Part shown: in pieces, positions 1 through 64,000 of the stretch
How the letters are laid out: each line of letters begins with the position of its first letter
Numbering within the stretch: position 1 is the stretch's first letter
Assembly: GCA_038747275.1 (NCBI GenBank)
Contig: JBCDJW010000003.1
Location: 4,098-68,097, forward strand
DNA: 64,000 nucleotides
Source of the DNA: Planctomycetota bacterium
Lineage (GTDB): Bacteria; Planctomycetota; Phycisphaerae; Phycisphaerales; Phycisphaeraceae
Direction: 5' to 3'
The notes under the pieces: generated by a model
Seen by the model: only the letters and a program-made list of their open reading frames with translations
Told to the model about the DNA's origin: nothing
Database searches by the model: none
Translations under genes and position numbers: made by a program

Positions 1-503
1 TGGTCGGTCGGGCAGACGAGCGCCATCGACTCATCCCGCAGCGGGCGGAAATCGACCGACGGCCACTCTTCAGGAAAAGAAACCAGCCCTAGGTCGCAGC
101 GACCGTCGAGCACGGCTTCGTGGATCACGTCCGGCCGGTCGTAGTGGACCTGGACTTCCGCGTCGGGGCAGCGGGCCATGAACCGCGACTGAACCTCCCT
201 CATCCAGCCGATGCCCGTGGAGTACATGCCGAAGACCCGGATGACGCCGCTCAGCTCGTGGTCAACTAGCCGTACTTCCTGCTCAATCGCTTCCGAACGG
301 GCTACAAGCTCTTGGCACCCCCGAAAATAGACCTTGCCGGCCGGCGTCAGCGAGATCGGGCGGACACTACGGTCGAGCAGGCGGACGCCTAAGTGCTTTT
401 CTAAGCTTTGGATACGTTGACTTGCCGCCGACTGCGTAATGCCATGTAAAGCCGCGGCCTCAGAGAGGCTGCGGCAGCGGGCTACGTCGGCAAAAAGTCG
501 CAT
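1..503 (-). CDS. LysR-family transcriptional regulator (3' end runs off the window)
   Basis: Manual translation from ATG 503: MRLFADVARCRSLSEAAALHGITQSAASQRIQSLEKHLGVRLLDRSVRPISLTPAG, a classic LysR HTH. Not in the ORF track because it is truncated. GTG 512 is an alternative start. Confidence 0.92.
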   Translation of the reverse strand, partial: MRLFADVARCRSLSEAAALHGITQSAASQRIQSLEKHLGVRLLDRSVRPISLTPAGKVYFRGCQELVARSEAIEQEVRLVDHELSGVIRVFGMYSTGIGWMREVQSRFMARCPDAEVQVHYDRPDVIHEAVLDGRCDLGLVSFPEEWPSVDFRPLRDESMALVCPTD

Positions 504-526
504 ATTTTGCACAACAAAATGATAGC

Positions 527-544
527 ATAAGCTGTATTCATTAT
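527..544. promoter_or_regulatory. Possible LysR autoregulatory site (ATAA-N10-TTAT, contains T-N11-A) in AT-rich upstream region
   Basis: ATAAgctgtattcaTTAT about 25 bp upstream of the LysR start. The motif is short and low-information. Confidence 0.35.
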
Positions 545-690
545 CAAAAACTACAGTATTAATTTTTCTTTAATTACGATTTGTACGCCATAAATAACCA
601 AAAAACGGTGTTTTTGGGACAGATTCGCCGAGAAACAAAGTCCACAGGCTTCAGTCGCGCTTTTTTATAAGGCTGTGGGGAACCGCGTAT

Positions 691-2508
691 TCACTCGGCT
701 TTTATGACAATCAGCGTGGTATCGTCGGTGGCACGGCGGGGGCCGGTGAATTGGCGGACGGTCCAGAGGATCTGGTTTAGGGCTTCGTTGGCGGATTTGT
801 CCGCGACTTCGCGTAGGAGGTTTTCGGTGCGTTCTCGGCCGAAGCGGTTGCCGTCGGCGTTCATGGCGTCGGGTAGGCCATCGGTGTAGAGCAGGAGCAT
901 GTCGCCGGGGCGGAAGTCCCAGACGCCCTTGGCGTAGGACTGGTCGCGATCGACGCCGACGATCATGCCGCCGATGTCGAGGGGGATGAGCTCGCCGTCG
1001 CGGACGAGCAGGGGGGCTTCGTGGCCTGCGTTGCAGTAGGTCAGCCGGCCCGAGTCGCGGTCGAGCGTGCCGTACCACAGCGTGACGAACTCGGCGTCGA
1101 GCGTGTCGCGGCAGAGCTGGCGGTTGACCCGAGCGATGACCTCGTCGAGGTCGTAGACGTCCTGGGCGTAGGCCCGCAGCGAGGAGCGGGCGCTAGCCAT
1201 GAGCAGCGACGCGGCGACGCCCTTACCGACGACGTCGCCCACGCCGATGCCCAAGGAGTGGTCCAGGTTGATGAAATCGTAGAAGTCGCCCGACAGCTCG
1301 AACGACGGTACGTACCGCGCCGCGATGTCGTAGCCCGGCAGCTCGGGCATCTTCCGCGGCAGCATCCGCCTTTGCACGTCGGCGGCGAGGTGCAGCTGAC
1401 GCAGCATCTTCTGGTTGTCGGCCCGGGCGGCATCGAGGCGGGTATTCTCGATCGCGGTCGCCAGCAGTTGGGCGATCGCGCGGACCAGGTCGATCTCGAA
1501 CTGCGTGAACTGGCGGATGTCTTCGGTAAAGAGTTGCAGGGTGCCGATGGCCTGGCCCTGGTAAATGATGCCGACGCAGAGCATCGACGCGAGCTTCTCG
1601 GCCCGGGCCTGCTCGGGGTAATAGACCCGGGGGTCGTCGGTCATGTCCTTGATGTAGATCGTCTCGCCGCGTAGCGCGGTGGCGAGCATCTCGCTGCGGT
1701 TGACCAGCAGCCGGCCTTTGTTGATGTAGTCCTCGGACAGGCCGGTGTTGGCGTGGCGTTCGAGGACCGGGCCGTCTTCGGTGTCGTTGAGCAGGCGGAT
1801 GACCACGGCCCGGACCTTCATCTGGTCGGCGACGGATCGGGCCGCGGTGTCGAGGGTCTGTTGCAGGTCTTCCCGGCCGGCGAGGACGGTCGAGACTTTG
1901 TAGAGCACCGAGAGTTCTTCGAGCCGTTGCTGGGCGTGGTACTGCTCGAAACAGAGCCGGGCGATGGCGTTGGCCATGAGGTAGAGGAACTGGATCGCGG
2001 CGCCGCGGTTGGTTCCGAAGGCCAGCTCGGCCGAGTCGAGGAGCTCCTGACGTTGGACATCATCGAGATCGAGCGCGTCGGCGAGGCCTTCGAGTTCTTT
2101 GAGGTCGGGGCCGAGTTCTTCGGTGGCCTGGCCGGAGGGCTTGATGACGATCGAGCCGAGGGTCTGGCCCTCGACGGTGATTGGGGCTTGGAACTGCTTG
2201 GCGCCTCCGCCGGCGTCGGCGCTTTTGTGGCTACGTTCGTCCAGGTCGATCAGCTGTTCGAAGACGAGGTCGGACTGCTGGCGTTTGGCGGCGTCGGTCG
2301 GGGCGGTGGCGGGTTGGCCGTCGGCGTCGAGGATACTGGTCGAGAGGCGGGTCACCGAGGCGAAGGCGTCCTGAATCTCCTGCAACGTGCCGAGGTCGAC
2401 AAAATCGGTAAGTGAGAGGCGCGGGGCGGTTGGCGTGATGCTCGGCCGGGCGGGAGTCGGCTGAGGTTTCGCGGAAGGGTCGGAAATAGGCGGGGGAGGG
2501 TGAGCCAT
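691..2508 (-). CDS. PP2C/SpoIIE (RsbU-like) serine phosphatase with N-terminal PocR-like sensor and GAF domain
   Basis: N-term LTDFVDLGTLQEIQDAFASVTRLSTSILDADG (PocR-like), central GAF (MLCVGIIYQGQAIGTL), and C-term SGDFYD, GDVVGKG, NAGH, LYTDGL, DDTT motifs. Confidence 0.9.
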   Translation of the reverse strand: MAHPPPPISDPSAKPQPTPARPSITPTAPRLSLTDFVDLGTLQEIQDAFASVTRLSTSILDADGQPATAPTDAAKRQQSDLVFEQLIDLDERSHKSADAGGGAKQFQAPITVEGQTLGSIVIKPSGQATEELGPDLKELEGLADALDLDDVQRQELLDSAELAFGTNRGAAIQFLYLMANAIARLCFEQYHAQQRLEELSVLYKVSTVLAGREDLQQTLDTAARSVADQMKVRAVVIRLLNDTEDGPVLERHANTGLSEDYINKGRLLVNRSEMLATALRGETIYIKDMTDDPRVYYPEQARAEKLASMLCVGIIYQGQAIGTLQLFTEDIRQFTQFEIDLVRAIAQLLATAIENTRLDAARADNQKMLRQLHLAADVQRRMLPRKMPELPGYDIAARYVPSFELSGDFYDFINLDHSLGIGVGDVVGKGVAASLLMASARSSLRAYAQDVYDLDEVIARVNRQLCRDTLDAEFVTLWYGTLDRDSGRLTYCNAGHEAPLLVRDGELIPLDIGGMIVGVDRDQSYAKGVWDFRPGDMLLLYTDGLPDAMNADGNRFGRERTENLLREVADKSANEALNQILWTVRQFTGPRRATDDTTLIVIKAE

Positions 2509-2632
2509 GGGTCGGCGATCCGTGCCTTAGTGGACTACAAAGAATACCCCTCGGGTCCGGGCGTTGCGCGCTTCGGGGCAACTTGTGGACGGTCCGTATG
2601 GTTTTGGGTTTCTGGTCCTAAGTATGAGTTAA

Positions 2633-4471
2633 TTATTTTGTCGAATCGAGCGAGGTGTCGGGCGTTTGGCCGAGCCAGATGCTGCGCAGCACGGGCAGGA
2701 GCGGATCGAGCGGCGCGGCGTTCTGGGCGATGGCCAAGCCCTGGCGGACCAGCGGCCGGGACTCGATCTGGTGGCCGAGGTAGGCCATCATCAGGCCGGG
2801 GTCGATCGAGCTGTTCTCGGTGTCGATGCCGCGTTGGATTTCGTTCTGCAGCCAGGCGAGGCGGTCCTGCGGGGGCAGGAGGTTTTGGCCGTAGCGGGTC
2901 GCGATGAGTTCGGGGTGTTGCTCGAAGAGGGACCGGAGGTTGAACGCGGCGGAGCGGATCATGCCCGCGCCGAGTTGGGCGTGGATCAGGCCGGCGAGGC
3001 CCAACGGGTTGTCGGCGGCCTCGATCCGGATCTGGCGGTAGGTGCGCTTGGCGTTGAGGAACTGGCCGGAGGCGAGCTGCTGCTCGGCCTCGGCGAACAG
3101 GGCGTTGACCCGGCCCTCACGTTCGGCGACCAATGTTTCTAGCCGGACGCTGTAGGACAGGTCGCTAAGCAGTTCGTCGACCGCAGAGGAGGGCGACTCG
3201 CCTTCGGTTTCGCCCTCGGCCGTTTCGTCTTCGCTTTCGCTAGTCAACGACGAGAGGCTGCGGATACGACGCATCGTAGCTTCGAGGGTGTTCTCGGCCT
3301 CGGCGATCTCGTCTTCGGAAGGCTCTTCGAGTGACCGCATCCACTCGGGGCGAACGGTACGGCCCTCGCGGTTCAGCCCACCTTCGGCGAGGCGTTCGGC
3401 GGCGGAGCGTTCGGCCTGCTCGCGGATCTCGGTGAGCAGGCGGGTGTAGGCGTTGCCGGCGTCTTCGCCCTCGGCGGCTTCGGTTTCTTGTTCTTGCGGC
3501 GTTGCGGCCGGGCCGAAGATCGATTCTTGGAGTTGCTGAACGCGCTGCTCAACGGTGGCGTTGCTGGCGTTGGCGCGGTTCACGGCGAGTTGGCCGAGTT
3601 CGAGGCTGGGCTTAACCAGGCCGGTAGAGTCGGTGAAGCCAAGGCGGGCGTTGCGGGCGATCAGTTCGGCGTTGTCGGCCGGGCCCTGGGTGAAGGTGTT
3701 GTTGCTGTTCAGCGGAGATACGGGGACCAGGTTGTCCGGCGAGGTGCCGAAACCTTCGAGCCGGCTGTCTTCATCGGCCGCCGACGGATCGTTGAGTAGG
3801 GGGGAGGCCGTCGGCTCGGGGCTGGGCAGCGGCCGGCGGCGGACGCCGCGGAGCGGGTCGGCGGTGACGGCGAGGGCGGTGCCGTCTTGGACCCGCAGCA
3901 CGCCGAGGGTGTTCGTTCCGGCCGCGGCGTTGAAGCGGTTGTCGTTGAAGGTGGTGGTGGAGCTGCGGTCCAGGGTCAGCTCGACGGGGAGGTTTTCGCG
4001 GAAGTCTCGGTTGACACGGAACGCGCCGCCGGTGGGGGCGAAGCGGGTGTTGGTGTTGATGGTTCGGCTGGGGGGGATGGCGGTGAAGTCGTCGAAGACC
4101 ACGACGTTGCCGCCGCGGATGCTGCCACGGCCGGGCAGGTTGGTGAGGTTGGGGGAACTGGCGAGGCTCTCGGCGCGGAAGCCGAAGAGGTCGTCGCTGC
4201 CCAGGCCGCCGATGAACGCGCCGGGGGCGGCGTAGTCGATGTCGCCCTGGAAGCCGAAGCCTCCGGCGACGTTGCCGGTGATCAGGTCGTTGCGGGCGGC
4301 GAAGTCGATCTGGTTCTGGATGGCGTTGTTGCCGCCCGAGCCAACTTGAGTGTTGGCGTCGAGGGCTCGGCCTCCGCCTTGGCTGGCGGGGAGCTGTCCG
4401 AAAGAGGGCAGCCCCAGGGTCAAGCCGGCGATTGCGGCAGCCACGGACAGGGGCAGACGTAGATTTAGCAT
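2633..4471 (-). CDS. Secreted hypothetical protein with C-terminal TPR-like helices
   Basis: Signal-peptide-like MLNLRLPLSVAAAIAGLTLG at ATG 4471 with SD GAGGAAGG. The ORF extends to 4498. Helical C-terminus. Confidence 0.7.
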   Translation of the reverse strand: MLNLRLPLSVAAAIAGLTLGLPSFGQLPASQGGGRALDANTQVGSGGNNAIQNQIDFAARNDLITGNVAGGFGFQGDIDYAAPGAFIGGLGSDDLFGFRAESLASSPNLTNLPGRGSIRGGNVVVFDDFTAIPPSRTINTNTRFAPTGGAFRVNRDFRENLPVELTLDRSSTTTFNDNRFNAAAGTNTLGVLRVQDGTALAVTADPLRGVRRRPLPSPEPTASPLLNDPSAADEDSRLEGFGTSPDNLVPVSPLNSNNTFTQGPADNAELIARNARLGFTDSTGLVKPSLELGQLAVNRANASNATVEQRVQQLQESIFGPAATPQEQETEAAEGEDAGNAYTRLLTEIREQAERSAAERLAEGGLNREGRTVRPEWMRSLEEPSEDEIAEAENTLEATMRRIRSLSSLTSESEDETAEGETEGESPSSAVDELLSDLSYSVRLETLVAEREGRVNALFAEAEQQLASGQFLNAKRTYRQIRIEAADNPLGLAGLIHAQLGAGMIRSAAFNLRSLFEQHPELIATRYGQNLLPPQDRLAWLQNEIQRGIDTENSSIDPGLMMAYLGHQIESRPLVRQGLAIAQNAAPLDPLLPVLRSIWLGQTPDTSLDSTK

Positions 4472-4648
4472 CGGTTTTCCTTCCTCGTTTCGGATCAACT
4501 CGGGCGAGGATTCAGCCCTCGGACGCCGGTTAGCATTTTACTCGTTAAATCGAAACCCGCCCGAGGAATAACCCCCGCAACTGACGAATGATTCGCGCTT
4601 TCCGTGCTTTGGCAATACATCAACCCGCGAACAGCAAATGCCGACGGA

Positions 4649-5113
4649 TCAAAGCAGCTCGAGGATTTCGAACCGCTTGGTCCCCCGGGGTAGCTCGGCC
4701 TTGACCGTGTCGCCCACGCTGGCCTTCATGAGGGCTTCGCCCAGCGGGCTGCTGACGGTGACTTCGATTTCGTCGGCGTCGAAGTTGCCCGAGGCCTCGC
4801 CGACGAGTTTGTAAAGGTCTTCGTCGCCGGCGTCGAGGTCTTTGAGCTTCACGACGCTGCCGAGGAACACCATGTTTTCCGGCAGCTCGACGTCGTCGGC
4901 GACTTGGGCGTTTTCGAGGCGCTCGGTCAGCCGGCGGATCTCGGCTTCGTCCATGCCCTGGTCGTCGCGGGCGGCGTGGTACTCGGCGTTTTCCTTTAGG
5001 TCGCCGTGGGACCGGGCCTCGGCGATGCGGGCGGTCACCTCGGGCCGGCGGTCGATGAGCTCTTGCAGCTTGGCTTCGAGCCGTTCTTTTTCTTCTTGCG
5101 TGATGAATTCCAC
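4649..5113 (-). CDS. greA: Transcription elongation factor GreA
   Basis: [17 protein letters not shown] and SSPLGEALM motifs, 154 aa. Confidence 0.97.
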
Positions 5114-5151
5114 CGTTAGCTCCTTCGTGTAAACGGCTCGTTAATCCAATT

Positions 5152-5186
5152 TGCCATCCTAGCACACCCCCGCCCCCGGAAGTCAA
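5152..5186 (-). promoter_or_regulatory. Putative sigma70-type promoter of greA (TTGACT; extended -10 TGcTAGGAT)
   Basis: Minus strand reads TTGACT-tccgggggcgggggtgtgc-TAGGAT. The 19-bp spacer is long. Confidence 0.4.
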
Positions 5187-5234
5187 CGCCCCCCGAAGCC
5201 GGAACTCTGACTGGGGTAACCTTTAACTGATGGT

Positions 5235-6047
5235 TCAAGGCGATGGGGTTTGTCGTTGCCGTAATGCCATGATGCCCAGCAGCGTCCACAACACCAGCCA
5301 ACCTACAAACGCTGACACGGCGACGGTCAAGATCTGGAAGCCGTGAGTTGCGACCGCCGCCTGGGCCTGGCCGGGCGACCCCGCCGCCGAGACGCCCCAC
5401 ACGGCCTGCAGCGGGCTGAACCGCATCTCCGGCATCCCGACTTCGCGGCCTATCTGCCCGCCGGCCGCCAGCCCCATCCACCACAGCACCGGCTCCAAAA
5501 CCACCACTCCCACACACACCACCATCGCCCACGACCGCCAACCCGCCCGGTTGCTCCCCCGCCCCCACGCGATGATCAGTCCCGTCATTAATGACCAACC
5601 CGCCACCGCCACGGCCAGCCAAGCCGCCTGCTCCAGCGACCACTGCGCCGCCAACCGCAGCGGCCAGATTACCGCCTGGAACACCGCATTCAACGCGAAC
5701 CATTCCGCCGCCACCCGCCCGCAAGCCCGCGCCCAATCCCCCCCGGAAAGCTCACCCCCACCCCCGCCCCCGGAAACTTGACCCCCGGGGGTAATATTGA
5801 TTGGTCTTAGGTGTCCGCGGGCTTTCGTCGGTTGACTCAGCCGTAACGCCGGCCAAACCCCCATCATCCCCACCAGCCCCGAAAACACCATCACCCGCAG
5901 CGCCGGCATCGTCCACCCGCCTACGACCCACAGCACCACCCACGTCCCCAGCAGCCACAAGCTCCAACCCAGCACCAAGCCACGCAGCCCCATAGCGTCC
6001 TGGTCGCCGCCCGGACTGGGTGGTTTTCTCTGGGCTGTTCCGTTCAT
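5235..6047 (-). CDS. Hypothetical multi-pass membrane protein
   Basis: 270-aa ORF rich in W/G/V/L/A with several hydrophobic segments, filling the gap between greA and pgeF. Confidence 0.7.
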   Translation of the reverse strand: MNGTAQRKPPSPGGDQDAMGLRGLVLGWSLWLLGTWVVLWVVGGWTMPALRVMVFSGLVGMMGVWPALRLSQPTKARGHLRPINITPGGQVSGGGGGGELSGGDWARACGRVAAEWFALNAVFQAVIWPLRLAAQWSLEQAAWLAVAVAGWSLMTGLIIAWGRGSNRAGWRSWAMVVCVGVVVLEPVLWWMGLAAGGQIGREVGMPEMRFSPLQAVWGVSAAGSPGQAQAAVATHGFQILTVAVSAFVGWLVLWTLLGIMALRQRQTPSP

Positions 6048-6125
6048 TTGGTCAGTTTAATCGGTCTGCTTAGCGGAGTTAGCGATGTGGTGTGACCTGT
6101 CCGTCACGTGACATAAAATTACAAC

Positions 6126-6863
6126 ATGTTCAACGCCGTCAGACTGGGCCCTAGGCGAATGGTTTGGCGTTCGTCGCTTCTCGAGGACTGTGGTACACCC
6201 CACCTCTTCACGACCCGAGACTTGAATGCGCGATCGGCAGATGACCTCGTCGACCTGGTAGCGACGGCACGGTGGTTCGGAGCCAACGATCCGCCGGCTC
6301 GGATCGTGCTCTCGAAACAGGTCCACGGCTGCGCCGTCGATACTCCCGGCTCACGTCTCGCGGAAGCGGACGCTCACGTCACCGACGAACCTTGGGAGGT
6401 AGTCGCGGTGCGGACTGCCGACTGCGTGCCGGTGCTTCTGAGTACCGCCGATGGCAAGCTCGTCGCCGCGCTGCACGCCGGCTGGCGGGGGCTGGACCCG
6501 GCGGTAGGGGTGTTGGGCCGGGCGGTCGCCGCGATGTTGTCGAGGGGCAGCGTATCGGGCGTCGGTGAATTGTCGGCTGCGGTCGGGCCTTGCATCTCGG
6601 TACCAAACTATGAGGTGGGCGAAGAGGTCGCGTCACGGTTTCGAGACCGCTACCCGGACGCTTTACGCGACGACCTCGGCGATAAACCGCACCTCGACAC
6701 CCGCGCGGTCGCCGTCGCACAGCTGCGAGAAGCGGGGGTCGCAGCGGAACGCATCGACGTTTTCCCAGGTTGCACCTACGAAGACGCCGAGGCGTTTTTC
6801 AGCTTTCGGCGTGAGGGGAAAGGCGTCGGCCACCTCGCGGCATTGATCACCCCTCGGCAATAA
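6126..6863 (+). CDS. pgeF: YfiH/PgeF family polyphenol oxidase-like / purine nucleoside phosphorylase
   Basis: KQVHG, TADCVPVLL, HAGWRG, GPCI and FSFRR motifs. Confidence 0.93.
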   Translation: MFNAVRLGPRRMVWRSSLLEDCGTPHLFTTRDLNARSADDLVDLVATARWFGANDPPARIVLSKQVHGCAVDTPGSRLAEADAHVTDEPWEVVAVRTADCVPVLLSTADGKLVAALHAGWRGLDPAVGVLGRAVAAMLSRGSVSGVGELSAAVGPCISVPNYEVGEEVASRFRDRYPDALRDDLGDKPHLDTRAVAVAQLREAGVAAERIDVFPGCTYEDAEAFFSFRREGKGVGHLAALITPRQ

Positions 6864-6952
6864 AATTTGCTGTTTGCTAACACGGTGCCCTCGACCGCTC
6901 ACGGTTTCGTAATCGTGGACCCGCTGCCGTATCCGTTCTAATCTATCGCGAC

Positions 6953-8059
6953 ATGACGCCGATCATCATCCGCCAACTCTGCAAGGCCTTCGGCCAGACC
7001 GTCGCGGTCGACGGGATCGACCTCGACATCGACGCGGGTGATCTGTTTTTCCTGCTTGGCCCGTCGGGCTGCGGTAAGACGACGCTGCTGCGGATGATCG
7101 CCGGGTTCACCGACCCGACCTCCGGCGAAATCCGTTTCGGCGACGATAACGTCACCCACTTGCCGCCCAACAAACGCAACACCGGCATGGTGTTCCAGGG
7201 CTACGCCCTCTGGCCGCACATGACCGTCCGCCAGAACGTCGCCTTCGGCCTCGAAGTGCGCAAAGTCTCCAAAGCGGAAACCGATCAACGCGTCGACGAA
7301 GCGTTGGCCTCGGTCCAGCTCAGCGTGCAGGCCGAGCGCAAGATCAACCAGCTCTCCGGCGGGCAGCAGCAGCGCGTCGCCTTGGCCCGGGCACTGGTTA
7401 TCAAACCGACCGTCCTGCTGCTCGACGAGCCGTTGTCGAACCTCGACGCCAAGCTCCGCCTCGAGATGCGGCAGTCGATCCGTGACATCTGCAAAGCCTC
7501 GGGCATCACCGGCGTCTACGTCACCCACGACCAGAAGGAGGCGCTGTCGATGGCCGATGGTGTCGCCGTGCTCAACGCCGGACGGGTTATGCAGGTCGGC
7601 CCGCCGCGTAAATTGTACGAACGGCCGGCGAACCGCTTCGTCGCCGACTTCCTCGGCGAGACCAACTTCATCACCGCCGAGGTCCGGGGCAAAGAACCCA
7701 ATCCGGACGGGGGCGAATACGTCGTGCTTGACACCCCGATGGGCCCGCTCCGCTCGAGTGTCTACCCCGACGAGCTGCCCGAGGCCGGCAACGTCACCGT
7801 CTCGATCCGCCCCGAGACGATCACGCTGTCGCCCCAGGCCTTCCCCGATTCACCCAACACCGCGTTCGGCGGAACCAACCACTTCGCCGCCACGGCCGCC
7901 GGCTCGGTCTACCTAGGCGAGATGGCTCAGTACCGGTTGGCGATCAACGACGACACCAGCCTCAAGGCCTTCGAGCTCAACCCCCGCTTCGTCGAGGCCG
8001 TCGGCCCCATCCAGTCGGCCGCGGTCGACCCTCAAGACGTGGTGATCCTCAGCGACTGA
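6953..8059 (+). CDS. ABC importer ATP-binding subunit (PotA/FbpC/CysA-like, TOBE C-terminus)
   Basis: Walker A GPSGCGKT, signature LSGGQQQR, LLLDEP, YVTHDQ. Confidence 0.95.
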   Translation: MTPIIIRQLCKAFGQTVAVDGIDLDIDAGDLFFLLGPSGCGKTTLLRMIAGFTDPTSGEIRFGDDNVTHLPPNKRNTGMVFQGYALWPHMTVRQNVAFGLEVRKVSKAETDQRVDEALASVQLSVQAERKINQLSGGQQQRVALARALVIKPTVLLLDEPLSNLDAKLRLEMRQSIRDICKASGITGVYVTHDQKEALSMADGVAVLNAGRVMQVGPPRKLYERPANRFVADFLGETNFITAEVRGKEPNPDGGEYVVLDTPMGPLRSSVYPDELPEAGNVTVSIRPETITLSPQAFPDSPNTAFGGTNHFAATAAGSVYLGEMAQYRLAINDDTSLKAFELNPRFVEAVGPIQSAAVDPQDVVILSD

Positions 8060-8086
8060 CTCAATGCAGGTGACGGCGGGTATCGC

Positions 8087-8114
8087 TTGATCCGCCGCCG
8101 CAAATCGCTACTCT
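8087..8114 (+). promoter_or_regulatory. Putative promoter of tRNA-Asn (TTGATC-16-TACTCT)
   Basis: Hexamers lie about 20 nt upstream of the tRNA 5' end. Confidence 0.45.
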
Positions 8115-8133
8115 ATTGCGTTCACCGCACGTT

Positions 8134-8206
8134 TCCCGCGTAGCTCAATCGGTAGAGTAGGTGACTGTTAATCACTTGGTTGCTGGTTCGAGTCCAGCCG
8201 CGGGAG
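8134..8206 (+). tRNA. tRNA-Asn (GTT)
   Basis: Acceptor TCCCGCG/CGCGGGA, D arm TAGCTCAATCGGTAGAG, anticodon loop CT-GTT-AA, T arm GCTGG-TTCGAGT-CCAGC. CCA is not encoded. Confidence 0.97.
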
Positions 8207-8213
8207 CTTCTCA

Positions 8214-8248
8214 AACGCCTTGCATTCGATTGCGGGGCGTTGTTTTTT
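8214..8248 (+). terminator. Rho-independent terminator after tRNA-Asn
   Basis: AACGCCTTGCA-ttcgat-TGCGGGGCGTT (11 bp, two G-U pairs) followed by GTTTTTT. Confidence 0.8.
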
Positions 8249-8285
8249 ACTCGGTCTGTTTCCCGGCTCTGATTTTGGGGACGCG

Positions 8286-9782
8286 ATGGCACCAGACGAC
8301 CTGGACAAACTGGCGAAGCTCTTGCGGGCCAAGCACCCCGTTGTGACGGCCGATGGCCGAGACGAGACGATGCTACTGGACGGTTTGCTGGTGGCCACCA
8401 GTTCCGGGCTGCAGCAGGTGTGGCGGTGGTCGGCGGTGAGCGGGCTACGTCGGGGCGTGTTGGGTGAGGCGGTTGAGAAAGACGAGACCGAGCACCCTGC
8501 CGCGGCGTTGTATTACATCCTGCAGTCGAAAACGTTTCGGCCGATCCTGATTTTGCTCGATGTGCTCGAGTTCTTGCCGGACCCGAAGGTGGCGCGTCTG
8601 CTGAAGGAGGTCTGTGAAGCGTACGAGGCCAAGGGCGGGACCGTGTTTTTCGTCGGCGACACCGCCAAGCTCCCGGCGTCGATCGGCGCGGTGGCGGTGC
8701 CGTTCGAGATGTCGTTGCCTAACGACGAAGCGCTGCACGAGTTGGTGCAGAAAGAAGCCCGCGAAGCGAACCGCAAAAAGGGTATCCGGGTCAAGGTCTC
8801 GGGCCGGGCGATGCAGGCGATGGTGCGAAACCTCCGCGGGCTGACGCTCGCTCAGGCCCGGCGGGTCGTCGGCGAGGCGATGATGGAGGACTTCGCCTTC
8901 ACCGACGAAGACGCCAACACGATGCTGGCGACCAAGCGGCGTCTCCTACACGAAGACGGACTGCTGGAATACATCCAGACCCCGCTGGGGCTGAACGAGA
9001 TCGCGGGGCTCAAAAACCTGAAGCAGTGGCTAAAGGTCCGGGCGGACGCGTTCAGCGACGATGCGGAAGACTTCGGCCTCCGGCCGCCGCGGGGGATGCT
9101 GCTGCTGGGCGTACCGGGGGCGGGCAAGAGTCTGTGTGCTAAAGCGGTAGCCTCGTCGTGGCAGCGGCCGCTGCTGCGTCTCGACCCCTCGGCGTTGTAC
9201 GACCGCTTTATCGGCGAGTCGGAGCGACGCCTGCGGTTGGCGCTGGAGCAGGCCGAGGCGATGAGCCCGCTGGTGCTGTGGATCGACGAGATCGAGAAGG
9301 GCTTCGCTTCCGCCGCGGCCCAGAGCAACGACGGCGGGTTGTCGCAACGCATGTTCGGCACGCTGCTGAACTGGATGCAGGAACACACCACCCCGGTCTT
9401 CATCGTCGCCACCGCGAACAATATCGATGCGCTGCCGCCCGAGTTGCTCCGCAAGGGCCGGTTCGACGAGATCTTTTTCGTGGACCTGCCTTCGTCGTCG
9501 GTGCGTCAGGCGATCTTCCGCATCCACCTCAAACGGCGGCGCCTCGACCCGAGAAAGTTCGACCTCAAGAAACTCGCCGAAGCCTCAGCGGGCTACACCG
9601 GGGCCGAGATCGAAGCGGCGATCGAGTCGGCGCTGTTCGACGGCTTCCCCGCCCGGAAACGCCCCGGCACCGCGGCGCTGATCGCGTCGGTCCGCCGCTC
9701 GCCGCCACTGTCGGTGACGATGGGCGAGAAGCTGGACCACTTGCGTCGCTGGGCCGAGTCGCGGACCGTGATGGCGAACTAA
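8286..9782 (+). CDS. AAA+ ATPase, Ycf46-like
   Basis: Walker A GVPGAGKS, Walker B WIDEIEKG, ATANNI, LLRKGRFDEIFFVDLP, and a degenerate N-terminal domain. Start placed at ATG 8286 (downstream of the terminator); the ORF track starts at 8220. Confidence 0.9.
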   Translation: MAPDDLDKLAKLLRAKHPVVTADGRDETMLLDGLLVATSSGLQQVWRWSAVSGLRRGVLGEAVEKDETEHPAAALYYILQSKTFRPILILLDVLEFLPDPKVARLLKEVCEAYEAKGGTVFFVGDTAKLPASIGAVAVPFEMSLPNDEALHELVQKEAREANRKKGIRVKVSGRAMQAMVRNLRGLTLAQARRVVGEAMMEDFAFTDEDANTMLATKRRLLHEDGLLEYIQTPLGLNEIAGLKNLKQWLKVRADAFSDDAEDFGLRPPRGMLLLGVPGAGKSLCAKAVASSWQRPLLRLDPSALYDRFIGESERRLRLALEQAEAMSPLVLWIDEIEKGFASAAAQSNDGGLSQRMFGTLLNWMQEHTTPVFIVATANNIDALPPELLRKGRFDEIFFVDLPSSSVRQAIFRIHLKRRRLDPRKFDLKKLAEASAGYTGAEIEAAIESALFDGFPARKRPGTAALIASVRRSPPLSVTMGEKLDHLRRWAESRTVMAN

Positions 9783-9805
9783 ATCTATCGATTGATTGAC
9801 GACAC

Positions 9806-10696
9806 TCAGAAGATCCCGTTGTCGTTTTTCGATCCGCCGGAGATGTCCATGATGACGTCCCAGTGCTCGGCGATCTTGCCGTCTTCGATCCGGAACCAGT
9901 CGAAGAACTGCATCGGCTTGCCGCCGAACGTGCCTTCGGAATGGGTCACGACTAGGTTTCCTTCAGCGATGACGCGGTGGACTTTGGTGTACACCATGGT
10001 GATGCCCTGCTCGCCGAGCTTAGCGAGCGTCCCGGTCAGGCCGCTAACCCCGTCGGGGATCATCGGGCTGTGCTGCAGGTAGTTATCGCCGTCGAAGTAG
10101 TTGCCGAGTTTGTCGAATTGCCCCTGGACAATCACCGTGTCCAAAAACTCTTCGATCAGGGCTTTGTTGGCTTGCGTCTTGTCGCGGTCACGGATGGCCT
10201 GTTCGCCGTCGAACATGGAGCGGCCGCTGGCGGTTTCGGTGACCTCGGGCTGGACGCCTTCCCAGTGTTCGACGAGCTTGCCGTCTTCGACCCGCCAGAT
10301 GTTGACCAGCACGACCGGCTTGTCCATGAAGCCGACCGCTCGGCCGTGCAACGCGATATGGTTTCCTTCGACCACCAGGCGGTGCAATTGATAATCGAAG
10401 CCGCCGCGCCCGTTGGCTTCCATCGCACCAACCCAATCCAGGATCGGCTGGACGCCCGTGGGCTGGATCGGACTGTGTTGGATGTAGTCGGGGCTCCAGA
10501 GCTTTTTAACAACATCAACGCTTGGGTTCTCCATCGACGCATCGATCGCCGCCAGAGCGAGGGCTCGGGTCTGCTGATGCGGAGTTAATTCGGCGAGGAT
10601 GTTTTCATCGGCCGAAGCGGGAAACGTCGCGGTCAGCGTCAAAGCGATAGCCAACGCGGTGTAGAAAAAGTGGACGGGAAATTTCAACATGGGCAC
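9806..10696 (-). CDS. Secreted protein with two SnoaL/NTF2-like domains
   Basis: Signal peptide. Duplicated DYIQHSP...WRVEDGKLVEHWE and NYLQHSP...FRIEDGKIAEHWD. Confidence 0.88.
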   Translation of the reverse strand: MPMLKFPVHFFYTALAIALTLTATFPASADENILAELTPHQQTRALALAAIDASMENPSVDVVKKLWSPDYIQHSPIQPTGVQPILDWVGAMEANGRGGFDYQLHRLVVEGNHIALHGRAVGFMDKPVVLVNIWRVEDGKLVEHWEGVQPEVTETASGRSMFDGEQAIRDRDKTQANKALIEEFLDTVIVQGQFDKLGNYFDGDNYLQHSPMIPDGVSGLTGTLAKLGEQGITMVYTKVHRVIAEGNLVVTHSEGTFGGKPMQFFDWFRIEDGKIAEHWDVIMDISGGSKNDNGIF

Positions 10697-10908
10697 GGTC
10701 TCCTCTGGTTAAAGATGCAGACACCCGCATCGTCCCCAAATAGTCCGCATCGCCCACCCTCCAAACAAGGTCGCCTCACGACATTATGTGGTCATTTTTT
10801 GACAATTTAGCTAGCCTAAATTTATTTACCTCTAAATCGCTCGGATAATTGATCTTTTATACGGTAAATTAACGACATGTCGATGAACACGTCTTCTGTT
10901 TTGTTCCC

Positions 10909-11760
10909 ATGACGACCGCCATTCAACACATCGGATTTGCCCACACCTCAGGCCAGCCCCTCCCGGTCGAGATCATCCTTTTGTCCGAATTACGTCAGCG
11001 GAGCATGGACCATTCGATCTACGACCCGACCCAGCTCGACTTCCATCTCATCCAATTCATCGTCTCCGGCCGAGGCAAGCACCTCTGCGACTTCGAATCG
11101 ATCCACCTCCAGGCCGGCGACCTCCTCATCGTCCGCGCCAATCAGGTGCACGCCTTCGATCCCGACTCCCAACACGACGCCCAACTGCTCGCGTTTACCC
11201 CCGACGCGATCCACCAAGCCCCGGGTGTGGTGCCGCACTGGGCAGCCGGCCGGGCGATCCGCCCACACGCTAAAGACTTCCGTCTGCTGGTCGATCTCCT
11301 CAGCTTCCAGCAACGCCTCGACCAACGATCAGCCGACCTCGCCCCCCAACACCTCGCGCCGCACCTGTTGGCCACCCTCTTGGCTGGTGTGAGTGATGTG
11401 CTCGCCGCTCAGGACCGGTCTGCCCCGCCGTCCCACCCCGGCTACCAATCGATCGTCCGCCGATTCGAAAACATACTCGATCGGCAACACGCCACCACGC
11501 GCAGCGTCGCCTGGTACGCCGACCACCTACATCTGACTCCCCGCACCCTCGCCCGGGCCTGCCAAACCATCCTCAACCTCACCCCCAAACAGGCGATCGA
11601 TAACCGTGTCGCCCTCGAAGCCAAGCGGCTCCTCTCCACCACCGATCACTCCGTTGAATCTATCGGCCTGGCCCTGGGCTTCACCGAGTCGACCAACTTC
11701 ATCAAATTCTTCAAACGCACAGCACGGTGCACCCCAGACGAATTTCGAAAATTACGGTAA
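10909..11760 (+). CDS. AraC-family transcriptional regulator (cupin + HTH), divergent from the SnoaL gene
   Basis: DFHLIQFIVSGRG cupin and C-term IGLALGFTESTNFIKFFKR. Confidence 0.93.
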   Translation: MTTAIQHIGFAHTSGQPLPVEIILLSELRQRSMDHSIYDPTQLDFHLIQFIVSGRGKHLCDFESIHLQAGDLLIVRANQVHAFDPDSQHDAQLLAFTPDAIHQAPGVVPHWAAGRAIRPHAKDFRLLVDLLSFQQRLDQRSADLAPQHLAPHLLATLLAGVSDVLAAQDRSAPPSHPGYQSIVRRFENILDRQHATTRSVAWYADHLHLTPRTLARACQTILNLTPKQAIDNRVALEAKRLLSTTDHSVESIGLALGFTESTNFIKFFKRTARCTPDEFRKLR

Positions 11761-11966
11761 AGCCCGCCAGCTTCGATTTTGCTGCCAGATGAACGCACAC
11801 TCACCCGGTATACCGCAACTTCTTTAGGTAGGCCGCATCGCGGTGCTTGGCCGCGGAGACGCAGACGTAGAGCTTGAACACACATCCAGGCAGGTAGATG
11901 ACGCCGTCGGGTTCAGGGCCTTTGACGTACTTTATGGCACACCATCGGACACCAAACGGACAGGAC

Positions 11967-13640
11967 TTACTTGTTATCGCCTGGGCGGAGTTCGAGCAGC
12001 TTGCCGTACTCGACTATGCCCATCTCCTGCTTCCATGCTTCGCACATGTCGGCCAGCTTCTGCACCAGTTTGGGTTTGGCGTCGGCGAGGTTGTTCAACT
12101 CAGCGGGGTCTTTTTCGAGGTCGTAGAGCTCGTAGGCGATGCCCGGGCGGTTCAGGGTCTGGGTGTACCAGCCGGGCTCGATCAGGAGCTTCCAACGCCC
12201 CTTGTAAATGACGCTCTGCTGGCCCTTGTCGTTGAAGAAGATCGTTTCCGCCGGGGGGCGGGGCTCGCCTTGGAGCACCGCGAACATGTTCCGGCCCGCT
12301 AATTCCTCGGTCGCCTTACCGCGGAATTTTGCCGGGTATTCGACACCCGCCAGATCCAGGCAGGTCGGCAGGATGTCGGCGACCCAGGCCTGCTCGTGCG
12401 AGATCGAACCGGGCTCGATACGCCCCGGCCAGGAGGCGATGAAGTGGGTCTTCGTTCCGCCGTCCCAGAGCAGGGCCTTCATGCCGCGGTACGGCGTGTT
12501 GAAGATGTTGTCGAGGTGGGCGGCGTTGCCGTTGTCGGAAAAGAAGAGGACGAGGGTGTTATCGAGCTCGCCGGTTTTCTCGAGGGTATCGATCATCCGG
12601 CCGACGCCTTCGTCGACCTTTTCCATCATCGCGGCGTGCAGGGCCATCCGCAGGCGAAAGTCGTCTTCTTGACCGGGGTTGATCCAGGCGGGTTGGTAGT
12701 CAAGATGGTCGGGGTAAAGGCCGAGGGCCTGGACCGCCCGGTGGCGGGCGGCTTCGATCGCACGGATATCCTCGTACTTCTTGAGGTACTTCTGCACGAG
12801 TTCTTCGGGAGCCTGGAGCGGTAGATGGGGGGCGCGGTGGGCGACGTACAGGAAGAACGGCGGGGCGTCGTCGCCGGCGGCGTCTTCGATCATCTGGATC
12901 GCGCGGTCGGTGACACCGTCGGTGGCGTAAAAGGCTTTGCCGGTCTTGCCGTGGTTCACGTTGTAATGCTGCCGCCACTTGGAGTGGCAGTGCATCGTGT
13001 AGACGCGGTCGTAGACGAGCGTGGCGGGGTCGTTGCCTTCGCGTATGGGATGGGGCTGGCCGGGGACGAAGAAGAGGCTGTCCTGGGCGCCGTAGAGGCC
13101 GAAGTATTCGTCGAAGCCTCGCTGTTTGGGGAGGGCTAGCCAGTCGAGCTCGATCTCTTCCTCGGTGAGTTCCCAGCCGGGGTGGTACTGCTTCCAGACC
13201 TCCTGTTGTTGGGTATTACGCTTCATCGTGCTGCCGCCGAGGTGCCACTTACCGGACATGAGCGTGCGGTAACCGGCGTCCCGGAGGAGCTCGGACAGGA
13301 GCGGCGTGTCGTACGGAAGGCGGCCGCGGTGAGCGGGGTAGGGCATCTCGCGGCCCCAGTCGCCGACGACCCCGCCGCCGAAGCCGACCTTCGCGCAGTC
13401 GAGGCCCGTAAGCAACGAAGCCCGCGTCGGGCTGCAGCGCCCGTTCGAATAGAAGTTGCTGAGTCGGATGCCGCTCTCGGCGAGCCGATCGAGGTGGGGC
13501 GTGTCGATCTCTCCGCCGAAGCTACTCAGGTCGGAGTAGCCCGAGTCGTCGGTCATGATGATCACGATGTTGGGACGGTCGTCGGCCTGGACGGTGACGG
13601 CCAAGGCGATAAGCCAAGCGATCAAGAGAAATCTATGCAT
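11967..13640 (-). CDS. Arylsulfatase (family S1, Cys-type)
   Basis: [27 protein letters not shown] (CxPxR), [21 protein letters not shown]. Signal peptide at ATG 13640; the ORF track starts at 13721. Confidence 0.95.
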
Positions 13641-13838
13641 TGCATTTCCAAGAGAGAGTTTGTGGAGCTGAAACAAATTCCGCCGAGCAGTGAGATATCT
13701 AGCGCACAAAATTGTAAACAATCTGGTGTGGTTTTTAAATCAGATACCAAACGCCGGCCGGTAAGGTTTGGCGTGGCGGGGGCAATTAGCCTTCCACGAA
13801 GTCTCGTGATCTAGCCGGCCGATTTGGTTTTGTCGGAC

Positions 13839-15389
13839 TCAGGCGGTGGGCGAACTGTTTTTCACCCGGCCGCTGCGGCGAGCGAACAGCTGGAGGTGGC
13901 CCGCGGCCCGGATGACGGCCCAGCCGAGCAGGGCCCAGAAATGCCAGTGGCGGAAGAGATCGAGGCTCTGCATGGCCGCGGCGACGCCAACGCTGAGGAT
14001 GACAAACGCCAGGATGCGGACGACGAGGCTGAGCATCTGTGGCGCGTCGCCGCCGACGCGGTAAGCGGCGTAAGACATCCATCGCCGCACGATCTGGGCG
14101 AGCATAAACAGCCCGCCGGCCAGGGTCGTGGGCAGAAGCAGTAAGAAGCCGAAGGTCTTGGCGACCTGCAGCATGGGGAAGAGCTGGACGCGGGTCGGCT
14201 CGTTGAGGTGGTTGTAGACGCGGAACAGTAGCCGGGTGGTAACCAGCACCCCGGCCCAGACGCCGAACGTGGTCAGCGCCTCGACGAGGAAGCCGGTCTC
14301 ACCCCAGGACGAAACGTTGAACGACACGGCGGCCAACGCGGTCAGCGTCATCGCCCAGACCCACGGGGCGGGCGAATCCATCGTGCCGAGGCTTTCGTAG
14401 TGCTTGTGGTTGGGGTCGAGCTTGGGGCGAGACTCGAATTTCGCGGCAACAAGGTCGTTCTCGCGGTAGCCCACTTCGTAGACGCAGAAGAACGCGAAGA
14501 ACGCGGCGGTCAGCCCGATCAGGTTCCCCAGGATCAGCGGGTTGACGGCGAAGATGCAGAGCAGGATCAACGCATAGTCGTCGAGCAGCACCTGGCGGAT
14601 CACCTCATTGACGCCGCGGCGTTTGACGTCCTGGGTGTAGACCAGCGGGAGGTACACGCCCTCGTGGGCCCGGCGGGCGTCGACCTCCGGCCAAGCGACG
14701 AGCGCCGGCTGAGCCACGAGGTCGAGCAGGTCACGGTCGCGCGGCGAATCGGTGATCGCGGCGGCTTCGGAGAGCGCGGGTTCGCCGAGGGTCTGGACCA
14801 GGCGTTTCGCTTTGCCATTGCGTCGCAGGCTAGGCCCGCCGAACAGGCCGCCGGCGACCAGGCGGTCGGTAGGAACCGTCGCGTGCTTGAGCAGGGGCCG
14901 GATGATGAAGCGGTAGCCGTAGCTGGCGATCACGACTTCTTGGTGCTTGGCCGTCTGCAATGCCGCGACCAATTCTTGGTTTTCGAACTCTTGCATGATG
15001 GCCCGGGCCCGCCGTCGCCAGAGCAACACCGTCCAAGGCGCACAAAGCAGCACCGCCCAGACGCGGAAGTGATCGCGGTAGAACTGATCGCGTTGCTCTG
15101 TGGTCAGCCCCTTGCGGAGATGCCAACGCCAGGGCCGGATTGCCGAGAGCAACGCTAAAACCAGAGCGCCCAAAAGCCGCGGCCTAGCGGCATCGAGGAA
15201 GCACTCGGTAGAGTTCCCGAGGAACAGCGTCTCGTCGAAGTCGACGACCACAAGGTCGGCGGACAGCGTTTCGTGCAGCGGCGGTCCGGACTGCGGGTCC
15301 GAAGAACCGGCGGGCACGAAAGGCGAAGCCGGGGGGCGGGCTTGGGCGATGGATAGGGGCGGTTGGGTGGACAACTTAAAACGGTCCAT
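13839..15389 (-). CDS. HAD-like hydrolase domain fused to a multi-pass membrane (UbiA-like) domain
   Basis: VVVDFDETL (DxD motif I), AAAITDSPRDRDLL, then about 7-8 TM segments including VYEVGYRENDL. Confidence 0.7.
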   Translation of the reverse strand: MDRFKLSTQPPLSIAQARPPASPFVPAGSSDPQSGPPLHETLSADLVVVDFDETLFLGNSTECFLDAARPRLLGALVLALLSAIRPWRWHLRKGLTTEQRDQFYRDHFRVWAVLLCAPWTVLLWRRRARAIMQEFENQELVAALQTAKHQEVVIASYGYRFIIRPLLKHATVPTDRLVAGGLFGGPSLRRNGKAKRLVQTLGEPALSEAAAITDSPRDRDLLDLVAQPALVAWPEVDARRAHEGVYLPLVYTQDVKRRGVNEVIRQVLLDDYALILLCIFAVNPLILGNLIGLTAAFFAFFCVYEVGYRENDLVAAKFESRPKLDPNHKHYESLGTMDSPAPWVWAMTLTALAAVSFNVSSWGETGFLVEALTTFGVWAGVLVTTRLLFRVYNHLNEPTRVQLFPMLQVAKTFGFLLLLPTTLAGGLFMLAQIVRRWMSYAAYRVGGDAPQMLSLVVRILAFVILSVGVAAAMQSLDLFRHWHFWALLGWAVIRAAGHLQLFARRSGRVKNSSPTA

Positions 15390-15671
15390 ACGGTCGCGGG
15401 AGCCGCGGTATGGTGGAAGACAGGCCGGGCCACAAGGACACCGGGGTTAAGTGGGGGCGGGCCGCCCGTTTTCAGGCCAACTTGATTGTAGAGGGCCTTT
15501 CGATCGAAACATACCCCAATGAAGACGCGATGCAAACGGATTGCAGTAATTTTGCCCGTTTTATTCAGGGCAAGTTTCTTGGCTTAAAAGCAATGAATAA
15601 CTCGACTTCAGGTTGACGGATGGCGTCTACTGCAGTTTGCGGATCGGAGCCTAGGCCGCGACAGTGGTGGC

Positions 15672-16064
15672 ATGTATGAAGCCACCATCGAATCCACCTT
15701 CAGCGCCGCCCACGCTCTGCGTCTGCCCGACGGCAGCCTCGAGCCGCTCCACGGCCACGACTGGCGCGTCGCCGTGACCGTTGCCAGCGCGGGCCTTGAC
15801 GCGATGGACACCGTGATGGACTTCCACGAACTGGAAAAGCTGGTCGAGGCCCGCGTCGCCCCCTGGCGGCACCAGAACCTCAACGCGGTCGCCCCGTTTG
15901 TCGGCGGGGAGGGCGATATCCAGGGCTTGGCGATCAACCCCAGCGCCGAGCGGGTCGCGGAGCAGATCGCCGCGGCCGTATCTGTGGGCCTGCCCGAAGG
16001 CGTCGGGCTGCAAGAGGTTTCCGTCGGCGAAGCCCCGGGTTGCATCGCACGGTATCGGCCGTGA
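15672..16064 (+). CDS. 6-pyruvoyl-tetrahydropterin synthase family (COG0720), ExxHGH / PTPS-III type
   Basis: FSAAH, EPLHGHDW, DFHEL, HQNLN and PSAERVA motifs. The protein has no Cys in or before the HGH motif. Confidence 0.9.
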   Translation: MYEATIESTFSAAHALRLPDGSLEPLHGHDWRVAVTVASAGLDAMDTVMDFHELEKLVEARVAPWRHQNLNAVAPFVGGEGDIQGLAINPSAERVAEQIAAAVSVGLPEGVGLQEVSVGEAPGCIARYRP

Positions 16065-16160
16065 GGCGGGCGGGAACGCGGGCGAAAACTTGACCGCAAA
16101 TCACTTTTAACGACGAGCCACTAAATATCCCGGCAAAAAGAGCGTTTTTCTTGTTCGTCG

Positions 16161-16189
16161 CTACTGTACTATTTGATATAGTACAGTAG
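16161..16189. promoter_or_regulatory. YtrA/GntR operator: perfect 12-bp inverted repeat CTACTGTACTAT-N5-ATAGTACAGTAG
   Basis: Exact palindrome 25 bp upstream of the GntR start. It has the TGTA-N13-TACA geometry known for YtrA-subfamily boxes. Confidence 0.85.
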
Positions 16190-16213
16190 TACGGTCGTCC
16201 GATCGAGCAGACT

Positions 16214-16648
16214 ATGGCCCGCACCCCCCACACCTTCCGCCCCAAGATCGCCACCGGCAGCGACACGCCGATCTACCGGCAGATCGTGGATCAAGTGCGT
16301 TTGGCCGTGGCCAACGGGCAGCTCCCGCCGGGTGCGGCGATGCCGAGCGTCCGGGCGTTGGCCGAGCGTTTGGTCGTCAACCCCAACACGGTGGCCAAGG
16401 CGTACTCCCGGCTGACGGGCGAGGGGGTGCTGGTATCGCAGGCCGGCCGGGGTGTTTTCGTCGGCGAGGCGCGGGCGGTGTACTCCGACGGTGAAGCCGA
16501 GCGTCGGCTGGACCTCGCGCTTGATGCGGTGGTCAACACCATGGTCGAGCTGCGCCTCAAGCCCGACCAAGTCGTGAAGCGGTTCCGCCAGCGGCTCGAT
16601 GCGCACGGGCTGAGCAAAACGCCCAAAAAGAAGGGTGCTTCGAAATGA
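16214..16648 (+). CDS. GntR-family regulator, YtrA subfamily
   Basis: PIYRQIVDQ...MPSVRALAERLVVNPNTVAKAY...GRGVFV with a short C-terminus, upstream of ABC genes. Confidence 0.95.
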   Translation: MARTPHTFRPKIATGSDTPIYRQIVDQVRLAVANGQLPPGAAMPSVRALAERLVVNPNTVAKAYSRLTGEGVLVSQAGRGVFVGEARAVYSDGEAERRLDLALDAVVNTMVELRLKPDQVVKRFRQRLDAHGLSKTPKKKGASK

Positions 16649-17718
16649 TTCAAGCGGTGACAGAAACGGAAAGCCCCACGCCCCTGGAAACCTCTGCGGG
16701 CACGCCAGCCCCGGCGATCGAAGCCCACGGTCTGACGCGCTGCTTCGGTAACCACCGCGCGGTCGATCAGGTCAGCCTCGCGGTGCCGACCGGCGGCGTG
16801 TTTGCCTTGCTCGGGCGTAACGGTTCGGGGAAGTCGACGATGGTCAAGATGATGCTGGGGCTGTTGGAGCCGACGCAGGGCAGAGCGACGGTCCTCGGGT
16901 GCGACAGCCGGGCGTTGACGCCGGCGGTTCGGGCCCGCATCGGTTACCTGCCCGAAGGGCACCCGGTCTACGGGTGGATGCGCGTCCGGGACACAGCCAA
17001 GTTCCAGAAGAAGTTCTTCGCAAGGTGGAACCAGGACCTGTTCGATCAAGTCATCGAACACTTCCGCATCAGCCCGAAGCAACGCGCCCGCCAGCTCTCA
17101 CGCGGCCAGCGGGGCGGGCTGACGCTGGCGTTGGTGTTGGCGCAAGACCCGCAGCTGTTGATCTTCGACGACCCGGCGTTGGGCCTCGACCCGGTGGCCC
17201 GGCGGTCGCTGCTCGAGGCCATGGTGTACCTCGCCCGGCGGAAGGACCGGACGGTACTGTTTTCGTCGCACTACCTTGACGACGTGGAACGCGTGGCCGA
17301 CCGCATCGCCGTGATCGATCGCGGCGTGCTGCGGGCGGACTGCCCGGCCAACGAATTCGGCGACCGCATCGTTCGGGTCCGGCTGGTCTTTGAAAACGCC
17401 GAACCACCCGAAACGGTGGGCGGTTTTCCGGGGCTGCTCAACAGCCGACGCGAGGGCGGCAGCCTGATCGTCGCGGCGGTGGTCGCCGAGCCGGGCCGGT
17501 TGAGCGGCGAGCAGGCGGCGGCGATCGAGCGGGCTAAGCCGACCACTTGGGAACTAGAAGGCTTGGGCTTGGCCGAGGCGATCACGTCGTACCTCGACGA
17601 TCGCGGCCCCCGGCCGAGCTTCTTTGAACGGATTGGCACGGCCGAGACTTCCGGGGCGGCCGTGCCGTGCACGGCGCCGTCGACGCAAGAGTGGGTAGCA
17701 ACGCAGGAGTCGAAGTGA
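16645..17718 (+). CDS. ABC-2 type exporter ATP-binding subunit (YtrB-like)
   Basis: GRNGSGKS, LSRGQ, LLIFDDP, SSH. ATGA overlap with the GntR gene. Confidence 0.93.
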   Translation: MIQAVTETESPTPLETSAGTPAPAIEAHGLTRCFGNHRAVDQVSLAVPTGGVFALLGRNGSGKSTMVKMMLGLLEPTQGRATVLGCDSRALTPAVRARIGYLPEGHPVYGWMRVRDTAKFQKKFFARWNQDLFDQVIEHFRISPKQRARQLSRGQRGGLTLALVLAQDPQLLIFDDPALGLDPVARRSLLEAMVYLARRKDRTVLFSSHYLDDVERVADRIAVIDRGVLRADCPANEFGDRIVRVRLVFENAEPPETVGGFPGLLNSRREGGSLIVAAVVAEPGRLSGEQAAAIERAKPTTWELEGLGLAEAITSYLDDRGPRPSFFERIGTAETSGAAVPCTAPSTQEWVATQESK

Positions 17719-19871
17719 TGAGTAGCCTGAACGTATCGGAACAACTAAACGATCTAGGCAACACGCCGTCGGCGTCGGAGAAAGCAGCTTCCGGGGGCGG
17801 GGGTGCGTTGCGGGCGATTGTTTGGAAGGAGTGGCGGGAGTCGGCCAAGTGGGGCGTGGCGGGGCTGCTCGCCGTGGCGGGGACGCTGACGTTTGGGCTC
17901 TACCACGAGAGCGACGCGGGCGGTCACACAGGACTACAAAGCGACGAGGTGCTGGGGTTCTACGCGGTGGCGTGCGGTGCGGTGGGTTTGTTGCTGGGGG
18001 TGATGTCGTGGGCGTTTGATGTGACGCCGGACCGCTGGGGGTTGCTGCTACATCGGCCGGCGACACGGGGGCAGTGGTGGCTGGGCAAGGTCGGCGTGAA
18101 CCTCGGGGTGTACGCCGCGGCGACGCTGGTACCGTGGTTCCTGGCGGGGTGGTGGTGTTCGGTGCCGGGCAACGTAGGTGGGCCGTGGTACCCCGAGATG
18201 CTGTGGCCCGGCGTGGTGAACGCTGCGGGTGGTGGGTTGATGTATTTTGCGGGGATGCTGACGGTGGTGCGCCGTGCGCGGTGGTGGGCGAGCCGCGGGG
18301 TGTGGTTGTTGACGGCGGGGCTGGGGGCGACGTTGGTCGCGACGCTGCCGGAACTGTTTTGGACGTTGTTAAGTCTCGCAGCGGGCTGGTTGCTGCTGGG
18401 ATACGTATCTTGGGCCCACTTCGCGGCCCGTGCTTGTGGGCAGTTGGGCTTGCGGGAACAGGTTAGTTCATCGCTCGGCATTTTTGCCGGCGTAATGGTG
18501 ACGGCAGTGCTTTTAATTGCGTTATTTTTCGCGGTATTTTTTGGACCAACAGAACAATCGATACACACTGAAGAAAAATACTTTGTTACGAACAACGGCG
18601 ACGTTGTTGTAGGTACTTTCGAAGATTCTCACGGGAATTTAATTGCGGTCCGAGATCTGCAGGGCGGCACGATCCCCAACCCGGATAACGAGGCCGAAAC
18701 GTGGTCTTGGAAGGATCAAAACGGGTTAACGGCGACGAACGATATTTTTCGGCCTGCGAAGAACAACCTGCGGCGGGGCTCGGAAGACTGGCGACTTTTC
18801 AGCGATCTGTACGCGCCGGTCTACCCATATTTGCATCGCGGGGGCGGGTATGAAAATGAAGTTTTTGTGATTGGCGACCGTGATCCTAGCGAGTGGTACC
18901 TTGACCGCAGAACCAATCTATTCCTCGAGTTCAATGAAAAGACCAGCGGTTTTGTCGGCTGGATGAGCCCGCAAGGCTACGTACCCGCCGATCAAGCCGA
19001 GCCGGCGGGGTTCAAGGGGCCGATCCGAAAAGATGATTCGGGATTCGTACAAGCGTTCGTAACGCCTTACGAAATATTTGTGTTTGATGGTTGGACACGT
19101 GATCTGATGTTTATAGATCGCGCTGCGATCCCCAGCGGTTACGCTGAAGCGGCGAGTGTACGAGTAATGGATGCAACACCACTGAAATTTGCGATGATCA
19201 TCGATGGGCGTTTCGTACGGCGTGATTTTCCACATGAAATCCGGGAAGACGCTAGAGGGGTGACGACTATCGACTTACCTTTTGCCGAAGACCAGGACGA
19301 CTGGGCTTCGGCATGGGTTTACGATCCTAGTGAAGCGGATCAATTTGTCGTGATGTATTGGCCAAAGGTGCAATATGACGGTTACGAAAGTGACGAGGTA
19401 TTGGTGGTTCGGCGTTCCGCGGCGGGCGAAGAACTCGAGCGATTTACGCTTCCCGTTCTTTCGGACGGCGGGTGGACGCCGGACGACATGGGGTGGCCGG
19501 CGAGCGTGTTGGTTACGGCTTTAACGCCGTTCGGCTTGATTATCTGGGCTTACGGGACGGCCGTTCAAGAGTACGGTTGGGGTTACGCGACGTGGACGAT
19601 GAATATTTTTTCGTTCAGCTTTGAGGCGTTGCTAGCGGTGTTGGTGTCGATCGGCTTGCTGTTCGGCGGGCTTAGCATCTACCAAGCCCGCCGGGCGGGG
19701 CTTCCGCGGGGGCAGGTTTTGTGGTGGGCGTTCGCCGGGTTCTTCGGCGGGCTGGCGGGGTGGGTGACGCTGCGATGTTCGTACCGCTGGGGTGAACTGA
19801 GGTCGGCTAGTGCGCAGCAGGCAGCCCCCGAAGCGGACGGCACCGAGGTGTGGGACACGCAGGCGGGCTGA
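17715..19871 (+). CDS. ABC-2 type permease with large extracytoplasmic domain
   Basis: AIVWKEWRE start, LLLHRPATRGQWWLGK, several TMs, a ~330-aa soluble domain, then C-terminal TMs. Start GTG 17715 or ATG 17718 overlaps the ATPase stop. Confidence 0.8.
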   Translation: MMSSLNVSEQLNDLGNTPSASEKAASGGGGALRAIVWKEWRESAKWGVAGLLAVAGTLTFGLYHESDAGGHTGLQSDEVLGFYAVACGAVGLLLGVMSWAFDVTPDRWGLLLHRPATRGQWWLGKVGVNLGVYAAATLVPWFLAGWWCSVPGNVGGPWYPEMLWPGVVNAAGGGLMYFAGMLTVVRRARWWASRGVWLLTAGLGATLVATLPELFWTLLSLAAGWLLLGYVSWAHFAARACGQLGLREQVSSSLGIFAGVMVTAVLLIALFFAVFFGPTEQSIHTEEKYFVTNNGDVVVGTFEDSHGNLIAVRDLQGGTIPNPDNEAETWSWKDQNGLTATNDIFRPAKNNLRRGSEDWRLFSDLYAPVYPYLHRGGGYENEVFVIGDRDPSEWYLDRRTNLFLEFNEKTSGFVGWMSPQGYVPADQAEPAGFKGPIRKDDSGFVQAFVTPYEIFVFDGWTRDLMFIDRAAIPSGYAEAASVRVMDATPLKFAMIIDGRFVRRDFPHEIREDARGVTTIDLPFAEDQDDWASAWVYDPSEADQFVVMYWPKVQYDGYESDEVLVVRRSAAGEELERFTLPVLSDGGWTPDDMGWPASVLVTALTPFGLIIWAYGTAVQEYGWGYATWTMNIFSFSFEALLAVLVSIGLLFGGLSIYQARRAGLPRGQVLWWAFAGFFGGLAGWVTLRCSYRWGELRSASAQQAAPEADGTEVWDTQAG

Positions 19872-19927
19872 CGTGCGGGGGTGGCGTCGGGCGACGGGGG
19901 CTGCGGTTTGTGTGGTGGTGGACTTAC

Positions 19928-20782
19928 TTACGGCTTGGCCCACTTGGCGTGCCAGGTTTCGAAGCTGTCGACCTTGGTGGGGTCGGACGAGCGGGCGACG
20001 AAGCCTTGTTTGAGTGCGTCGGGGTGGGCCGAGGCGGTGGGGACGAAACGCATGTCCATGGACCAGCGCATCTTGTCGGTGGTGTTGGGCATCGCGCCGT
20101 GGGGGGTGAGGTCGGTGAAGCAGAGCAGGTCGCCGGGCTGCATGGGGATGGGCAGGCGTTCCATGTCTTTGGTGTCTTGGGGGCGGATGCCGATGAACCC
20201 GGTGCCGGAGGACTCGTCGCCGTCAAAGAGGTGGTTCGAGTTGAAGTTCGGCACGATTTCGAGGCAGCTGCGGGTGGCGTCGACTTCGTGGAGCGGGAAC
20301 CAGGCGGACATGACGTTGGTGCGGGCCTGGGGGATGAAGTACTGGGCGTCCTGGTGCATCGGGGTGTTGGTGAAGTTGGCGCCGGGGCATTTGGGCCGCA
20401 TGTTCCAGATGCCGTGGCTGACCAGTTCGTCGGACTCCAGCAGCGCGCCGGCGGCGTCGAGCAGCACGGGGTGACGCAGGAATTCGAAGACCGGGCGGGG
20501 GTCGAGCTCAACGAGTTGGCCCCGCGGGCTGCGTTCGTGGACCGGCTTGCCGGCGTCTTCCCAGAGCGTGTTGAACCGGCGTTCGAACGGCAGGTCTTCC
20601 TTGAGGTCTTGGATCAGGCCCTTATCGAGCCACGCTCCGGCCTGGTCGTCGACCCACCGTCGGCAGACGCCGCGGCACGTCTCGAGCAACTCTTCCGGGA
20701 GCACCCCACGCAGGAGGATATAGCCTTGCTCGTGGTATTGTTTAACGTCTTCGGGCGTAACGGTGGCGAGAGCGGTGGACAT
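19928..20782 (-). CDS. Phytanoyl-CoA dioxygenase (PhyH) family Fe(II)/2-oxoglutarate oxygenase
   Basis: YHEQGYILLRG, MHQD (HxD), PHGAMPN, RWSMD. SD AAGGAG before ATG 20782. Confidence 0.92.
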   Translation of the reverse strand: MSTALATVTPEDVKQYHEQGYILLRGVLPEELLETCRGVCRRWVDDQAGAWLDKGLIQDLKEDLPFERRFNTLWEDAGKPVHERSPRGQLVELDPRPVFEFLRHPVLLDAAGALLESDELVSHGIWNMRPKCPGANFTNTPMHQDAQYFIPQARTNVMSAWFPLHEVDATRSCLEIVPNFNSNHLFDGDESSGTGFIGIRPQDTKDMERLPIPMQPGDLLCFTDLTPHGAMPNTTDKMRWSMDMRFVPTASAHPDALKQGFVARSSDPTKVDSFETWHAKWAKP

Positions 20783-20890
20783 GTTTGAGTCTCCTTGAGT
20801 TGTTTCAGATGACAATTCATGCGACATAAAGTAGGCCGTGAAATAGCTCGCACAATAGGCGGCGATCCCTATTTGTGGTATATATTCACC

Positions 20891-21709
20891 ATGTCGAATG
20901 CAGGTTCAGGCTGTGTGATCGACCTCAATCAGCCGCCGCGGATTGTGGTGGCGGGGCGTAGCACCCACGGCCACCGTCCGGTCGAGCGTTTTTGTTTCGA
21001 TGACGTGTGGTGTATCCACCTCTATCGTTATCGCTTCACGCTGGAGCTCGACGGCGTAACGCACCGGGTGGAGCCGGACACGGTGAGTCTGATTCGGCCG
21101 CGGGTGCGGATGGCTTTCCGTTATCCCCGGCCAGGCTGCCGACACCTGTACTGCCTTTTCGTTCTCGATCCGCCGAGCCGCCGCGTCGAGCGGGAGAGTT
21201 TGGACGCTGCCGCTCCGCCGACGTCATACCGCGTTTTTGGGGAGGGGGCGGCGCTGGGCCCCGCGTTCACGCGGCGGTTTGAGCGTGTGGCGGAGAACCA
21301 CGCGACGCGGCCAGGGCGGGCGACGGCGGCGTTGTGGGAGATGCTCTGGCAGCTCACCGATTCGGACCCCGCTGGCGAAGACGAGCCGGCCGACCCTGCT
21401 GAGGTCGCCGCGGCGCAGATCCGTACGCGTCTCAACGAACCGCTACGGGTTGCCGACCTGGCTGAGGAAGTTGGCTTGTCGCACAACCAGCTCACCCGCC
21501 GCTTCCGCGCGCGGTACGGCACGACGGTCGTGGCGTATCTGCAGGCCCAGCGGTTGGCTGAGGCGGAGCGGATGCTGGTCGAGACGACGCTGCCGATGAA
21601 GGTGATCGCCGGCGAGATCGGGCTGGACGCCCAGCAGTTCAACAAGGCGGTGCGGCGTGGGCTGGGCGCGAGCCCGTCGGCGGTGCGGGCGGGCCGTGGT
21701 CGGCGTTGA
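20891..21709 (+). CDS. AraC-family transcriptional regulator, divergent from the PhyH gene
   Basis: LAEEVGLSHNQLTRRFR...RLAEAERML...FNKAVRRGLGASPSAVR. Confidence 0.9.
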   Translation: MSNAGSGCVIDLNQPPRIVVAGRSTHGHRPVERFCFDDVWCIHLYRYRFTLELDGVTHRVEPDTVSLIRPRVRMAFRYPRPGCRHLYCLFVLDPPSRRVERESLDAAAPPTSYRVFGEGAALGPAFTRRFERVAENHATRPGRATAALWEMLWQLTDSDPAGEDEPADPAEVAAAQIRTRLNEPLRVADLAEEVGLSHNQLTRRFRARYGTTVVAYLQAQRLAEAERMLVETTLPMKVIAGEIGLDAQQFNKAVRRGLGASPSAVRAGRGRR

Positions 21710-21842
21710 GGTCGGGCACGAAGACTTTGATTCAAAACTTTATTTAGAACCGGATTAATACCCAGACCCACCGAAATAAATCGTCGCGAAGCAAGGCGGA
21801 ATGTTTTATGATCGACTGTTCACGATGATCTGGGAGCCAACG

Positions 21843-23036
21843 ATGCGGAGTTTTGCTGGGTACGGTGCGGCGGTGATGGTTTTGACCGTGGCGGGATGCG
21901 GTGGGCCGAGTGTGCCGCCCCCGCCCCCGCCGCCGGCGGTCGAGGTGGCGACGCCCGAGCGGCGGGACGTGACGTCGTACTACCACTACACCGGAAACCT
22001 CGAGTCGGTGAGCAGCGTCGAGGTGCGGGCGCGGGTGTCGGGCATCCTCGAAGAGATGCACTTCGAGGTGAGCTCGCCGGTCGAAGAAGGCGACAAGCTG
22101 TTCACGATCGAGACCGCGCCGTACGACATCGGCATCGAGTCAGCCCAGGCGGCGGTTAAGTCGGCCGAGGCCGCGGTCGAGCTCGCCACCATCGAGAAGA
22201 ACCAAGTCCAGGAGGCCTTCGATAAGCAGGCGGCCAACGAGCGGGAATTACAGAAGTTCATCACCGCGCTTAAGACCGCCGAGGCGGAGCTATTGGCCGC
22301 GAAGGCGACGCTGCGGGATGCGGAGCTGCAGCGCGAGTACGCCGACGTGGTCAGCCCGATCGCCGGCGTGGTCAGCCGGAACATGGTCGACGTCGGCACG
22401 CTGGTGGGGGTCGGCGAGCCGACGCTGCTGACCAACGTGGTGCAGATGGACCCGATCCACGTCTACGTCGACGTGAGTGAGCGGATCGTGCAGGAGTACC
22501 TCAACCGCGACCACAACGGCGAGGTCAACGGCGAGCGGGCCCCCGAAGCGCCGCCGATCGAGATCGCCCGCTCCAGCGATCCGGCCGGGGCGTACCCCTT
22601 CGGCGGGATGATCGACTACGTCGACAACGTCGTCGACGAATCCACCGGCACGCTCCGCGTCCGCGGCAGCATCCCCAACCCCGAGCGGCGGTTGTTCCCG
22701 GGTCTATTCGTCAGGGCGCGGGTGCCTTACGACACGGTCGAAAACGCCGTCCTCGTCCGCGAGGACGCGCTGGGCACCGATCTCACCGGAAAGTTTGTCC
22801 TGGTCGTCGGCGAGGGTAACGTGATCGAGCAGCGGCCGGTGACGCTGGGCGACAAGACCGACGACGGCTTCATCGTCGTGACCTCCGGCCTCGACGGCAG
22901 CGAGACCTACGTCACCGTCGGCATCCAGAAGGCCCGACCGGGTGAGCCGGTGACTATCCGTAACACTCCTGCGTCGCCGCCGAGCGCAGCTACAACCCCG
23001 GAAGCCGAACCGCAAACCCCGGAAGCGGGGGCCTGA
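21843..23036 (+). CDS. RND efflux periplasmic adaptor (AcrA/MFP), lipoprotein
   Basis: Lipobox VAGC, VEVRARVSG, VVSPIAG, VDESTGT. The ORF extends to 21801. Confidence 0.95.
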   Translation: MRSFAGYGAAVMVLTVAGCGGPSVPPPPPPPAVEVATPERRDVTSYYHYTGNLESVSSVEVRARVSGILEEMHFEVSSPVEEGDKLFTIETAPYDIGIESAQAAVKSAEAAVELATIEKNQVQEAFDKQAANERELQKFITALKTAEAELLAAKATLRDAELQREYADVVSPIAGVVSRNMVDVGTLVGVGEPTLLTNVVQMDPIHVYVDVSERIVQEYLNRDHNGEVNGERAPEAPPIEIARSSDPAGAYPFGGMIDYVDNVVDESTGTLRVRGSIPNPERRLFPGLFVRARVPYDTVENAVLVREDALGTDLTGKFVLVVGEGNVIEQRPVTLGDKTDDGFIVVTSGLDGSETYVTVGIQKARPGEPVTIRNTPASPPSAATTPEAEPQTPEAGA

Positions 23037-23040
23037 GCCG

Positions 23041-26000
23041 ATGATCTCCCGCTTCTTCATCGACCGCCCGGTTTTTGCCGCCGTCGTGGCGATCCTGATG
23101 GTGATCATCGGCGCGGTCAGCGTGTTGGTGCTGCCGATCGAGCAGTACCCCGAGATCGCGCCGCCGGTGGTGCAGGTCACCGCGACCTACCCCGGGGCGG
23201 ATGCGCAGACCGTCGTCGACACGGTCACCGCGCCGCTCGAGCAGCAGCTAAACGGCGTCGAGGGCATGATCTATATGTCCTCGACCTCGACGTCCGAGGG
23301 CACCTGCACGATCAACGTGACTTTCGAGCTAGGGACCGACCCGGACCTCGCCGCGGTGTATACGCAGAACCGCGTCGCCATCGCCGAGCCTCGCCTGCCG
23401 GCCGAGGTGACTCGGCAGGGCGTGCAGACCAAGAAGCGGTCGACCAGCCTGCTGCAGGTCGTCTCGGTCTTCGCCGAGACCGACGACGAGGGCAACCCGC
23501 TCAACCCGGCCTACGACGAGTTGTTCCTGTCGAACTACGTCGAGATCTACGTCAAGGACCGCCTCGCCCGCGTGCCGGGCGTCGGCGAGGTGTTCGTCTT
23601 CGGCGGCAAGCCGTTCGCGATGCGGGTCTGGCTCGACCCCGAGAAGCTTGCGGCTCGTGACCTGACCACGGTCGACCTGCTCGACGCGCTGCGTTCGCAG
23701 AACGTGCAGGTCTCCGGCGGGAAGATCGGCCAAGAGCCGGCCGACACCGAAGACGGCTTCCAGTACACGGTTACCACCCTCGGCCGACTCGACTCGATCG
23801 AGCAGTTCGAGGACATTATCGTCAAGGTCGGCGAAGACCAGCGCGTCGTCCGGGTCAAGGACGTCGCCCGCGTCGAGCTGTCGAGCCAGGACTACGCATG
23901 GTCGGCCGAGGTCAACGGCCGGGCCGCGGCGACGATGGGTATCTACCAGCTGCCCGGCTCGAACGCGGTCGCCGTGGCCGAGGGCATCAGCGAAGCCATG
24001 GCCGAGCTCGAGCGCGACTTCCCGCCGGGGCTCAAACAGCAGGTCACCTTCGACTTCACCAAGTTCGTCACCGCCTCGATCGAAGAGGTCATCACCACGC
24101 TGTTCATCACGATCACGCTGGTGTTTTTGATCACGTACCTGTTCATGCAGAACCTGCGGGCGACGCTCGTGCCCGCGGTGACGATCCCGGTCTCGTTGTT
24201 GGCGACGTTCGGCGTGTTATTGATCTTCGGCTTCTCGCTTAACATGCTGACATTGTTCGGGCTTATCCTCGCGGTGGGCATCGTGGTCGACGATGCGATC
24301 GTGGTCGTTGAGAACACCGCCCGCAACATCGACGAGAAGGGCCTGGGCGCTAAGGAGGCGGCGCGGCAGGCGATGGACGAGGTCAGCGGGGCGTTGATCG
24401 CCACGACGCTGGTCGTGCTAGCCGTGTTCATCCCCACGGCCCTGCTCGGCGGGATGACGGGCGTGCTGTACCGCCAGTTCGCGATCACCATCGCGGTGGC
24501 GACGAGCTTCTCGACCATCAACGCCCTGACCCTCAGCCCGGCACTCTGCGGCATCCTGCTGCGGCCCCAGAAAAAAGTCCGCTTCCCGCTTTTCGTGCTT
24601 TTCAACAAGACGCTCGACGGAACTCGCGGCGGCTACCTCTGGCTGGTGCAGAAGGGCGTCCGCCTCGCGATCATTGTGATACTCGCTTTCGGCGGGTTGG
24701 TCGCGATCACCGGCGGGCTATACCAGAAGACCCCGACCGGCTTCGTGCCGGCCGACGACATGGGCTACTTCTTCGTCAACGTCCAGCTGCCCGACGCGGC
24801 CAAGCTCGCCCGTACCCGCGGCGTCCTCGACCAGGTCGAGGAGATGCTGCTCGAAGAAACACCCGGGGTGGTCAACGTGGTCAGCGTCAACGGCTTTTCT
24901 CTGCTCAGCGGGACGCAGGCAAGCAACAACGCGTTCTGCGTGGTGATCCTGGACAGCTGGGACGATCGGCCACACGTCTTCGAAATCCTCGGCGGGCTCG
25001 CCCCCCGGCTGGCCCAGATCCCCGAGGGCATCGTCTTCCCGTTTACGCCGCCGCCGATCCAGGGCCTTGGCTCTTCGGGCGGGTTCGAGTACCAGCTGCA
25101 GGACCGAAGCGATGCGGGCGTCGGGGCGCTGCAGGACGTCGCCGACGCGATGGTCGCTCAGGGCGAGCAGGACCCGACGCTGACCCAGATGTTCAGCAGC
25201 TTCCGGGCCCGCGTGCCGCAGCTGTTCGTCGACATCGACCGGGTCCAGGCGCAGAAGTTGGGCGTGCCGTTGAGCGTGGTGTTCGACACGATGGCGACGA
25301 ACCTGGGCGGGACGTACGTCAACGACTTCAACTACTTCGGCCGGGTCTTCCGGGTCTATGCCCAGGCCGAGGCCGAGTTCCGCCGCACCGCCGAGGACAT
25401 CACGCTTTTGAAGGTCCGCAACCAGAACGGCGATACGCTGCCGCTGGACACGGTCGCGACGGTGGAGGATTCGCTGGGGGCCTCGGCGATCGTGCGGTTC
25501 AACCAGTACCCCGCGGCGACGATCACCGGCTCGGCCGTGCCGGGCGTCTCGTCGGGGCAGGCGATCGACACGATGCGTCGGCTGTCGGACGAGGTCTTGC
25601 CGCCGGGCTTCAGCTACGAGTGGTCGGGGCAGACGTACCAAGAGCTCGCGGCGGGCAGCCAGACGGCGATCGCGTTCGGAATGGCGTTCATCATCGTGTT
25701 CCTCGTGTTGGCGGCGCAGTACGAGAGCTGGACCACGCCGATCTCGATCTTGTTCACGGTGCCGCTGGGCGTATTCGGGGCGTTGGTCGGCGTCAACGCG
25801 TTGGGGCTAGACAACAACATCTACACGCAGGTCGGGTTCGTGCTCTTGATCTCGCTGGTGGCGAAGAACGCGATCCTGATCGTCGAGTTTGCGCGGGACC
25901 TGCGGCTGCGGGCGGGCCGATCGATCCGCGACGCGGCGCTCGAGGCGGCGAAGCTGCGGTTCCGGCCGATCTTGATGACGGCGTTTTCGTTTGTGCTCGG

Positions 26001-26238
26001 CACCGCGCCGCTGGTCATCGCGACGGGCGCGGGCGCGGCCAGCCGGCGGTCGCTGGGCACGGCGGTGTTCTTCGGGATGCTCCTGGCGACGGTGGTCGGC
26101 ATCGTCTTCGTGCCGGTGTTCTTCTACGTGATCCAGAACATGGCCGAGAAGTTCCGGCCCGTAACGGTTAAAACAAAGACTCATGCCGCCGACCCACCGA
26201 CCGATGAGGGCGAAACCTCAGCCCCCGGATCGAAATAA
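23041..26238 (+). CDS. RND efflux transporter permease (AcrB/HAE1 family)
   Basis: MISRFFIDRPVFA, GIVVDDAIVVVEN, AKNAILIVEF, RFRPILMT; 1065 aa. Confidence 0.97.
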   Translation: MISRFFIDRPVFAAVVAILMVIIGAVSVLVLPIEQYPEIAPPVVQVTATYPGADAQTVVDTVTAPLEQQLNGVEGMIYMSSTSTSEGTCTINVTFELGTDPDLAAVYTQNRVAIAEPRLPAEVTRQGVQTKKRSTSLLQVVSVFAETDDEGNPLNPAYDELFLSNYVEIYVKDRLARVPGVGEVFVFGGKPFAMRVWLDPEKLAARDLTTVDLLDALRSQNVQVSGGKIGQEPADTEDGFQYTVTTLGRLDSIEQFEDIIVKVGEDQRVVRVKDVARVELSSQDYAWSAEVNGRAAATMGIYQLPGSNAVAVAEGISEAMAELERDFPPGLKQQVTFDFTKFVTASIEEVITTLFITITLVFLITYLFMQNLRATLVPAVTIPVSLLATFGVLLIFGFSLNMLTLFGLILAVGIVVDDAIVVVENTARNIDEKGLGAKEAARQAMDEVSGALIATTLVVLAVFIPTALLGGMTGVLYRQFAITIAVATSFSTINALTLSPALCGILLRPQKKVRFPLFVLFNKTLDGTRGGYLWLVQKGVRLAIIVILAFGGLVAITGGLYQKTPTGFVPADDMGYFFVNVQLPDAAKLARTRGVLDQVEEMLLEETPGVVNVVSVNGFSLLSGTQASNNAFCVVILDSWDDRPHVFEILGGLAPRLAQIPEGIVFPFTPPPIQGLGSSGGFEYQLQDRSDAGVGALQDVADAMVAQGEQDPTLTQMFSSFRARVPQLFVDIDRVQAQKLGVPLSVVFDTMATNLGGTYVNDFNYFGRVFRVYAQAEAEFRRTAEDITLLKVRNQNGDTLPLDTVATVEDSLGASAIVRFNQYPAATITGSAVPGVSSGQAIDTMRRLSDEVLPPGFSYEWSGQTYQELAAGSQTAIAFGMAFIIVFLVLAAQYESWTTPISILFTVPLGVFGALVGVNALGLDNNIYTQVGFVLLISLVAKNAILIVEFARDLRLRAGRSIRDAALEAAKLRFRPILMTAFSFVLGTAPLVIATGAGAASRRSLGTAVFFGMLLATVVGIVFVPVFFYVIQNMAEKFRPVTVKTKTHAADPPTDEGETSAPGSK

Positions 26239-26277
26239 TTGTTCGCCGGGTGAGGTTCTCATGGAAAGGACCTCGCC

Positions 26278-26583
26278 ATGCATACCACCTCATACACCGA
26301 AAATCGCCGACTTATCCGCACCACCGGTATTACGGCTGGCTTACTGACCGTTTTACTTTTTCTATCGGGCTGTCAGACCAGCGCCCAGTCTGGCGCAGCG
26401 ATCGGTGCCGGGATCGGCGTGCTGGCGGGGCAGGCGATCGGCGGCAACACTGAGGACACCCTCATCGGCGGCGTCATCGGGGCCGGCACGGGCTACGTCA
26501 TCGGTAACGAAATCGATAAGCAGGAGCAGGCGAAATCCAAGCCGCACTCATCCGCCGATGAATACGAAAGCTCGTCTTATTAA
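26278..26583 (+). CDS. Glycine-zipper lipoprotein
   Basis: Lipobox LSGC and GAAIGAGIGVLAGQAIGG...GGVIGAGTGYVIG. Confidence 0.85.
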   Translation: MHTTSYTENRRLIRTTGITAGLLTVLLFLSGCQTSAQSGAAIGAGIGVLAGQAIGGNTEDTLIGGVIGAGTGYVIGNEIDKQEQAKSKPHSSADEYESSSY

Positions 26584-26640
26584 CTGTGGCGATCAACCCA
26601 TAGCCACGTGTTGCTCAGATTTTCCTGAGTTGTACAGATT

Positions 26641-26678
26641 AAAAAGGCCCGGCTGGGACCGAAGTCCCAAGCCGAGCC
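26641..26678 (-). terminator. Rho-independent terminator with UUCG loop
   Basis: Minus strand GGCTCGGCTTGGGAC-TTCG-GTCCCAGCCGGGCC-TTTTT. Confidence 0.85.
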
Positions 26679-26753
26679 CTTCCGGGGGCAAAATTGGTTT
26701 TTAGCGGCTATACGCTTTTTTGTGGCTCTTCACTCTGCCAAACACGTAGTCTT
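26641..26753 (-). ncRNA. Candidate sRNA 1 (about 110 nt)
   Basis: Promoter-like TTGACG(26787-26782)-16-GATAAT(26765-26760), shared motif GCCCCCGGAAGG (26689-26678), then the terminator. No expression data. Confidence 0.4.
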
Positions 26754-26828
26754 ATCACAATTATCGTTATTGATACATTTTCGTCAACTGTTTCATTCAT
26801 GCTTGATTAATTTACACGAGCGATAAAG

Positions 26829-27836
26829 TCACGCCCGTCGCCGGACTATTCCGGGGTCGATTCCTAGTTTTGATAGCTGTGGCTGGAGTTCTTGCCAGAA
26901 CCGCTTGGCGTCGCTGCCGTAGCCCGCGGTGGGGGCGATTTGGGGAAGTATTCGGCTGAAATAGGCTTGGAAGCGGGCCATCAGAAGCTCGCGGTTGTAT
27001 TTGGCGAGCATCGACGCCAGGGCGACGGGCATGTGCTGTTCTTCGGCGGCGGTCTGGAAATGAATAGTCATCTCGCCGGCTTCGGGGCCGGTAGCCGCCT
27101 GAATCCGGTAGGTGGATCGCCCGGCCGACTCGCCGAGGACATCGACCTCGGCGTCGGGAAAATTCATCGCCAGCACGTCGCGGTAACGCATCCGCCCGGA
27201 TTGGCGGTCGACCACGACGGTGGGGCGGTGCTCGGCGTATTGCCGCCAGATATGCTGGAGGTGGCCGGCGACGAAGGTGAAGCTGACCGCCGCCTTGGAT
27301 TTGGTGGCCTCGGTCATACGATTAAACCGGTCCTCGAAGACCACGGCGCAGCCCAGGTCGGCCACCTCGACGCCGATCCGGCCGCAGGTCTGACGCAGCA
27401 CCCCTCGGGCGATCGCCAACTCGCCCGCGTCAGCCGACACGGGCAGTTCCGCCCACGGCCCGACTTCCTCCACGGTGTACCAAGGCATGCCGTGCAGCGA
27501 CCGGTGGCTGTCTTCCCCCAACACATCCAGCCACTCCGCCACGTTACCCGGGCCGTCTTCCGCCGAGGGATACATCAGCGAGGCGAAGGCTAGGCAGCCC
27601 ATCTCCAGGTGCTTGATCCCCGCGGCCTTGGTTTTGAGCTTCTTCGAATCGTTGACCACCAGCCGGCCTTTTCGGCCCGAAAGCCGACGGCAGACGGCCT
27701 TGTTGAGCCGAGCCCAGAGGTCGGGCGGCGGGGCGTCGTGCTCGAGCTTCGGGATCCGCAGCACGCATCGGCCGACGGTCATCGGGCCGAATGATGGCCC
27801 GTACCCCGCCTCGTCGATGCCCGCGTAAATAAACAT
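26829..27836 (-). CDS. Ribonuclease HII-family protein (long, divergent)
   Basis: AGIDEAGYGP, NDSKKL, VVVDRQ and VALASMLAK motifs. Confidence 0.8.
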   Translation of the reverse strand: MFIYAGIDEAGYGPSFGPMTVGRCVLRIPKLEHDAPPPDLWARLNKAVCRRLSGRKGRLVVNDSKKLKTKAAGIKHLEMGCLAFASLMYPSAEDGPGNVAEWLDVLGEDSHRSLHGMPWYTVEEVGPWAELPVSADAGELAIARGVLRQTCGRIGVEVADLGCAVVFEDRFNRMTEATKSKAAVSFTFVAGHLQHIWRQYAEHRPTVVVDRQSGRMRYRDVLAMNFPDAEVDVLGESAGRSTYRIQAATGPEAGEMTIHFQTAAEEQHMPVALASMLAKYNRELLMARFQAYFSRILPQIAPTAGYGSDAKRFWQELQPQLSKLGIDPGIVRRRA

Positions 27837-27953
27837 AAACCATTTCCTTGACTGGTTTAAAAGCTCATAACGCCGCGACGAAGCCGCTAAACCCGGCGGG
27901 AACGTCCCTATAATGTAACTGGTGAAATCGGTTCAATCGCCCGGAGCTTAAAG

Positions 27954-28817
27954 ATGAGAAAGAGACGTGTCTTGACGTGGTCGTCGGGTTACTTGGCGGC
28001 GGGCCTAATGGGGATGGGCCTGCTCGGCGGGCCGACGCCGGCTTTAGCGCAGACGCGAGTGATCGCGGACGCCGACGTCTCGGCGACGGGCCGGACGCAG
28101 ACGGTGGTGGTCACGCAGCGGCCGCTGCGGACGTTCCGCGGCCAAGCGGTCCGTGTGGGGCGGTTCGCCGAGGACCGCCGATCGATCGGTGTGGTCCGCC
28201 CGCTGCGGCGGGTACCGAGCGTGTTCGAGGATCGTTGTGATACCGTCGGCACCTCGGGCGTGTTCTTCGATACGTTCCCGCGGTTCGAGGAATCGATCGG
28301 GGTAGTGCGGCCGTTCCGCGTGTACCGGCCGCCGGTGCGCCATAAGCCGAAGACCTACACCAATCCGAATGCTGATCAAGCGTCGGCCTCGATCGAACAG
28401 GCTGAATCGGATTCGGCTACGGCGTTGTTGGTGCCGGTCCTTTCCGAAGATATCTCGGTTAGTGCGGTGGAAATAGTGGAGCTGCCGGAGTCTTTGCGCG
28501 AAGACCCGTGGGCGCTCCTTAACCAAGGTTATTACCGCGAAGCCCGCCAGCGCTTCGCCACGCTCGGCGGCCTGGACGACACCTCGATCCGTACCGGCCA
28601 CGCCTTGGCAGCAGCCTTGTCCGGCGACCTGCGTGGCGGTGCCGCGCTGATGCCTGCCGATCCGGCGCTACCCGACGGCACAGCTTTCGAGCCCGGAACG
28701 CGGAAGCGTTTGGAGCAGACTACCCGCTACCTCTACGCCGGCGACGCGGCGATGCAGGCCAAACTTTACGCGTTGCTTGAGTTGTCTCCGCCCAACGCGT
28801 TGGCCGCTGCGGACTGA
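27954..28817 (+). CDS. Secreted hypothetical protein
   Basis: Signal-peptide-like N-terminus (…PTPALA), Arg-rich segment, helical C-terminus. Confidence 0.65.
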   Translation: MRKRRVLTWSSGYLAAGLMGMGLLGGPTPALAQTRVIADADVSATGRTQTVVVTQRPLRTFRGQAVRVGRFAEDRRSIGVVRPLRRVPSVFEDRCDTVGTSGVFFDTFPRFEESIGVVRPFRVYRPPVRHKPKTYTNPNADQASASIEQAESDSATALLVPVLSEDISVSAVEIVELPESLREDPWALLNQGYYREARQRFATLGGLDDTSIRTGHALAAALSGDLRGGAALMPADPALPDGTAFEPGTRKRLEQTTRYLYAGDAAMQAKLYALLELSPPNALAAAD

Positions 28818-28856
28818 GCACCGCGATCGGCTTCAACACAAAGGCTGTATAGCCAT

Positions 28857-28896
28857 AAAAAAAGCCGGCGGGCGATCCGAGGACCGCACCGCCGAC
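28857..28896 (-). terminator. Rho-independent terminator
   Basis: Minus strand GTCGGCGGTGCGGTC-CTCG-GATCGCCCGCCGGC-TTTTTTT. Confidence 0.85.
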
Positions 28897-28932
28897 CTTC
28901 CGGGGGCTGTGTTGTGTCGCCGTTAAGCAACA
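28857..28932 (-). ncRNA. Candidate sRNA 2 (about 75 nt)
   Basis: Promoter-like TTGCAC(28966-28961)-16-TATATT(28944-28939), shared motif GCCCCCGGAAGG (28907-28896), then the terminator. No expression data. Confidence 0.4.
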
Positions 28933-29108
28933 GTGATAAATATAAGTAAATTGCTCAGGCGTGCAAGTTCGTGTTGTCCCGAGAATATTATCGGTAAATT
29001 CCCGATTTCAATTTTGTCGTTAAATATAACATTCGGCTGCTTTTATCTATTCTGTGTGGTCTTGAGGTGACACATCTGTTTCGCTTTCTAATCCCTCGAA
29101 GCATCAAT

Positions 29109-29678
29109 TCACGCGCTGCGTAGCCACGTAAGGTCGTGCTTCCGCATCTGGTATCGGAGTTGACGCAGGCTGAGACCCAGGTCGGCGGCGACGTCGTCGA
29201 GGGTGCCCGCCCGGTTGCGGTTGAAGGCGAACTCGATCTCTTCGCGGTGTATGTCTTCCCATTTGCGTTGGCGGAAGCGTTCGGTCCGTTTGAGGTGGAC
29301 CGCCATCGCCGACTGGACCAGGTTCCACAGGTCCACCGCGTTCCGGGTCTTGTCCCAGGTGGCGTAGGCGTGGCCTTCGACGACGTAGCGCAGCGTCTGC
29401 GGCCAAGAAAACGCCTCGTTGCCCATGACGATGACGGGGGCTGTGGCGTACTCCCGCTCGAACAACGGCATGAGCTCGATCCCGTCGATCCCGCAGTCCA
29501 GTTCTTTGTCGAGCAGGATGCAGGCGACGTTACGAGGGTCGGGCTTGTTGGCCAGCAGGGCGGCGGGTCCGGTGAAGCCGTGGCATTCGAACGGGAAAGC
29601 CGCGGTGGTGTTCTGGAGGATTCCCAGCACCGTGGGGTCGTCGTCGATCACCAGAAGTATGTCGTTGTTGCCCGGCAT
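29109..29678 (-). CDS. Response regulator: receiver domain + Fis-type HTH
   Basis: LLVIDDD, ILLD (phosphoacceptor), C-term LDDVAADLGLSLRQLRYQMRKH. Confidence 0.8.
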   Translation of the reverse strand: MPGNNDILLVIDDDPTVLGILQNTTAAFPFECHGFTGPAALLANKPDPRNVACILLDKELDCGIDGIELMPLFEREYATAPVIVMGNEAFSWPQTLRYVVEGHAYATWDKTRNAVDLWNLVQSAMAVHLKRTERFRQRKWEDIHREEIEFAFNRNRAGTLDDVAADLGLSLRQLRYQMRKHDLTWLRSA

Positions 29679-29810
29679 GCTGAAATGGTCTCTTTCGGGA
29701 CACCCCTGTCAGCACCAACATCGGTTTCTGTCGGGACGGACTTGCCCGAAAAAGGCTTTCCGTTTTCCGTTTTGTAATCGGTGCAGACGTTGTCGGCCGG
29801 CCGGAGCGTT

Positions 29811-31973
29811 TCACTGCGCGACGGCCGTGTCGTAGCGGACTCCGTCGGGCACGGGTACGGGGTGGGCCACCGTGACGCCACTGCTGCCGGCGGTCACACG
29901 GGTCGCGTCGACCGCGACGAACGCGGTGTAGTCGCTGATCAGCGTGTGACGCAGCGCCGTGTCGCGGATCGCGTCGGCGAGTTCCTGCCGCTGGACTTGA
30001 TCGGCGAAGGTCATGCGGTCGGACAGATCGGCGATGCGCTGGCGGGCCCAGACCTGGGCGAGGGCCGGGTGCGTCGCGTCTTGGGTGGGCGGGGCGATGT
30101 TGGCCACTCGCTTCTCGCCGCCGGCGAACCCGCCGATGCGGACGCGGTCGAGGGTGCCGGTGTACTTGCCGGTGACCACGACCGGCCGACCGACGAACAG
30201 GTCCGGTAGGACGGCGGGGTAGACGTCGCTGACCCGGGCGTCGCCGAAGTTGACCGCCACGTCGGTGAGGGCCGGCCGGCTGACGCGGTCGAAGTAGGTG
30301 TCCATCACCGCCGCGGCGTCGTCGTTGAGCCCGAGGTAGGCCGCGGCGCCCCGGCCCTGCTTCGCCATGCGGTTCATCAGGTAGCGGTTGGGCGACGAGC
30401 CGACGCCGAAGGAGAAGATGCGGGCCTGGCCGACGCGTTTCGATACTTCGCCGATGATCTGTCGGTCGTTGCCGATGAAGCCGTCGGTGAGGAACGTGAC
30501 GACACGGAAGCGTTCGGGGTCGTGGGGGAAGTCGAGCGCCGCCTTGATCCCCTCGATCATCATCGTCCCGCCGCCGCCGCGGAGGCCGCGGACGAAGCGC
30601 TCAGCGTCGCGGCGGTTCCGGTCGTTGGCGGCGATGGGCTGGGGGCCGAGTTGGGATGCGTCGGACGAGAAGCGGATGATCTGAAACGTGTCGTCCGGGC
30701 CCAGCCGATCGAGCGCGGCAACGATCGCCGCCTTGGCCTGGGCCAACGGCTCCCCGCTCATCGAGCCGGAGCAATCGAGGACGAACACCATCTCCATCGG
30801 CTGCCGCGGGAGCGAGTCGAGCTCGGCCGGGGGGATCAGCATCATGGTGAAGTACCGCTCGCCGGTCGCCTCATCGACGTGGGTGATGATGTTGGTGCGG
30901 ATATTTTCGCCGGCCACACGGTACGAGAGCACGAAGTCGCGGTTGGGGATGAGGTTGTTTTTATGGTTGGAGCGGTCGTCCAGCGCGTAGGTGATTGAGC
31001 CGTCGTCGTTTCGGGTGGTGGTAACGTCGTGGTGGTGGCAACGGAAGCCCTCGACGGGTAGGCCAGGGGCGAGGGTCAGCGCGAGGTTGATGTCGTGGGC
31101 GGTGCGTTGGTCGGGGCGGAGGTAGCTGACTTCGGTCGCCTGCCCCGAGCGGCCGCTCTGGCCGTGACCAACGGCACCTATTCCTTGGCCGGTATCGGCC
31201 GTGGCGGGCGGGTTGAACCGGGGTCCGACGACCATGGGGAACACGAAGCTGTACACGCCGTCGGCATAGGCGAGGGTCTGGAAGTAGCTGAGTTTGACGT
31301 CGATGCGTTGGCCGGGCTCGAGGTTGGCGATCTTCTGCGTGAAAATATTGGGGCGCTCTTGGGTGAGCAGCGAGGCGTTGTGGCCCTGCCGTTTGGCCTG
31401 CTCGTAGAGGCGTTTGGCTTCTTCTTTTTCGCGGAGGATGCCGCGGATCTTGCGTTCGCCGATGACCATGACGAACTCGCTCACCGCCGCGTTCTGCGGG
31501 AGCGGGAATACGTAGACCGCTTCGATCTTGGTGTCGTAGGGGTTGCGGAACTGTTGGGTGACGTCGACCGTGGCGAGGTAGGCGTCGACCCGGGCCTGCA
31601 CGTCGGTGTGCTCGAGCGGCACGGGGATTTTTTCGGCTTCGCCGCCTCCGTCCGGTGGGGGCATCAGGGCGAGCATGGCGCCGCTGCCGGGGGTGTCATC
31701 TTCCCTAGGGTTGGCTTGGGCGGTGCGTTGATTGCCGGGCGTTGCGATAATCCAGACTTCTTCGTCGGGGGCGACGGCGGTGAAGACCGGCGAGGCTTTT
31801 CCTCCCAGCTGAGCGTCTGCCGCAAGCGGGGCGATGGAGTGGTTGAAATACGAATACGAGTTTGCGCTTCGGACGGACTGCCAAGCGGTGTTGGGTGCCC
31901 CGGTCCGGGAGGTGGCGGTGCATCCTGCGATGGCGAGGATCAGGATCGATAGATGGATAAGGTGTTTCTTCAA
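29811..31973 (-). CDS. VIT (vault inter-alpha-trypsin) + von Willebrand A domain lipoprotein
   Basis: Lipobox IAGC; VIT (VTQQFRNP, EAVYVFPLP); intact MIDAS DCSGS...T...TDG. TTG start overlaps the upstream stop. Confidence 0.93.
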   Translation of the reverse strand: MKKHLIHLSILILAIAGCTATSRTGAPNTAWQSVRSANSYSYFNHSIAPLAADAQLGGKASPVFTAVAPDEEVWIIATPGNQRTAQANPREDDTPGSGAMLALMPPPDGGGEAEKIPVPLEHTDVQARVDAYLATVDVTQQFRNPYDTKIEAVYVFPLPQNAAVSEFVMVIGERKIRGILREKEEAKRLYEQAKRQGHNASLLTQERPNIFTQKIANLEPGQRIDVKLSYFQTLAYADGVYSFVFPMVVGPRFNPPATADTGQGIGAVGHGQSGRSGQATEVSYLRPDQRTAHDINLALTLAPGLPVEGFRCHHHDVTTTRNDDGSITYALDDRSNHKNNLIPNRDFVLSYRVAGENIRTNIITHVDEATGERYFTMMLIPPAELDSLPRQPMEMVFVLDCSGSMSGEPLAQAKAAIVAALDRLGPDDTFQIIRFSSDASQLGPQPIAANDRNRRDAERFVRGLRGGGGTMMIEGIKAALDFPHDPERFRVVTFLTDGFIGNDRQIIGEVSKRVGQARIFSFGVGSSPNRYLMNRMAKQGRGAAAYLGLNDDAAAVMDTYFDRVSRPALTDVAVNFGDARVSDVYPAVLPDLFVGRPVVVTGKYTGTLDRVRIGGFAGGEKRVANIAPPTQDATHPALAQVWARQRIADLSDRMTFADQVQRQELADAIRDTALRHTLISDYTAFVAVDATRVTAGSSGVTVAHPVPVPDGVRYDTAVAQ

Positions 31974-32461
31974 GGCTGCGCTCCACGGAAAAGGTCAACG
32001 GGGATCGGCTGGCCGGCGGGGTTGCCCGCGGCGATCAGGTCGAGTTGATAAACGACGTCGGCACCCGGCTCGGTGTCGGGCGGGAGTTGCACCTGCACCA
32101 TCACGGTGGCGACGCGGGTCGGCTGCGCGGGCAGTTCTTCGCCGGGCCGTAGGGAGTAGGCGGCGACGACGATGCGGTCGGCCCGGCCGAGGTTGACCGC
32201 GTCGACGTCGTAAAGCGGGGCTTCGGCAAACGCGGGGTGTTCGCCGTTTTCCAGGCCCACGATGGTGAGCTCGGCGTTGGGCGACGACAGCTCGAACTGA
32301 TACGCGGCCAGCGGTTGGCCCTGCGGATCGATCACGATGGGCACGGCTTCGAAATAGGTTGAGGCCTTAGGCTGCGCCTCGCCCGCGGCCCGCAGTGGTG
32401 TCGACACCAACGCGAGGACGAGGCCAATCACTATACAGAAAACGGCGAAGAAGCTCTTCAT
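31970..32461 (-). CDS. Secreted single-domain cohesin-like protein
   Basis: Signal peptide, then VPIVID...LAAYQFEL...LTIVGLENG...RIVVAA...VATVMVQV, matching the cohesin beta-sandwich pattern as judged by eye. Confidence 0.6.
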   Translation of the reverse strand: MKSFFAVFCIVIGLVLALVSTPLRAAGEAQPKASTYFEAVPIVIDPQGQPLAAYQFELSSPNAELTIVGLENGEHPAFAEAPLYDVDAVNLGRADRIVVAAYSLRPGEELPAQPTRVATVMVQVQLPPDTEPGADVVYQLDLIAAGNPAGQPIPVDLFRGAQP

Positions 32462-32973
32462 ACCTCATCCTCCACGCGCGGAGTGAGTCGGACGATGGTT
32501 TGGCCGAGCGTTTCAACATCCAGCACATCGACCTGGTGGTCGCGGTTGATATCAAGACCTGCTGTGGGGTCCGTGGTTGCCTCGGAAGGCGGCGTGTTAT
32601 GAACGTGTTGGGCTAGCTGGAAGACGTCGAGGATGTCGATTCGTCCATCGCCATTCAGGTCGTGTGGGCGTGCGGGCTGCGGGGTCACGAGTGCGGTCGG
32701 CTTTTCTGGTTGCGTCGGGTTGCCGGGGTTCAGCCACACCACGAGGCCCACCGCGGCGGCGGCTGCGAGGCCGGCACCGATTAAGCGGCGACGGAATTTC
32801 CACGCCGAACGGTTCGGCGTCAAGGTTACCGGTGCCGCGGGGTTGTAGTGTTCGTCCACGACGTGACGGATACGTTCATCAAGCCGAGACGCCTCAGCCG
32901 GCAGTTGAGCATCGCGGCGTCTGAGCTCGGCAATCAGGTCGTCGGGGAATTGGGGGTCGTCGGGGTGGGTCAT
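32458..32973 (-). CDS. Putative anti-sigma factor: cytoplasmic N-terminus, one TM helix, C-terminal dockerin
   Basis: TM LIGAGLAAAAAVGLVVWL; duplicated Ca-binding loops DLNGDGRIDILD and DINRDHQVDVLD; directly downstream of an ECF sigma. Confidence 0.8.
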   Translation of the reverse strand: MTHPDDPQFPDDLIAELRRRDAQLPAEASRLDERIRHVVDEHYNPAAPVTLTPNRSAWKFRRRLIGAGLAAAAAVGLVVWLNPGNPTQPEKPTALVTPQPARPHDLNGDGRIDILDVFQLAQHVHNTPPSEATTDPTAGLDINRDHQVDVLDVETLGQTIVRLTPRVEDEV

Positions 32974-33039
32974 AGGGGCCTCGGTGCGTTGCCGCGGTGA
33001 GGGGTTCGGGGGTTATAGGGCGCGGGCCGGCCGGACCGT

Positions 33040-33621
33040 TCAATCGGTTTCAAAATATTTTTTTGTGGCCGGTTCGCGGCGGAGCTGGGCCACGGCGTGG
33101 TGCACGCGGGACTTCGCCGTGCCTTCGGGGATGCTGAGGGTTTGGGCGATTTCGGGGATGGTCAATCCGTCGACAAAACGCAGGAGGACGGCTTCGCGGT
33201 GTTCTTCGCTGAGCCGGCCGAGCAACGCGTCGAGGCCATCGGGGTTGGGTTCGGCCTCGGGCGCGGCCGGCTCGGGCAGGGCGTCGTCCGGGGTGAGGCG
33301 GAGGCGGGTTTTCTTTTTGACCGCCGCGAGGGCGGCGTGCTTGGCTACGGGAAAAAGCAGCGTGGTGAGCTTCGCGGTCAGCGTGAGCCGGTTCTCCGGC
33401 GGCGGGGGGAACTTGCCCAGCAGATATACGAAGGTTTCCTGCGCCGCGTCGAGGGCCAGGGCCTCGTCGCCCCGGGTGTACCGCCGGGCGAGGCGCAGCA
33501 CGTAGTCGCGGTGTCGGCGATACAGCGCCTCGAACGCCGCAGGGCTCCGGCGGTCGCCGCGGTTGGCAGCTTCGATGAGTTCTTCGTCGCTGAGGGATTC
33601 GAATGACCGGGGCGTCTGCAC
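33040..33621 (-). CDS. ECF-type RNA polymerase sigma factor
   Basis: AFEALYRRH, DAAQETF (region 2), LSEEHREAVLLRFVDGLTIPEIA...EGTAKSRVHHA (region 4). Start GTG 33621 lies 2 nt after the upstream stop; the ORF track starts at 33657. Confidence 0.95.
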   Translation of the reverse strand: MQTPRSFESLSDEELIEAANRGDRRSPAAFEALYRRHRDYVLRLARRYTRGDEALALDAAQETFVYLLGKFPPPPENRLTLTAKLTTLLFPVAKHAALAAVKKKTRLRLTPDDALPEPAAPEAEPNPDGLDALLGRLSEEHREAVLLRFVDGLTIPEIAQTLSIPEGTAKSRVHHAVAQLRREPATKKYFETD

Positions 33622-33623
33622 CC

Positions 33624-34667
33624 TTAAGGTTGTAACGCGTCGTCGACGGCGGACCAAACATCGTTGCTCGACAGCTCAGCGATCAGAGTGTTGTCTTCGC
33701 GGTGCGCGCGGTAGTTGAAGGTTTGCCCGTCGGCGGAGGGTGAACGCAAGACGCGGTGTTTCGACGCAAACTCGGCCCCGACGATTTCGGCGGGCGGCGG
33801 GCCGACCAAGGCGGGGTCGGTCGGGCCGAAGAGGCTGACGGTCGGCGTGTCGAGTCCCACGGCCAGGTGCAGCGGGGCCGAGTCGTTGCACAGCAGCAGC
33901 CGGGCGTCGCGGATCAGGGCCATGAGTTGGCCGACGCTCGTCGTGGGGACAACGACGCGTTTGTGCAGAGACGCGTCGAGTTCTTTGAATCCCGCTTCGA
34001 CGGCCGGCTTTTCGTGCGGCGCCGCTAGGACGACGACGTGATCGATGTCGCTGCGTTCGAGTAAGCGCCGAGTGAGCTCGACGTAGCGCGGTAGCGGCCA
34101 ACACTTACAGCCCCACTGCGCGGTCGGCGCGACGCAGGCGTAGCGGCCAGGCGTGAGTTGATTTTCGGAGGCGAAGGCTTCAGCCCAGGCCGTATCTTCG
34201 GTAGGAACATACAGTGATAAATTATTCGCGACACCAATACCCTCGGCCGAGAGCAGTGCGGTCATGCGCGGTACGGCGTGGAGTGTGGGGTCGATCCGGT
34301 GGCGGTGGTTGTAGCCCAGCCAGCCGAACTCTCGGGCGTTGGCGTAGCCGACGCGGGTCGCGGCCCGCGTGCCCCAGCTATAGAATCCGGATCGCAGCAG
34401 GCCCTGTAGATCGAAGACCAGATCGTATTTTGCTGAGCGTAGTCGGCCGAGCAGCGGCCAGACGGTGGATTTCTTCTTGCGGTCGAACGGCACGACGCCG
34501 GTCAACGCCGGGTGGGCCCGCACCGCGTCGACGAACGCCGACCCCACTAGCCAGTCGATCTGCGCTTCGGGGTAGGCGTTCCGCAGCGAGGTCAGGCAGG
34601 GCACGGTACGGGCCACGTCGCCGAGGGCCGAGGGGCGGACGATCAGGATTTTGGCCGGGCTATCGAT
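33624..34667 (-). CDS. Glycosyltransferase family 9 (ADP-heptose:LPS heptosyltransferase-like); start codon uncertain
   Basis: KILIVRPSALGDV, YDLVFDLQG, NDSAPLHLA, LFGPTDP. The conserved N-terminal motif lies upstream of the first canonical start (GTG 34616). Confidence 0.88.
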   Translation of the reverse strand: MDSPAKILIVRPSALGDVARTVPCLTSLRNAYPEAQIDWLVGSAFVDAVRAHPALTGVVPFDRKKKSTVWPLLGRLRSAKYDLVFDLQGLLRSGFYSWGTRAATRVGYANAREFGWLGYNHRHRIDPTLHAVPRMTALLSAEGIGVANNLSLYVPTEDTAWAEAFASENQLTPGRYACVAPTAQWGCKCWPLPRYVELTRRLLERSDIDHVVVLAAPHEKPAVEAGFKELDASLHKRVVVPTTSVGQLMALIRDARLLLCNDSAPLHLAVGLDTPTVSLFGPTDPALVGPPPAEIVGAEFASKHRVLRSPSADGQTFNYRAHREDNTLIAELSSNDVWSAVDDALQP

Positions 34668-34806
34668 AACTTTGGGCCTCGGGTAAAGGCGTAAACAGGC
34701 TGAATTGGTTATGTTAAGAATCTTGCGAATCCCATGTAGCCGATGAAATCGGGTCCGCGAACGTTTCCTCGATTACCAATCCGAACCCATCGATCTCTAC
34801 TCTCCC

Positions 34807-35562
34807 ATGCCCACCGCCATCATCTCCGACATCCACGGCAACGTCGACGCCCTGAAGGTCGTGCTCGCCGACATCGACGAACGCGGGATCGACCGCATCG
34901 TCTGCCTCGGCGACATTATCGGCTACGGCCCGAACCCGACCGACTGTCTCGACCTGGTCATGGAGCGGTGTGAGTTCGCGATGATGGGCAACCACGACTT
35001 CGCCGTGCTGTACGAGCCGACGAGCTTTAACACCTCGGCCGAGCAGGCGTCGTTCTGGACCCGTCGGCAGTTCGAGGACGAGCCGGATGCCGATAAACGC
35101 CGCAAGCGGTTCGAATATCTCGGTAATCTGCTGATTCGGCGGTGGTACGACGGGGCGTTGTGGGTCCACGCCTCGCCGCGTCGGCCGATCAACGAATACA
35201 TCTTCCCCGACGACGTGATTGCGGCACCCAACAAGATGGCCGCCATCTTCGACCGCATCGAGACTCGTGCCTTCTGCGGCCACACCCACGTCACCGGCGT
35301 GTTCACCGACGAGCCCGACTTCTACCCACCCGGCGACCTCGGCGAGGCCTACACCTTCCGCGACGACGAGAAGTGCATCGTCAACCCCGGCAGCGTCGGC
35401 CAACCCCGCGACCGCGACCCCCGCGCCAGCTACGCCGTCCTCCACGACGACCGCGTCGAGTTCGTCCGCCTCGAATACGATATCCAGGCGGTGATCGCGA
35501 AGATCGAACCGATCGAAGAACTGTCTGATTTCCTGGGCCAGCGGCTGCTCGAAGGGCGCTAG
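34807..35562 (+). CDS. Calcineurin-like metallophosphoesterase
   Basis: SDIHGN, LGDIIGYG, GNHD, GHTH, NPGSVGQPRD. Confidence 0.94.
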   Translation: MPTAIISDIHGNVDALKVVLADIDERGIDRIVCLGDIIGYGPNPTDCLDLVMERCEFAMMGNHDFAVLYEPTSFNTSAEQASFWTRRQFEDEPDADKRRKRFEYLGNLLIRRWYDGALWVHASPRRPINEYIFPDDVIAAPNKMAAIFDRIETRAFCGHTHVTGVFTDEPDFYPPGDLGEAYTFRDDEKCIVNPGSVGQPRDRDPRASYAVLHDDRVEFVRLEYDIQAVIAKIEPIEELSDFLGQRLLEGR

Positions 35563-35593
35563 AGAAACTAACTCTTATTCAGCAGCTAACCGT

Positions 35594-35962
35594 TTAGAAC
35601 CGCGCGTCTTGTTTCTTGAATGATTCGAGGGCTTCGTCGATGTCGTCGAAGAGGCCGAAGATATCGTCGAGTTTGGTGACCTTGAAGAGGAAGGCGACGT
35701 TGTCGTCGCAGTTGGCCAGGGCGATCTTGCCGCGCATCGGTTCGACCTCGCGGAGCAGCTCGACGAGCGAGCCGATGCAGGCCGAGGCGAGGAACTCGAC
35801 CTGTTCGAGGTCGAAGACGAAGTTGGTCGCCGACTCGTAGCGCATGCGGTCGCAGCACTCGGCGACGACCTCGCTGATCTCTTGGTGCGAGGCATCGGGG
35901 CCGACGACCGTGACGGTGACGTTGGGGCCGGTTTGTTCGATGTCGGATTCGTAGCTTGCCAT
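35594..35962 (-). CDS. STAS-domain anti-sigma-factor antagonist
   Basis: VFDLEQVEFLASACIGSL...VAFLFKVTKLDDIF. Confidence 0.9.
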   Translation of the reverse strand: MASYESDIEQTGPNVTVTVVGPDASHQEISEVVAECCDRMRYESATNFVFDLEQVEFLASACIGSLVELLREVEPMRGKIALANCDDNVAFLFKVTKLDDIFGLFDDIDEALESFKKQDARF

Positions 35963-36060
35963 GTCGTGCCTCGCAGTTAGTGGTTGCGGATCAGGATGTT
36001 TAGACCGCGTAACAGCTAACGATTTATCGGAGACACAGGCGAGCTACTTTGTTGGTCTAC

Positions 36061-36079
36061 GCGAGAGTAAAACTCTCGC
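36061..36079. repeat. Perfect inverted repeat GCGAGAGT-AAA-ACTCTCGC between the two STAS genes
   Basis: Read directly from the sequence. It could be an operator or an RNA hairpin. Confidence 0.6.
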
Positions 36080-36158
36080 CGGGTTACCCGACCGTTACAG
36101 ACCGCAATGCCGACTTCCGATCTGTAATCAATACTTGGGACGTCGCGTCTGGCGAGGT

Positions 36159-36494
36159 TTACGCCCCTTCGGGTTCGCCTTCGGCGAGTTCGAAGACTCT
36201 GTCCAGCCGGGCGAGCCTTAGCAGGAAGGCGACGTTTTCCTGGCAGTTGAGCAGGACGATCCGGCCTTCAAAATTCTTAACCTCTTGGTAGAACATCAGC
36301 AGCAAGGCCAGGCAGGCCGAGGGCAAAAACTCGACCGCTTCGAGCCGGAAGACGAAGAGGCGAGCCCCGTCTTCGAGCGTCGGCTTGAGCTCGTGGATCA
36401 GGTCGCGGAGGTGGTCGGTATCGACCTCGCGTTCGGTGAACTCGACGTTCACGCGTTCGTCTTGGCGGCTGATATTGGCGATCGGGTTGTCCAT
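36159..36494 (-). CDS. STAS-domain anti-sigma-factor antagonist (paralogue)
   Basis: VFRLEAVEFLPSACLALL...VAFLLRLARLDRVF. Confidence 0.9.
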   Translation of the reverse strand: MDNPIANISRQDERVNVEFTEREVDTDHLRDLIHELKPTLEDGARLFVFRLEAVEFLPSACLALLLMFYQEVKNFEGRIVLLNCQENVAFLLRLARLDRVFELAEGEPEGA

Positions 36495-36662
36495 CGGGAT
36501 CCGTAATTTCTTGGTTGCGGTCTGAGCGGCGAGTCAACTAATTTGGCCTAGAAATGCATTTAGGTAAACGTTTATATCGTCGAAGTACGTTCCTCACCCG
36601 AATTGTGTTTTATAGGTCTTTGGTTACTTGCAGAGCATGTCGACGGCGGGTCAGGCGTCAAC

Positions 36663-39600
36663 TCAGTGCGGTGCCCGCGGCGGCCGCTTTCGTTTCGGTG
36701 CCGGCACCGGTTCCCGATCTTCGGGTTCTTGAATCGGCTCGGCCATCTGCCGGGGCGTGATTTTCTGCACGGTGATGTCGCCGAAACGCACCGCGGGGAC
36801 CTCGATGCCGTAGTGTTTTTTGAGGCCGATCGCGAAGCCGCCGCCGGGCTGACCGCCCGGCAAGGGCTCGCTCTCTCGCGCCAAGATGCCGTTGACCCGC
36901 AGGCTCAGGGACCCCTTACGGTTTTCGATCACGACCCGGTAGGTCGGCCCTTGCAGGTTGGCTTTCTCCAGCAGGTCCAAGCTGTAGCCCGAGCCCCACC
37001 GATAGCCCCAGGTCATTTCGGGGCGTGACATGCTGCGTATAACGCTCTGATTGTTCGCCAAACCGAGATACGGCAACTCAGAGAAGAAGGGAAGAACGAG
37101 GTCGGGGCCCGTATTGAAAGCGACTCCGATGCTGCTGCTGGCCACCGCGGTGTGCCGCCAGCCGCCGGGGTCGGTCATGGTGTACGAGATGCGGTACTGA
37201 TCGCCGAGTTCAAGCGGGCAGTAGACCCAGTGATCGTGAACGACACCGCCTGGCACTTCGAAAGTCAGCTTACCATCCTGCTCGATGCGGTTGAGCCTGC
37301 CGGTAAGGTTTTGCCAGATGTCGTTAGCCGGTGTCGTCAGGTCGATGATATCCCCCGCGTCGTAGCTGGCCTGCAACGCTGCGGGCACCGGCCCGGGACG
37401 GAGGCCATAGCTCCCGGTGTCCCCGATCGCTTCCGGGCCGCCGGCCTCTTCGAGGATCTCTGCGGCCAGACCGGTTTTGCCGAGCCAGCGGGCCAAGGAA
37501 ACCGCCTGTCCGTATCGCTGGTGCGTCGGGTCGTCGTGCCGCGGGTAGGTTTTTAAGCGTCGGGCGTAAGCGAGTACGTCGTTGAGTACGGAGTCGCCGT
37601 GTTCGCGGAGCCACGTGTGCGAAGAAGCGATGACGTGCTCGCGTCTCTCCGCGTCCGACCACTTTGATGCGGGGACAAAACGCCAGTCGGCGATTGCCGG
37701 CTGAAGTGCGCCTAGCCGCTGAGCGGTCGGCATCTGGCTGAGCGTGAATTGCGCGTCCCAGATCTGGCGATAAGTTTTGCCCCAAGCTTCGAGATCATCG
37801 GGGTCCGGAAGCGGCATTCCCGCCAAGACCCCGCCAGCCTCGTGCAGGTCTTTGAGCGTATCGAATCGTTGGTGAATCAGACGCGCGTCTTGCGGCGTAG
37901 CGGCGAGCGACACCAGGAACCAGTCACGGGAGGCCTGTGCGAAGCGGTGGGCGTCGTCCGCTCGGCCCAGCCCCGTGACGGCCCGGGCGGTATCCATCGC
38001 GGCTTCGGCGATCGCTCCGGCCAGGTAGGCCCGCATCGCCGGCTCGCTCGCCAACGGCCAAGCCGTCAAGGCCTCGACTTCTGCCCGGGACAACAAATCT
38101 AACGCCCGCTCCAAGGCCAAGCCGTTTCGGTCGGCCGGGGCGGTGTCGTACCACGCATCGATCAGCGTGCGGGCCGCCATCGCGTCGTAAACCAGGCGGA
38201 GCGACCGGGCACACCACTCGGCCGGCCCCCCAGCCTGGATCGCGGGCACGCTGACCCGGCGCCAATGGTTCGCGTGGCGCTCGTGGTGTTCGAGATCGCG
38301 CGGCGAGACCAGGCGGGCTAGCGGGGCGGCGTTGTGGGGGTTATTCAAAAGCCAGTCGGCCCGGTCGGTTAATGCTCGCCCGGCGGCTTCGCGCTCGGCC
38401 CACATCGCGTTGTTTTCGCCACGCTTGACCCACGCCCAGGGGCGGTAGTCGGGGTCGTGCAGCCACGCACGCTTCCGCAGCAGGAGGCCGGTGAGTTCGG
38501 TGTGGCCGGCGTCGCGGAGCTGTAGATAGGTAGGTTCGTTATAGGGGACGCTGCGGTTGATGGGGTTGTTTTCCAGGTTGGCTCGGCAGATGGCGCGGAC
38601 CAGAAGATCGTCGCGGCCGCCGATATCGAGGATCCGTTGGGCTTCGGGTTTCTCTTCGTCTCGGTGGAGGTAGCCGTCGGGGCGTGTCCGGCCGGGTTCG
38701 GAGGCGACCGCCATCCGTATGGCTTCACGCTCGATGATCTGGCGTCCCGCGTCGGCCCATTCAGCCTCGGCGTGGGCGGTCTGGGCCAGCGAATCCTTCC
38801 AGCCTTCGGCAAAAAGCGCATGCACCTCATCGCGGGCGATCGGCGGGTCGGCGACGGGCGTCGGGTCGGTGGGCAGCGGGCCGTCGGGCGATGGAACCGC
38901 TGTCCATCGGGGCTCTTGGCCCGGGGAATCGATAACTGGATCGAGCGGGTTCAGGGTATGTAAAACCGATTCGGTGTCTTCTTCGGCCCGCTTGGAAACA
39001 GCGGAGGGGTCGAGCTTGCGAACCTTGAGTCGGTGGTAGTGCACCGGGTCGTGGACGCCGTATTTGCCGCGGCTGTTCCAGTAGATGGCCAGGGCGAGCG
39101 GGCCGCCGGGCCTCCGTTCGGTGAACGTCCAGTCGCGCTGCGCGGGCACGCCGTTCTGGTAGATGTCGGCCGTCTCCCCGAATCGGCGGACGACGATCCG
39201 GGCCGATTCACGGCCGCCGGCTTGTTGGTGTTTAACTGCTTCCAGGCCGATCCATTCGCTCTTTCCCTCGTCGTTGCGGTTGCGTAACTCGAGCAGGCCG
39301 TTGCTTTCGTAGTACACGCCGGATTGCGCCCGGGTCGATCCGCTCTCGCTGACGCCGAACTGCAGGCCGGTCACGGCGAAGAGCGTCGGGCCGCCCCAGA
39401 TGGCGGGTGGGGTGAGGTCGAGAGCAACTTCGTAATGCTCGCCCAGCCTCAGCGTAGAGAGCATGCGGGAGCCTTCTTTCGGGATGCGGTGGGCTTTGAT
39501 GCCGCCGCCCGGCAGTTCTTCGAATTTGCCCCGTGATATACGCCAACCCGACAGGCCGTTAGCCAAGAGATCGACCGACTCGCCGCGGTCGTAAGCGGCC

Positions 39601-41174
39601 TGCTGTTCCAGCGTGTGGGCCAGGTCATTGAGGCTGCGTTTGCGGAGTGGGTCGTCGTCGGTGGCCGCGGCTTCCCGTAGCATCACGGCGGCGTCTTCGG
39701 GTTCGCTTTCCCATTCCGCTACGGCCGCGTCCATCGCCTCGGCCGAGGCGGGGTTGCTGCGGATCGCGGCGATCCCGACGTCCCACCGCTTATCGATCTC
39801 GAAGTCCAACACCCGGCCGACGCCCCAGCCGCCGCCTTCACGCTCGGGGTCTGTCTCGAGTAATTCGTATAGCCGTAGCGCCTTGTCGAAGTCTTCGCTC
39901 TTCATCGCTACGGCAAACGCGAGGGTGCCGACTTTCTGCTTCGACGCGCCCGTGGCGTCGGAACGTTCGAGTTGACGCATCAGCGGGGGCAGCCAGCGGT
40001 AGCGGTGCTCGACGAGCCAGTCCTGGCCGTCGTCGTTGAGGATGTCTTTGATCGCGTCGGTGAGCACGGCGGGGACCTGGCTGTGCTCGGGGCCCTCGGC
40101 GGCGGCGCGGAGGCCGAGGTCGAGGACGGCTTCGTAGCTGCCGCCCCAGCGTGGCCGCAGGGCCCACGCGTAGCCGTCCCAGGGCTCGGCATCGAACGGG
40201 TCGGCGGCTACGGCCCGGTCAAACCATAGCTGCTCGTCGCCCGTGCCTTGCCCCATCGAAACCCGGATCATCGCCGTCGCGGCCTGCGGCAGATCGGGGC
40301 GGGCTTGGTAGGCGGCTTTGAGGTCGACCGCTGCCCGTTCGAGAGACGCCTCGAAACCGCTCCAGCCTTCGTCGGTCACCGTGCTCGACCAACCGCTCCC
40401 CCGGTGCTCCCACGCCGCTTCCAGCGATAGAACGCCGCGGGCTAAATGACGTAGCCACGCCTTCTCGTCTTGGTCGGAAGCGTCTTCGGCGAAGGCTCTA
40501 TACGCGGCTTCGACCTGTTCGAGGTTCGCCTCGTCTCGCAGGCGGAGGACCAGGTTCGACCACCAGTTTTCGAGATCGGGGGTGATCGACCCGGGGCTAC
40601 GGCACCACGCGGCCAGATCGCGGTACAGCTCGTCGCGGAACTGGTTCAGGCTGGGCGTGCGGGCCCACGTGCCGTCTTCCGCCCAATTCACCAGCAGGCC
40701 GAGGTCGGCCACGATCAGGACCGCTTCGGGCGGATAGCCGGCCGCCCGCATGCTCCGGGCGCCGTGCATCTCGCGCTGCATGCGTGGCCCGATGCCGTCG
40801 CGGTGCAGGGCACCGGTGACCCCAAGTAATAGAGGGTCTTCGAACCCGGCGTCGAGAAGTTTTTTCGCCGCGGGGAGCGAGTCCTTCCGGTCGGGCCAAT
40901 CCTCGGGACGGGGCCGGCCTAGATGCTGTGTGTGGGCCGCCCACTTGGCGGCGTCGCCCAGGATGCGGTTTACCTCGTCGACCGTTTCGGCGGGCAGGTC
41001 GCTCTGGGCGTGGTGATCGTCGAAGAAGCGGACCAACGCCTCGTTGAGCGCTCGGGCGTGGACCCTAGCTTGCTGCTTCGAGGCTTCGGGGTCGGCCGTG
41101 AGATTGATCGCCACCGCCGGCAAAGCCAAAACAATCATCGAAGCCACCGCCGCGTAAGCCCTACGTCTGAACAT
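36663..41174 (-). CDS. Large secreted protein with internally duplicated halves; DUF4034-like helical region and beta-sandwich (DUF1080-like) domains
   Basis: 1503 aa with a signal peptide; AAWEHRGSGWSSTVTDEGWSGF (DUF4034-like); paired motifs in both halves. Confidence 0.7.
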   Translation of the reverse strand: MFRRRAYAAVASMIVLALPAVAINLTADPEASKQQARVHARALNEALVRFFDDHHAQSDLPAETVDEVNRILGDAAKWAAHTQHLGRPRPEDWPDRKDSLPAAKKLLDAGFEDPLLLGVTGALHRDGIGPRMQREMHGARSMRAAGYPPEAVLIVADLGLLVNWAEDGTWARTPSLNQFRDELYRDLAAWCRSPGSITPDLENWWSNLVLRLRDEANLEQVEAAYRAFAEDASDQDEKAWLRHLARGVLSLEAAWEHRGSGWSSTVTDEGWSGFEASLERAAVDLKAAYQARPDLPQAATAMIRVSMGQGTGDEQLWFDRAVAADPFDAEPWDGYAWALRPRWGGSYEAVLDLGLRAAAEGPEHSQVPAVLTDAIKDILNDDGQDWLVEHRYRWLPPLMRQLERSDATGASKQKVGTLAFAVAMKSEDFDKALRLYELLETDPEREGGGWGVGRVLDFEIDKRWDVGIAAIRSNPASAEAMDAAVAEWESEPEDAAVMLREAAATDDDPLRKRSLNDLAHTLEQQAAYDRGESVDLLANGLSGWRISRGKFEELPGGGIKAHRIPKEGSRMLSTLRLGEHYEVALDLTPPAIWGGPTLFAVTGLQFGVSESGSTRAQSGVYYESNGLLELRNRNDEGKSEWIGLEAVKHQQAGGRESARIVVRRFGETADIYQNGVPAQRDWTFTERRPGGPLALAIYWNSRGKYGVHDPVHYHRLKVRKLDPSAVSKRAEEDTESVLHTLNPLDPVIDSPGQEPRWTAVPSPDGPLPTDPTPVADPPIARDEVHALFAEGWKDSLAQTAHAEAEWADAGRQIIEREAIRMAVASEPGRTRPDGYLHRDEEKPEAQRILDIGGRDDLLVRAICRANLENNPINRSVPYNEPTYLQLRDAGHTELTGLLLRKRAWLHDPDYRPWAWVKRGENNAMWAEREAAGRALTDRADWLLNNPHNAAPLARLVSPRDLEHHERHANHWRRVSVPAIQAGGPAEWCARSLRLVYDAMAARTLIDAWYDTAPADRNGLALERALDLLSRAEVEALTAWPLASEPAMRAYLAGAIAEAAMDTARAVTGLGRADDAHRFAQASRDWFLVSLAATPQDARLIHQRFDTLKDLHEAGGVLAGMPLPDPDDLEAWGKTYRQIWDAQFTLSQMPTAQRLGALQPAIADWRFVPASKWSDAERREHVIASSHTWLREHGDSVLNDVLAYARRLKTYPRHDDPTHQRYGQAVSLARWLGKTGLAAEILEEAGGPEAIGDTGSYGLRPGPVPAALQASYDAGDIIDLTTPANDIWQNLTGRLNRIEQDGKLTFEVPGGVVHDHWVYCPLELGDQYRISYTMTDPGGWRHTAVASSSIGVAFNTGPDLVLPFFSELPYLGLANNQSVIRSMSRPEMTWGYRWGSGYSLDLLEKANLQGPTYRVVIENRKGSLSLRVNGILARESEPLPGGQPGGGFAIGLKKHYGIEVPAVRFGDITVQKITPRQMAEPIQEPEDREPVPAPKRKRPPRAPH

Positions 41175-41341
41175 CTTGCGCCCCTATGTGGAAAGTAAAC
41201 AGAAAGTCCCGGTTGGCTACAAAGTCAACATTGTAATCCCCCGCCGCTCTGCTTCGAGAAGATTAATGACAGAACCGCGTTATATATCCGTTATCTGCGG
41301 ATGATAGAAGACCGGAAATGATTCTGCTTGTTCTCCGCTAA

Positions 41342-41412
41342 CAGGCCCACAGGGATTTGAACCCCGACTAACTGGACCAGAACCAGTCGTGCTACCGTTA
41401 CACCATGGGCCT
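41342..41412 (-). tRNA. tRNA-Gln (CTG)
   Basis: AGGCCCA/TGGGCCT acceptor, D arm GTG-TAACGGTAG-CAC, anticodon ACTGG-TT-CTG-GT-CCAGT, T arm CGGGG-TTCAAAT-CCCTG. CCA is not encoded. Confidence 0.96.
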
Positions 41413-41428
41413 TGGTGTGTATCACCGA

Positions 41429-41457
41429 ACACTACGGCGACACAAAGAGATCGTCAA
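41429..41457 (-). promoter_or_regulatory. Putative sigma70 promoter of tRNA-Gln (TTGACG-17-TAGTGT)
   Basis: Canonical spacing, about 16 nt upstream of the tRNA. Confidence 0.65.
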
Positions 41458-41497
41458 ACATCGGATACAAGCTTGAAACCCGGTCACCAAATAACGC

Positions 41498-42031
41498 TTA
41501 CTCGGCTGGTTCTAGGTCGTGCCGATAGACCCAATCGCCGGGATCGTAGTGCCAGAGTTCGGGGTACTCGCCGTCCCAGAGCTGATAGCCGAGCTTCTCG
41601 GCGACGCGGCGGGAGCGGTCGTTGGGCGGGGTGATGCAGGCCCAGAGCGTGCGGACCTCGGGGTGCTGCTGCTTGAGGCGGGTGTGGAGCCAGCCGAGGG
41701 CTTCGGTGCCGTAGCCTTGGTCCCAGTGGGCGACGCCGAAGAGGTAGGCAACCTCGGCGCGGTCGCCGAGGATGCTGGCTTCGACCTGGCCGACGCCACG
41801 GCCGGTGTCTTTTTCGAAGACGGCGAAGGTCCACCACGTCTCGCCCTCGCGGTGCGGGGGCGGGCCGGACTCTGCTTGGGCGAGGTCGTCGACGTTTTCG
41901 GGGTGTTGGCCGGGGATGTGTTCGTAGACGCGGCCGTCGACCATGGCTTCGGCGAGGTCGGCGGCGTGGCCGGCCCGGGCGGGTTCGTAGCGCAGGCGGT
42001 CGCTGAATTCGGTGGGGGTGTTGGTGGTCAT
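41498..42031 (-). CDS. GNAT family N-acetyltransferase (RimJ/RimL-like)
   Basis: AEVAYLFGVAHWDQGYGTEA, NDRSRRVAEKLGY. ATGA overlap with rpe. Confidence 0.9.
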   Translation of the reverse strand: MTTNTPTEFSDRLRYEPARAGHAADLAEAMVDGRVYEHIPGQHPENVDDLAQAESGPPPHREGETWWTFAVFEKDTGRGVGQVEASILGDRAEVAYLFGVAHWDQGYGTEALGWLHTRLKQQHPEVRTLWACITPPNDRSRRVAEKLGYQLWDGEYPELWHYDPGDWVYRHDLEPAE

Positions 42032-42723
42032 GGCGAGCCTTGGGGTCGGTGGATCGCGGCGATGGCGGCGGCGCGGTCTTCGGCACCGAACACAGCCGAG
42101 CCCGCCACGATCAGGTCGATGCCGGCGGCGGCGACCTCGGCGGCGTTGCCCGGGCCGACGCCGCCGTCGATCTCGAAGCGGGTGTCGGCGGGCAACTTGG
42201 CCGATAGCTCTTGTATTTTAGCCAGTACTCCGGGGATGAACTTCTGTCCGCCGAAGCCGGGGTGGACGGACATGGCCAGGAACATCTCGACGTGGCCGAT
42301 GAGATGCTGGACCGACGCGGCGGTGGTGGGGGGGTTGAAGCAGACGCCGGCGGTGCAGCCGGTTTTCTTGATCTGTTCGATGAGGTCGAACTCGTGGTGC
42401 TGCTTGCGGCCGGCGGTCGCCTCGATGTGAAACGTGATGTGATCGGCCCCGGCGTCGGCGAAGGGCTCGACGAACATCTCGGGGTTGGTCACCATCAGGT
42501 GGACGTCGAAATACGCGTCGGGGAAACGCTTGCGCAGCGAGGCCATGACCGGCGGGCCCATGGAGAGGTTGGGGACGAAGTGGCCGTCCATGATGTCGAC
42601 GTGGATGCCGTGGGCGCCCTTGTCCAGGACGTCGGCCACGTCGTCGCCGAGGCGGGTGAAGTCGGCGGCGAGGATCGAGGGCAGCACGAGCGGCCGTTCC
42701 GGTTTTTCGGACAGGTTGATCAT
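42028..42723 (-). CDS. rpe: Ribulose-phosphate 3-epimerase
   Basis: PSILAADF, HVDIMDGHFVPN, DVHLMV, MSVHPGFGGQKF, EIDGG. Start ATG 42723; the ORF-track extension to 43098 is spurious. Confidence 0.97.
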   Translation of the reverse strand: MINLSEKPERPLVLPSILAADFTRLGDDVADVLDKGAHGIHVDIMDGHFVPNLSMGPPVMASLRKRFPDAYFDVHLMVTNPEMFVEPFADAGADHITFHIEATAGRKQHHEFDLIEQIKKTGCTAGVCFNPPTTAASVQHLIGHVEMFLAMSVHPGFGGQKFIPGVLAKIQELSAKLPADTRFEIDGGVGPGNAAEVAAAGIDLIVAGSAVFGAEDRAAAIAAIHRPQGSP

Positions 42724-42785
42724 GTCGGCATCGTACCGCCTCGGCAGCGGGCCGACGGATGATTCCTCCGGGATTGTCTCTGCGG

Positions 42786-43106
42786 TCAGGTTTTGATCTT
42801 CAGCAGCACCACACCCGCCACGATCAGCGCAACGCCGAGGTACCGGCCCAGCGAAGAGGGGTCGCCGAAGAACACCACGCCGACGAGGAACGTCCCCGCC
42901 GCGCCAATGCCGGCCCAGACCGCGTATGCCGTGCCGAGCGGGATCGACTTCTGGGCCAGAAAAAGCAGCCCCCCGCTCATCGCCAGACAGCCCACCGCCA
43001 TCGAGACGCCTGCCCACAGCCGCGTTGGCGTTTGGGCGAGCTTGAGACCCACGGGCCAGCCGATCTCGAACAGCCCCGCCAGCAACAACCACAGCCACGC
43101 GATCAT
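42786..43106 (-). CDS. SMR family transporter, Gdx/SugE (guanidinium exporter) subtype
   Basis: GLFEIGW (GxxExxW), IPLGTAYAVWAGIG; four TMs. Start at 43106 or 43112. Confidence 0.88.
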   Translation of the reverse strand: MIAWLWLLLAGLFEIGWPVGLKLAQTPTRLWAGVSMAVGCLAMSGGLLFLAQKSIPLGTAYAVWAGIGAAGTFLVGVVFFGDPSSLGRYLGVALIVAGVVLLKIKT

Positions 43107-43161
43107 GGCCACACCTTAACCCGTTGACGCATCGGCCGCGGGGAAGCGTCCGGCAACGCGA

Positions 43162-44100
43162 TCAATATCGCGACTCACTCCGGTCCGCCTCGGCTTCGAC
43201 CGGTTCGAGCTTCCACGAGCGGATGAAGTCGTAGTACGACGTGTTACGCGAGTCGTCACGCAGGTTGGCCTCGACGGGCGGCAACTCCCAGGTATAGATC
43301 TCGCACACCGCGTTGATAAACATCGGCAGGTCCATCGGCGAGGGGTCGAGCTCGGTCGAGGGTTCGACGGTGTGCATCAGCTGGCCGTCGACATAAAAGT
43401 GCATCGTGTTGGCGTCGACCCACCAGCAGGCGTACGTCCGGAACCGGTCGTAAGACTTGCCGCCGTCGGGCAGGTTGGACCCGCCGCCTTTCTTTAAGTT
43501 GACCGGCTCGTCGCCGCCCTCGGTGAAGTACTCGATGTGCGTATTCGACTTCATCTGCGTGGCGAAGCTCGGCCAACGGCCGGCGTTGCCCACGGCTTCC
43601 ATCACGTCGAGTTCGGTGATCTTGAACGTCCGTTCGGGCTTCGGCCCGCGGTCGTTTTTCATCCAGAAGGTGGTGGACGTGCGTACGTTCGAGGTTTTGA
43701 TGTGGGCTTCGTAGTAGCCGTAGTGGGCGGTCATCGATTTCGACTGGATCGCGCCGCAGCCGATGGTCCACTGCCCCTCGTCTCCCTGGGGCTCGTCGAG
43801 GATGTGGCTTCGGATCTGCAGCATGCCGTCTTTGACGCTGATTGACTCGGGCACGAACTTGCCCGGCACCCGGCCCTCCCAACCGGGGTAGTGGTCCAGC
43901 CACTTGTCGCGGTCGAGTTCGGTGCCGTCGAACTCGTCGCTGAGCGGCTCGTTCAGCACCCAGCGAAACCCTTCCGGAGCTGCGACCGGCGGCGGCGGAA
44001 TCTCGGCTGCGGATGACGATGACGACGGCCCGACCGCGGCGCAGCCGGTGCCGAAATAGATAAACGCCAGAGACAAAGCGAAAAGAATTGGATACAGCAT
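43162..44100 (-). CDS. GH16 glycoside hydrolase lipoprotein (beta-porphyranase/agarase-like)
   Basis: Catalytic ELDVME (ExDxxE), SDEFDG, YGYYEA, WEGRVPG, MKSNTH; lipobox-like GTGC. Confidence 0.88.
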   Translation of the reverse strand: MLYPILFALSLAFIYFGTGCAAVGPSSSSSAAEIPPPPVAAPEGFRWVLNEPLSDEFDGTELDRDKWLDHYPGWEGRVPGKFVPESISVKDGMLQIRSHILDEPQGDEGQWTIGCGAIQSKSMTAHYGYYEAHIKTSNVRTSTTFWMKNDRGPKPERTFKITELDVMEAVGNAGRWPSFATQMKSNTHIEYFTEGGDEPVNLKKGGGSNLPDGGKSYDRFRTYACWWVDANTMHFYVDGQLMHTVEPSTELDPSPMDLPMFINAVCEIYTWELPPVEANLRDDSRNTSYYDFIRSWKLEPVEAEADRSESRY

Positions 44101-44134
44101 AAAAACCTCGGGGAAATGAAAAGGCGACTAGAAA

Positions 44135-45112
44135 TCAGAAGCCGAAGCGGAGGCCGAGGCGGAGGAACGCCGCGTCGTCGAGCTCGCGCAGGTCGCCGTC
44201 GTCGAAACTGTTGAAGCCGGTGGTAAATTCCTGGTCGAACGCCCAGCCGCCCGAGACGGTCCAGGTCTGATCGGGCACCGGCGAGAAGCGGAGCCCCAAC
44301 TCGGCGCGGTCCTGGCTGAAGAAGATGCGTTCATTCTCTTCGCCGTCGATGTGGAAGGCGCGGTTGGTCGCGCTGTAGCCGGCGAAGGCGGTGAGGCGGT
44401 CGTCGATCCGGTAGCTGATGTCGGCCCGCCCGCCGAGGGGCAGGGCGTACTGGATATCGAAAGTCCAGCGGTCGTCCGGCTGATAGAAGATGGTCGAGAA
44501 AGGCAGCCCCAGCGAATACCGCAGCTGAGGCGAGACAAAGACCGAGTACTGGATACCCGGCAGTGGTACGTCGGGCAGCACCGCCCGGCTGCCGTCGAAG
44601 TCGAGGATCAGCGTCAGGCGGGTCTGGCGGTCGAGCTGCTTGCTCGCCAGGACGCTGCCCAGGGTGTAGTAGCCGTCCTCGTCGCCGAAGGGTTGATCGC
44701 CGGCGAAACCGACGCCGCCGCTGACCGCAACGTTCCAGTCCCCGGTGATCTGGCCGAGGTTCTTGCCGACGGCGACCGCGGTGTTGGTGAGTTGGCCGGG
44801 CAGGAGCGGGTCGAGCGAATCGATCTCGATGTGGTCGAACAGCCAGCCGACCGTGAGCGACTGCGGGTCGTTCGCGTCGAAGCGGAACCGGCCGAGCGAC
44901 ACGCCGCGGGTGAGGTTGGTGTCGACGCCGACGGTTTCGGATTCGGTTTGGAGGCCTAGATAATAATTGATGCTGTTGACGGTCTGGCCGGGCTGCCAGG
45001 GGATGGCCATGAGGGCGCTGCCGACCTGGGCCCCGCTGTCCGCCGCGCCCAGCCAGAGGCACAGCGCAGCAACTGTCAGCATCACGGTGCGGAGGAAGGA
45101 GCATTGCGGCAT
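44135..45112 (-). CDS. Outer-membrane beta-barrel protein
   Basis: Signal peptide, alternating beta-strand pattern, terminal LRLGLRFGF. Confidence 0.8.
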   Translation of the reverse strand: MPQCSFLRTVMLTVAALCLWLGAADSGAQVGSALMAIPWQPGQTVNSINYYLGLQTESETVGVDTNLTRGVSLGRFRFDANDPQSLTVGWLFDHIEIDSLDPLLPGQLTNTAVAVGKNLGQITGDWNVAVSGGVGFAGDQPFGDEDGYYTLGSVLASKQLDRQTRLTLILDFDGSRAVLPDVPLPGIQYSVFVSPQLRYSLGLPFSTIFYQPDDRWTFDIQYALPLGGRADISYRIDDRLTAFAGYSATNRAFHIDGEENERIFFSQDRAELGLRFSPVPDQTWTVSGGWAFDQEFTTGFNSFDDGDLRELDDAAFLRLGLRFGF

Positions 45113-45257
45113 TACGGTATGGTATCTCCGCAGCGGGGGTGGTGTTTTAGGGTTTCGCCGGTAGACTTGTATTTCGTTGGCTCGGGCGCGGGTTTGACTG
45201 CGGTTTTGCGGCGGACGGACCCGTTTTTGTGGGACAGACTGTTATGGGGAATCGCCG

Positions 45258-46673
45258 ATGTTGAAGAACGGGATTTTCTTTAGGGCGGCGTTGGCCGTGG
45301 GACTATCGGCAGGGCTCGCGGGGTGCGGGGGCGAAGAACCCAAGCTCACCGCGGAAGAGGAGGCGCTGCTCGCCGAGTTCCGTCAGCAGCGGGACGCCGA
45401 GGCGCAACCCGCCGACGGCGAAGCACCCTACCCCGTTGCCGCAAGTCCGGCCGGGCCGGCCGGAGAGATCCCTTACGACTTCGAGCGGGCCAAGTCCTCG
45501 TCGAACCCCGCCGCCCAAGCTGCGTCCCCGCAGTCGCCTGCCGCGTCCGCTCCCGCGGCCAACGCCCCGACGGCGTCTCTCCCCGCCGTTAATCAACCCA
45601 CCGTCTTCCGCAAACACGAGGTCACCGACCCGGGCATGAACGGTATCGTCGCCAGCAGCATGCTCTACCCCGAGACCTGGAAGGTCGAGGGCGGCATCAC
45701 CCGCGGCTCGAACATGATGTGGTATAACCCACTGTTCCTCGACCTCAAGTTCACCGCCCCCGACGGCCGGCGGCTGCACTTTTTCCCCAGCATGTCATTC
45801 GAGTTCAGCGCCCAGGCCATGCAGCAGGGGGCCCAGCTCTTCCAGCCGATCAACGGCAGCCTCTACTATCCCCTGCCCGAAACGCCCGGCAGCTGGATCA
45901 TGGAACTGATCCGTAACAACCCGGACCCCGAGATCAAGAACGTCCGCCTGATCTCCGAAGAGCCCGAGCCCAACATGACCCGACAGCTCCAGCAGCAGTC
46001 GGCCATGATGTACCAGTCCGCCCAGCAGCTGAACCAGACCGGAGCCCAGCTCGGGATGGGCACCGCCTTCGACACCCAAGCCACCGTCATTAAGCTGCAT
46101 TACGACCACAACGGCACCGCGATCGAGCAGTCGATCCTGATGGCCTGGCAATACTTCGTTAACACCACCCAGGGCCAGCTCACCGGCGGCAAGTGGTCGA
46201 TCTCGCTGATGGTCGGCCTCGGCGGGCCGGTGGGTTCGGACTACGGCAACGACCCCGAGCTGCTGACCATCCTGCAATCGGTCCGCGTTAACCCGAAGTG
46301 GCAGGCGGAGATGAGCAGGCACTGGCAGGAGGTTTCCCGCATCCAGCGGCGGGGCCAGGCCGACCGCGACCGCTCCTGGCGGGCGCATAACGCCAAGATG
46401 CAGCAGTACCGCGAAGACACCAACGCCATCGTCGCCGGCGGCTACGCCACCCGCAACGCGATGCGGGACGAGGGCTTCGCCAAGCAGATCGACGGCGTCC
46501 GCGAGGTCTCGGATTACAACCTCGGCGGCCAGACCGTGAAGATCCCTGACTACTACGACAACGTCCACACCGACGGCACCGGCCGGTACCTGCTCAGCAA
46601 CGACCTCAACTACAACCCCAACCGTGACCTGAACCTGCCCGGCAACTGGACCCGGATCGAACCGGTCCGATGA
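45258..46673 (+). CDS. Hypothetical lipoprotein
   Basis: Lipobox LAGC, Ala/Pro linker, Gln-rich helical segments; coding-like third-position bias. Confidence 0.8.
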   Translation: MLKNGIFFRAALAVGLSAGLAGCGGEEPKLTAEEEALLAEFRQQRDAEAQPADGEAPYPVAASPAGPAGEIPYDFERAKSSSNPAAQAASPQSPAASAPAANAPTASLPAVNQPTVFRKHEVTDPGMNGIVASSMLYPETWKVEGGITRGSNMMWYNPLFLDLKFTAPDGRRLHFFPSMSFEFSAQAMQQGAQLFQPINGSLYYPLPETPGSWIMELIRNNPDPEIKNVRLISEEPEPNMTRQLQQQSAMMYQSAQQLNQTGAQLGMGTAFDTQATVIKLHYDHNGTAIEQSILMAWQYFVNTTQGQLTGGKWSISLMVGLGGPVGSDYGNDPELLTILQSVRVNPKWQAEMSRHWQEVSRIQRRGQADRDRSWRAHNAKMQQYREDTNAIVAGGYATRNAMRDEGFAKQIDGVREVSDYNLGGQTVKIPDYYDNVHTDGTGRYLLSNDLNYNPNRDLNLPGNWTRIEPVR

Positions 46674-46719
46674 AACGGCGCCGGGCCTCGCGCCGTGTCG
46701 GCCTTGGCGATATCCGAGT

Positions 46720-47397
46720 CTACGACCCTGCCGCTTTGACCTTGAAGTCGAGGAACAGGGTATCGACGATCCCCGCGGCGCCGATGCCGACGCCGCCCCT
46801 GCCGACGGCCGGGCCCTGGAGGCCGCCGATCTTGGTGTCGTTGACGAAGACCTCGGCGGTATCGCCGGATTCGACGATCCGCAGAGTGAGCACCGCGGGG
46901 CCGGCGGCCTGGCCGTCGTCGCGTTGGAGGTTGGCGCTCATGGCTTCGACGATGCCGTCGTTCGGCGTGCGGTGTAGCACCTGGACGCGACCGGCGGCGT
47001 TGACGACCAGCAGGAAATATTCCTTGGGGTTTTGTTCCAGCCCGTAGAGTAGGCCGGCCCGGCCGTCGCCCTGCAGCATGACGGTCTTGACCTCGATCGT
47101 CCGTCGGCCGAGCTCGTCCGGCGGTGATTCGACATAGAAGTAGGTGATCGGGTCGGGGTCGTCGGGGTTGATGAGGCGATAGCCGTTGCCGTCGGTCTCG
47201 CCGATCCACGGGCCGTCCGGGTCGGGGCCGTAGAGCAGAAAGGGGGCGAGCACGCCCAGCGACTTGGCCTCCGGCGGCGGGGCCTGCTCGGCCGCTAACG
47301 GCGTCGGCGCCGTATGTAGTGCCAAGACGAAGAGCGAAACCAACCCCGCTACCGCTATGTACTGTTTACCGCGTTGCCAACCCATGACCAACCCCAT
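46720..47397 (-). CDS. Secreted hypothetical beta-rich protein
   Basis: Signal-like segment then a beta-sandwich-like sequence. Start at 47397 or 47385; the ORF extends to 47421. Confidence 0.65.
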   Translation of the reverse strand: MGLVMGWQRGKQYIAVAGLVSLFVLALHTAPTPLAAEQAPPPEAKSLGVLAPFLLYGPDPDGPWIGETDGNGYRLINPDDPDPITYFYVESPPDELGRRTIEVKTVMLQGDGRAGLLYGLEQNPKEYFLLVVNAAGRVQVLHRTPNDGIVEAMSANLQRDDGQAAGPAVLTLRIVESGDTAEVFVNDTKIGGLQGPAVGRGGVGIGAAGIVDTLFLDFKVKAAGS

Positions 47398-47422
47398 CTC
47401 TATTTCGTTCGGTATGACCAAG

Positions 47423-47450
47423 AAAAAAGCCGTAGCGGTCGCGCTACGGC
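47423..47450 (-). terminator. Rho-independent terminator after pgk
   Basis: GCCGTAGCG-cgac-CGCTACGGC (9 bp) followed by TTTTTT on the minus strand. Confidence 0.85.
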
Positions 47451-47492
47451 CGAACTCTTCTCATATTAATTCTGCCACGCCGTAAGGCAAAG

Positions 47493-48686
47493 CTATTTAT
47501 CGTCAAGCAACTCGACGCTGGCGAAGCTCTTGCCTTCGAGCATCTCGAGGCTTGCGCCGCCGCCGGTGCTGACGTGGCTGACGTCGTCGGCGAAGCCGAG
47601 CTGTTCGACGGCCGCGGCCGAGTCGCCGCCACCGATGATCGAGGTTGCGTCGCCGTCGGCGATCGCCTGGGCGACGGCCTTGGTGCCCGCGTCGAACGGC
47701 GGCATCTCGAACACGCCCATCGGGCCGTTCCACACGACGGTCTTGGCGTCGGCGACCAGGTCGGCGTAGAGCGCCGCGGTCTCGGGGCCGATATCGAGCC
47801 CTTCGAACCCGTCTGCGATCTCGCCCGCCTTGACGACCTGCTTGTTGCAGTCGCCCGAGAAGTCGTCGCCGCAGTGCGTGTCGATCGGCAGCACCAGCTT
47901 GTCGCCGCCCTTGAGGATCAGCGTCTTGGCGAGGTCGACCTTGTCTTTCTCGACCAGCGAGTCGCCGACCTGCCCGCCCTCGGCGAGGCTGAAGGTGTAA
48001 GCCATCGCCCCGCCGATCAGCACTTTGTCGCAGACCCCCAGCAGATTGTCGATCACGTTGATCTTGTCCGAGACCTTGGCTCCGCCGAGGATCGCGACGA
48101 ACGGCCGCTGCGGGTTCGCCAACGTGTCGGCGAGGTATTTGATCTCTTTTTCGACGAGGAATCCGACGACCGCGGGCTTGCTGTCTTCTTTCATCTTTTT
48201 GGGCACGGCGTACATCGAGGCCTGCGTGCGGTGGCAGGTGCCGAAGGCGTTGTTGCAGTACACGTCGCCGAAGGCGGCGAGAGTGGTGTTGTAGGTCTCG
48301 TCGTCGCCCTTCTTTTCGCCAGAGTTAAACCGGACGTTTTCGAGGCAGACCACGTCGCCGGGCTTCATGTCGGCGACGAGTGCCGCGGCGTCTTCGCCGG
48401 CGGTGTCGTCGGCCAGCGCGACGGTCTTGCCCAGCAGCTCGCCGAGCTTGTCCGCCGCGGGTTTGAGGCTGAACGCGGGGTCGGGCTCGCCCTTAGGCCG
48501 GCCGAGGTGGGACATCACAATGACGCTGCCGCCGGCGTCGAGTACGTGCTGGATCGTGGGCAACGCCATGCGGACCCGCCGGTCGTCAGTAACGTTTTTG
48601 TCGTCGTCCAGCGGGACGTTGAAGTCGCAACGCATCAGCACTTTTTTGCCGGCGAGGTCGAGGTCGGCGATGGTTTTCTTAGCCAT
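47493..48686 (-). CDS. pgk: Phosphoglycerate kinase
   Basis: [55 protein letters not shown]. Confidence 0.98.
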
Positions 48687-48740
48687 GGGGAGTTCTCTTG
48701 TAAAAGTTTGCGGTGTGTTCGGAAGGCGGACAATATAACA

Positions 48741-48774
48741 ACGCCGGGGCGTCGACTCAGCAACGCCCCGGCGT
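48741..48774. repeat. 12-bp perfect inverted repeat (ACGCCGGGGCGT-N10-ACGCCCCGGCGT) between SDR and pgk
   Basis: Read directly from the sequence. It has only a weak U-tract (TGTTAT) on the minus strand; probably a terminator or stabilising hairpin. Confidence 0.7.
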
Positions 48775-48814
48775 GGGAAGCTGTTTGTTTGCCATTAAAC
48801 GGTTACCAAGCGTG

Positions 48815-49564
48815 TCAGACGAAGATGCCGCCGTCGACATTTAGAGTTCCGCCGGTGACGAACGCGGCGTGAGGGCCGGCGAGATACGCGACGGCTTCGG
48901 CGACCTCTTCGGCTCGGCCGTAACGGCCCAGGGCCGCCATACTCTTCTGCGGCTCGGCCCCGGGGTTGTCGGTGTGGTCGGGGTTCATCTCCGTATCGAT
49001 CGGTCCGGGCTGCACGCAGTTGACCGTGATGTGCCGCGGCCCCAGATCGCGGGCCAGCCCCCGCACCAGGCCCTGCACCGCCGACTTGCTCATCGCGTAG
49101 GCCGCGTGCCCGCCGAAGGGCACCCGCTCGCCCAGCACGCTGCCCGTAACGATCACTCGGCCGTGATCGCGGAGGCGTCTACCGGCTTCGAGCAGCACGG
49201 CGACCACGCCGCGGACGTTGATGTCCAGTGTCTTATCGAAATGGGCGAGGTCGGCCTGATCGATCGGGGCGACTTCGTAGATGCCGGCGTTGGCGAAAAC
49301 GATATCGAGCTGGCCGTCGAACTTCTCGTCGAGCGTGGCGAACATCTTGGCGACCGCTTCCGGATCGGCGACGTCGGCCCCGACGGCAAAAGCGTGTCCG
49401 CCGGCGGCCGTGATCTCGGCGACGACCGCGTCGGCCCGGTCGCGGCTGCGGGCGTAGTTGACGGCGACGTGGGCCCCCTCGGCCGCGAGCCGCTTGGCGG
49501 TGGCGGCGCCGATTCCGCGGGATCCGCCGGTCACGAGAGTGTTCTTGCCTGCGAGAGTAGTCAT
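48815..49564 (-). CDS. Short-chain dehydrogenase/reductase (SDR)
   Basis: TGGSRGIG, ANAG, YAMSK, VQPGPIDT. Confidence 0.96.
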   Translation of the reverse strand: MTTLAGKNTLVTGGSRGIGAATAKRLAAEGAHVAVNYARSRDRADAVVAEITAAGGHAFAVGADVADPEAVAKMFATLDEKFDGQLDIVFANAGIYEVAPIDQADLAHFDKTLDINVRGVVAVLLEAGRRLRDHGRVIVTGSVLGERVPFGGHAAYAMSKSAVQGLVRGLARDLGPRHITVNCVQPGPIDTEMNPDHTDNPGAEPQKSMAALGRYGRAEEVAEAVAYLAGPHAAFVTGGTLNVDGGIFV

Positions 49565-49620
49565 ATAGCGTTCCTTTTTATTTGGGGTTTACGTGGCGGG
49601 GCGTCGGAGCGGGCAAATAA

Positions 49621-49678
49621 TAGAGTGAATACTCAATAAATCAAGGGCGGCTTTTTGATTTTTAGAGTTTTCGCTCTA
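49621..49678. promoter_or_regulatory. Two putative TetR operators, consensus TAGAGT-N4-ACTCTA (49621-49636, 49663-49678)
   Basis: TAGAGTgaatACTCAA and TAGAGTtttcGCTCTA in the divergent SDR/TetR intergenic region. Confidence 0.7.
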
Positions 49679-49688
49679 AAATTTACCG

Positions 49689-50288
49689 ATGCCGCGTGGA
49701 CGCCCCCAAAAATTCGATGAGGAACAGGTGCTCGATACCGCCGCGGCGATGTTTCGCCGGGACGGCTACGACGCGGTCAGCGTCGCCGACCTCTGCCGGG
49801 AGACCGGCCTGGCGATGCAGAGCCTCTACCACCGCTTCGGCGACAAGGCGGGGGTCTACCGCGAGGCCCTTGAGCGTTTCGGCCGCACCGCCAACGACCC
49901 GCAGATCGCCGCCCTCGAATCGAGCGACGACCCGCTGGCCGCGGTCGAGGCGTTTGTCCGGCTGTGGAAGCGGCACGCCGGCGCGTCCCGCGATGACGGC
50001 TGCCTGTTTACCCAGGCCATGTCGCGTGGCGACCGCTCCGATCCCGAGGGCCCCGATGTCATCGCCCGCGCTTTCACCGGCCGTGTCCGCAAGGCGTTGA
50101 ACACCACCCTCCGCCGCGCAGTCGCCGAGGGTCAGCTCCGGCCCGACTGCGACACGTCCGCGATCGCCGATACGCTGCTCACCCTCGCTTTCGGTGTCGC
50201 CGTGATCGGCCGCGGCGGCATGCCCGCGTCCATGATCGACCACGCCGTGGCCGCCGGCCTCGACCGCCTGCAGCAAGCCCGGGCCTAA
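49689..50288 (+). CDS. TetR/AcrR-family regulator
   Basis: MPRGRPQKFD...FRRDGYDAVSVADL...SLYHRFGDK. Confidence 0.96.
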   Translation: MPRGRPQKFDEEQVLDTAAAMFRRDGYDAVSVADLCRETGLAMQSLYHRFGDKAGVYREALERFGRTANDPQIAALESSDDPLAAVEAFVRLWKRHAGASRDDGCLFTQAMSRGDRSDPEGPDVIARAFTGRVRKALNTTLRRAVAEGQLRPDCDTSAIADTLLTLAFGVAVIGRGGMPASMIDHAVAAGLDRLQQARA

Positions 50289-50488
50289 ACGGTCGAGCCG
50301 TCGGTAAGAACGCACAAATTGAAAAAGGCCGACTGTTACTCGCCTCGGTACCAGCAAACACTAACGCATACTTGCGGTCTAACGGCCAGACGTGTTTCGA
50401 GCCGATATGTATTTTCCGATGGCTTGTTGCCCCGATACGCGAACTCAGATAAGTTATTTCGAACTAAAAGCCGGGCGGAGGAGAGGAA

Positions 50489-50914
50489 TTGTTGAATACC
50501 GCTTATGCCTTGGCCGCGGGGATCACCGGCTTGTGTTTGGCGCTGTTGATTGTGGCTGCAGACTACGCGTTGCTGCCTCCGGCGGAATCGATAATGCCAT
50601 TGGGGGATAAAGCGGCCCACTTCGTTCTGGTGGGCGGCTTGGCGTTGTTGGCGAATTTAGCTTGGCCGAGCCGCGTGCTGCGGGTCGGGGTGTTGCGGTT
50701 GATGGTCGGCTCGATCGCGGTGGGGCTGCTCATCACCGCGGAAGAAGTCTCCCAGCACTGGCTGGTGCACCGCACATTTAGCTGGGCCGATTTAACGGCG
50801 AATTGGCTCGGGGTTGTGGCCGCCTCGCTGGTGGCCGAGCGCCTGATACGCCGCCGCTGCCGGATTAAAAATGCATCGTCGCGGGCACAAGCCGCTGCGA
50901 CTACCCGGAGCTGA
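50489..50914 (+). CDS. VanZ-like membrane protein
   Basis: DKAAHF, EEVSQ...RTFSWADLTANWLG; SD GGAGGAGAGG. Confidence 0.85.
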   Translation: MLNTAYALAAGITGLCLALLIVAADYALLPPAESIMPLGDKAAHFVLVGGLALLANLAWPSRVLRVGVLRLMVGSIAVGLLITAEEVSQHWLVHRTFSWADLTANWLGVVAASLVAERLIRRRCRIKNASSRAQAAATTRS

Positions 50915-51196
50915 TGTTGAGATTTCGGGCAGCGTCGATGTGACGTTTCCGATTCTTTACGGGCTAGTAGATTGCGTTGTAGTCACTGCCGTAGCTTGCA
51001 GAAGTAGCTGCGATTTTTCTGCATACAGATACCGATGCATAGCTTGCTATAAAGGTTTGTTATATCTGCCGATCACCAGACAGCATCATCTCGCCGCAAT
51101 GCGCAATCGCGGGGGTTATTCCCAGCGGAAATCGCCGGGATCGCTTAGCCGGCTACGAATTTTTGGTCACTCGGCAGATAGCCGAATTGATCTTCT

Positions 51197-51862
51197 TCAC
51201 CCACCGCGTCCCGCGAGCCAGCGGATGCCTTGGTGGATGAACCGGCGGACGTTAGCGTTCCCCAACGCTTCGCCGTCGTGGCCGGCGAGGTAGCAGAGGA
51301 CGTTGGACTCGCCGAAAGTCCGGGTCCACGCCAACGGCTTGCAGCTCTTGGGGTGGTTGGTCGTGAGCAGGAGGTGGTTGCCGTCTTCCTCGCGGGCGTC
51401 GGGCATCTCGTAAGTTTCGTCGGTCATGGTCCAGTCGTCGAGGTCGGCGGTGACGGGGTGGCCGCGGTCGGCGACATGGGTCGTGACGGTCTCGTCGTGG
51501 TGGGGCTTGAGCCCGCGTTCGCGGAGGCCCGAGAGTTCGGTCCACATCGGCCATTGCGTCAAGGCGACGCAGCCGTGGTGCAGCAGGAAAACGCCCTGCC
51601 CCGGTCGGCCGAGCTTTTCCAGGCCGGTGAAAATATCGCGTTTGAACCACGGCAGCTCGCCGGCGGGGTCGTACTGATGAAAGTTGTAGAACAACACCAC
51701 GTCGTAGTCGGCCGCGATCTTCCCGAAGTCGGCGGTGAAGTCTTCGAGGTTCTGGACGTAGGCGTCGATGTCCGGCATCGCCCGCAGCATGGCGTGGAAC
51801 GCGGGCACATCGATCGGGTGGTCGCCGAGGATCACGGCGGTACGGATAGGGCTGTCAGTCAT
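51197..51862 (-). CDS. ThuA-like (class I glutamine amidotransferase-like) domain protein
   Basis: YDVVLFY, GHPVTA, DETY, PLAWTRTFG, LAGHD. Confidence 0.85.
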   Translation of the reverse strand: MTDSPIRTAVILGDHPIDVPAFHAMLRAMPDIDAYVQNLEDFTADFGKIAADYDVVLFYNFHQYDPAGELPWFKRDIFTGLEKLGRPGQGVFLLHHGCVALTQWPMWTELSGLRERGLKPHHDETVTTHVADRGHPVTADLDDWTMTDETYEMPDAREEDGNHLLLTTNHPKSCKPLAWTRTFGESNVLCYLAGHDGEALGNANVRRFIHQGIRWLAGRGG

Positions 51863-51951
51863 CGTTTCAGGATACCCGAGATTTTGAAAAGTTCGGCTTA
51901 ACGCAAAGCGACCCGAAAGTTATCTGATCGGCGGGCGTCTAAACTGGTGAG

Positions 51952-53274
51952 ATGTCTCAGCCATCGTCAACGAATTGGTCGGAACTGTACGCGAGTTTGA
52001 GCACGGAAATGATGCCGTGGGGGCCGCCGTTGGCGGACGGGCGGGTGATCGAGGTGGCGGAGATGTTCGGCGGGCCGTCGGGCGGCGGGGTCGATACCGA
52101 GGCGGTGTTCGGCGGGCCGATGGGGATCGGGTTCGAGGCGGAGTACGCGGCGATCCGCCAGCGTGTCGGCGTGATGCACCTGCCGCAGCGGGCGGTGATC
52201 CAGCTGACCAGGGCGGACGTGAAGGACTACCTGCACCGGCTGTGCACACAGGAGATCAACGGACTCGAGGGCGGTCAGAGCGTGCGGACGTATCAGCTCG
52301 ACGAGAAGGGTCATATCGCGTCGGACATGATTGTGCACCACGGCGACGAATCGACGTGGCTGGAGATGGACGTGTTCGACCTGCCGTGGGTCAAGGACCT
52401 GATCGAGGCCCGGCTGTTTACCGAGGACGTGACGGCCGAGGACTGGACCGACAAGCGGACGTTCTTCTGGCTGCTCGGCCCGGCGGCGGCGCAGCTCCTC
52501 ACGGCAACCGCGGGCGACGACCAAGCGGATCGGGTCGCCGCGATGAGCACGATGCCCGGGACACACCACGTCATCGATGTACCGACGGCCGACGGGCAGA
52601 GGCTGCCCTGCACGGCGTACCGGTGGGACCTGGGGAACGTACTGGGCGTGCGGCTGGCGGTGCCGAGCGAGCGGGCGGTGGAGGTGTTCGGCCGACTGCT
52701 GGTCGAGTCGGGCTTCGAAGCGGGGGCGGAGCCGGACGCGGCGTTGGCCGAGCGACGGCGGGCGTCGATGCGGGGGCGGCCGGTGGGTTGGTCGGCGTTC
52801 AACACAGTGCGGATCGAGGAGGGCGTGCCGTGGTACCACATCGACTTCGGGCGGGACTCGCTGCCCGCCGAGGTGCCGGGCGACCGCGGGATCGACGCGG
52901 CGGTGAGCTTCACGAAGGGGTGCTACCTGGGGCAAGAGGTCGTCGCACGTATGAAGAGCCTGGGCCACCCGAAAAAAGTGATCGTGGGCCTGCGGGTGAC
53001 GGACGCCGACCCCGCGGCGGCGTTGGAGCTTCCGGGGGTGTCGGGGTCGCAGGTGTTTGAGGTGAACAAGAAGGACAAGGTCATCGGCGGGGTGACGAGC
53101 TCGACGGCGTCGCCGCTGCGGGGGCAGGCGGGGATCGGGCTGGCGGTCGTGCGCTGGGGCCGGCACCGGGCGGGGACGAAGGTGATGGTCCCGGCGGTGG
53201 GGGCGGCCGGCGCCGGGGGTGGAAAGCTGATCGAGGCGGAGGTGGTAAAGCTGGACGCGTTGGTGTCGGGGTGA
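51952..53274 (+). CDS. ygfZ: YgfZ/GcvT-like folate-binding protein (Fe-S cluster maturation)
   Basis: Signature KGCYLGQE in SFTKGCYLGQEVVARM. Confidence 0.92.
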   Translation: MSQPSSTNWSELYASLSTEMMPWGPPLADGRVIEVAEMFGGPSGGGVDTEAVFGGPMGIGFEAEYAAIRQRVGVMHLPQRAVIQLTRADVKDYLHRLCTQEINGLEGGQSVRTYQLDEKGHIASDMIVHHGDESTWLEMDVFDLPWVKDLIEARLFTEDVTAEDWTDKRTFFWLLGPAAAQLLTATAGDDQADRVAAMSTMPGTHHVIDVPTADGQRLPCTAYRWDLGNVLGVRLAVPSERAVEVFGRLLVESGFEAGAEPDAALAERRRASMRGRPVGWSAFNTVRIEEGVPWYHIDFGRDSLPAEVPGDRGIDAAVSFTKGCYLGQEVVARMKSLGHPKKVIVGLRVTDADPAAALELPGVSGSQVFEVNKKDKVIGGVTSSTASPLRGQAGIGLAVVRWGRHRAGTKVMVPAVGAAGAGGGKLIEAEVVKLDALVSG

Positions 53275-53467
53275 GCTTGGTCTGATGAATAGGGGTAGGT
53301 GATCGGCGGGCGGCGGGTTAAAATATCAGGCCCTGATGATGTTCCCCTCGCACACGCAATCTTTGGTTTTGGGCTTCGGCCCGTGGTGGTCCTCGGCGAT
53401 TTCGAGCGGCCTCGGAGTGAAGTGCGCTGTGATCGCTGGGGTCGGCGTAGTGGTTTTTGCGGTAGCG

Positions 53468-54250
53468 GTGCGGGCGGGTTGGCGGCTTCGGCCGTCGACA
53501 CGAAGTGAGTCTTCGGCCCTGCAGCGGCTGCGGGGCGAGGGCGGCACGGCGACGATCGAGTTTCTCCTCGTGTTGTTTTCAGCGTTGGTCGTGTCGCTGC
53601 TGCTGTTGCAGACGGTGCTAGTGTTTTCGGGCAACCTGTTCGTGCACTACGCCGCGTTTGCGGCGACGCGGTCGGCGATCGTCAATATCCCCGACGGCCA
53701 GCCGGGCGGCGGCGGCTCAATCACGAAACCCAACGGAGAAAACGGCGAAGAAGAAGACTCCGCGTTCTCCCGGGCCGAGCGGTCGGCGGCGTTCGCCTTG
53801 GCCCCCGTCTCGGGCCGGCTGGCGGCGACCGCGGGCGATCCCGACGCCTTCGAGGCGGGCCTCGAATCGTTCTACCGCGCCTACGGCCAGGAACCGCCCG
53901 CGTGGGTCGGCAACCTCGCGGCTGAGCGATTGGCTTACGCATTAGAACACACCGACATCGATCTCTACGAGACGGGCGTGACCGAGTCGGGCGACGTTGG
54001 CCTGAACTTGGCTGAAGAAAACTCCGGCGAAGCAACCACCCTGACCTTCGGACCCAAAGACCCGGTCACCTTGGGCGTCCGCTACCGCCTGCACCTCTCG
54101 GTGCCTTGGGCGTCGCGGGTTTTTGCCGACGGGACCCACCTCACCGCGCTCGGCGATACGCCCTATGCCGACGTTTCGGCGACAAGCACGATGACGCTTG
54201 AGGGCCACGACGTGAACCTGCCCCCGCCGCCGGAGGTGACACGCGAGTGA
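53468..54250 (+). CDS. TadE/TadG-like pseudopilin
   Basis: RGEGG|TATIEFLLVL...HYAAFAATRSA. Start uncertain; the ORF extends to 53336. Confidence 0.8.
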   Translation: MRAGWRLRPSTRSESSALQRLRGEGGTATIEFLLVLFSALVVSLLLLQTVLVFSGNLFVHYAAFAATRSAIVNIPDGQPGGGGSITKPNGENGEEEDSAFSRAERSAAFALAPVSGRLAATAGDPDAFEAGLESFYRAYGQEPPAWVGNLAAERLAYALEHTDIDLYETGVTESGDVGLNLAEENSGEATTLTFGPKDPVTLGVRYRLHLSVPWASRVFADGTHLTALGDTPYADVSATSTMTLEGHDVNLPPPPEVTRE

Positions 54251-56211
54251 GGATGAGACGGATCAACAATGCCGCTTTTTACCCGCAAGGCCGCGGCCAC
54301 CGCAGCCGGGGCGCGATCATCGTGATCGTTTTGTTGGCGTTGGTGCTGTTGGCGTCGCTGGTGTTCTACATCTTCAACGTCGGCCGGCACGTGGCCGAGC
54401 GGGTCGAGTCGCAGAACGCGGCGGACAACGCGGCGCTGTCGGGCGGGCGTTGGATGGCGCGGTCGTTCAACACGGTGGCCATGAACAACGTGGAGATGAC
54501 GCGGCTGATTACGTTGGCCGCGGTGCTCGACGCGGTGCCGCTGTCGATCGAACACACCCTCGAAGACCAGCAGGCGATCCTCGACGCCCTCGACCGCCAG
54601 GACGGCACCGGCTACGGCAGCGACGAATGGGTCGCCGACACCATTGCCAATATCGTTCGGCCCAACATCCAGCAGCAGGTCGACTACCTCCTGCCGCTCA
54701 ACGACCTGTTCAACGAGAGCGGCTACGACGTCGCCCGCATGACGTTCTTCAAAGACAGCGACGGCACGCGGGGCGATCTCTGGCGGGCGTTCGAGGCGTT
54801 GGGGGCCAAGAACCGGGCGGTAATGGAAAGCCTCGGCGTATTGGCGCAGCAGAGCGCTTTCCGCGGCGCCCAGATCTCGCAGCAGGAGGCGGGGCTGTCC
54901 TCGGGCGGGCTGCTGCTTCCGTGGGTGCCGCAGGTGCCCTGGGAACTGAATAATTTCGATGACTTCGGCCCGGCGGTGTCCGATGGCCGGCTGCCCGACG
55001 GCCAAGACGACGCGGAGATCAGCCGCGGGCCGTTTGACGTATTGTTCGGCCAACGCGAGATCGGTCGGGCCGATACCGACTTCACCGAACTCGGCACCGA
55101 TGGACGACACGGCGGAAACGCGCTGGGCTGGAACCCGCCGCCGAGCACGCAGGAGTTCGAAAGCGCCACGGTCGAAACCTACTTCACGACCGGTACCTAT
55201 GACCGGATGCTTACGCAGATCCGCCGTCTGGGCGAAACCCCGCCTATCGATGCCGACGGCCGGCGACGTAGCCAGGACCGCTCTTTTTATCAAGCCCCGG
55301 CTCCCCCGGCGATCATCGACGATAGCGCCCCGCTTTCGCCCAGCCTCTGGGCCGACCGCGCAAGCTTCGCCGCCAACGCCAAGATTAACCGCGTCTTCCC
55401 GGGCACCGCGGCCTCGGGGCAGGCCGTTTTCGACCCGCTCTGGGTGATAAACGCCGACCGCGCGGTCGCGATCGCGGAAGCCGAGAACGGCCCGGCGATC
55501 GTCTACGGCCTCTACCTCACTCTCGAGTTCCGCCGTACCAAAACCTCGGCCACGTTCCCCGTCACCTTCAGCGAGCCGGAGCTGATCAACTGGGGACTCC
55601 ACCGTTCGGAGCAGACGCCGATCATCCAGGCGGGCGACAGCGTGGCTGCGTTGCTATCCCCGGTGAGCGACCAGGTCTGGCGGGAAGAACTGCCGAGCAC
55701 CGGCGACACCGGCTTCGGCGAAGGCGACGAGCAGTATCTCATCTACCAGATCTGGCTGGGTATCAACATCGGCGAGGAAGTGACGATCCGTAACCCGTTC
55801 AACATCGATACCGAAGAACGCACCGAGCTACCCGGCCCGATCAATTTCACCGTCGACGCGTTCGCCCCCGATCAGCCCGCTACCCGCGACGCCCTGCGGC
55901 TGTTGGGCGTCGCCCACCAGCCACGCGAAGCTTCTATTTGGTCGGAGCGGTTCGACGACGAACGGCCCGACACGACGATGGTCGCGCTCGCCCAGGCCGA
56001 GGTGTTTAACAACCATTCTTGGGACTTGTGGACCGCGATGTGGCACAGCCAGCTCACGCCGGTGTCGGGCCTGGAGGATTGGATCGAGACGCTCGAAGAC
56101 CCGCAGGGCACCGAAGACATGCCCTGGCTCGAAGAGGCGGATGTCCAGTCGGTGACGGCGTATCTGCGGGCGTCGCTGCCGTTGATGGAACTGATGGCGG
56201 GGGGTGAGTGA
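54247..56211 (+). CDS. Tad-domain (TadG-like) large pseudopilin
   Basis: RSRG|AIIVIVLL...QNAADNAALSG; GTGA overlap with the upstream gene. Confidence 0.85.
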   Translation: MRMRRINNAAFYPQGRGHRSRGAIIVIVLLALVLLASLVFYIFNVGRHVAERVESQNAADNAALSGGRWMARSFNTVAMNNVEMTRLITLAAVLDAVPLSIEHTLEDQQAILDALDRQDGTGYGSDEWVADTIANIVRPNIQQQVDYLLPLNDLFNESGYDVARMTFFKDSDGTRGDLWRAFEALGAKNRAVMESLGVLAQQSAFRGAQISQQEAGLSSGGLLLPWVPQVPWELNNFDDFGPAVSDGRLPDGQDDAEISRGPFDVLFGQREIGRADTDFTELGTDGRHGGNALGWNPPPSTQEFESATVETYFTTGTYDRMLTQIRRLGETPPIDADGRRRSQDRSFYQAPAPPAIIDDSAPLSPSLWADRASFAANAKINRVFPGTAASGQAVFDPLWVINADRAVAIAEAENGPAIVYGLYLTLEFRRTKTSATFPVTFSEPELINWGLHRSEQTPIIQAGDSVAALLSPVSDQVWREELPSTGDTGFGEGDEQYLIYQIWLGINIGEEVTIRNPFNIDTEERTELPGPINFTVDAFAPDQPATRDALRLLGVAHQPREASIWSERFDDERPDTTMVALAQAEVFNNHSWDLWTAMWHSQLTPVSGLEDWIETLEDPQGTEDMPWLEEADVQSVTAYLRASLPLMELMAGGE

Positions 56212-57065
56212 TGGCAAGCAATCAAAACGGAGCCCGTCTGTGTAATCCCCAAGCCGCTCGCGGCGGCTCGACCGTTTTCGCTTCCGGGGGCCGGGGGCGT
56301 TTCCGGGGGCGGGGGGGGGCGGTGATGGTGGAGGCGTTGTTGGTGTTGCCGCTGATTTTTGTGGTTTTAGCGTTGGTGATCTACTTCGGCTTCTCGTTCG
56401 AGCGGATGCAGAGGGGCATGATGATGGACCGCTACGAGTCGTGGCGGGGCGCGGCGAAGGCCCCGGGCCCAGCGGTCGACGCGGTGGAGGGCGCGAGCGT
56501 CCGCCCGATGCAGGAATTGTTCTTTGTCGGCGACGACCCGACGCTTCGGCTTGAGCCGTCGGACTTCTTCCCGGCCGAGCCGACCGAGAGCCTGGAGCGG
56601 GCGGCGGCCGTCGAGTCGGTGGGAGCCCTTGACCTCACCCAGCAGTACTTCAACGATTTCCCGCGCGGCCGATCGATGCGTTTCTTCGTGGGTTCACCGG
56701 CGAGCTCTCCTCTTTTGCAACGCCTGTTCCCCGGCGACATCTCCCACCGCCACACGGTCATGGACACCGACTGGCGTTTCGTGAACTTCGTCTTGGAAGA
56801 CGGGCAGTGGTTCGACGTCGAGGACGGCGTGTACCTCGATATCCGCCAGGCACCCCGCGAAGTGACCGAGGGGCTCGACTTGGTGCCGACGCAGACGCCG
56901 TCACGCCCGGTGCGGGACGTTTTTTACACCGACTACGAACTCCGGCTGGAACCGCTGAGCAACGGCAACCCGATCGCCGAACGGCTGAAAGACTTCTATC
57001 TCGCCTACCCGCAGTACTGGGGGCCGCAGATCGATGAGCAATTCGAAGCCGGCCAGCCTTGGTGA
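56208..57065 (+). CDS. TadE-like pseudopilin
   Basis: RGRGG|AVMVEALLVLP; GTGA overlap with the upstream gene. Confidence 0.8.
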   Translation: MMASNQNGARLCNPQAARGGSTVFASGGRGRFRGRGGAVMVEALLVLPLIFVVLALVIYFGFSFERMQRGMMMDRYESWRGAAKAPGPAVDAVEGASVRPMQELFFVGDDPTLRLEPSDFFPAEPTESLERAAAVESVGALDLTQQYFNDFPRGRSMRFFVGSPASSPLLQRLFPGDISHRHTVMDTDWRFVNFVLEDGQWFDVEDGVYLDIRQAPREVTEGLDLVPTQTPSRPVRDVFYTDYELRLEPLSNGNPIAERLKDFYLAYPQYWGPQIDEQFEAGQPW

Positions 57066-57109
57066 GATGATTTTCGGTTTCGGTTGTTACGGCTGCCATT
57101 TCGTTGGGC

Positions 57110-57841
57110 TTAACGCACAACGAGCAGCACGGCGAACATGAATAGCCAGACGCCGTCGAGGAAGTGCCAGTACATCCCGACGAACTTCACCGGGGCGTAG
57201 TGTTCGTGGTCATATCGACCTTGGCCGGCTTTGTAGGTCGTCACGGCCAGCGGGATGATGCCGCCGAGTACGTGCAGCGCGTGGACGAGGACGAGGAAGA
57301 AGACGATGCCGTACATCGTGTTGTCGATGTCGCCCGCGTCGTGGGCCGAGAGCAGGCTGATCATGCAGGGCGTCTGCACGATGCAGAAGACTAGCGACAG
57401 GACGAGCGTGATAATCAACGCGCTGCGGAACTTGCGTTGGCGTTCGAGGCGGACGTTCTTGATCGCCAGGTGCATCGTCACGCTGGAGGCGAGGATGATG
57501 AGGGTGGAGATCACCAGCCCGAAGACCGGGAAGTCGAGCGTGCCGAAGGGCGGGGCGGTGGGCAGCTGTGCAATCCGCTCGGGATCGGTTGGATCGATGC
57601 GGGTGAGCGTTTTCGACCAGCGGACGAGAACGTAACCCAGCATCGACGCGAAAAACAGCATCGCCAGCGACGAGAGGAACAGATACATCCCCAACTCGCC
57701 GGTACCGCGGGGCACGCGGTGGCTGCCGGTGGTGCTCGAAAAGACCGTCGGCGGGTCTTTGGGCGGTTCGACGGGGGTTAGGGGCGGGGCATCACTCACG
57801 TCGCTGACTATAGGGCGGCTGCGAGATAAATTCTGGGGCAA
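57110..57841 (-). CDS. Cytochrome c oxidase subunit III-like protein (second paralogue)
   Basis: LGMYLFLSS, LHALHVLGG, YWHFLDGVW. Likely start GTG 57799. Confidence 0.9.
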   Translation of the reverse strand: MPQNLSRSRPIVSDVSDAPPLTPVEPPKDPPTVFSSTTGSHRVPRGTGELGMYLFLSSLAMLFFASMLGYVLVRWSKTLTRIDPTDPERIAQLPTAPPFGTLDFPVFGLVISTLIILASSVTMHLAIKNVRLERQRKFRSALIITLVLSLVFCIVQTPCMISLLSAHDAGDIDNTMYGIVFFLVLVHALHVLGGIIPLAVTTYKAGQGRYDHEHYAPVKFVGMYWHFLDGVWLFMFAVLLVVR

Positions 57842-57886
57842 ACAGGGGTCGGCACATGGCCCCCGTTCGCGTTTTGGGACGGAAAA

Positions 57887-58279
57887 CTACTGCCCGGAAC
57901 CGCGGAGGGCGGCGGCTTCTTGATACCCGGCGTATTGGCCGGTATCCATCAACGAAAACGTGATAAACAGCGTCACGAACAGGAGCGAGACGACGAGGAT
58001 GATGCCGTTCAGCGGGGCGTCCCAACGCAGGTGCATGAAGTACAGCCCGACCACCGCGGCCTTGACCAATGCGATCGCCATCGCAACGACGAGGTTCATC
58101 TCGTAGCCAAAGTCGAGCTTCGTCACCGCCACGGTGATGAACGTCAGGAACATCAGGACGAGGAAGATGCTGAACAAGAAGCCCAACGGCACCACGTGGT
58201 GGGCGTGATCGCCCCCGGAATGACCGTGGTGATCGTCGTCGTGGTGCGTATCGTGCTCGGGGTGGGCGGTTTCGGACAT
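57887..58279 (-). CDS. Cytochrome c oxidase subunit IV (caa3-type)
   Basis: LTFITVA, IALVKAAVVGLYFMHLRWD; His-rich N-terminus. Confidence 0.92.
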   Translation of the reverse strand: MSETAHPEHDTHHDDDHHGHSGGDHAHHVVPLGFLFSIFLVLMFLTFITVAVTKLDFGYEMNLVVAMAIALVKAAVVGLYFMHLRWDAPLNGIILVVSLLFVTLFITFSLMDTGQYAGYQEAAALRGSGQ

Positions 58280-58289
58280 TTTTTTATCT

Positions 58290-58360
58290 TTAGCCCCGGG
58301 CTCTGCCCGGGGGTGGGTTTCAGGTTACGCCGGTCGCCCCCGGGAGGAGCCCGGGGCTAA
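58290..58360. repeat. Long imperfect inverted repeat (26-bp stem, 19-nt loop) filling the subunit III-IV intergenic space
   Basis: TTAGCCCCGGGCTCTGCCCGGGGGTG pairs with CGCCCCCGGGAGGAGCCCGGGGCTAA (one mismatch, two G-T). Confidence 0.9.
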
Positions 58361-58365
58361 TGGGG

Positions 58366-59700
58366 TCAGTGGATCAGGTACAGCAGCGGGAACAGGAAAA
58401 TCCAGATCAGGTCAACCAAGTGCCAGTAGAGGCCGACGAGGTCGACGGGGGTGTAGTACTCGGGGCTAAAGGCGGGGCCGCCGTAGCCGCTGAGGCCGGC
58501 AAAGTTCAGGCCGCCGCTGACCAGGGCCGCGACGATGCAGACGCCGATAGAGACCCACAGCCAGACCGGGAAGCCGACGAGCATACCAACGAACACCAGG
58601 AACGCAGCGACACCAACCGAGGCAACCGGGCCGACGAGGGCTTTGATGATCGGCCCGCCGGAGAGGTAGGTGACCCAGGCGATCAGACCCATGCCGATGA
58701 GCACGTGGATGCCGTGCAGGCCGGTCATCATGAAGTAGATCTGGAAGAAGATGTGGGTCGCGTTGGCTTGGAGCGGGGCGAGTTCGTCGAACTCGGGGTA
58801 GTGGCTGCCGTGGTGCTCGATCTGGCGGGCACCGATGCCGGTGGCGAAGGACTGGGGGCCGGTCGGGATGTCGACTCGGCCGTCGGCAAGGCTGTCGATC
58901 AGCCCGGCTTGGGCGTAGGCGGGGCGGACGATCGTAGAAACCTCGATGACCGGGGGAGCGGCCGGTGTCGACAGCGGCTCGGCCGTTGCCTCGGCGTATT
59001 TATCGCCGCCGTAGGAATCTTCTTTGTGGCCGTCGTCGTGATGTTCGGCGTTGTCGGCGTGGCTGTCCGCTTTGGCGTGGGCCTCGTCGACGTGGCCGTC
59101 TTTGCCGTGGTCATCGGCCTTGGCGTAACCGTCTTTTTCTTTGCCGTGGTCGCCTTCGTGATCCCCGTATTCGTCGCCGTGGCCGGCGGTTCCGTACTTT
59201 TTCTTTTGTTTCTTTTCGAGGTATTTCAGAGCGTGCTCCGCTCCGTCGGGGTTCATCAGCTCGCCGCCGGTTTGGTAGAAGCCGTTGATCCCGCCGACCC
59301 AGATGTCGTGCGAGTATTTGCCTTCGTACTCGATCGACTTAATGACCATGAAGCCGGCCCCGCCCAGCAGCGTGACGCAGAGCAGGGCGACGAGAAGCCG
59401 GGTCTGGCCGAGCTGCGAGGCGCGGACGCCCCAGGCCATCGTGAACGACGAAGCCAGCAGCACCGCCGTGTTGATCGCGCCCCACGTCGTGTCGAGGTAC
59501 TGGTGGGCGAAGAGGAAGATCTCGGGGTGGTTACCGCGGTAGACCGAGTAGGCACAGAACAGGCCGCCGAACATCAGGATCTCGGTGGCGAGGAAGACCC
59601 ACATGCCCAGCTTGTGCGACTCGAGCTGCTGCTCGGAGGTGTCGAAGTGGTGCGCCAGGTGGGCGGGGTGGTCGTGATCGTGGTGGTGTGCGTCGCTCAT
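58366..59700 (-). CDS. ctaE: Cytochrome c oxidase subunit III with large His/Asp-rich and TM insertions
   Basis: KLGMWVFLATEILMFGGLF, NTAVLLASS, MTGLHGIHV, GLYWHLVDLIWIFLFPLLY; 444 aa. Confidence 0.92.
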   Translation of the reverse strand: MSDAHHHDHDHPAHLAHHFDTSEQQLESHKLGMWVFLATEILMFGGLFCAYSVYRGNHPEIFLFAHQYLDTTWGAINTAVLLASSFTMAWGVRASQLGQTRLLVALLCVTLLGGAGFMVIKSIEYEGKYSHDIWVGGINGFYQTGGELMNPDGAEHALKYLEKKQKKKYGTAGHGDEYGDHEGDHGKEKDGYAKADDHGKDGHVDEAHAKADSHADNAEHHDDGHKEDSYGGDKYAEATAEPLSTPAAPPVIEVSTIVRPAYAQAGLIDSLADGRVDIPTGPQSFATGIGARQIEHHGSHYPEFDELAPLQANATHIFFQIYFMMTGLHGIHVLIGMGLIAWVTYLSGGPIIKALVGPVASVGVAAFLVFVGMLVGFPVWLWVSIGVCIVAALVSGGLNFAGLSGYGGPAFSPEYYTPVDLVGLYWHLVDLIWIFLFPLLYLIH

Positions 59701-59802
59701 GGCGTGTAAGTGGCCGCAGAAGCGGCTCTGATGGACATACTCTCAAATTACCAGATCGGCTTCCCGGTTGTCGCGGCCGGGGTGCCGCAGGGATTCGTTT
59801 TT

Positions 59803-59839
59803 GTTGAAAGGAGCCCGCGGCGTTTCCGCCGGGGGCTCC
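59803..59839 (-). terminator. Terminator-like hairpin between subunit I and subunit III genes
   Basis: Minus strand GGAGCCCCCGGCG-GAAA-CGCCGCGGGCTCC followed by only TTTC (weak U-tract). Confidence 0.5.
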
Positions 59840-59858
59840 GAGGGTTCGGGGTTTGGTT

Positions 59859-61736
<1,878 letters not shown>

Positions 61737-61853
61737 TGGTTTGTCCTCGGTCTTCTCTGCTACGCCGAGCGAATCATGCCGTCGGCGGGTTTTTGATCGA
61801 ATAACTGGTCTGGAACTGGTGGTCTGGTCTGGTCGTAGACCGGTTGGGGTTTA

Positions 61854-62984
61854 TCAGGCGGCGGTTTCGGGTTCTTCTTCGCCGCCTTCACCATCGGCGG
61901 GCAGGTCTTCGGTGCCGTCGTAGCCTTCGGGGAAGGCTTCGAGGTCTTGGCCTTGTGGGTAGGTGGTCGGGGCGTGGGTCTTCATGAACTCGACGAGGGC
62001 GTAGATGTCGCCGGCGTTGAGCTGGGTCTCGGGGTAGGCGCTCATGTTGCCCGCCGCCCAGCCCGCGGCCTTGCGGCGGTTGGGGTAGCGGATCGACTCG
62101 TTGATGTACTCGATGCCGACGACGTCGACGTCTTCGCCGACGGCCATGGCGTAGTTCTGCTTGCCGTAGAGGTTCTGCCAAGTTGGGCCGGTGCCGGCCG
62201 AGCCGTTGACCGAGTGGCACTGGTTGCAGCCGGCCTTGACGTAGATCTCGGCCCCGAGTTCGACGGGCGTCAGCCCGCCGGGGTTCCAGATGTTGATGTC
62301 GGCCAGCTTCTGCTCCCACTGGCTGGCGTGGACGACCACCGCGTAGGTGTTCATCTGCGAGTGGCCCTGGCCGCAGTACTCGGTGCAGTGCAGGCGGAGC
62401 GATTTCTCGGGGTTCTCGGCCGAGACGATCGTCGGGTCCGGCTCGAACCACATCTGGTTGAACCGGCCCGGCACGACGTCCTTCTTCGCCCGGAACGCGG
62501 GGATGTACAGGCTGTGCAGCACGTCCTTAGATTCGAGGATCAGCTTCGTCGGCCGGTCGGAAGGGATGTACAGGGTCTGGCTGGTCGCGCCGTTGGGGTA
62601 GTAGAAGTTCCAGCCCCACTTGTACGCCTCGGCCCGGATCTGGTAGGCGTTGCCCGCCCGCGGCGGCGTGGACATGTCGAGGTAGCCCGTGAAGCCCACG
62701 GCAAAAATAATTAGCACAATGATCACCGGCGGCAGGGTCCAGGCGATCTCGATCGGTGTCGAGTGCGTGATGCCCTCGCCGATCTCGCTCTTGTCTTTCT
62801 GACGGAACTTGACGGCGAAGACCACCATCAACGCCCCGATCAGGATCGTGAAGAAGTAGCACACGGCGATCACGAAGCCGTTGAGCACGTCGACGTTGTC
62901 TTCAAACCCGCCGGCGCCCTCGGGCATCCAGGGGGCGTTGAGCCATTTGAAGAATTCGGTGAGGAACGCGAGTGTCATAGTCAA
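61854..62984 (-). CDS. ctaC: Cytochrome c oxidase subunit II with C-terminal cytochrome c (caa3)
   Basis: DVLHS, CuA HCTEYCGQGHSQM, heme motif CNQCH. Confidence 0.97.
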   Translation of the reverse strand: MTMTLAFLTEFFKWLNAPWMPEGAGGFEDNVDVLNGFVIAVCYFFTILIGALMVVFAVKFRQKDKSEIGEGITHSTPIEIAWTLPPVIIVLIIFAVGFTGYLDMSTPPRAGNAYQIRAEAYKWGWNFYYPNGATSQTLYIPSDRPTKLILESKDVLHSLYIPAFRAKKDVVPGRFNQMWFEPDPTIVSAENPEKSLRLHCTEYCGQGHSQMNTYAVVVHASQWEQKLADINIWNPGGLTPVELGAEIYVKAGCNQCHSVNGSAGTGPTWQNLYGKQNYAMAVGEDVDVVGIEYINESIRYPNRRKAAGWAAGNMSAYPETQLNAGDIYALVEFMKTHAPTTYPQGQDLEAFPEGYDGTEDLPADGEGGEEEPETAA

Positions 62985-63116
62985 ACCTTAGTATTAATCC
63001 TAGTCGGCCTGCGGCCGTCTTCCCCCTTGGTTTCTGGCAAAAATCCTCAAAAATCTGCGGTTTTTTGTCCGCAAAGGCCGACTCCGCCGGCCCTCTTCCC
63101 CCGATTAAGCCCCCGT

Positions 63117-64000
63117 TTACCCCGCGGCCAATGCCTCGGCTTCCGATAACCGCCGGTTCCGCTTCTTCTCGAAGTAGAGCAGGCTGCTGATTACCGCGAT
63201 GACCAGCACCAGCGTGAACGCTCCGCCGGCCTTCATCAAGGTCAGGGGGTTGATGATGAAGGCGTTGGCTGAGTCGTCGTAGCGGTAGCAGATCTGTAGC
63301 AGCACATCGAAGATCGAGCCTTGCTTGCCCTGGGCCGATTCGCCGAGGGCGAGGCGGAAGTCACGCTGGGGGAAGACGTGCCCGGGCAGGTAGCGGGTGA
63401 TCGACGCTTCGGGGGAGGCGAAGACCAATACCGGGGCGTGGGTGAAGTCGTTGGTTTGGGGGATCGCGGCGTATTTGAAGCCCGCGGCGTCGGCGACGCG
63501 TTGGATGTCGATCTCGCGGCCGGTCAGGAAATGCCAGCCGTCGCGGGCCCCGGCGGCCAGGGGCGTTTCGCCTTGGGCATCGGTGTTGACACCGGCTTGG
63601 AAGCGGGCGAGGACTTGGTCCTGCTGCCGCTTGGCCGAGACGGGGTTGTCGTCGGGGTTGATGCTGATCGTCAGGATGGTGAACGATTCGCCGGGGACCC
63701 AGTCGCCCTCGGCGTCGGGGTTGATCGGCTGGCCGACCTCGTCGAAGGTGACGCCGTTGACTTCTTGGGTCGCCTTGATCATGCCGCTAATCACCAGCGG
63801 GCAGAGCAGGGGGCAGTCGAAGTAGGCGAATTCGATGAGGACGGGCTTGTCCTTGAAGAAGTAGTTGCCGAGGGTGACGGGCTGGCCGTTCTGGTCGACG
63901 AACTTGGCGTCGAGCGGCAGGAGGTTGCCGATCTTCTGCTCGACGGGGTCTTCGTAGATCGCCTGGGCCTCGGGGGGCAGGGGGGTGGCGGCGTTGCCGA
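63117..64000 (-). CDS. SCO1/SenC family copper chaperone (5' end off the window)
   Basis: Reading frame is open to the window edge: ...LPLDAKFVDQNGQPVTLGNYF...YFDCPLLCP (CxxxC), HAP, C-terminal TM. Confidence 0.93.
   Translation of the reverse strand, partial: GNAATPLPPEAQAIYEDPVEQKIGNLLPLDAKFVDQNGQPVTLGNYFFKDKPVLIEFAYFDCPLLCPLVISGMIKATQEVNGVTFDEVGQPINPDAEGDWVPGESFTILTISINPDDNPVSAKRQQDQVLARFQAGVNTDAQGETPLAAGARDGWHFLTGREIDIQRVADAAGFKYAAIPQTNDFTHAPVLVFASPEASITRYLPGHVFPQRDFRLALGESAQGKQGSIFDVLLQICYRYDDSANAFIINPLTLMKAGGAFTLVLVIAVISSLLYFEKKRNRRLSEAEALAAG

Follow-up and report, generated by a model that had tools for sequence, protein, structure and literature searches.

The DNA analysed here, hereafter the window, is a stretch of 64,000 nucleotides from one contig of a Planctomycetota bacterium of the order Phycisphaerales. 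Two of its intergenic regions, each lying between convergent genes, contain the 12-mer GCCCCCGGAAGG on the minus strand (Table 1). Element 1 is located between an RNase HII-like gene (26829-27836, minus strand) and a Gly-zipper gene (26278-26583, plus strand), and element 2 between a response-regulator/HTH_8 gene (ending at 29109, minus strand) and a 287-aa ORF (27954-28817, plus strand). The distance from the upstream stop codon to the motif start is ~140 nt for element 1 and ~200 nt for element 2. Both copies follow a co-directional gene from which no terminator separates them, and the mRNAs of these upstream genes (RNase HII-like and response-regulator) probably end at the same terminators as well. 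On the other side both copies face convergent genes, unlike a cis leader of a downstream gene.

An initial annotation of this DNA had described an identical 12-nt motif at both loci within a common layout of sigma70-like boxes, motif, hairpin and U-run, with TCGGC...GCCGG hairpin arms common to the two elements. The motif was found at both sites, and the layout and the shared arms proved real. The proposed promoter hexamers hold for element 1; those of element 2 are present, but the -35 box matches at only 3/6 positions. For the predicted RNA of element 1, the 3' end was taken as the U-run and the 5' end was set 7 nt past the -10 box.

Table 1. Positions of predicted features of elements 1 and 2 in the window
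Feature	Position	Strand	Description
Element 1 candidate sigma70 promoter	26787-26760	-	-35 TTGACG 26787-26782, 16-nt spacer, -10 GATAAT 26765-26760; 10/12
Element 1 predicted sRNA	26641-26753	-	~113 nt; inferred from promoter and terminator
Element 1 motif GCCCCCGGAAGG	26689-26678	-	exact match; invariant in alignment A1
Element 1 intrinsic terminator	26641-26678	-	hairpin 26678-26646 (14 bp, one bulge, UUCG loop), U-run 26645-26641
Element 1 match to covariance model R1	26641-26693	-	75.1 bits
Element 2 candidate promoter	28966-28939	-	-35 TTGCAC 28966-28961, 16-nt spacer, -10 TATATT 28944-28939; 8/12, weak -35
Element 2 predicted sRNA	28857-28932	-	~76 nt; small 5' hairpin (GUUGCUUAACGGCGAC); inferred from sequence and fold
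Element 2 motif GCCCCCGGAAGG	28907-28896	-	exact match
Element 2 intrinsic terminator	28857-28896	-	hairpin 28896-28864 (CUCG loop), U-run 28863-28857
Element 2 match to covariance model R1	28857-28911	-	71.3 bits

Both elements end in a Rho-independent terminator, with stems of 14-19 bp followed directly by a U-run (T5 and T7), and the hairpin begins with the final G of the motif, which forms its first G-C pair. Predicted folding energies are -33.0 kcal/mol for element 1 and -32.4 kcal/mol for element 2 (z about -4.2 and -4.15, respectively). In the minimum free energy fold, GGAAG pairs weakly with the U-run through A-U and G-U pairs, so that only (Y)UUGCCCCC is predicted to be free. Across 50 predicted transcripts, the probability of being unpaired was 0.76-0.97 from position -8 through the last C of the C-run and at most 0.06 for GAAGG. 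The frequency of G did not exceed 0.11 at positions -9 to -1 before the motif. A pseudoknot between the motif and the hairpin loop was dropped after inspection by eye because the loops vary.

Abundance, distribution and conservation of the element

The 12-mer is enriched in the window, where seven sites with at most one mismatch occur against 1.1 expected (none of 100 shuffles reached seven), and in the whole genome, where 20 exact copies compare with ~2.2 expected from base composition. Enrichment of the motif before terminators, which the initial annotation had left to a genome-wide check, was evident: among 371 strict terminator candidates in the genome, 5 have it in register, against ~0.1 expected. 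The same count rules out a generic terminator feature, since all the remaining candidates lack the motif.

A covariance model (R1) recovered five copies in the source genome, with E values of 1.7e-11, 9e-11, 1.4e-5, 7.5e-5 and 0.0165. The window searched against Rfam 15 at the gathering threshold yielded two tRNAs and nothing else, and at E<=10 the two loci gave only a 13-bit chance match to BTH_s19, for which the threshold is 153 bits. In the literature we found no paper with the 12-mer in such a context and none on sRNAs of Phycisphaerales or their transcriptomes. Of 121 genomes assigned to the GTDB order Phycisphaerales, 70 had R1 matches, usually one copy per genome and at most nine, and the cultured strain ZRK34, which has a complete genome (CP050848.1), carries four. 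In a phylum-wide sample only 2 of 151 genomes had matches, both of them within Phycisphaerales, and there was none in ~142 Planctomycetota genomes outside the order. Within the order the distribution differs between families, the RNA being found in 28 of 29 genomes of family f3 and in 0 of 11 of family f4.

Conservation is confined to the element. In 10 syntenic orthologues from the genus, a part of ~50 nt comprising the motif and hairpin is 89% identical, whereas the flanks are unalignable (25% identity over 90 nt upstream and 29% over 60 nt downstream); for the neighbouring protein, identity in these genomes is 65-82%. Syntenic orthologues of element 2 in genomes G006 and G009 are 96% identical. 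The 12-mer is invariant across sub-families with differing stems (alignment A1), and the hairpin covaries around the fixed motif: 95.3% of cells are paired, with 146 double-change cells compared to 36 in shuffles, and slid controls scored far lower. In alignment A2, entries L055-L134 were chosen by a pattern that included the motif and lower stem, and those columns are biased accordingly. Element 1 corresponds by orthology to the canonical member of the order, which is mostly single-copy and has an GGGCUCGG...CCGGGCC stem. Element 2 is a paralogue kept within the genus, and three further copies lie elsewhere in the genome.

The sibling sRNA family put forward by the initial annotation is thus supported on the three points that it had named as possible refutations: the motif is enriched before terminators, it is kept in synteny in related genomes where the flanks are not, and, as described below, members across the order usually have a divergent upstream gene and a sigma70-like promoter of their own. 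The comparative sequence data support the two elements as sister copies of an undescribed sRNA gene family that is restricted to Phycisphaerales as far as sampled, and we consider it very probable that the family functions at the RNA level. Judged from sequence, it would be a new family; we found none described for this order in Rfam 15 or the searchable literature.

Selection on the motif as double-stranded DNA, for example as an uptake-signal-like or protein-binding word whose position at terminators is secondary, as with Neisseria DUS, is a further alternative. No 8-mer of the genome is more over-represented than the motif core TCCGGGGG/CCCCCGGA (853 copies versus 449, z 19), and the word TTCCGGGGG occurs 700 times in the genome compared to 20 times for its backwards control. 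Across the order TTCCGGGGG is patchily hyper-abundant, reaching 2129 copies, on both strands and in all frames; polarity of the kind seen in Chi or KOPS is weak (293 versus 248). However, abundance of the word and presence of the RNA are uncoupled across the order, which rules out a link between them: f3 genomes have the RNA with the word at control level, and G034, G096, G074 and G081 are rich in the word without an R1 match. The full 12-mer is rare by comparison, and neither its copy number nor the uncoupled 9-mer core behaves like an uptake signal. The fixed orientation to promoter and terminator, the linker that is G-free in the sense strand and the covarying stem are strand-specific RNA features. 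A DNA-level element is accordingly highly improbable.

Promoters and gene context

Sigma70-like promoters (>=9/12) were detected in 58 of 119 unique upstream regions, compared to 9.5 in shuffled sequences and 4 on the reverse complement, with the -10 box ending 13-84 nt upstream of the motif. At 64 of 89 loci across the order, the gene upstream is divergent. The downstream neighbour has no orientation preference, being co-directional at 46 loci and convergent at 39, which rules out a cis leader or riboswitch. Taken together, the divergent upstream genes, the promoter enrichment and the G-free unpaired linker suggest independent sRNA genes of ~55-125 nt. The promoters and divergent neighbours point indirectly to independent transcription starts, and comparison among genomes indicates that a typical member would have its own promoter and terminator, independent of the flanking gene. 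The neighbouring genes gave no lead to function. In the canonical context of other families, the sRNA lies between a divergent PTPS/QueD gene and a gene for an exported protein of 230-300 aa, which is followed by RuvC; in the source genome the PTPS/QueD, exported-protein and RuvC genes sit on other contigs.

The two copies in the window differ from this general picture in having a co-directional gene upstream, and the position and strength of the element 1 promoter are not conserved among its orthologues in the genus. For this reason they could be derived from 3' UTRs. The initial annotation had offered a conserved 3'-UTR element as its alternative, and this may apply to the two window copies, although the order-wide predominance of divergent upstream genes does not favour it for the family. 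A broader form of the idea is that the element is a cis-acting 3'-end module of the upstream mRNA, either a specialised terminator or a stability element, acting for instance as a site for a termination factor or as a block to 3' exonucleases. Within the genus, element 1 is always found 150-200 nt past the RNase HII-like gene, and element 2 follows the response-regulator gene at 230-260 nt, both on the strand of the preceding gene and with no intervening terminator; a further copy (C1:266899-266948) begins ~20 nt past a 127-aa ORF, and the inconsistent promoters of the genus copies would also fit a 3'-end module. Against this, a divergent upstream gene, as at most loci of the order, leaves no mRNA for the element to terminate, there is a six-fold enrichment of promoters on the sense strand, the neighbouring genes are unrelated in function, and the motif is used by very few of the terminator candidates in the genome. 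We regard a 3'-end module as quite unlikely.

Candidate modes of action

The family itself, the way it is conserved, covariation in the hairpin, the enrichment of promoters and the predicted accessibility are shown by the analysis; beyond these we propose a four-part design for these paralogous genes. Each gene would start from its own sigma70-type promoter and specify a short, fast-evolving 5' part that often forms one hairpin and is at times nearly absent. A G-free unpaired linker of ~9 nt would then lead into the invariant GCCCCCGGAAGG, and the covarying Rho-independent terminator would form the 3' end of an RNA of the length given above and serve as a stabilising 3' module. The RNAs would be transcribed and would act in trans, with the unpaired (Y)UUGCCCCC(GG), including YUUGCCCCC, pairing with G-rich sites in mRNAs. 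We hold this design, with trans action most likely through base pairing, to be about evenly balanced between right and wrong, and base pairing as the mode of action, taken by itself, to fall slightly short of that. A base-pairing seed is open to doubt because 12 invariant bases, including GGAAGG, which is predicted to be paired, exceed the 6-8 nt that a seed typically needs. Such strict invariance fits a protein site equally well.

The main alternative is that the RNA docks or sequesters a protein, with the invariant 12-mer, alone or together with the conserved lower stem, as the binding site and the variable 5' part as a spacer or as the true seed. Candidate partners would be CsrA, to which a single GGA would be shown as C[CCGGAA]G, or a chaperone of a lineage without Hfq and ProQ. 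For GGAAG, weak pairing with U's would be enough, yet all 12 bases are fixed, and no conserved, perfectly complementary target site was found in five word-poor genomes. In the main sub-family a 4-bp helix (G1-C14 to C4-G11), as read from the sequence, could display CCGGAA as a hexaloop. All 121 genomes of the order encode CsrA, the source genome twice, and profiles for Hfq (PF17209) and ProQ (PF04352) had no match in this 98.6%-complete genome while the controls responded.

Several observations speak against this. The consensus of the Csr/Rsm system is ANGGAN, with A first in the loop; the loop here begins with C. Sub-families 2 and 3 do not retain the small helix, which also competes with the terminator, and the 5' parts, unalignable even within the genus, would make poor seeds. 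CsrA is also present in every genome without the RNA, including all those of family f4, so its phylogenetic profile is non-discriminating and uninformative. The initial annotation had pointed to CsrA through GGA motifs, and as a sponge this did not hold up: each RNA has one GGA, and GGA shows no excess in the 5' parts (18 in 42 leaders versus 16.1 +/- 3.7 in shuffled sequences), counts that speak against a multi-GGA CsrA sponge. Overall we consider a protein-docking or sequestering RNA somewhat unlikely. The more specific proposal that the 12-mer is the docking site of a Phycisphaerales RNA-binding protein or chaperone, and not a seed, is distinctly unlikely; if true, the family would be an entry to a new sRNA-protein regulatory system, and the lineage-specific explosions of TTCCGGGGG might belong to the same recognition system.

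The family offers a concrete, easily tested way into post-transcriptional regulation for a lineage that seemingly lacks Hfq and ProQ. The covariance model could be used to annotate it in many Phycisphaerales MAGs, and the four copies in cultured ZRK34 open a way to experiments.

Comparison with known systems and target searches

Several known systems resemble the family in part. Yfr1 of cyanobacteria is an RNA of ~50-70 nt that consists of a 5' hairpin, an ultraconserved unpaired stretch of 11-12 nt and a terminator hairpin. The Phycisphaerales RNAs are likewise short, with a stretch fixed throughout a clade and varying stems, but the conserved ACUCCUCACAC of Yfr1 is unrelated to GCCCCCGGAAGG, the phylum is a different one, and half of the Phycisphaerales motif can pair with the U-run. 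RsaE/RoxS of Firmicutes also have unpaired C-runs beside the terminator, considered to base-pair with G-rich sites in mRNAs, and act without a strict need for Hfq. There is no sequence similarity to the Phycisphaerales RNA, however, and RsaE has several UCCC loop motifs that target the Shine-Dalgarno sequence in place of one C5 run in a linker. With CsrB, RsmY and RsmZ the family shares a GGA close before a Rho-independent terminator, and every genome of the order encodes CsrA, yet these sponges present many GGA motifs in hairpin loops and the Phycisphaerales RNAs only one.

Hfq-dependent enterobacterial sRNAs are built of modules in a similar way and finish in a terminator and U-tail; they differ in that neither Hfq nor ProQ was detected in the source genome and in that the Phycisphaerales family keeps the terminator-proximal module and varies the 5' part. 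The two window copies resemble the 3'-UTR-derived CpxQ and DapZ in sharing a terminator with an upstream mRNA, although most members of the family have no co-directional upstream gene. DUS of Neisseria is likewise a short word that is over-represented genome-wide and found at terminators. It forms inverted-pair stems and has thousands of copies, in contrast to the single oriented copy before the stem described here; the full 12-mer has few copies, and how often the word occurs does not follow the presence of the element.

The seed-like region is conserved and predicted to be unpaired, and the target scan covered perfect 9-nt complements. Among five word-poor genomes the 9-mer complement gave 46 sites, with no common orthologous position except in one gene pair. 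Complementarity of the RNA to the conserved downstream neighbour gene was not consistent, and no convincing complementarity was found in tRNAs. The 16S tail has the standard CCUCCUUUCU, and the SD-like sequences seen in the genome are AAGGAG-like, not a G5 run, which makes an anti-SD role unlikely. In the source genome the target search was swamped by the hyper-abundance of the complement TTCCGGGGG, the copies of which lie mostly within genes and have no 5'-UTR bias. One apparent 5'-UTR site, at window position 56280, falls in the likely R/G-rich N-terminus of a protein, the hydrophobic N-terminal segment of which appears TadE-like by eye.

Architecture of the two elements and copies in the source genome

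The identical 12-mer GCCCCCGGAAGG that the initial annotation had reported twice on the minus strand is present in both intergenic regions, and each copy abuts a terminator hairpin with the common TCGGC...GCCGG arms that had also been described. Coordinates are listed in the table, in which the neighbourhood descriptions derive from crude ORF calls. The 61-nt stretches fold at -33.0 kcal/mol (element 1) and -32.4 kcal/mol (element 2), with z ~ -4.2 against dinucleotide shuffles. In the minimum free energy fold of both elements, the motif's GGAAG pairs with the U-run through A-U and G-U pairs, and only the upstream linker and GCCCCC are predicted to be free.

Coordinates of features in the window (bare numbers) and on contigs of the source assembly (C numbers)
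Feature	Position	Strand	Remarks
Element 1 12-mer	26689-26678	-	
Element 1 hairpin	26678-26646	-	long, G+C-rich, UUCG loop; abuts motif; T5 run after
Element 1 flank, RNase HII-like gene	26829-27836	-	flanks convergent
Element 1 flank, Gly-zipper gene	26278-26583	+	flanks convergent
Element 2 12-mer	28907-28896	-	
Element 2 hairpin	28896-28864	-	long, G+C-rich, CUCG loop; abuts motif; T7 run after
Element 2 flank, response-regulator/HTH_8 gene	end 29109	-	flanks convergent
Element 2 flank, 287-aa ORF	27954-28817	+	flanks convergent
Family member	C3:78827-78878	+	~10.7 kb past window end; divergent 149-aa ORF on one side, co-directional PPIC-type rotamase gene on the other
Family member	C1:266899-266948	-	carries GCCCCCGGAAtG; starts ~20 nt past 127-aa ORF
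Family member	C2:70392-70442	-	carries aCCCCCGGAAGc
Over-represented word, examples	5172-5183; 58211-58222	+	
Over-represented word, examples	17787-17798; 56280-56291	-	
IS-like repeat, contig ends	C2:86; C5:86; C46:45; C2:144457		
IS-like repeat, further sites	C9:25397; C16:45827; C44:12480; C1:180402; C28:44411; C38:16501		

Motif sites with at most one mismatch number seven in the window (1.1 expected). The source assembly (3.76 Mb, 62% G+C, 57 contigs) holds 20 exact 12-mers against ~2.2 expected from composition, part of which are copies of an IS-like repeat or coding DNA. As anticipated, the motif is enriched ahead of terminators genome-wide: five of 371 strict hairpin-plus-T-run candidates carry CCCCCGGAA in register before the stem (~0.1 by chance). 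Being confined to these five, it was ruled out as a general terminator feature. R1, a covariance model of motif and hairpin built from 23 sequences, returned the same five copies and no others in this genome at E-values, which are rough, of up to 1; three lie inside 48 kb on contig C3.

Conservation, covariation and distribution

Using blastn against 30 relatives, matches to the intergenic regions were limited to ~51 nt spanning the motif, the hairpin and the T-run. Identity was 100% in four congeneric species and 82-87% in the order's other families. Synteny was anchored on the neighbouring protein and is hence independent of the element. The RNase HII-like orthologue occurs in 16 of 16 genus genomes. 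R1 with filters off placed element 1 downstream of it on the same strand in 10 genomes with 65-100% identical orthologues, and did not find it there in four whose orthologues are 60-63% identical; the contig of a fifth genome lacking a match stops at the gene. Mean identity among the 10 syntenic copies is 89% for the element, 25% for the 90 nt upstream and 29% for the 60 nt downstream, and by sequence comparison both flanks are unalignable. Element 2 is likewise syntenic in relatives, behind the response-regulator gene. The conservation in related genomes on which the initial annotation had staked its proposal was thus found, in the element and not in its flanks.

The hairpin covaries. RNAalifold reported double changes in 10 of 16 pairs, and among 92 distinct sequences 95.3% of hairpin cells are paired, falling to 35-76% in partner-slid controls. 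Double-change cells number 146 versus 36 in shuffles, with only the distal stem columns informative in the subset L055-L134, loci picked by a pattern that itself specified motif and lower stem. The 12-mer is invariant among sub-families with wholly different stems. A scan of Rfam 15 gave no match for the elements, and the family belongs to no Rfam family.

Of 121 genomes sampled from the GTDB order Phycisphaerales, R1 matched 70 (by family, f3 28/29, f1 23/29, f2 8/30, f5 8/19, f6 2/2 and f4 0/11), mostly with one copy and at maximum nine. A phylum-wide sample of 151 genomes yielded matches only in the source genome and one other of the order, and none in the ~142 Planctomycetota genomes outside it. 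When 185,579 species genomes were scanned for the exact pattern, at least 120 records matched; among the matches listed, nearly all have titles naming Phycisphaerales, Phycisphaerae or Planctomycetota MAGs. A few are labelled 'Isosphaeraceae' or 'Planctomycetales', and two of these, L059 and L088, proved on checking to belong to the same order in GTDB (the underlying identities being G277 = G095 and G281 = G055). Outside the genus, the canonical copy (L029-L134) is commonly flanked by a divergent PTPS/QueD-family gene and a 230-300-aa protein, with RuvC beyond; this protein has no Pfam match, and by eye its N-terminus resembles a signal peptide. The equivalents of these genes in the source genome lie on other contigs.

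Predicted promoters and transcripts

Across 105 loci of the order, 64 of 89 nearest upstream genes run on the opposite strand; on the downstream side, 46 neighbours are co-directional and 39 convergent. Because of these orientations, the element is as a rule not a 3' UTR, and not a 5' leader either. Of 119 unique upstream regions, 58 contain a sense-strand sigma70-like promoter scoring at least 9/12, compared with 9.5 in shuffles and 4 in the reverse complement. The comparison supports the sibling sRNA family that had been proposed, with predicted promoters of its own. All promoters and transcript ends are predicted, with -10 boxes that stop 13-84 nt 5' of the motif. The median length of 50 predicted transcripts is 79 nt (range 53-125 nt). 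They fold into a terminator preceded by ~15 unpaired nt and, in some, by a hairpin at the 5' end, with an unpaired probability of 0.76-0.97 up to the motif's last C. Positions -9 to -1 before the motif are nearly G-free.

In the window, the proposed element 1 boxes are present at 10/12 (TTGACG-16-GATAAT); those of element 2 (TTGCAC-16-TATATT) are also present, with a score of only 8/12 and a weak -35. Predicted lengths of ~113 and ~76 nt are near the ~110 and ~75 nt first suggested. Both elements have a co-directional gene upstream without an intervening terminator, and their terminators probably also end these mRNAs. Since, in addition, the element 1 promoter is not conserved within the genus, part of the RNA pool of the window copies may originate from 3' UTRs.

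That the element is purely a cis-acting terminator module is improbable, and that it is a word acting at the DNA level even more so; the orientation, promoter and distribution data disfavour both. We class the family, as predicted from sequence, among bacterial small regulatory RNAs. We found no described sRNA family in Phycisphaerales and detected neither Hfq nor ProQ in the source genome, which makes an sRNA family in this order notable. The nearest architectural analogue is cyanobacterial Yfr1 (5' hairpin, ultraconserved unpaired 11-mer, terminator), and the nearest in seed chemistry is the C-rich RsaE/RoxS type; neither shares sequence with the present family.

Candidate modes of action and the over-represented word

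From the observed architecture and selection pattern we infer the mode of action, and tentatively favour base pairing. An accessible stretch, rich in C and free of G, beside a terminator looks like a classic base-pairing seed, and the unpaired stretch would act as such. Complementarity to it is not consistent in the conserved downstream neighbour, nor is any tRNA convincingly complementary. A target search in the source genome was uninformative, the seed complement being a hyper-abundant word. In five word-poor genomes, 46 TCCGGGGGC sites have no orthologous position in common even between congeners, bar one gene pair, which argues that any conserved sRNA-target duplex would have to be shorter or imperfect.

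Docking of a protein on the 12-mer is an unlikelier alternative. All 12 bases are strictly invariant, though GGAAGG would pair equally if changed to A's, and this fits a protein site equally well. CsrA, reported to be widespread in Planctomycetota (PMC13443453), is encoded twice in the source genome and in 121 of 121 genomes of the order. However, GGA occurs once per RNA and is not in excess in the 5' parts, so the CsrA link hinted at initially was not supported as a CsrB-like sponge.

The motif core TCCGGGGG/CCCCCGGA is the most over-represented 8-mer of the source genome (853 versus 449 expected, z 19), and the 9-mer TTCCGGGGG has 700 copies versus 20 for its backwards control. The word is found in every frame and on either strand of genes, frequently as G-rich tandem repeats at intervals of 9, 12 or 18 nt, with only weak GC-skew polarity (293:248). 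Its excess is patchy across the order, extreme in some genomes (G074, 2129 versus 37; G124, 939 versus 32; G039, 893 versus 61) and at control level in most f2, f3 and f4 genomes; sRNA presence is uncoupled from it. The IS-like repeat, with ends reading GGGTCTGTCTACCAGGGGGCCGAACGACG...GTGCGCCCCCGGAAGGG, holds the exact 12-mer or, in some copies, a one-base variant, paired with an upstream CCAGGGGGC as a hairpin ahead of a T-run; several contigs are broken by it. The ORF at 56212-57065 (+) has an R/G-rich N-terminal stretch from two TTCCGGGGGC copies, followed by a hydrophobic segment, VEALLVLPLIFVVL, that is TadE-like by eye; its start codon is uncertain, and an apparent 5'-UTR target site there is probably coding. 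Outside the window, at ~137.36 kb on C3, a perfect palindromic hairpin, GCCCCCGG-cgu-CCGGGGGC, pairs the motif's first eight bases with their own complement directly 5' of an AAAGGAG box and ATG, in a possible 5' UTR.
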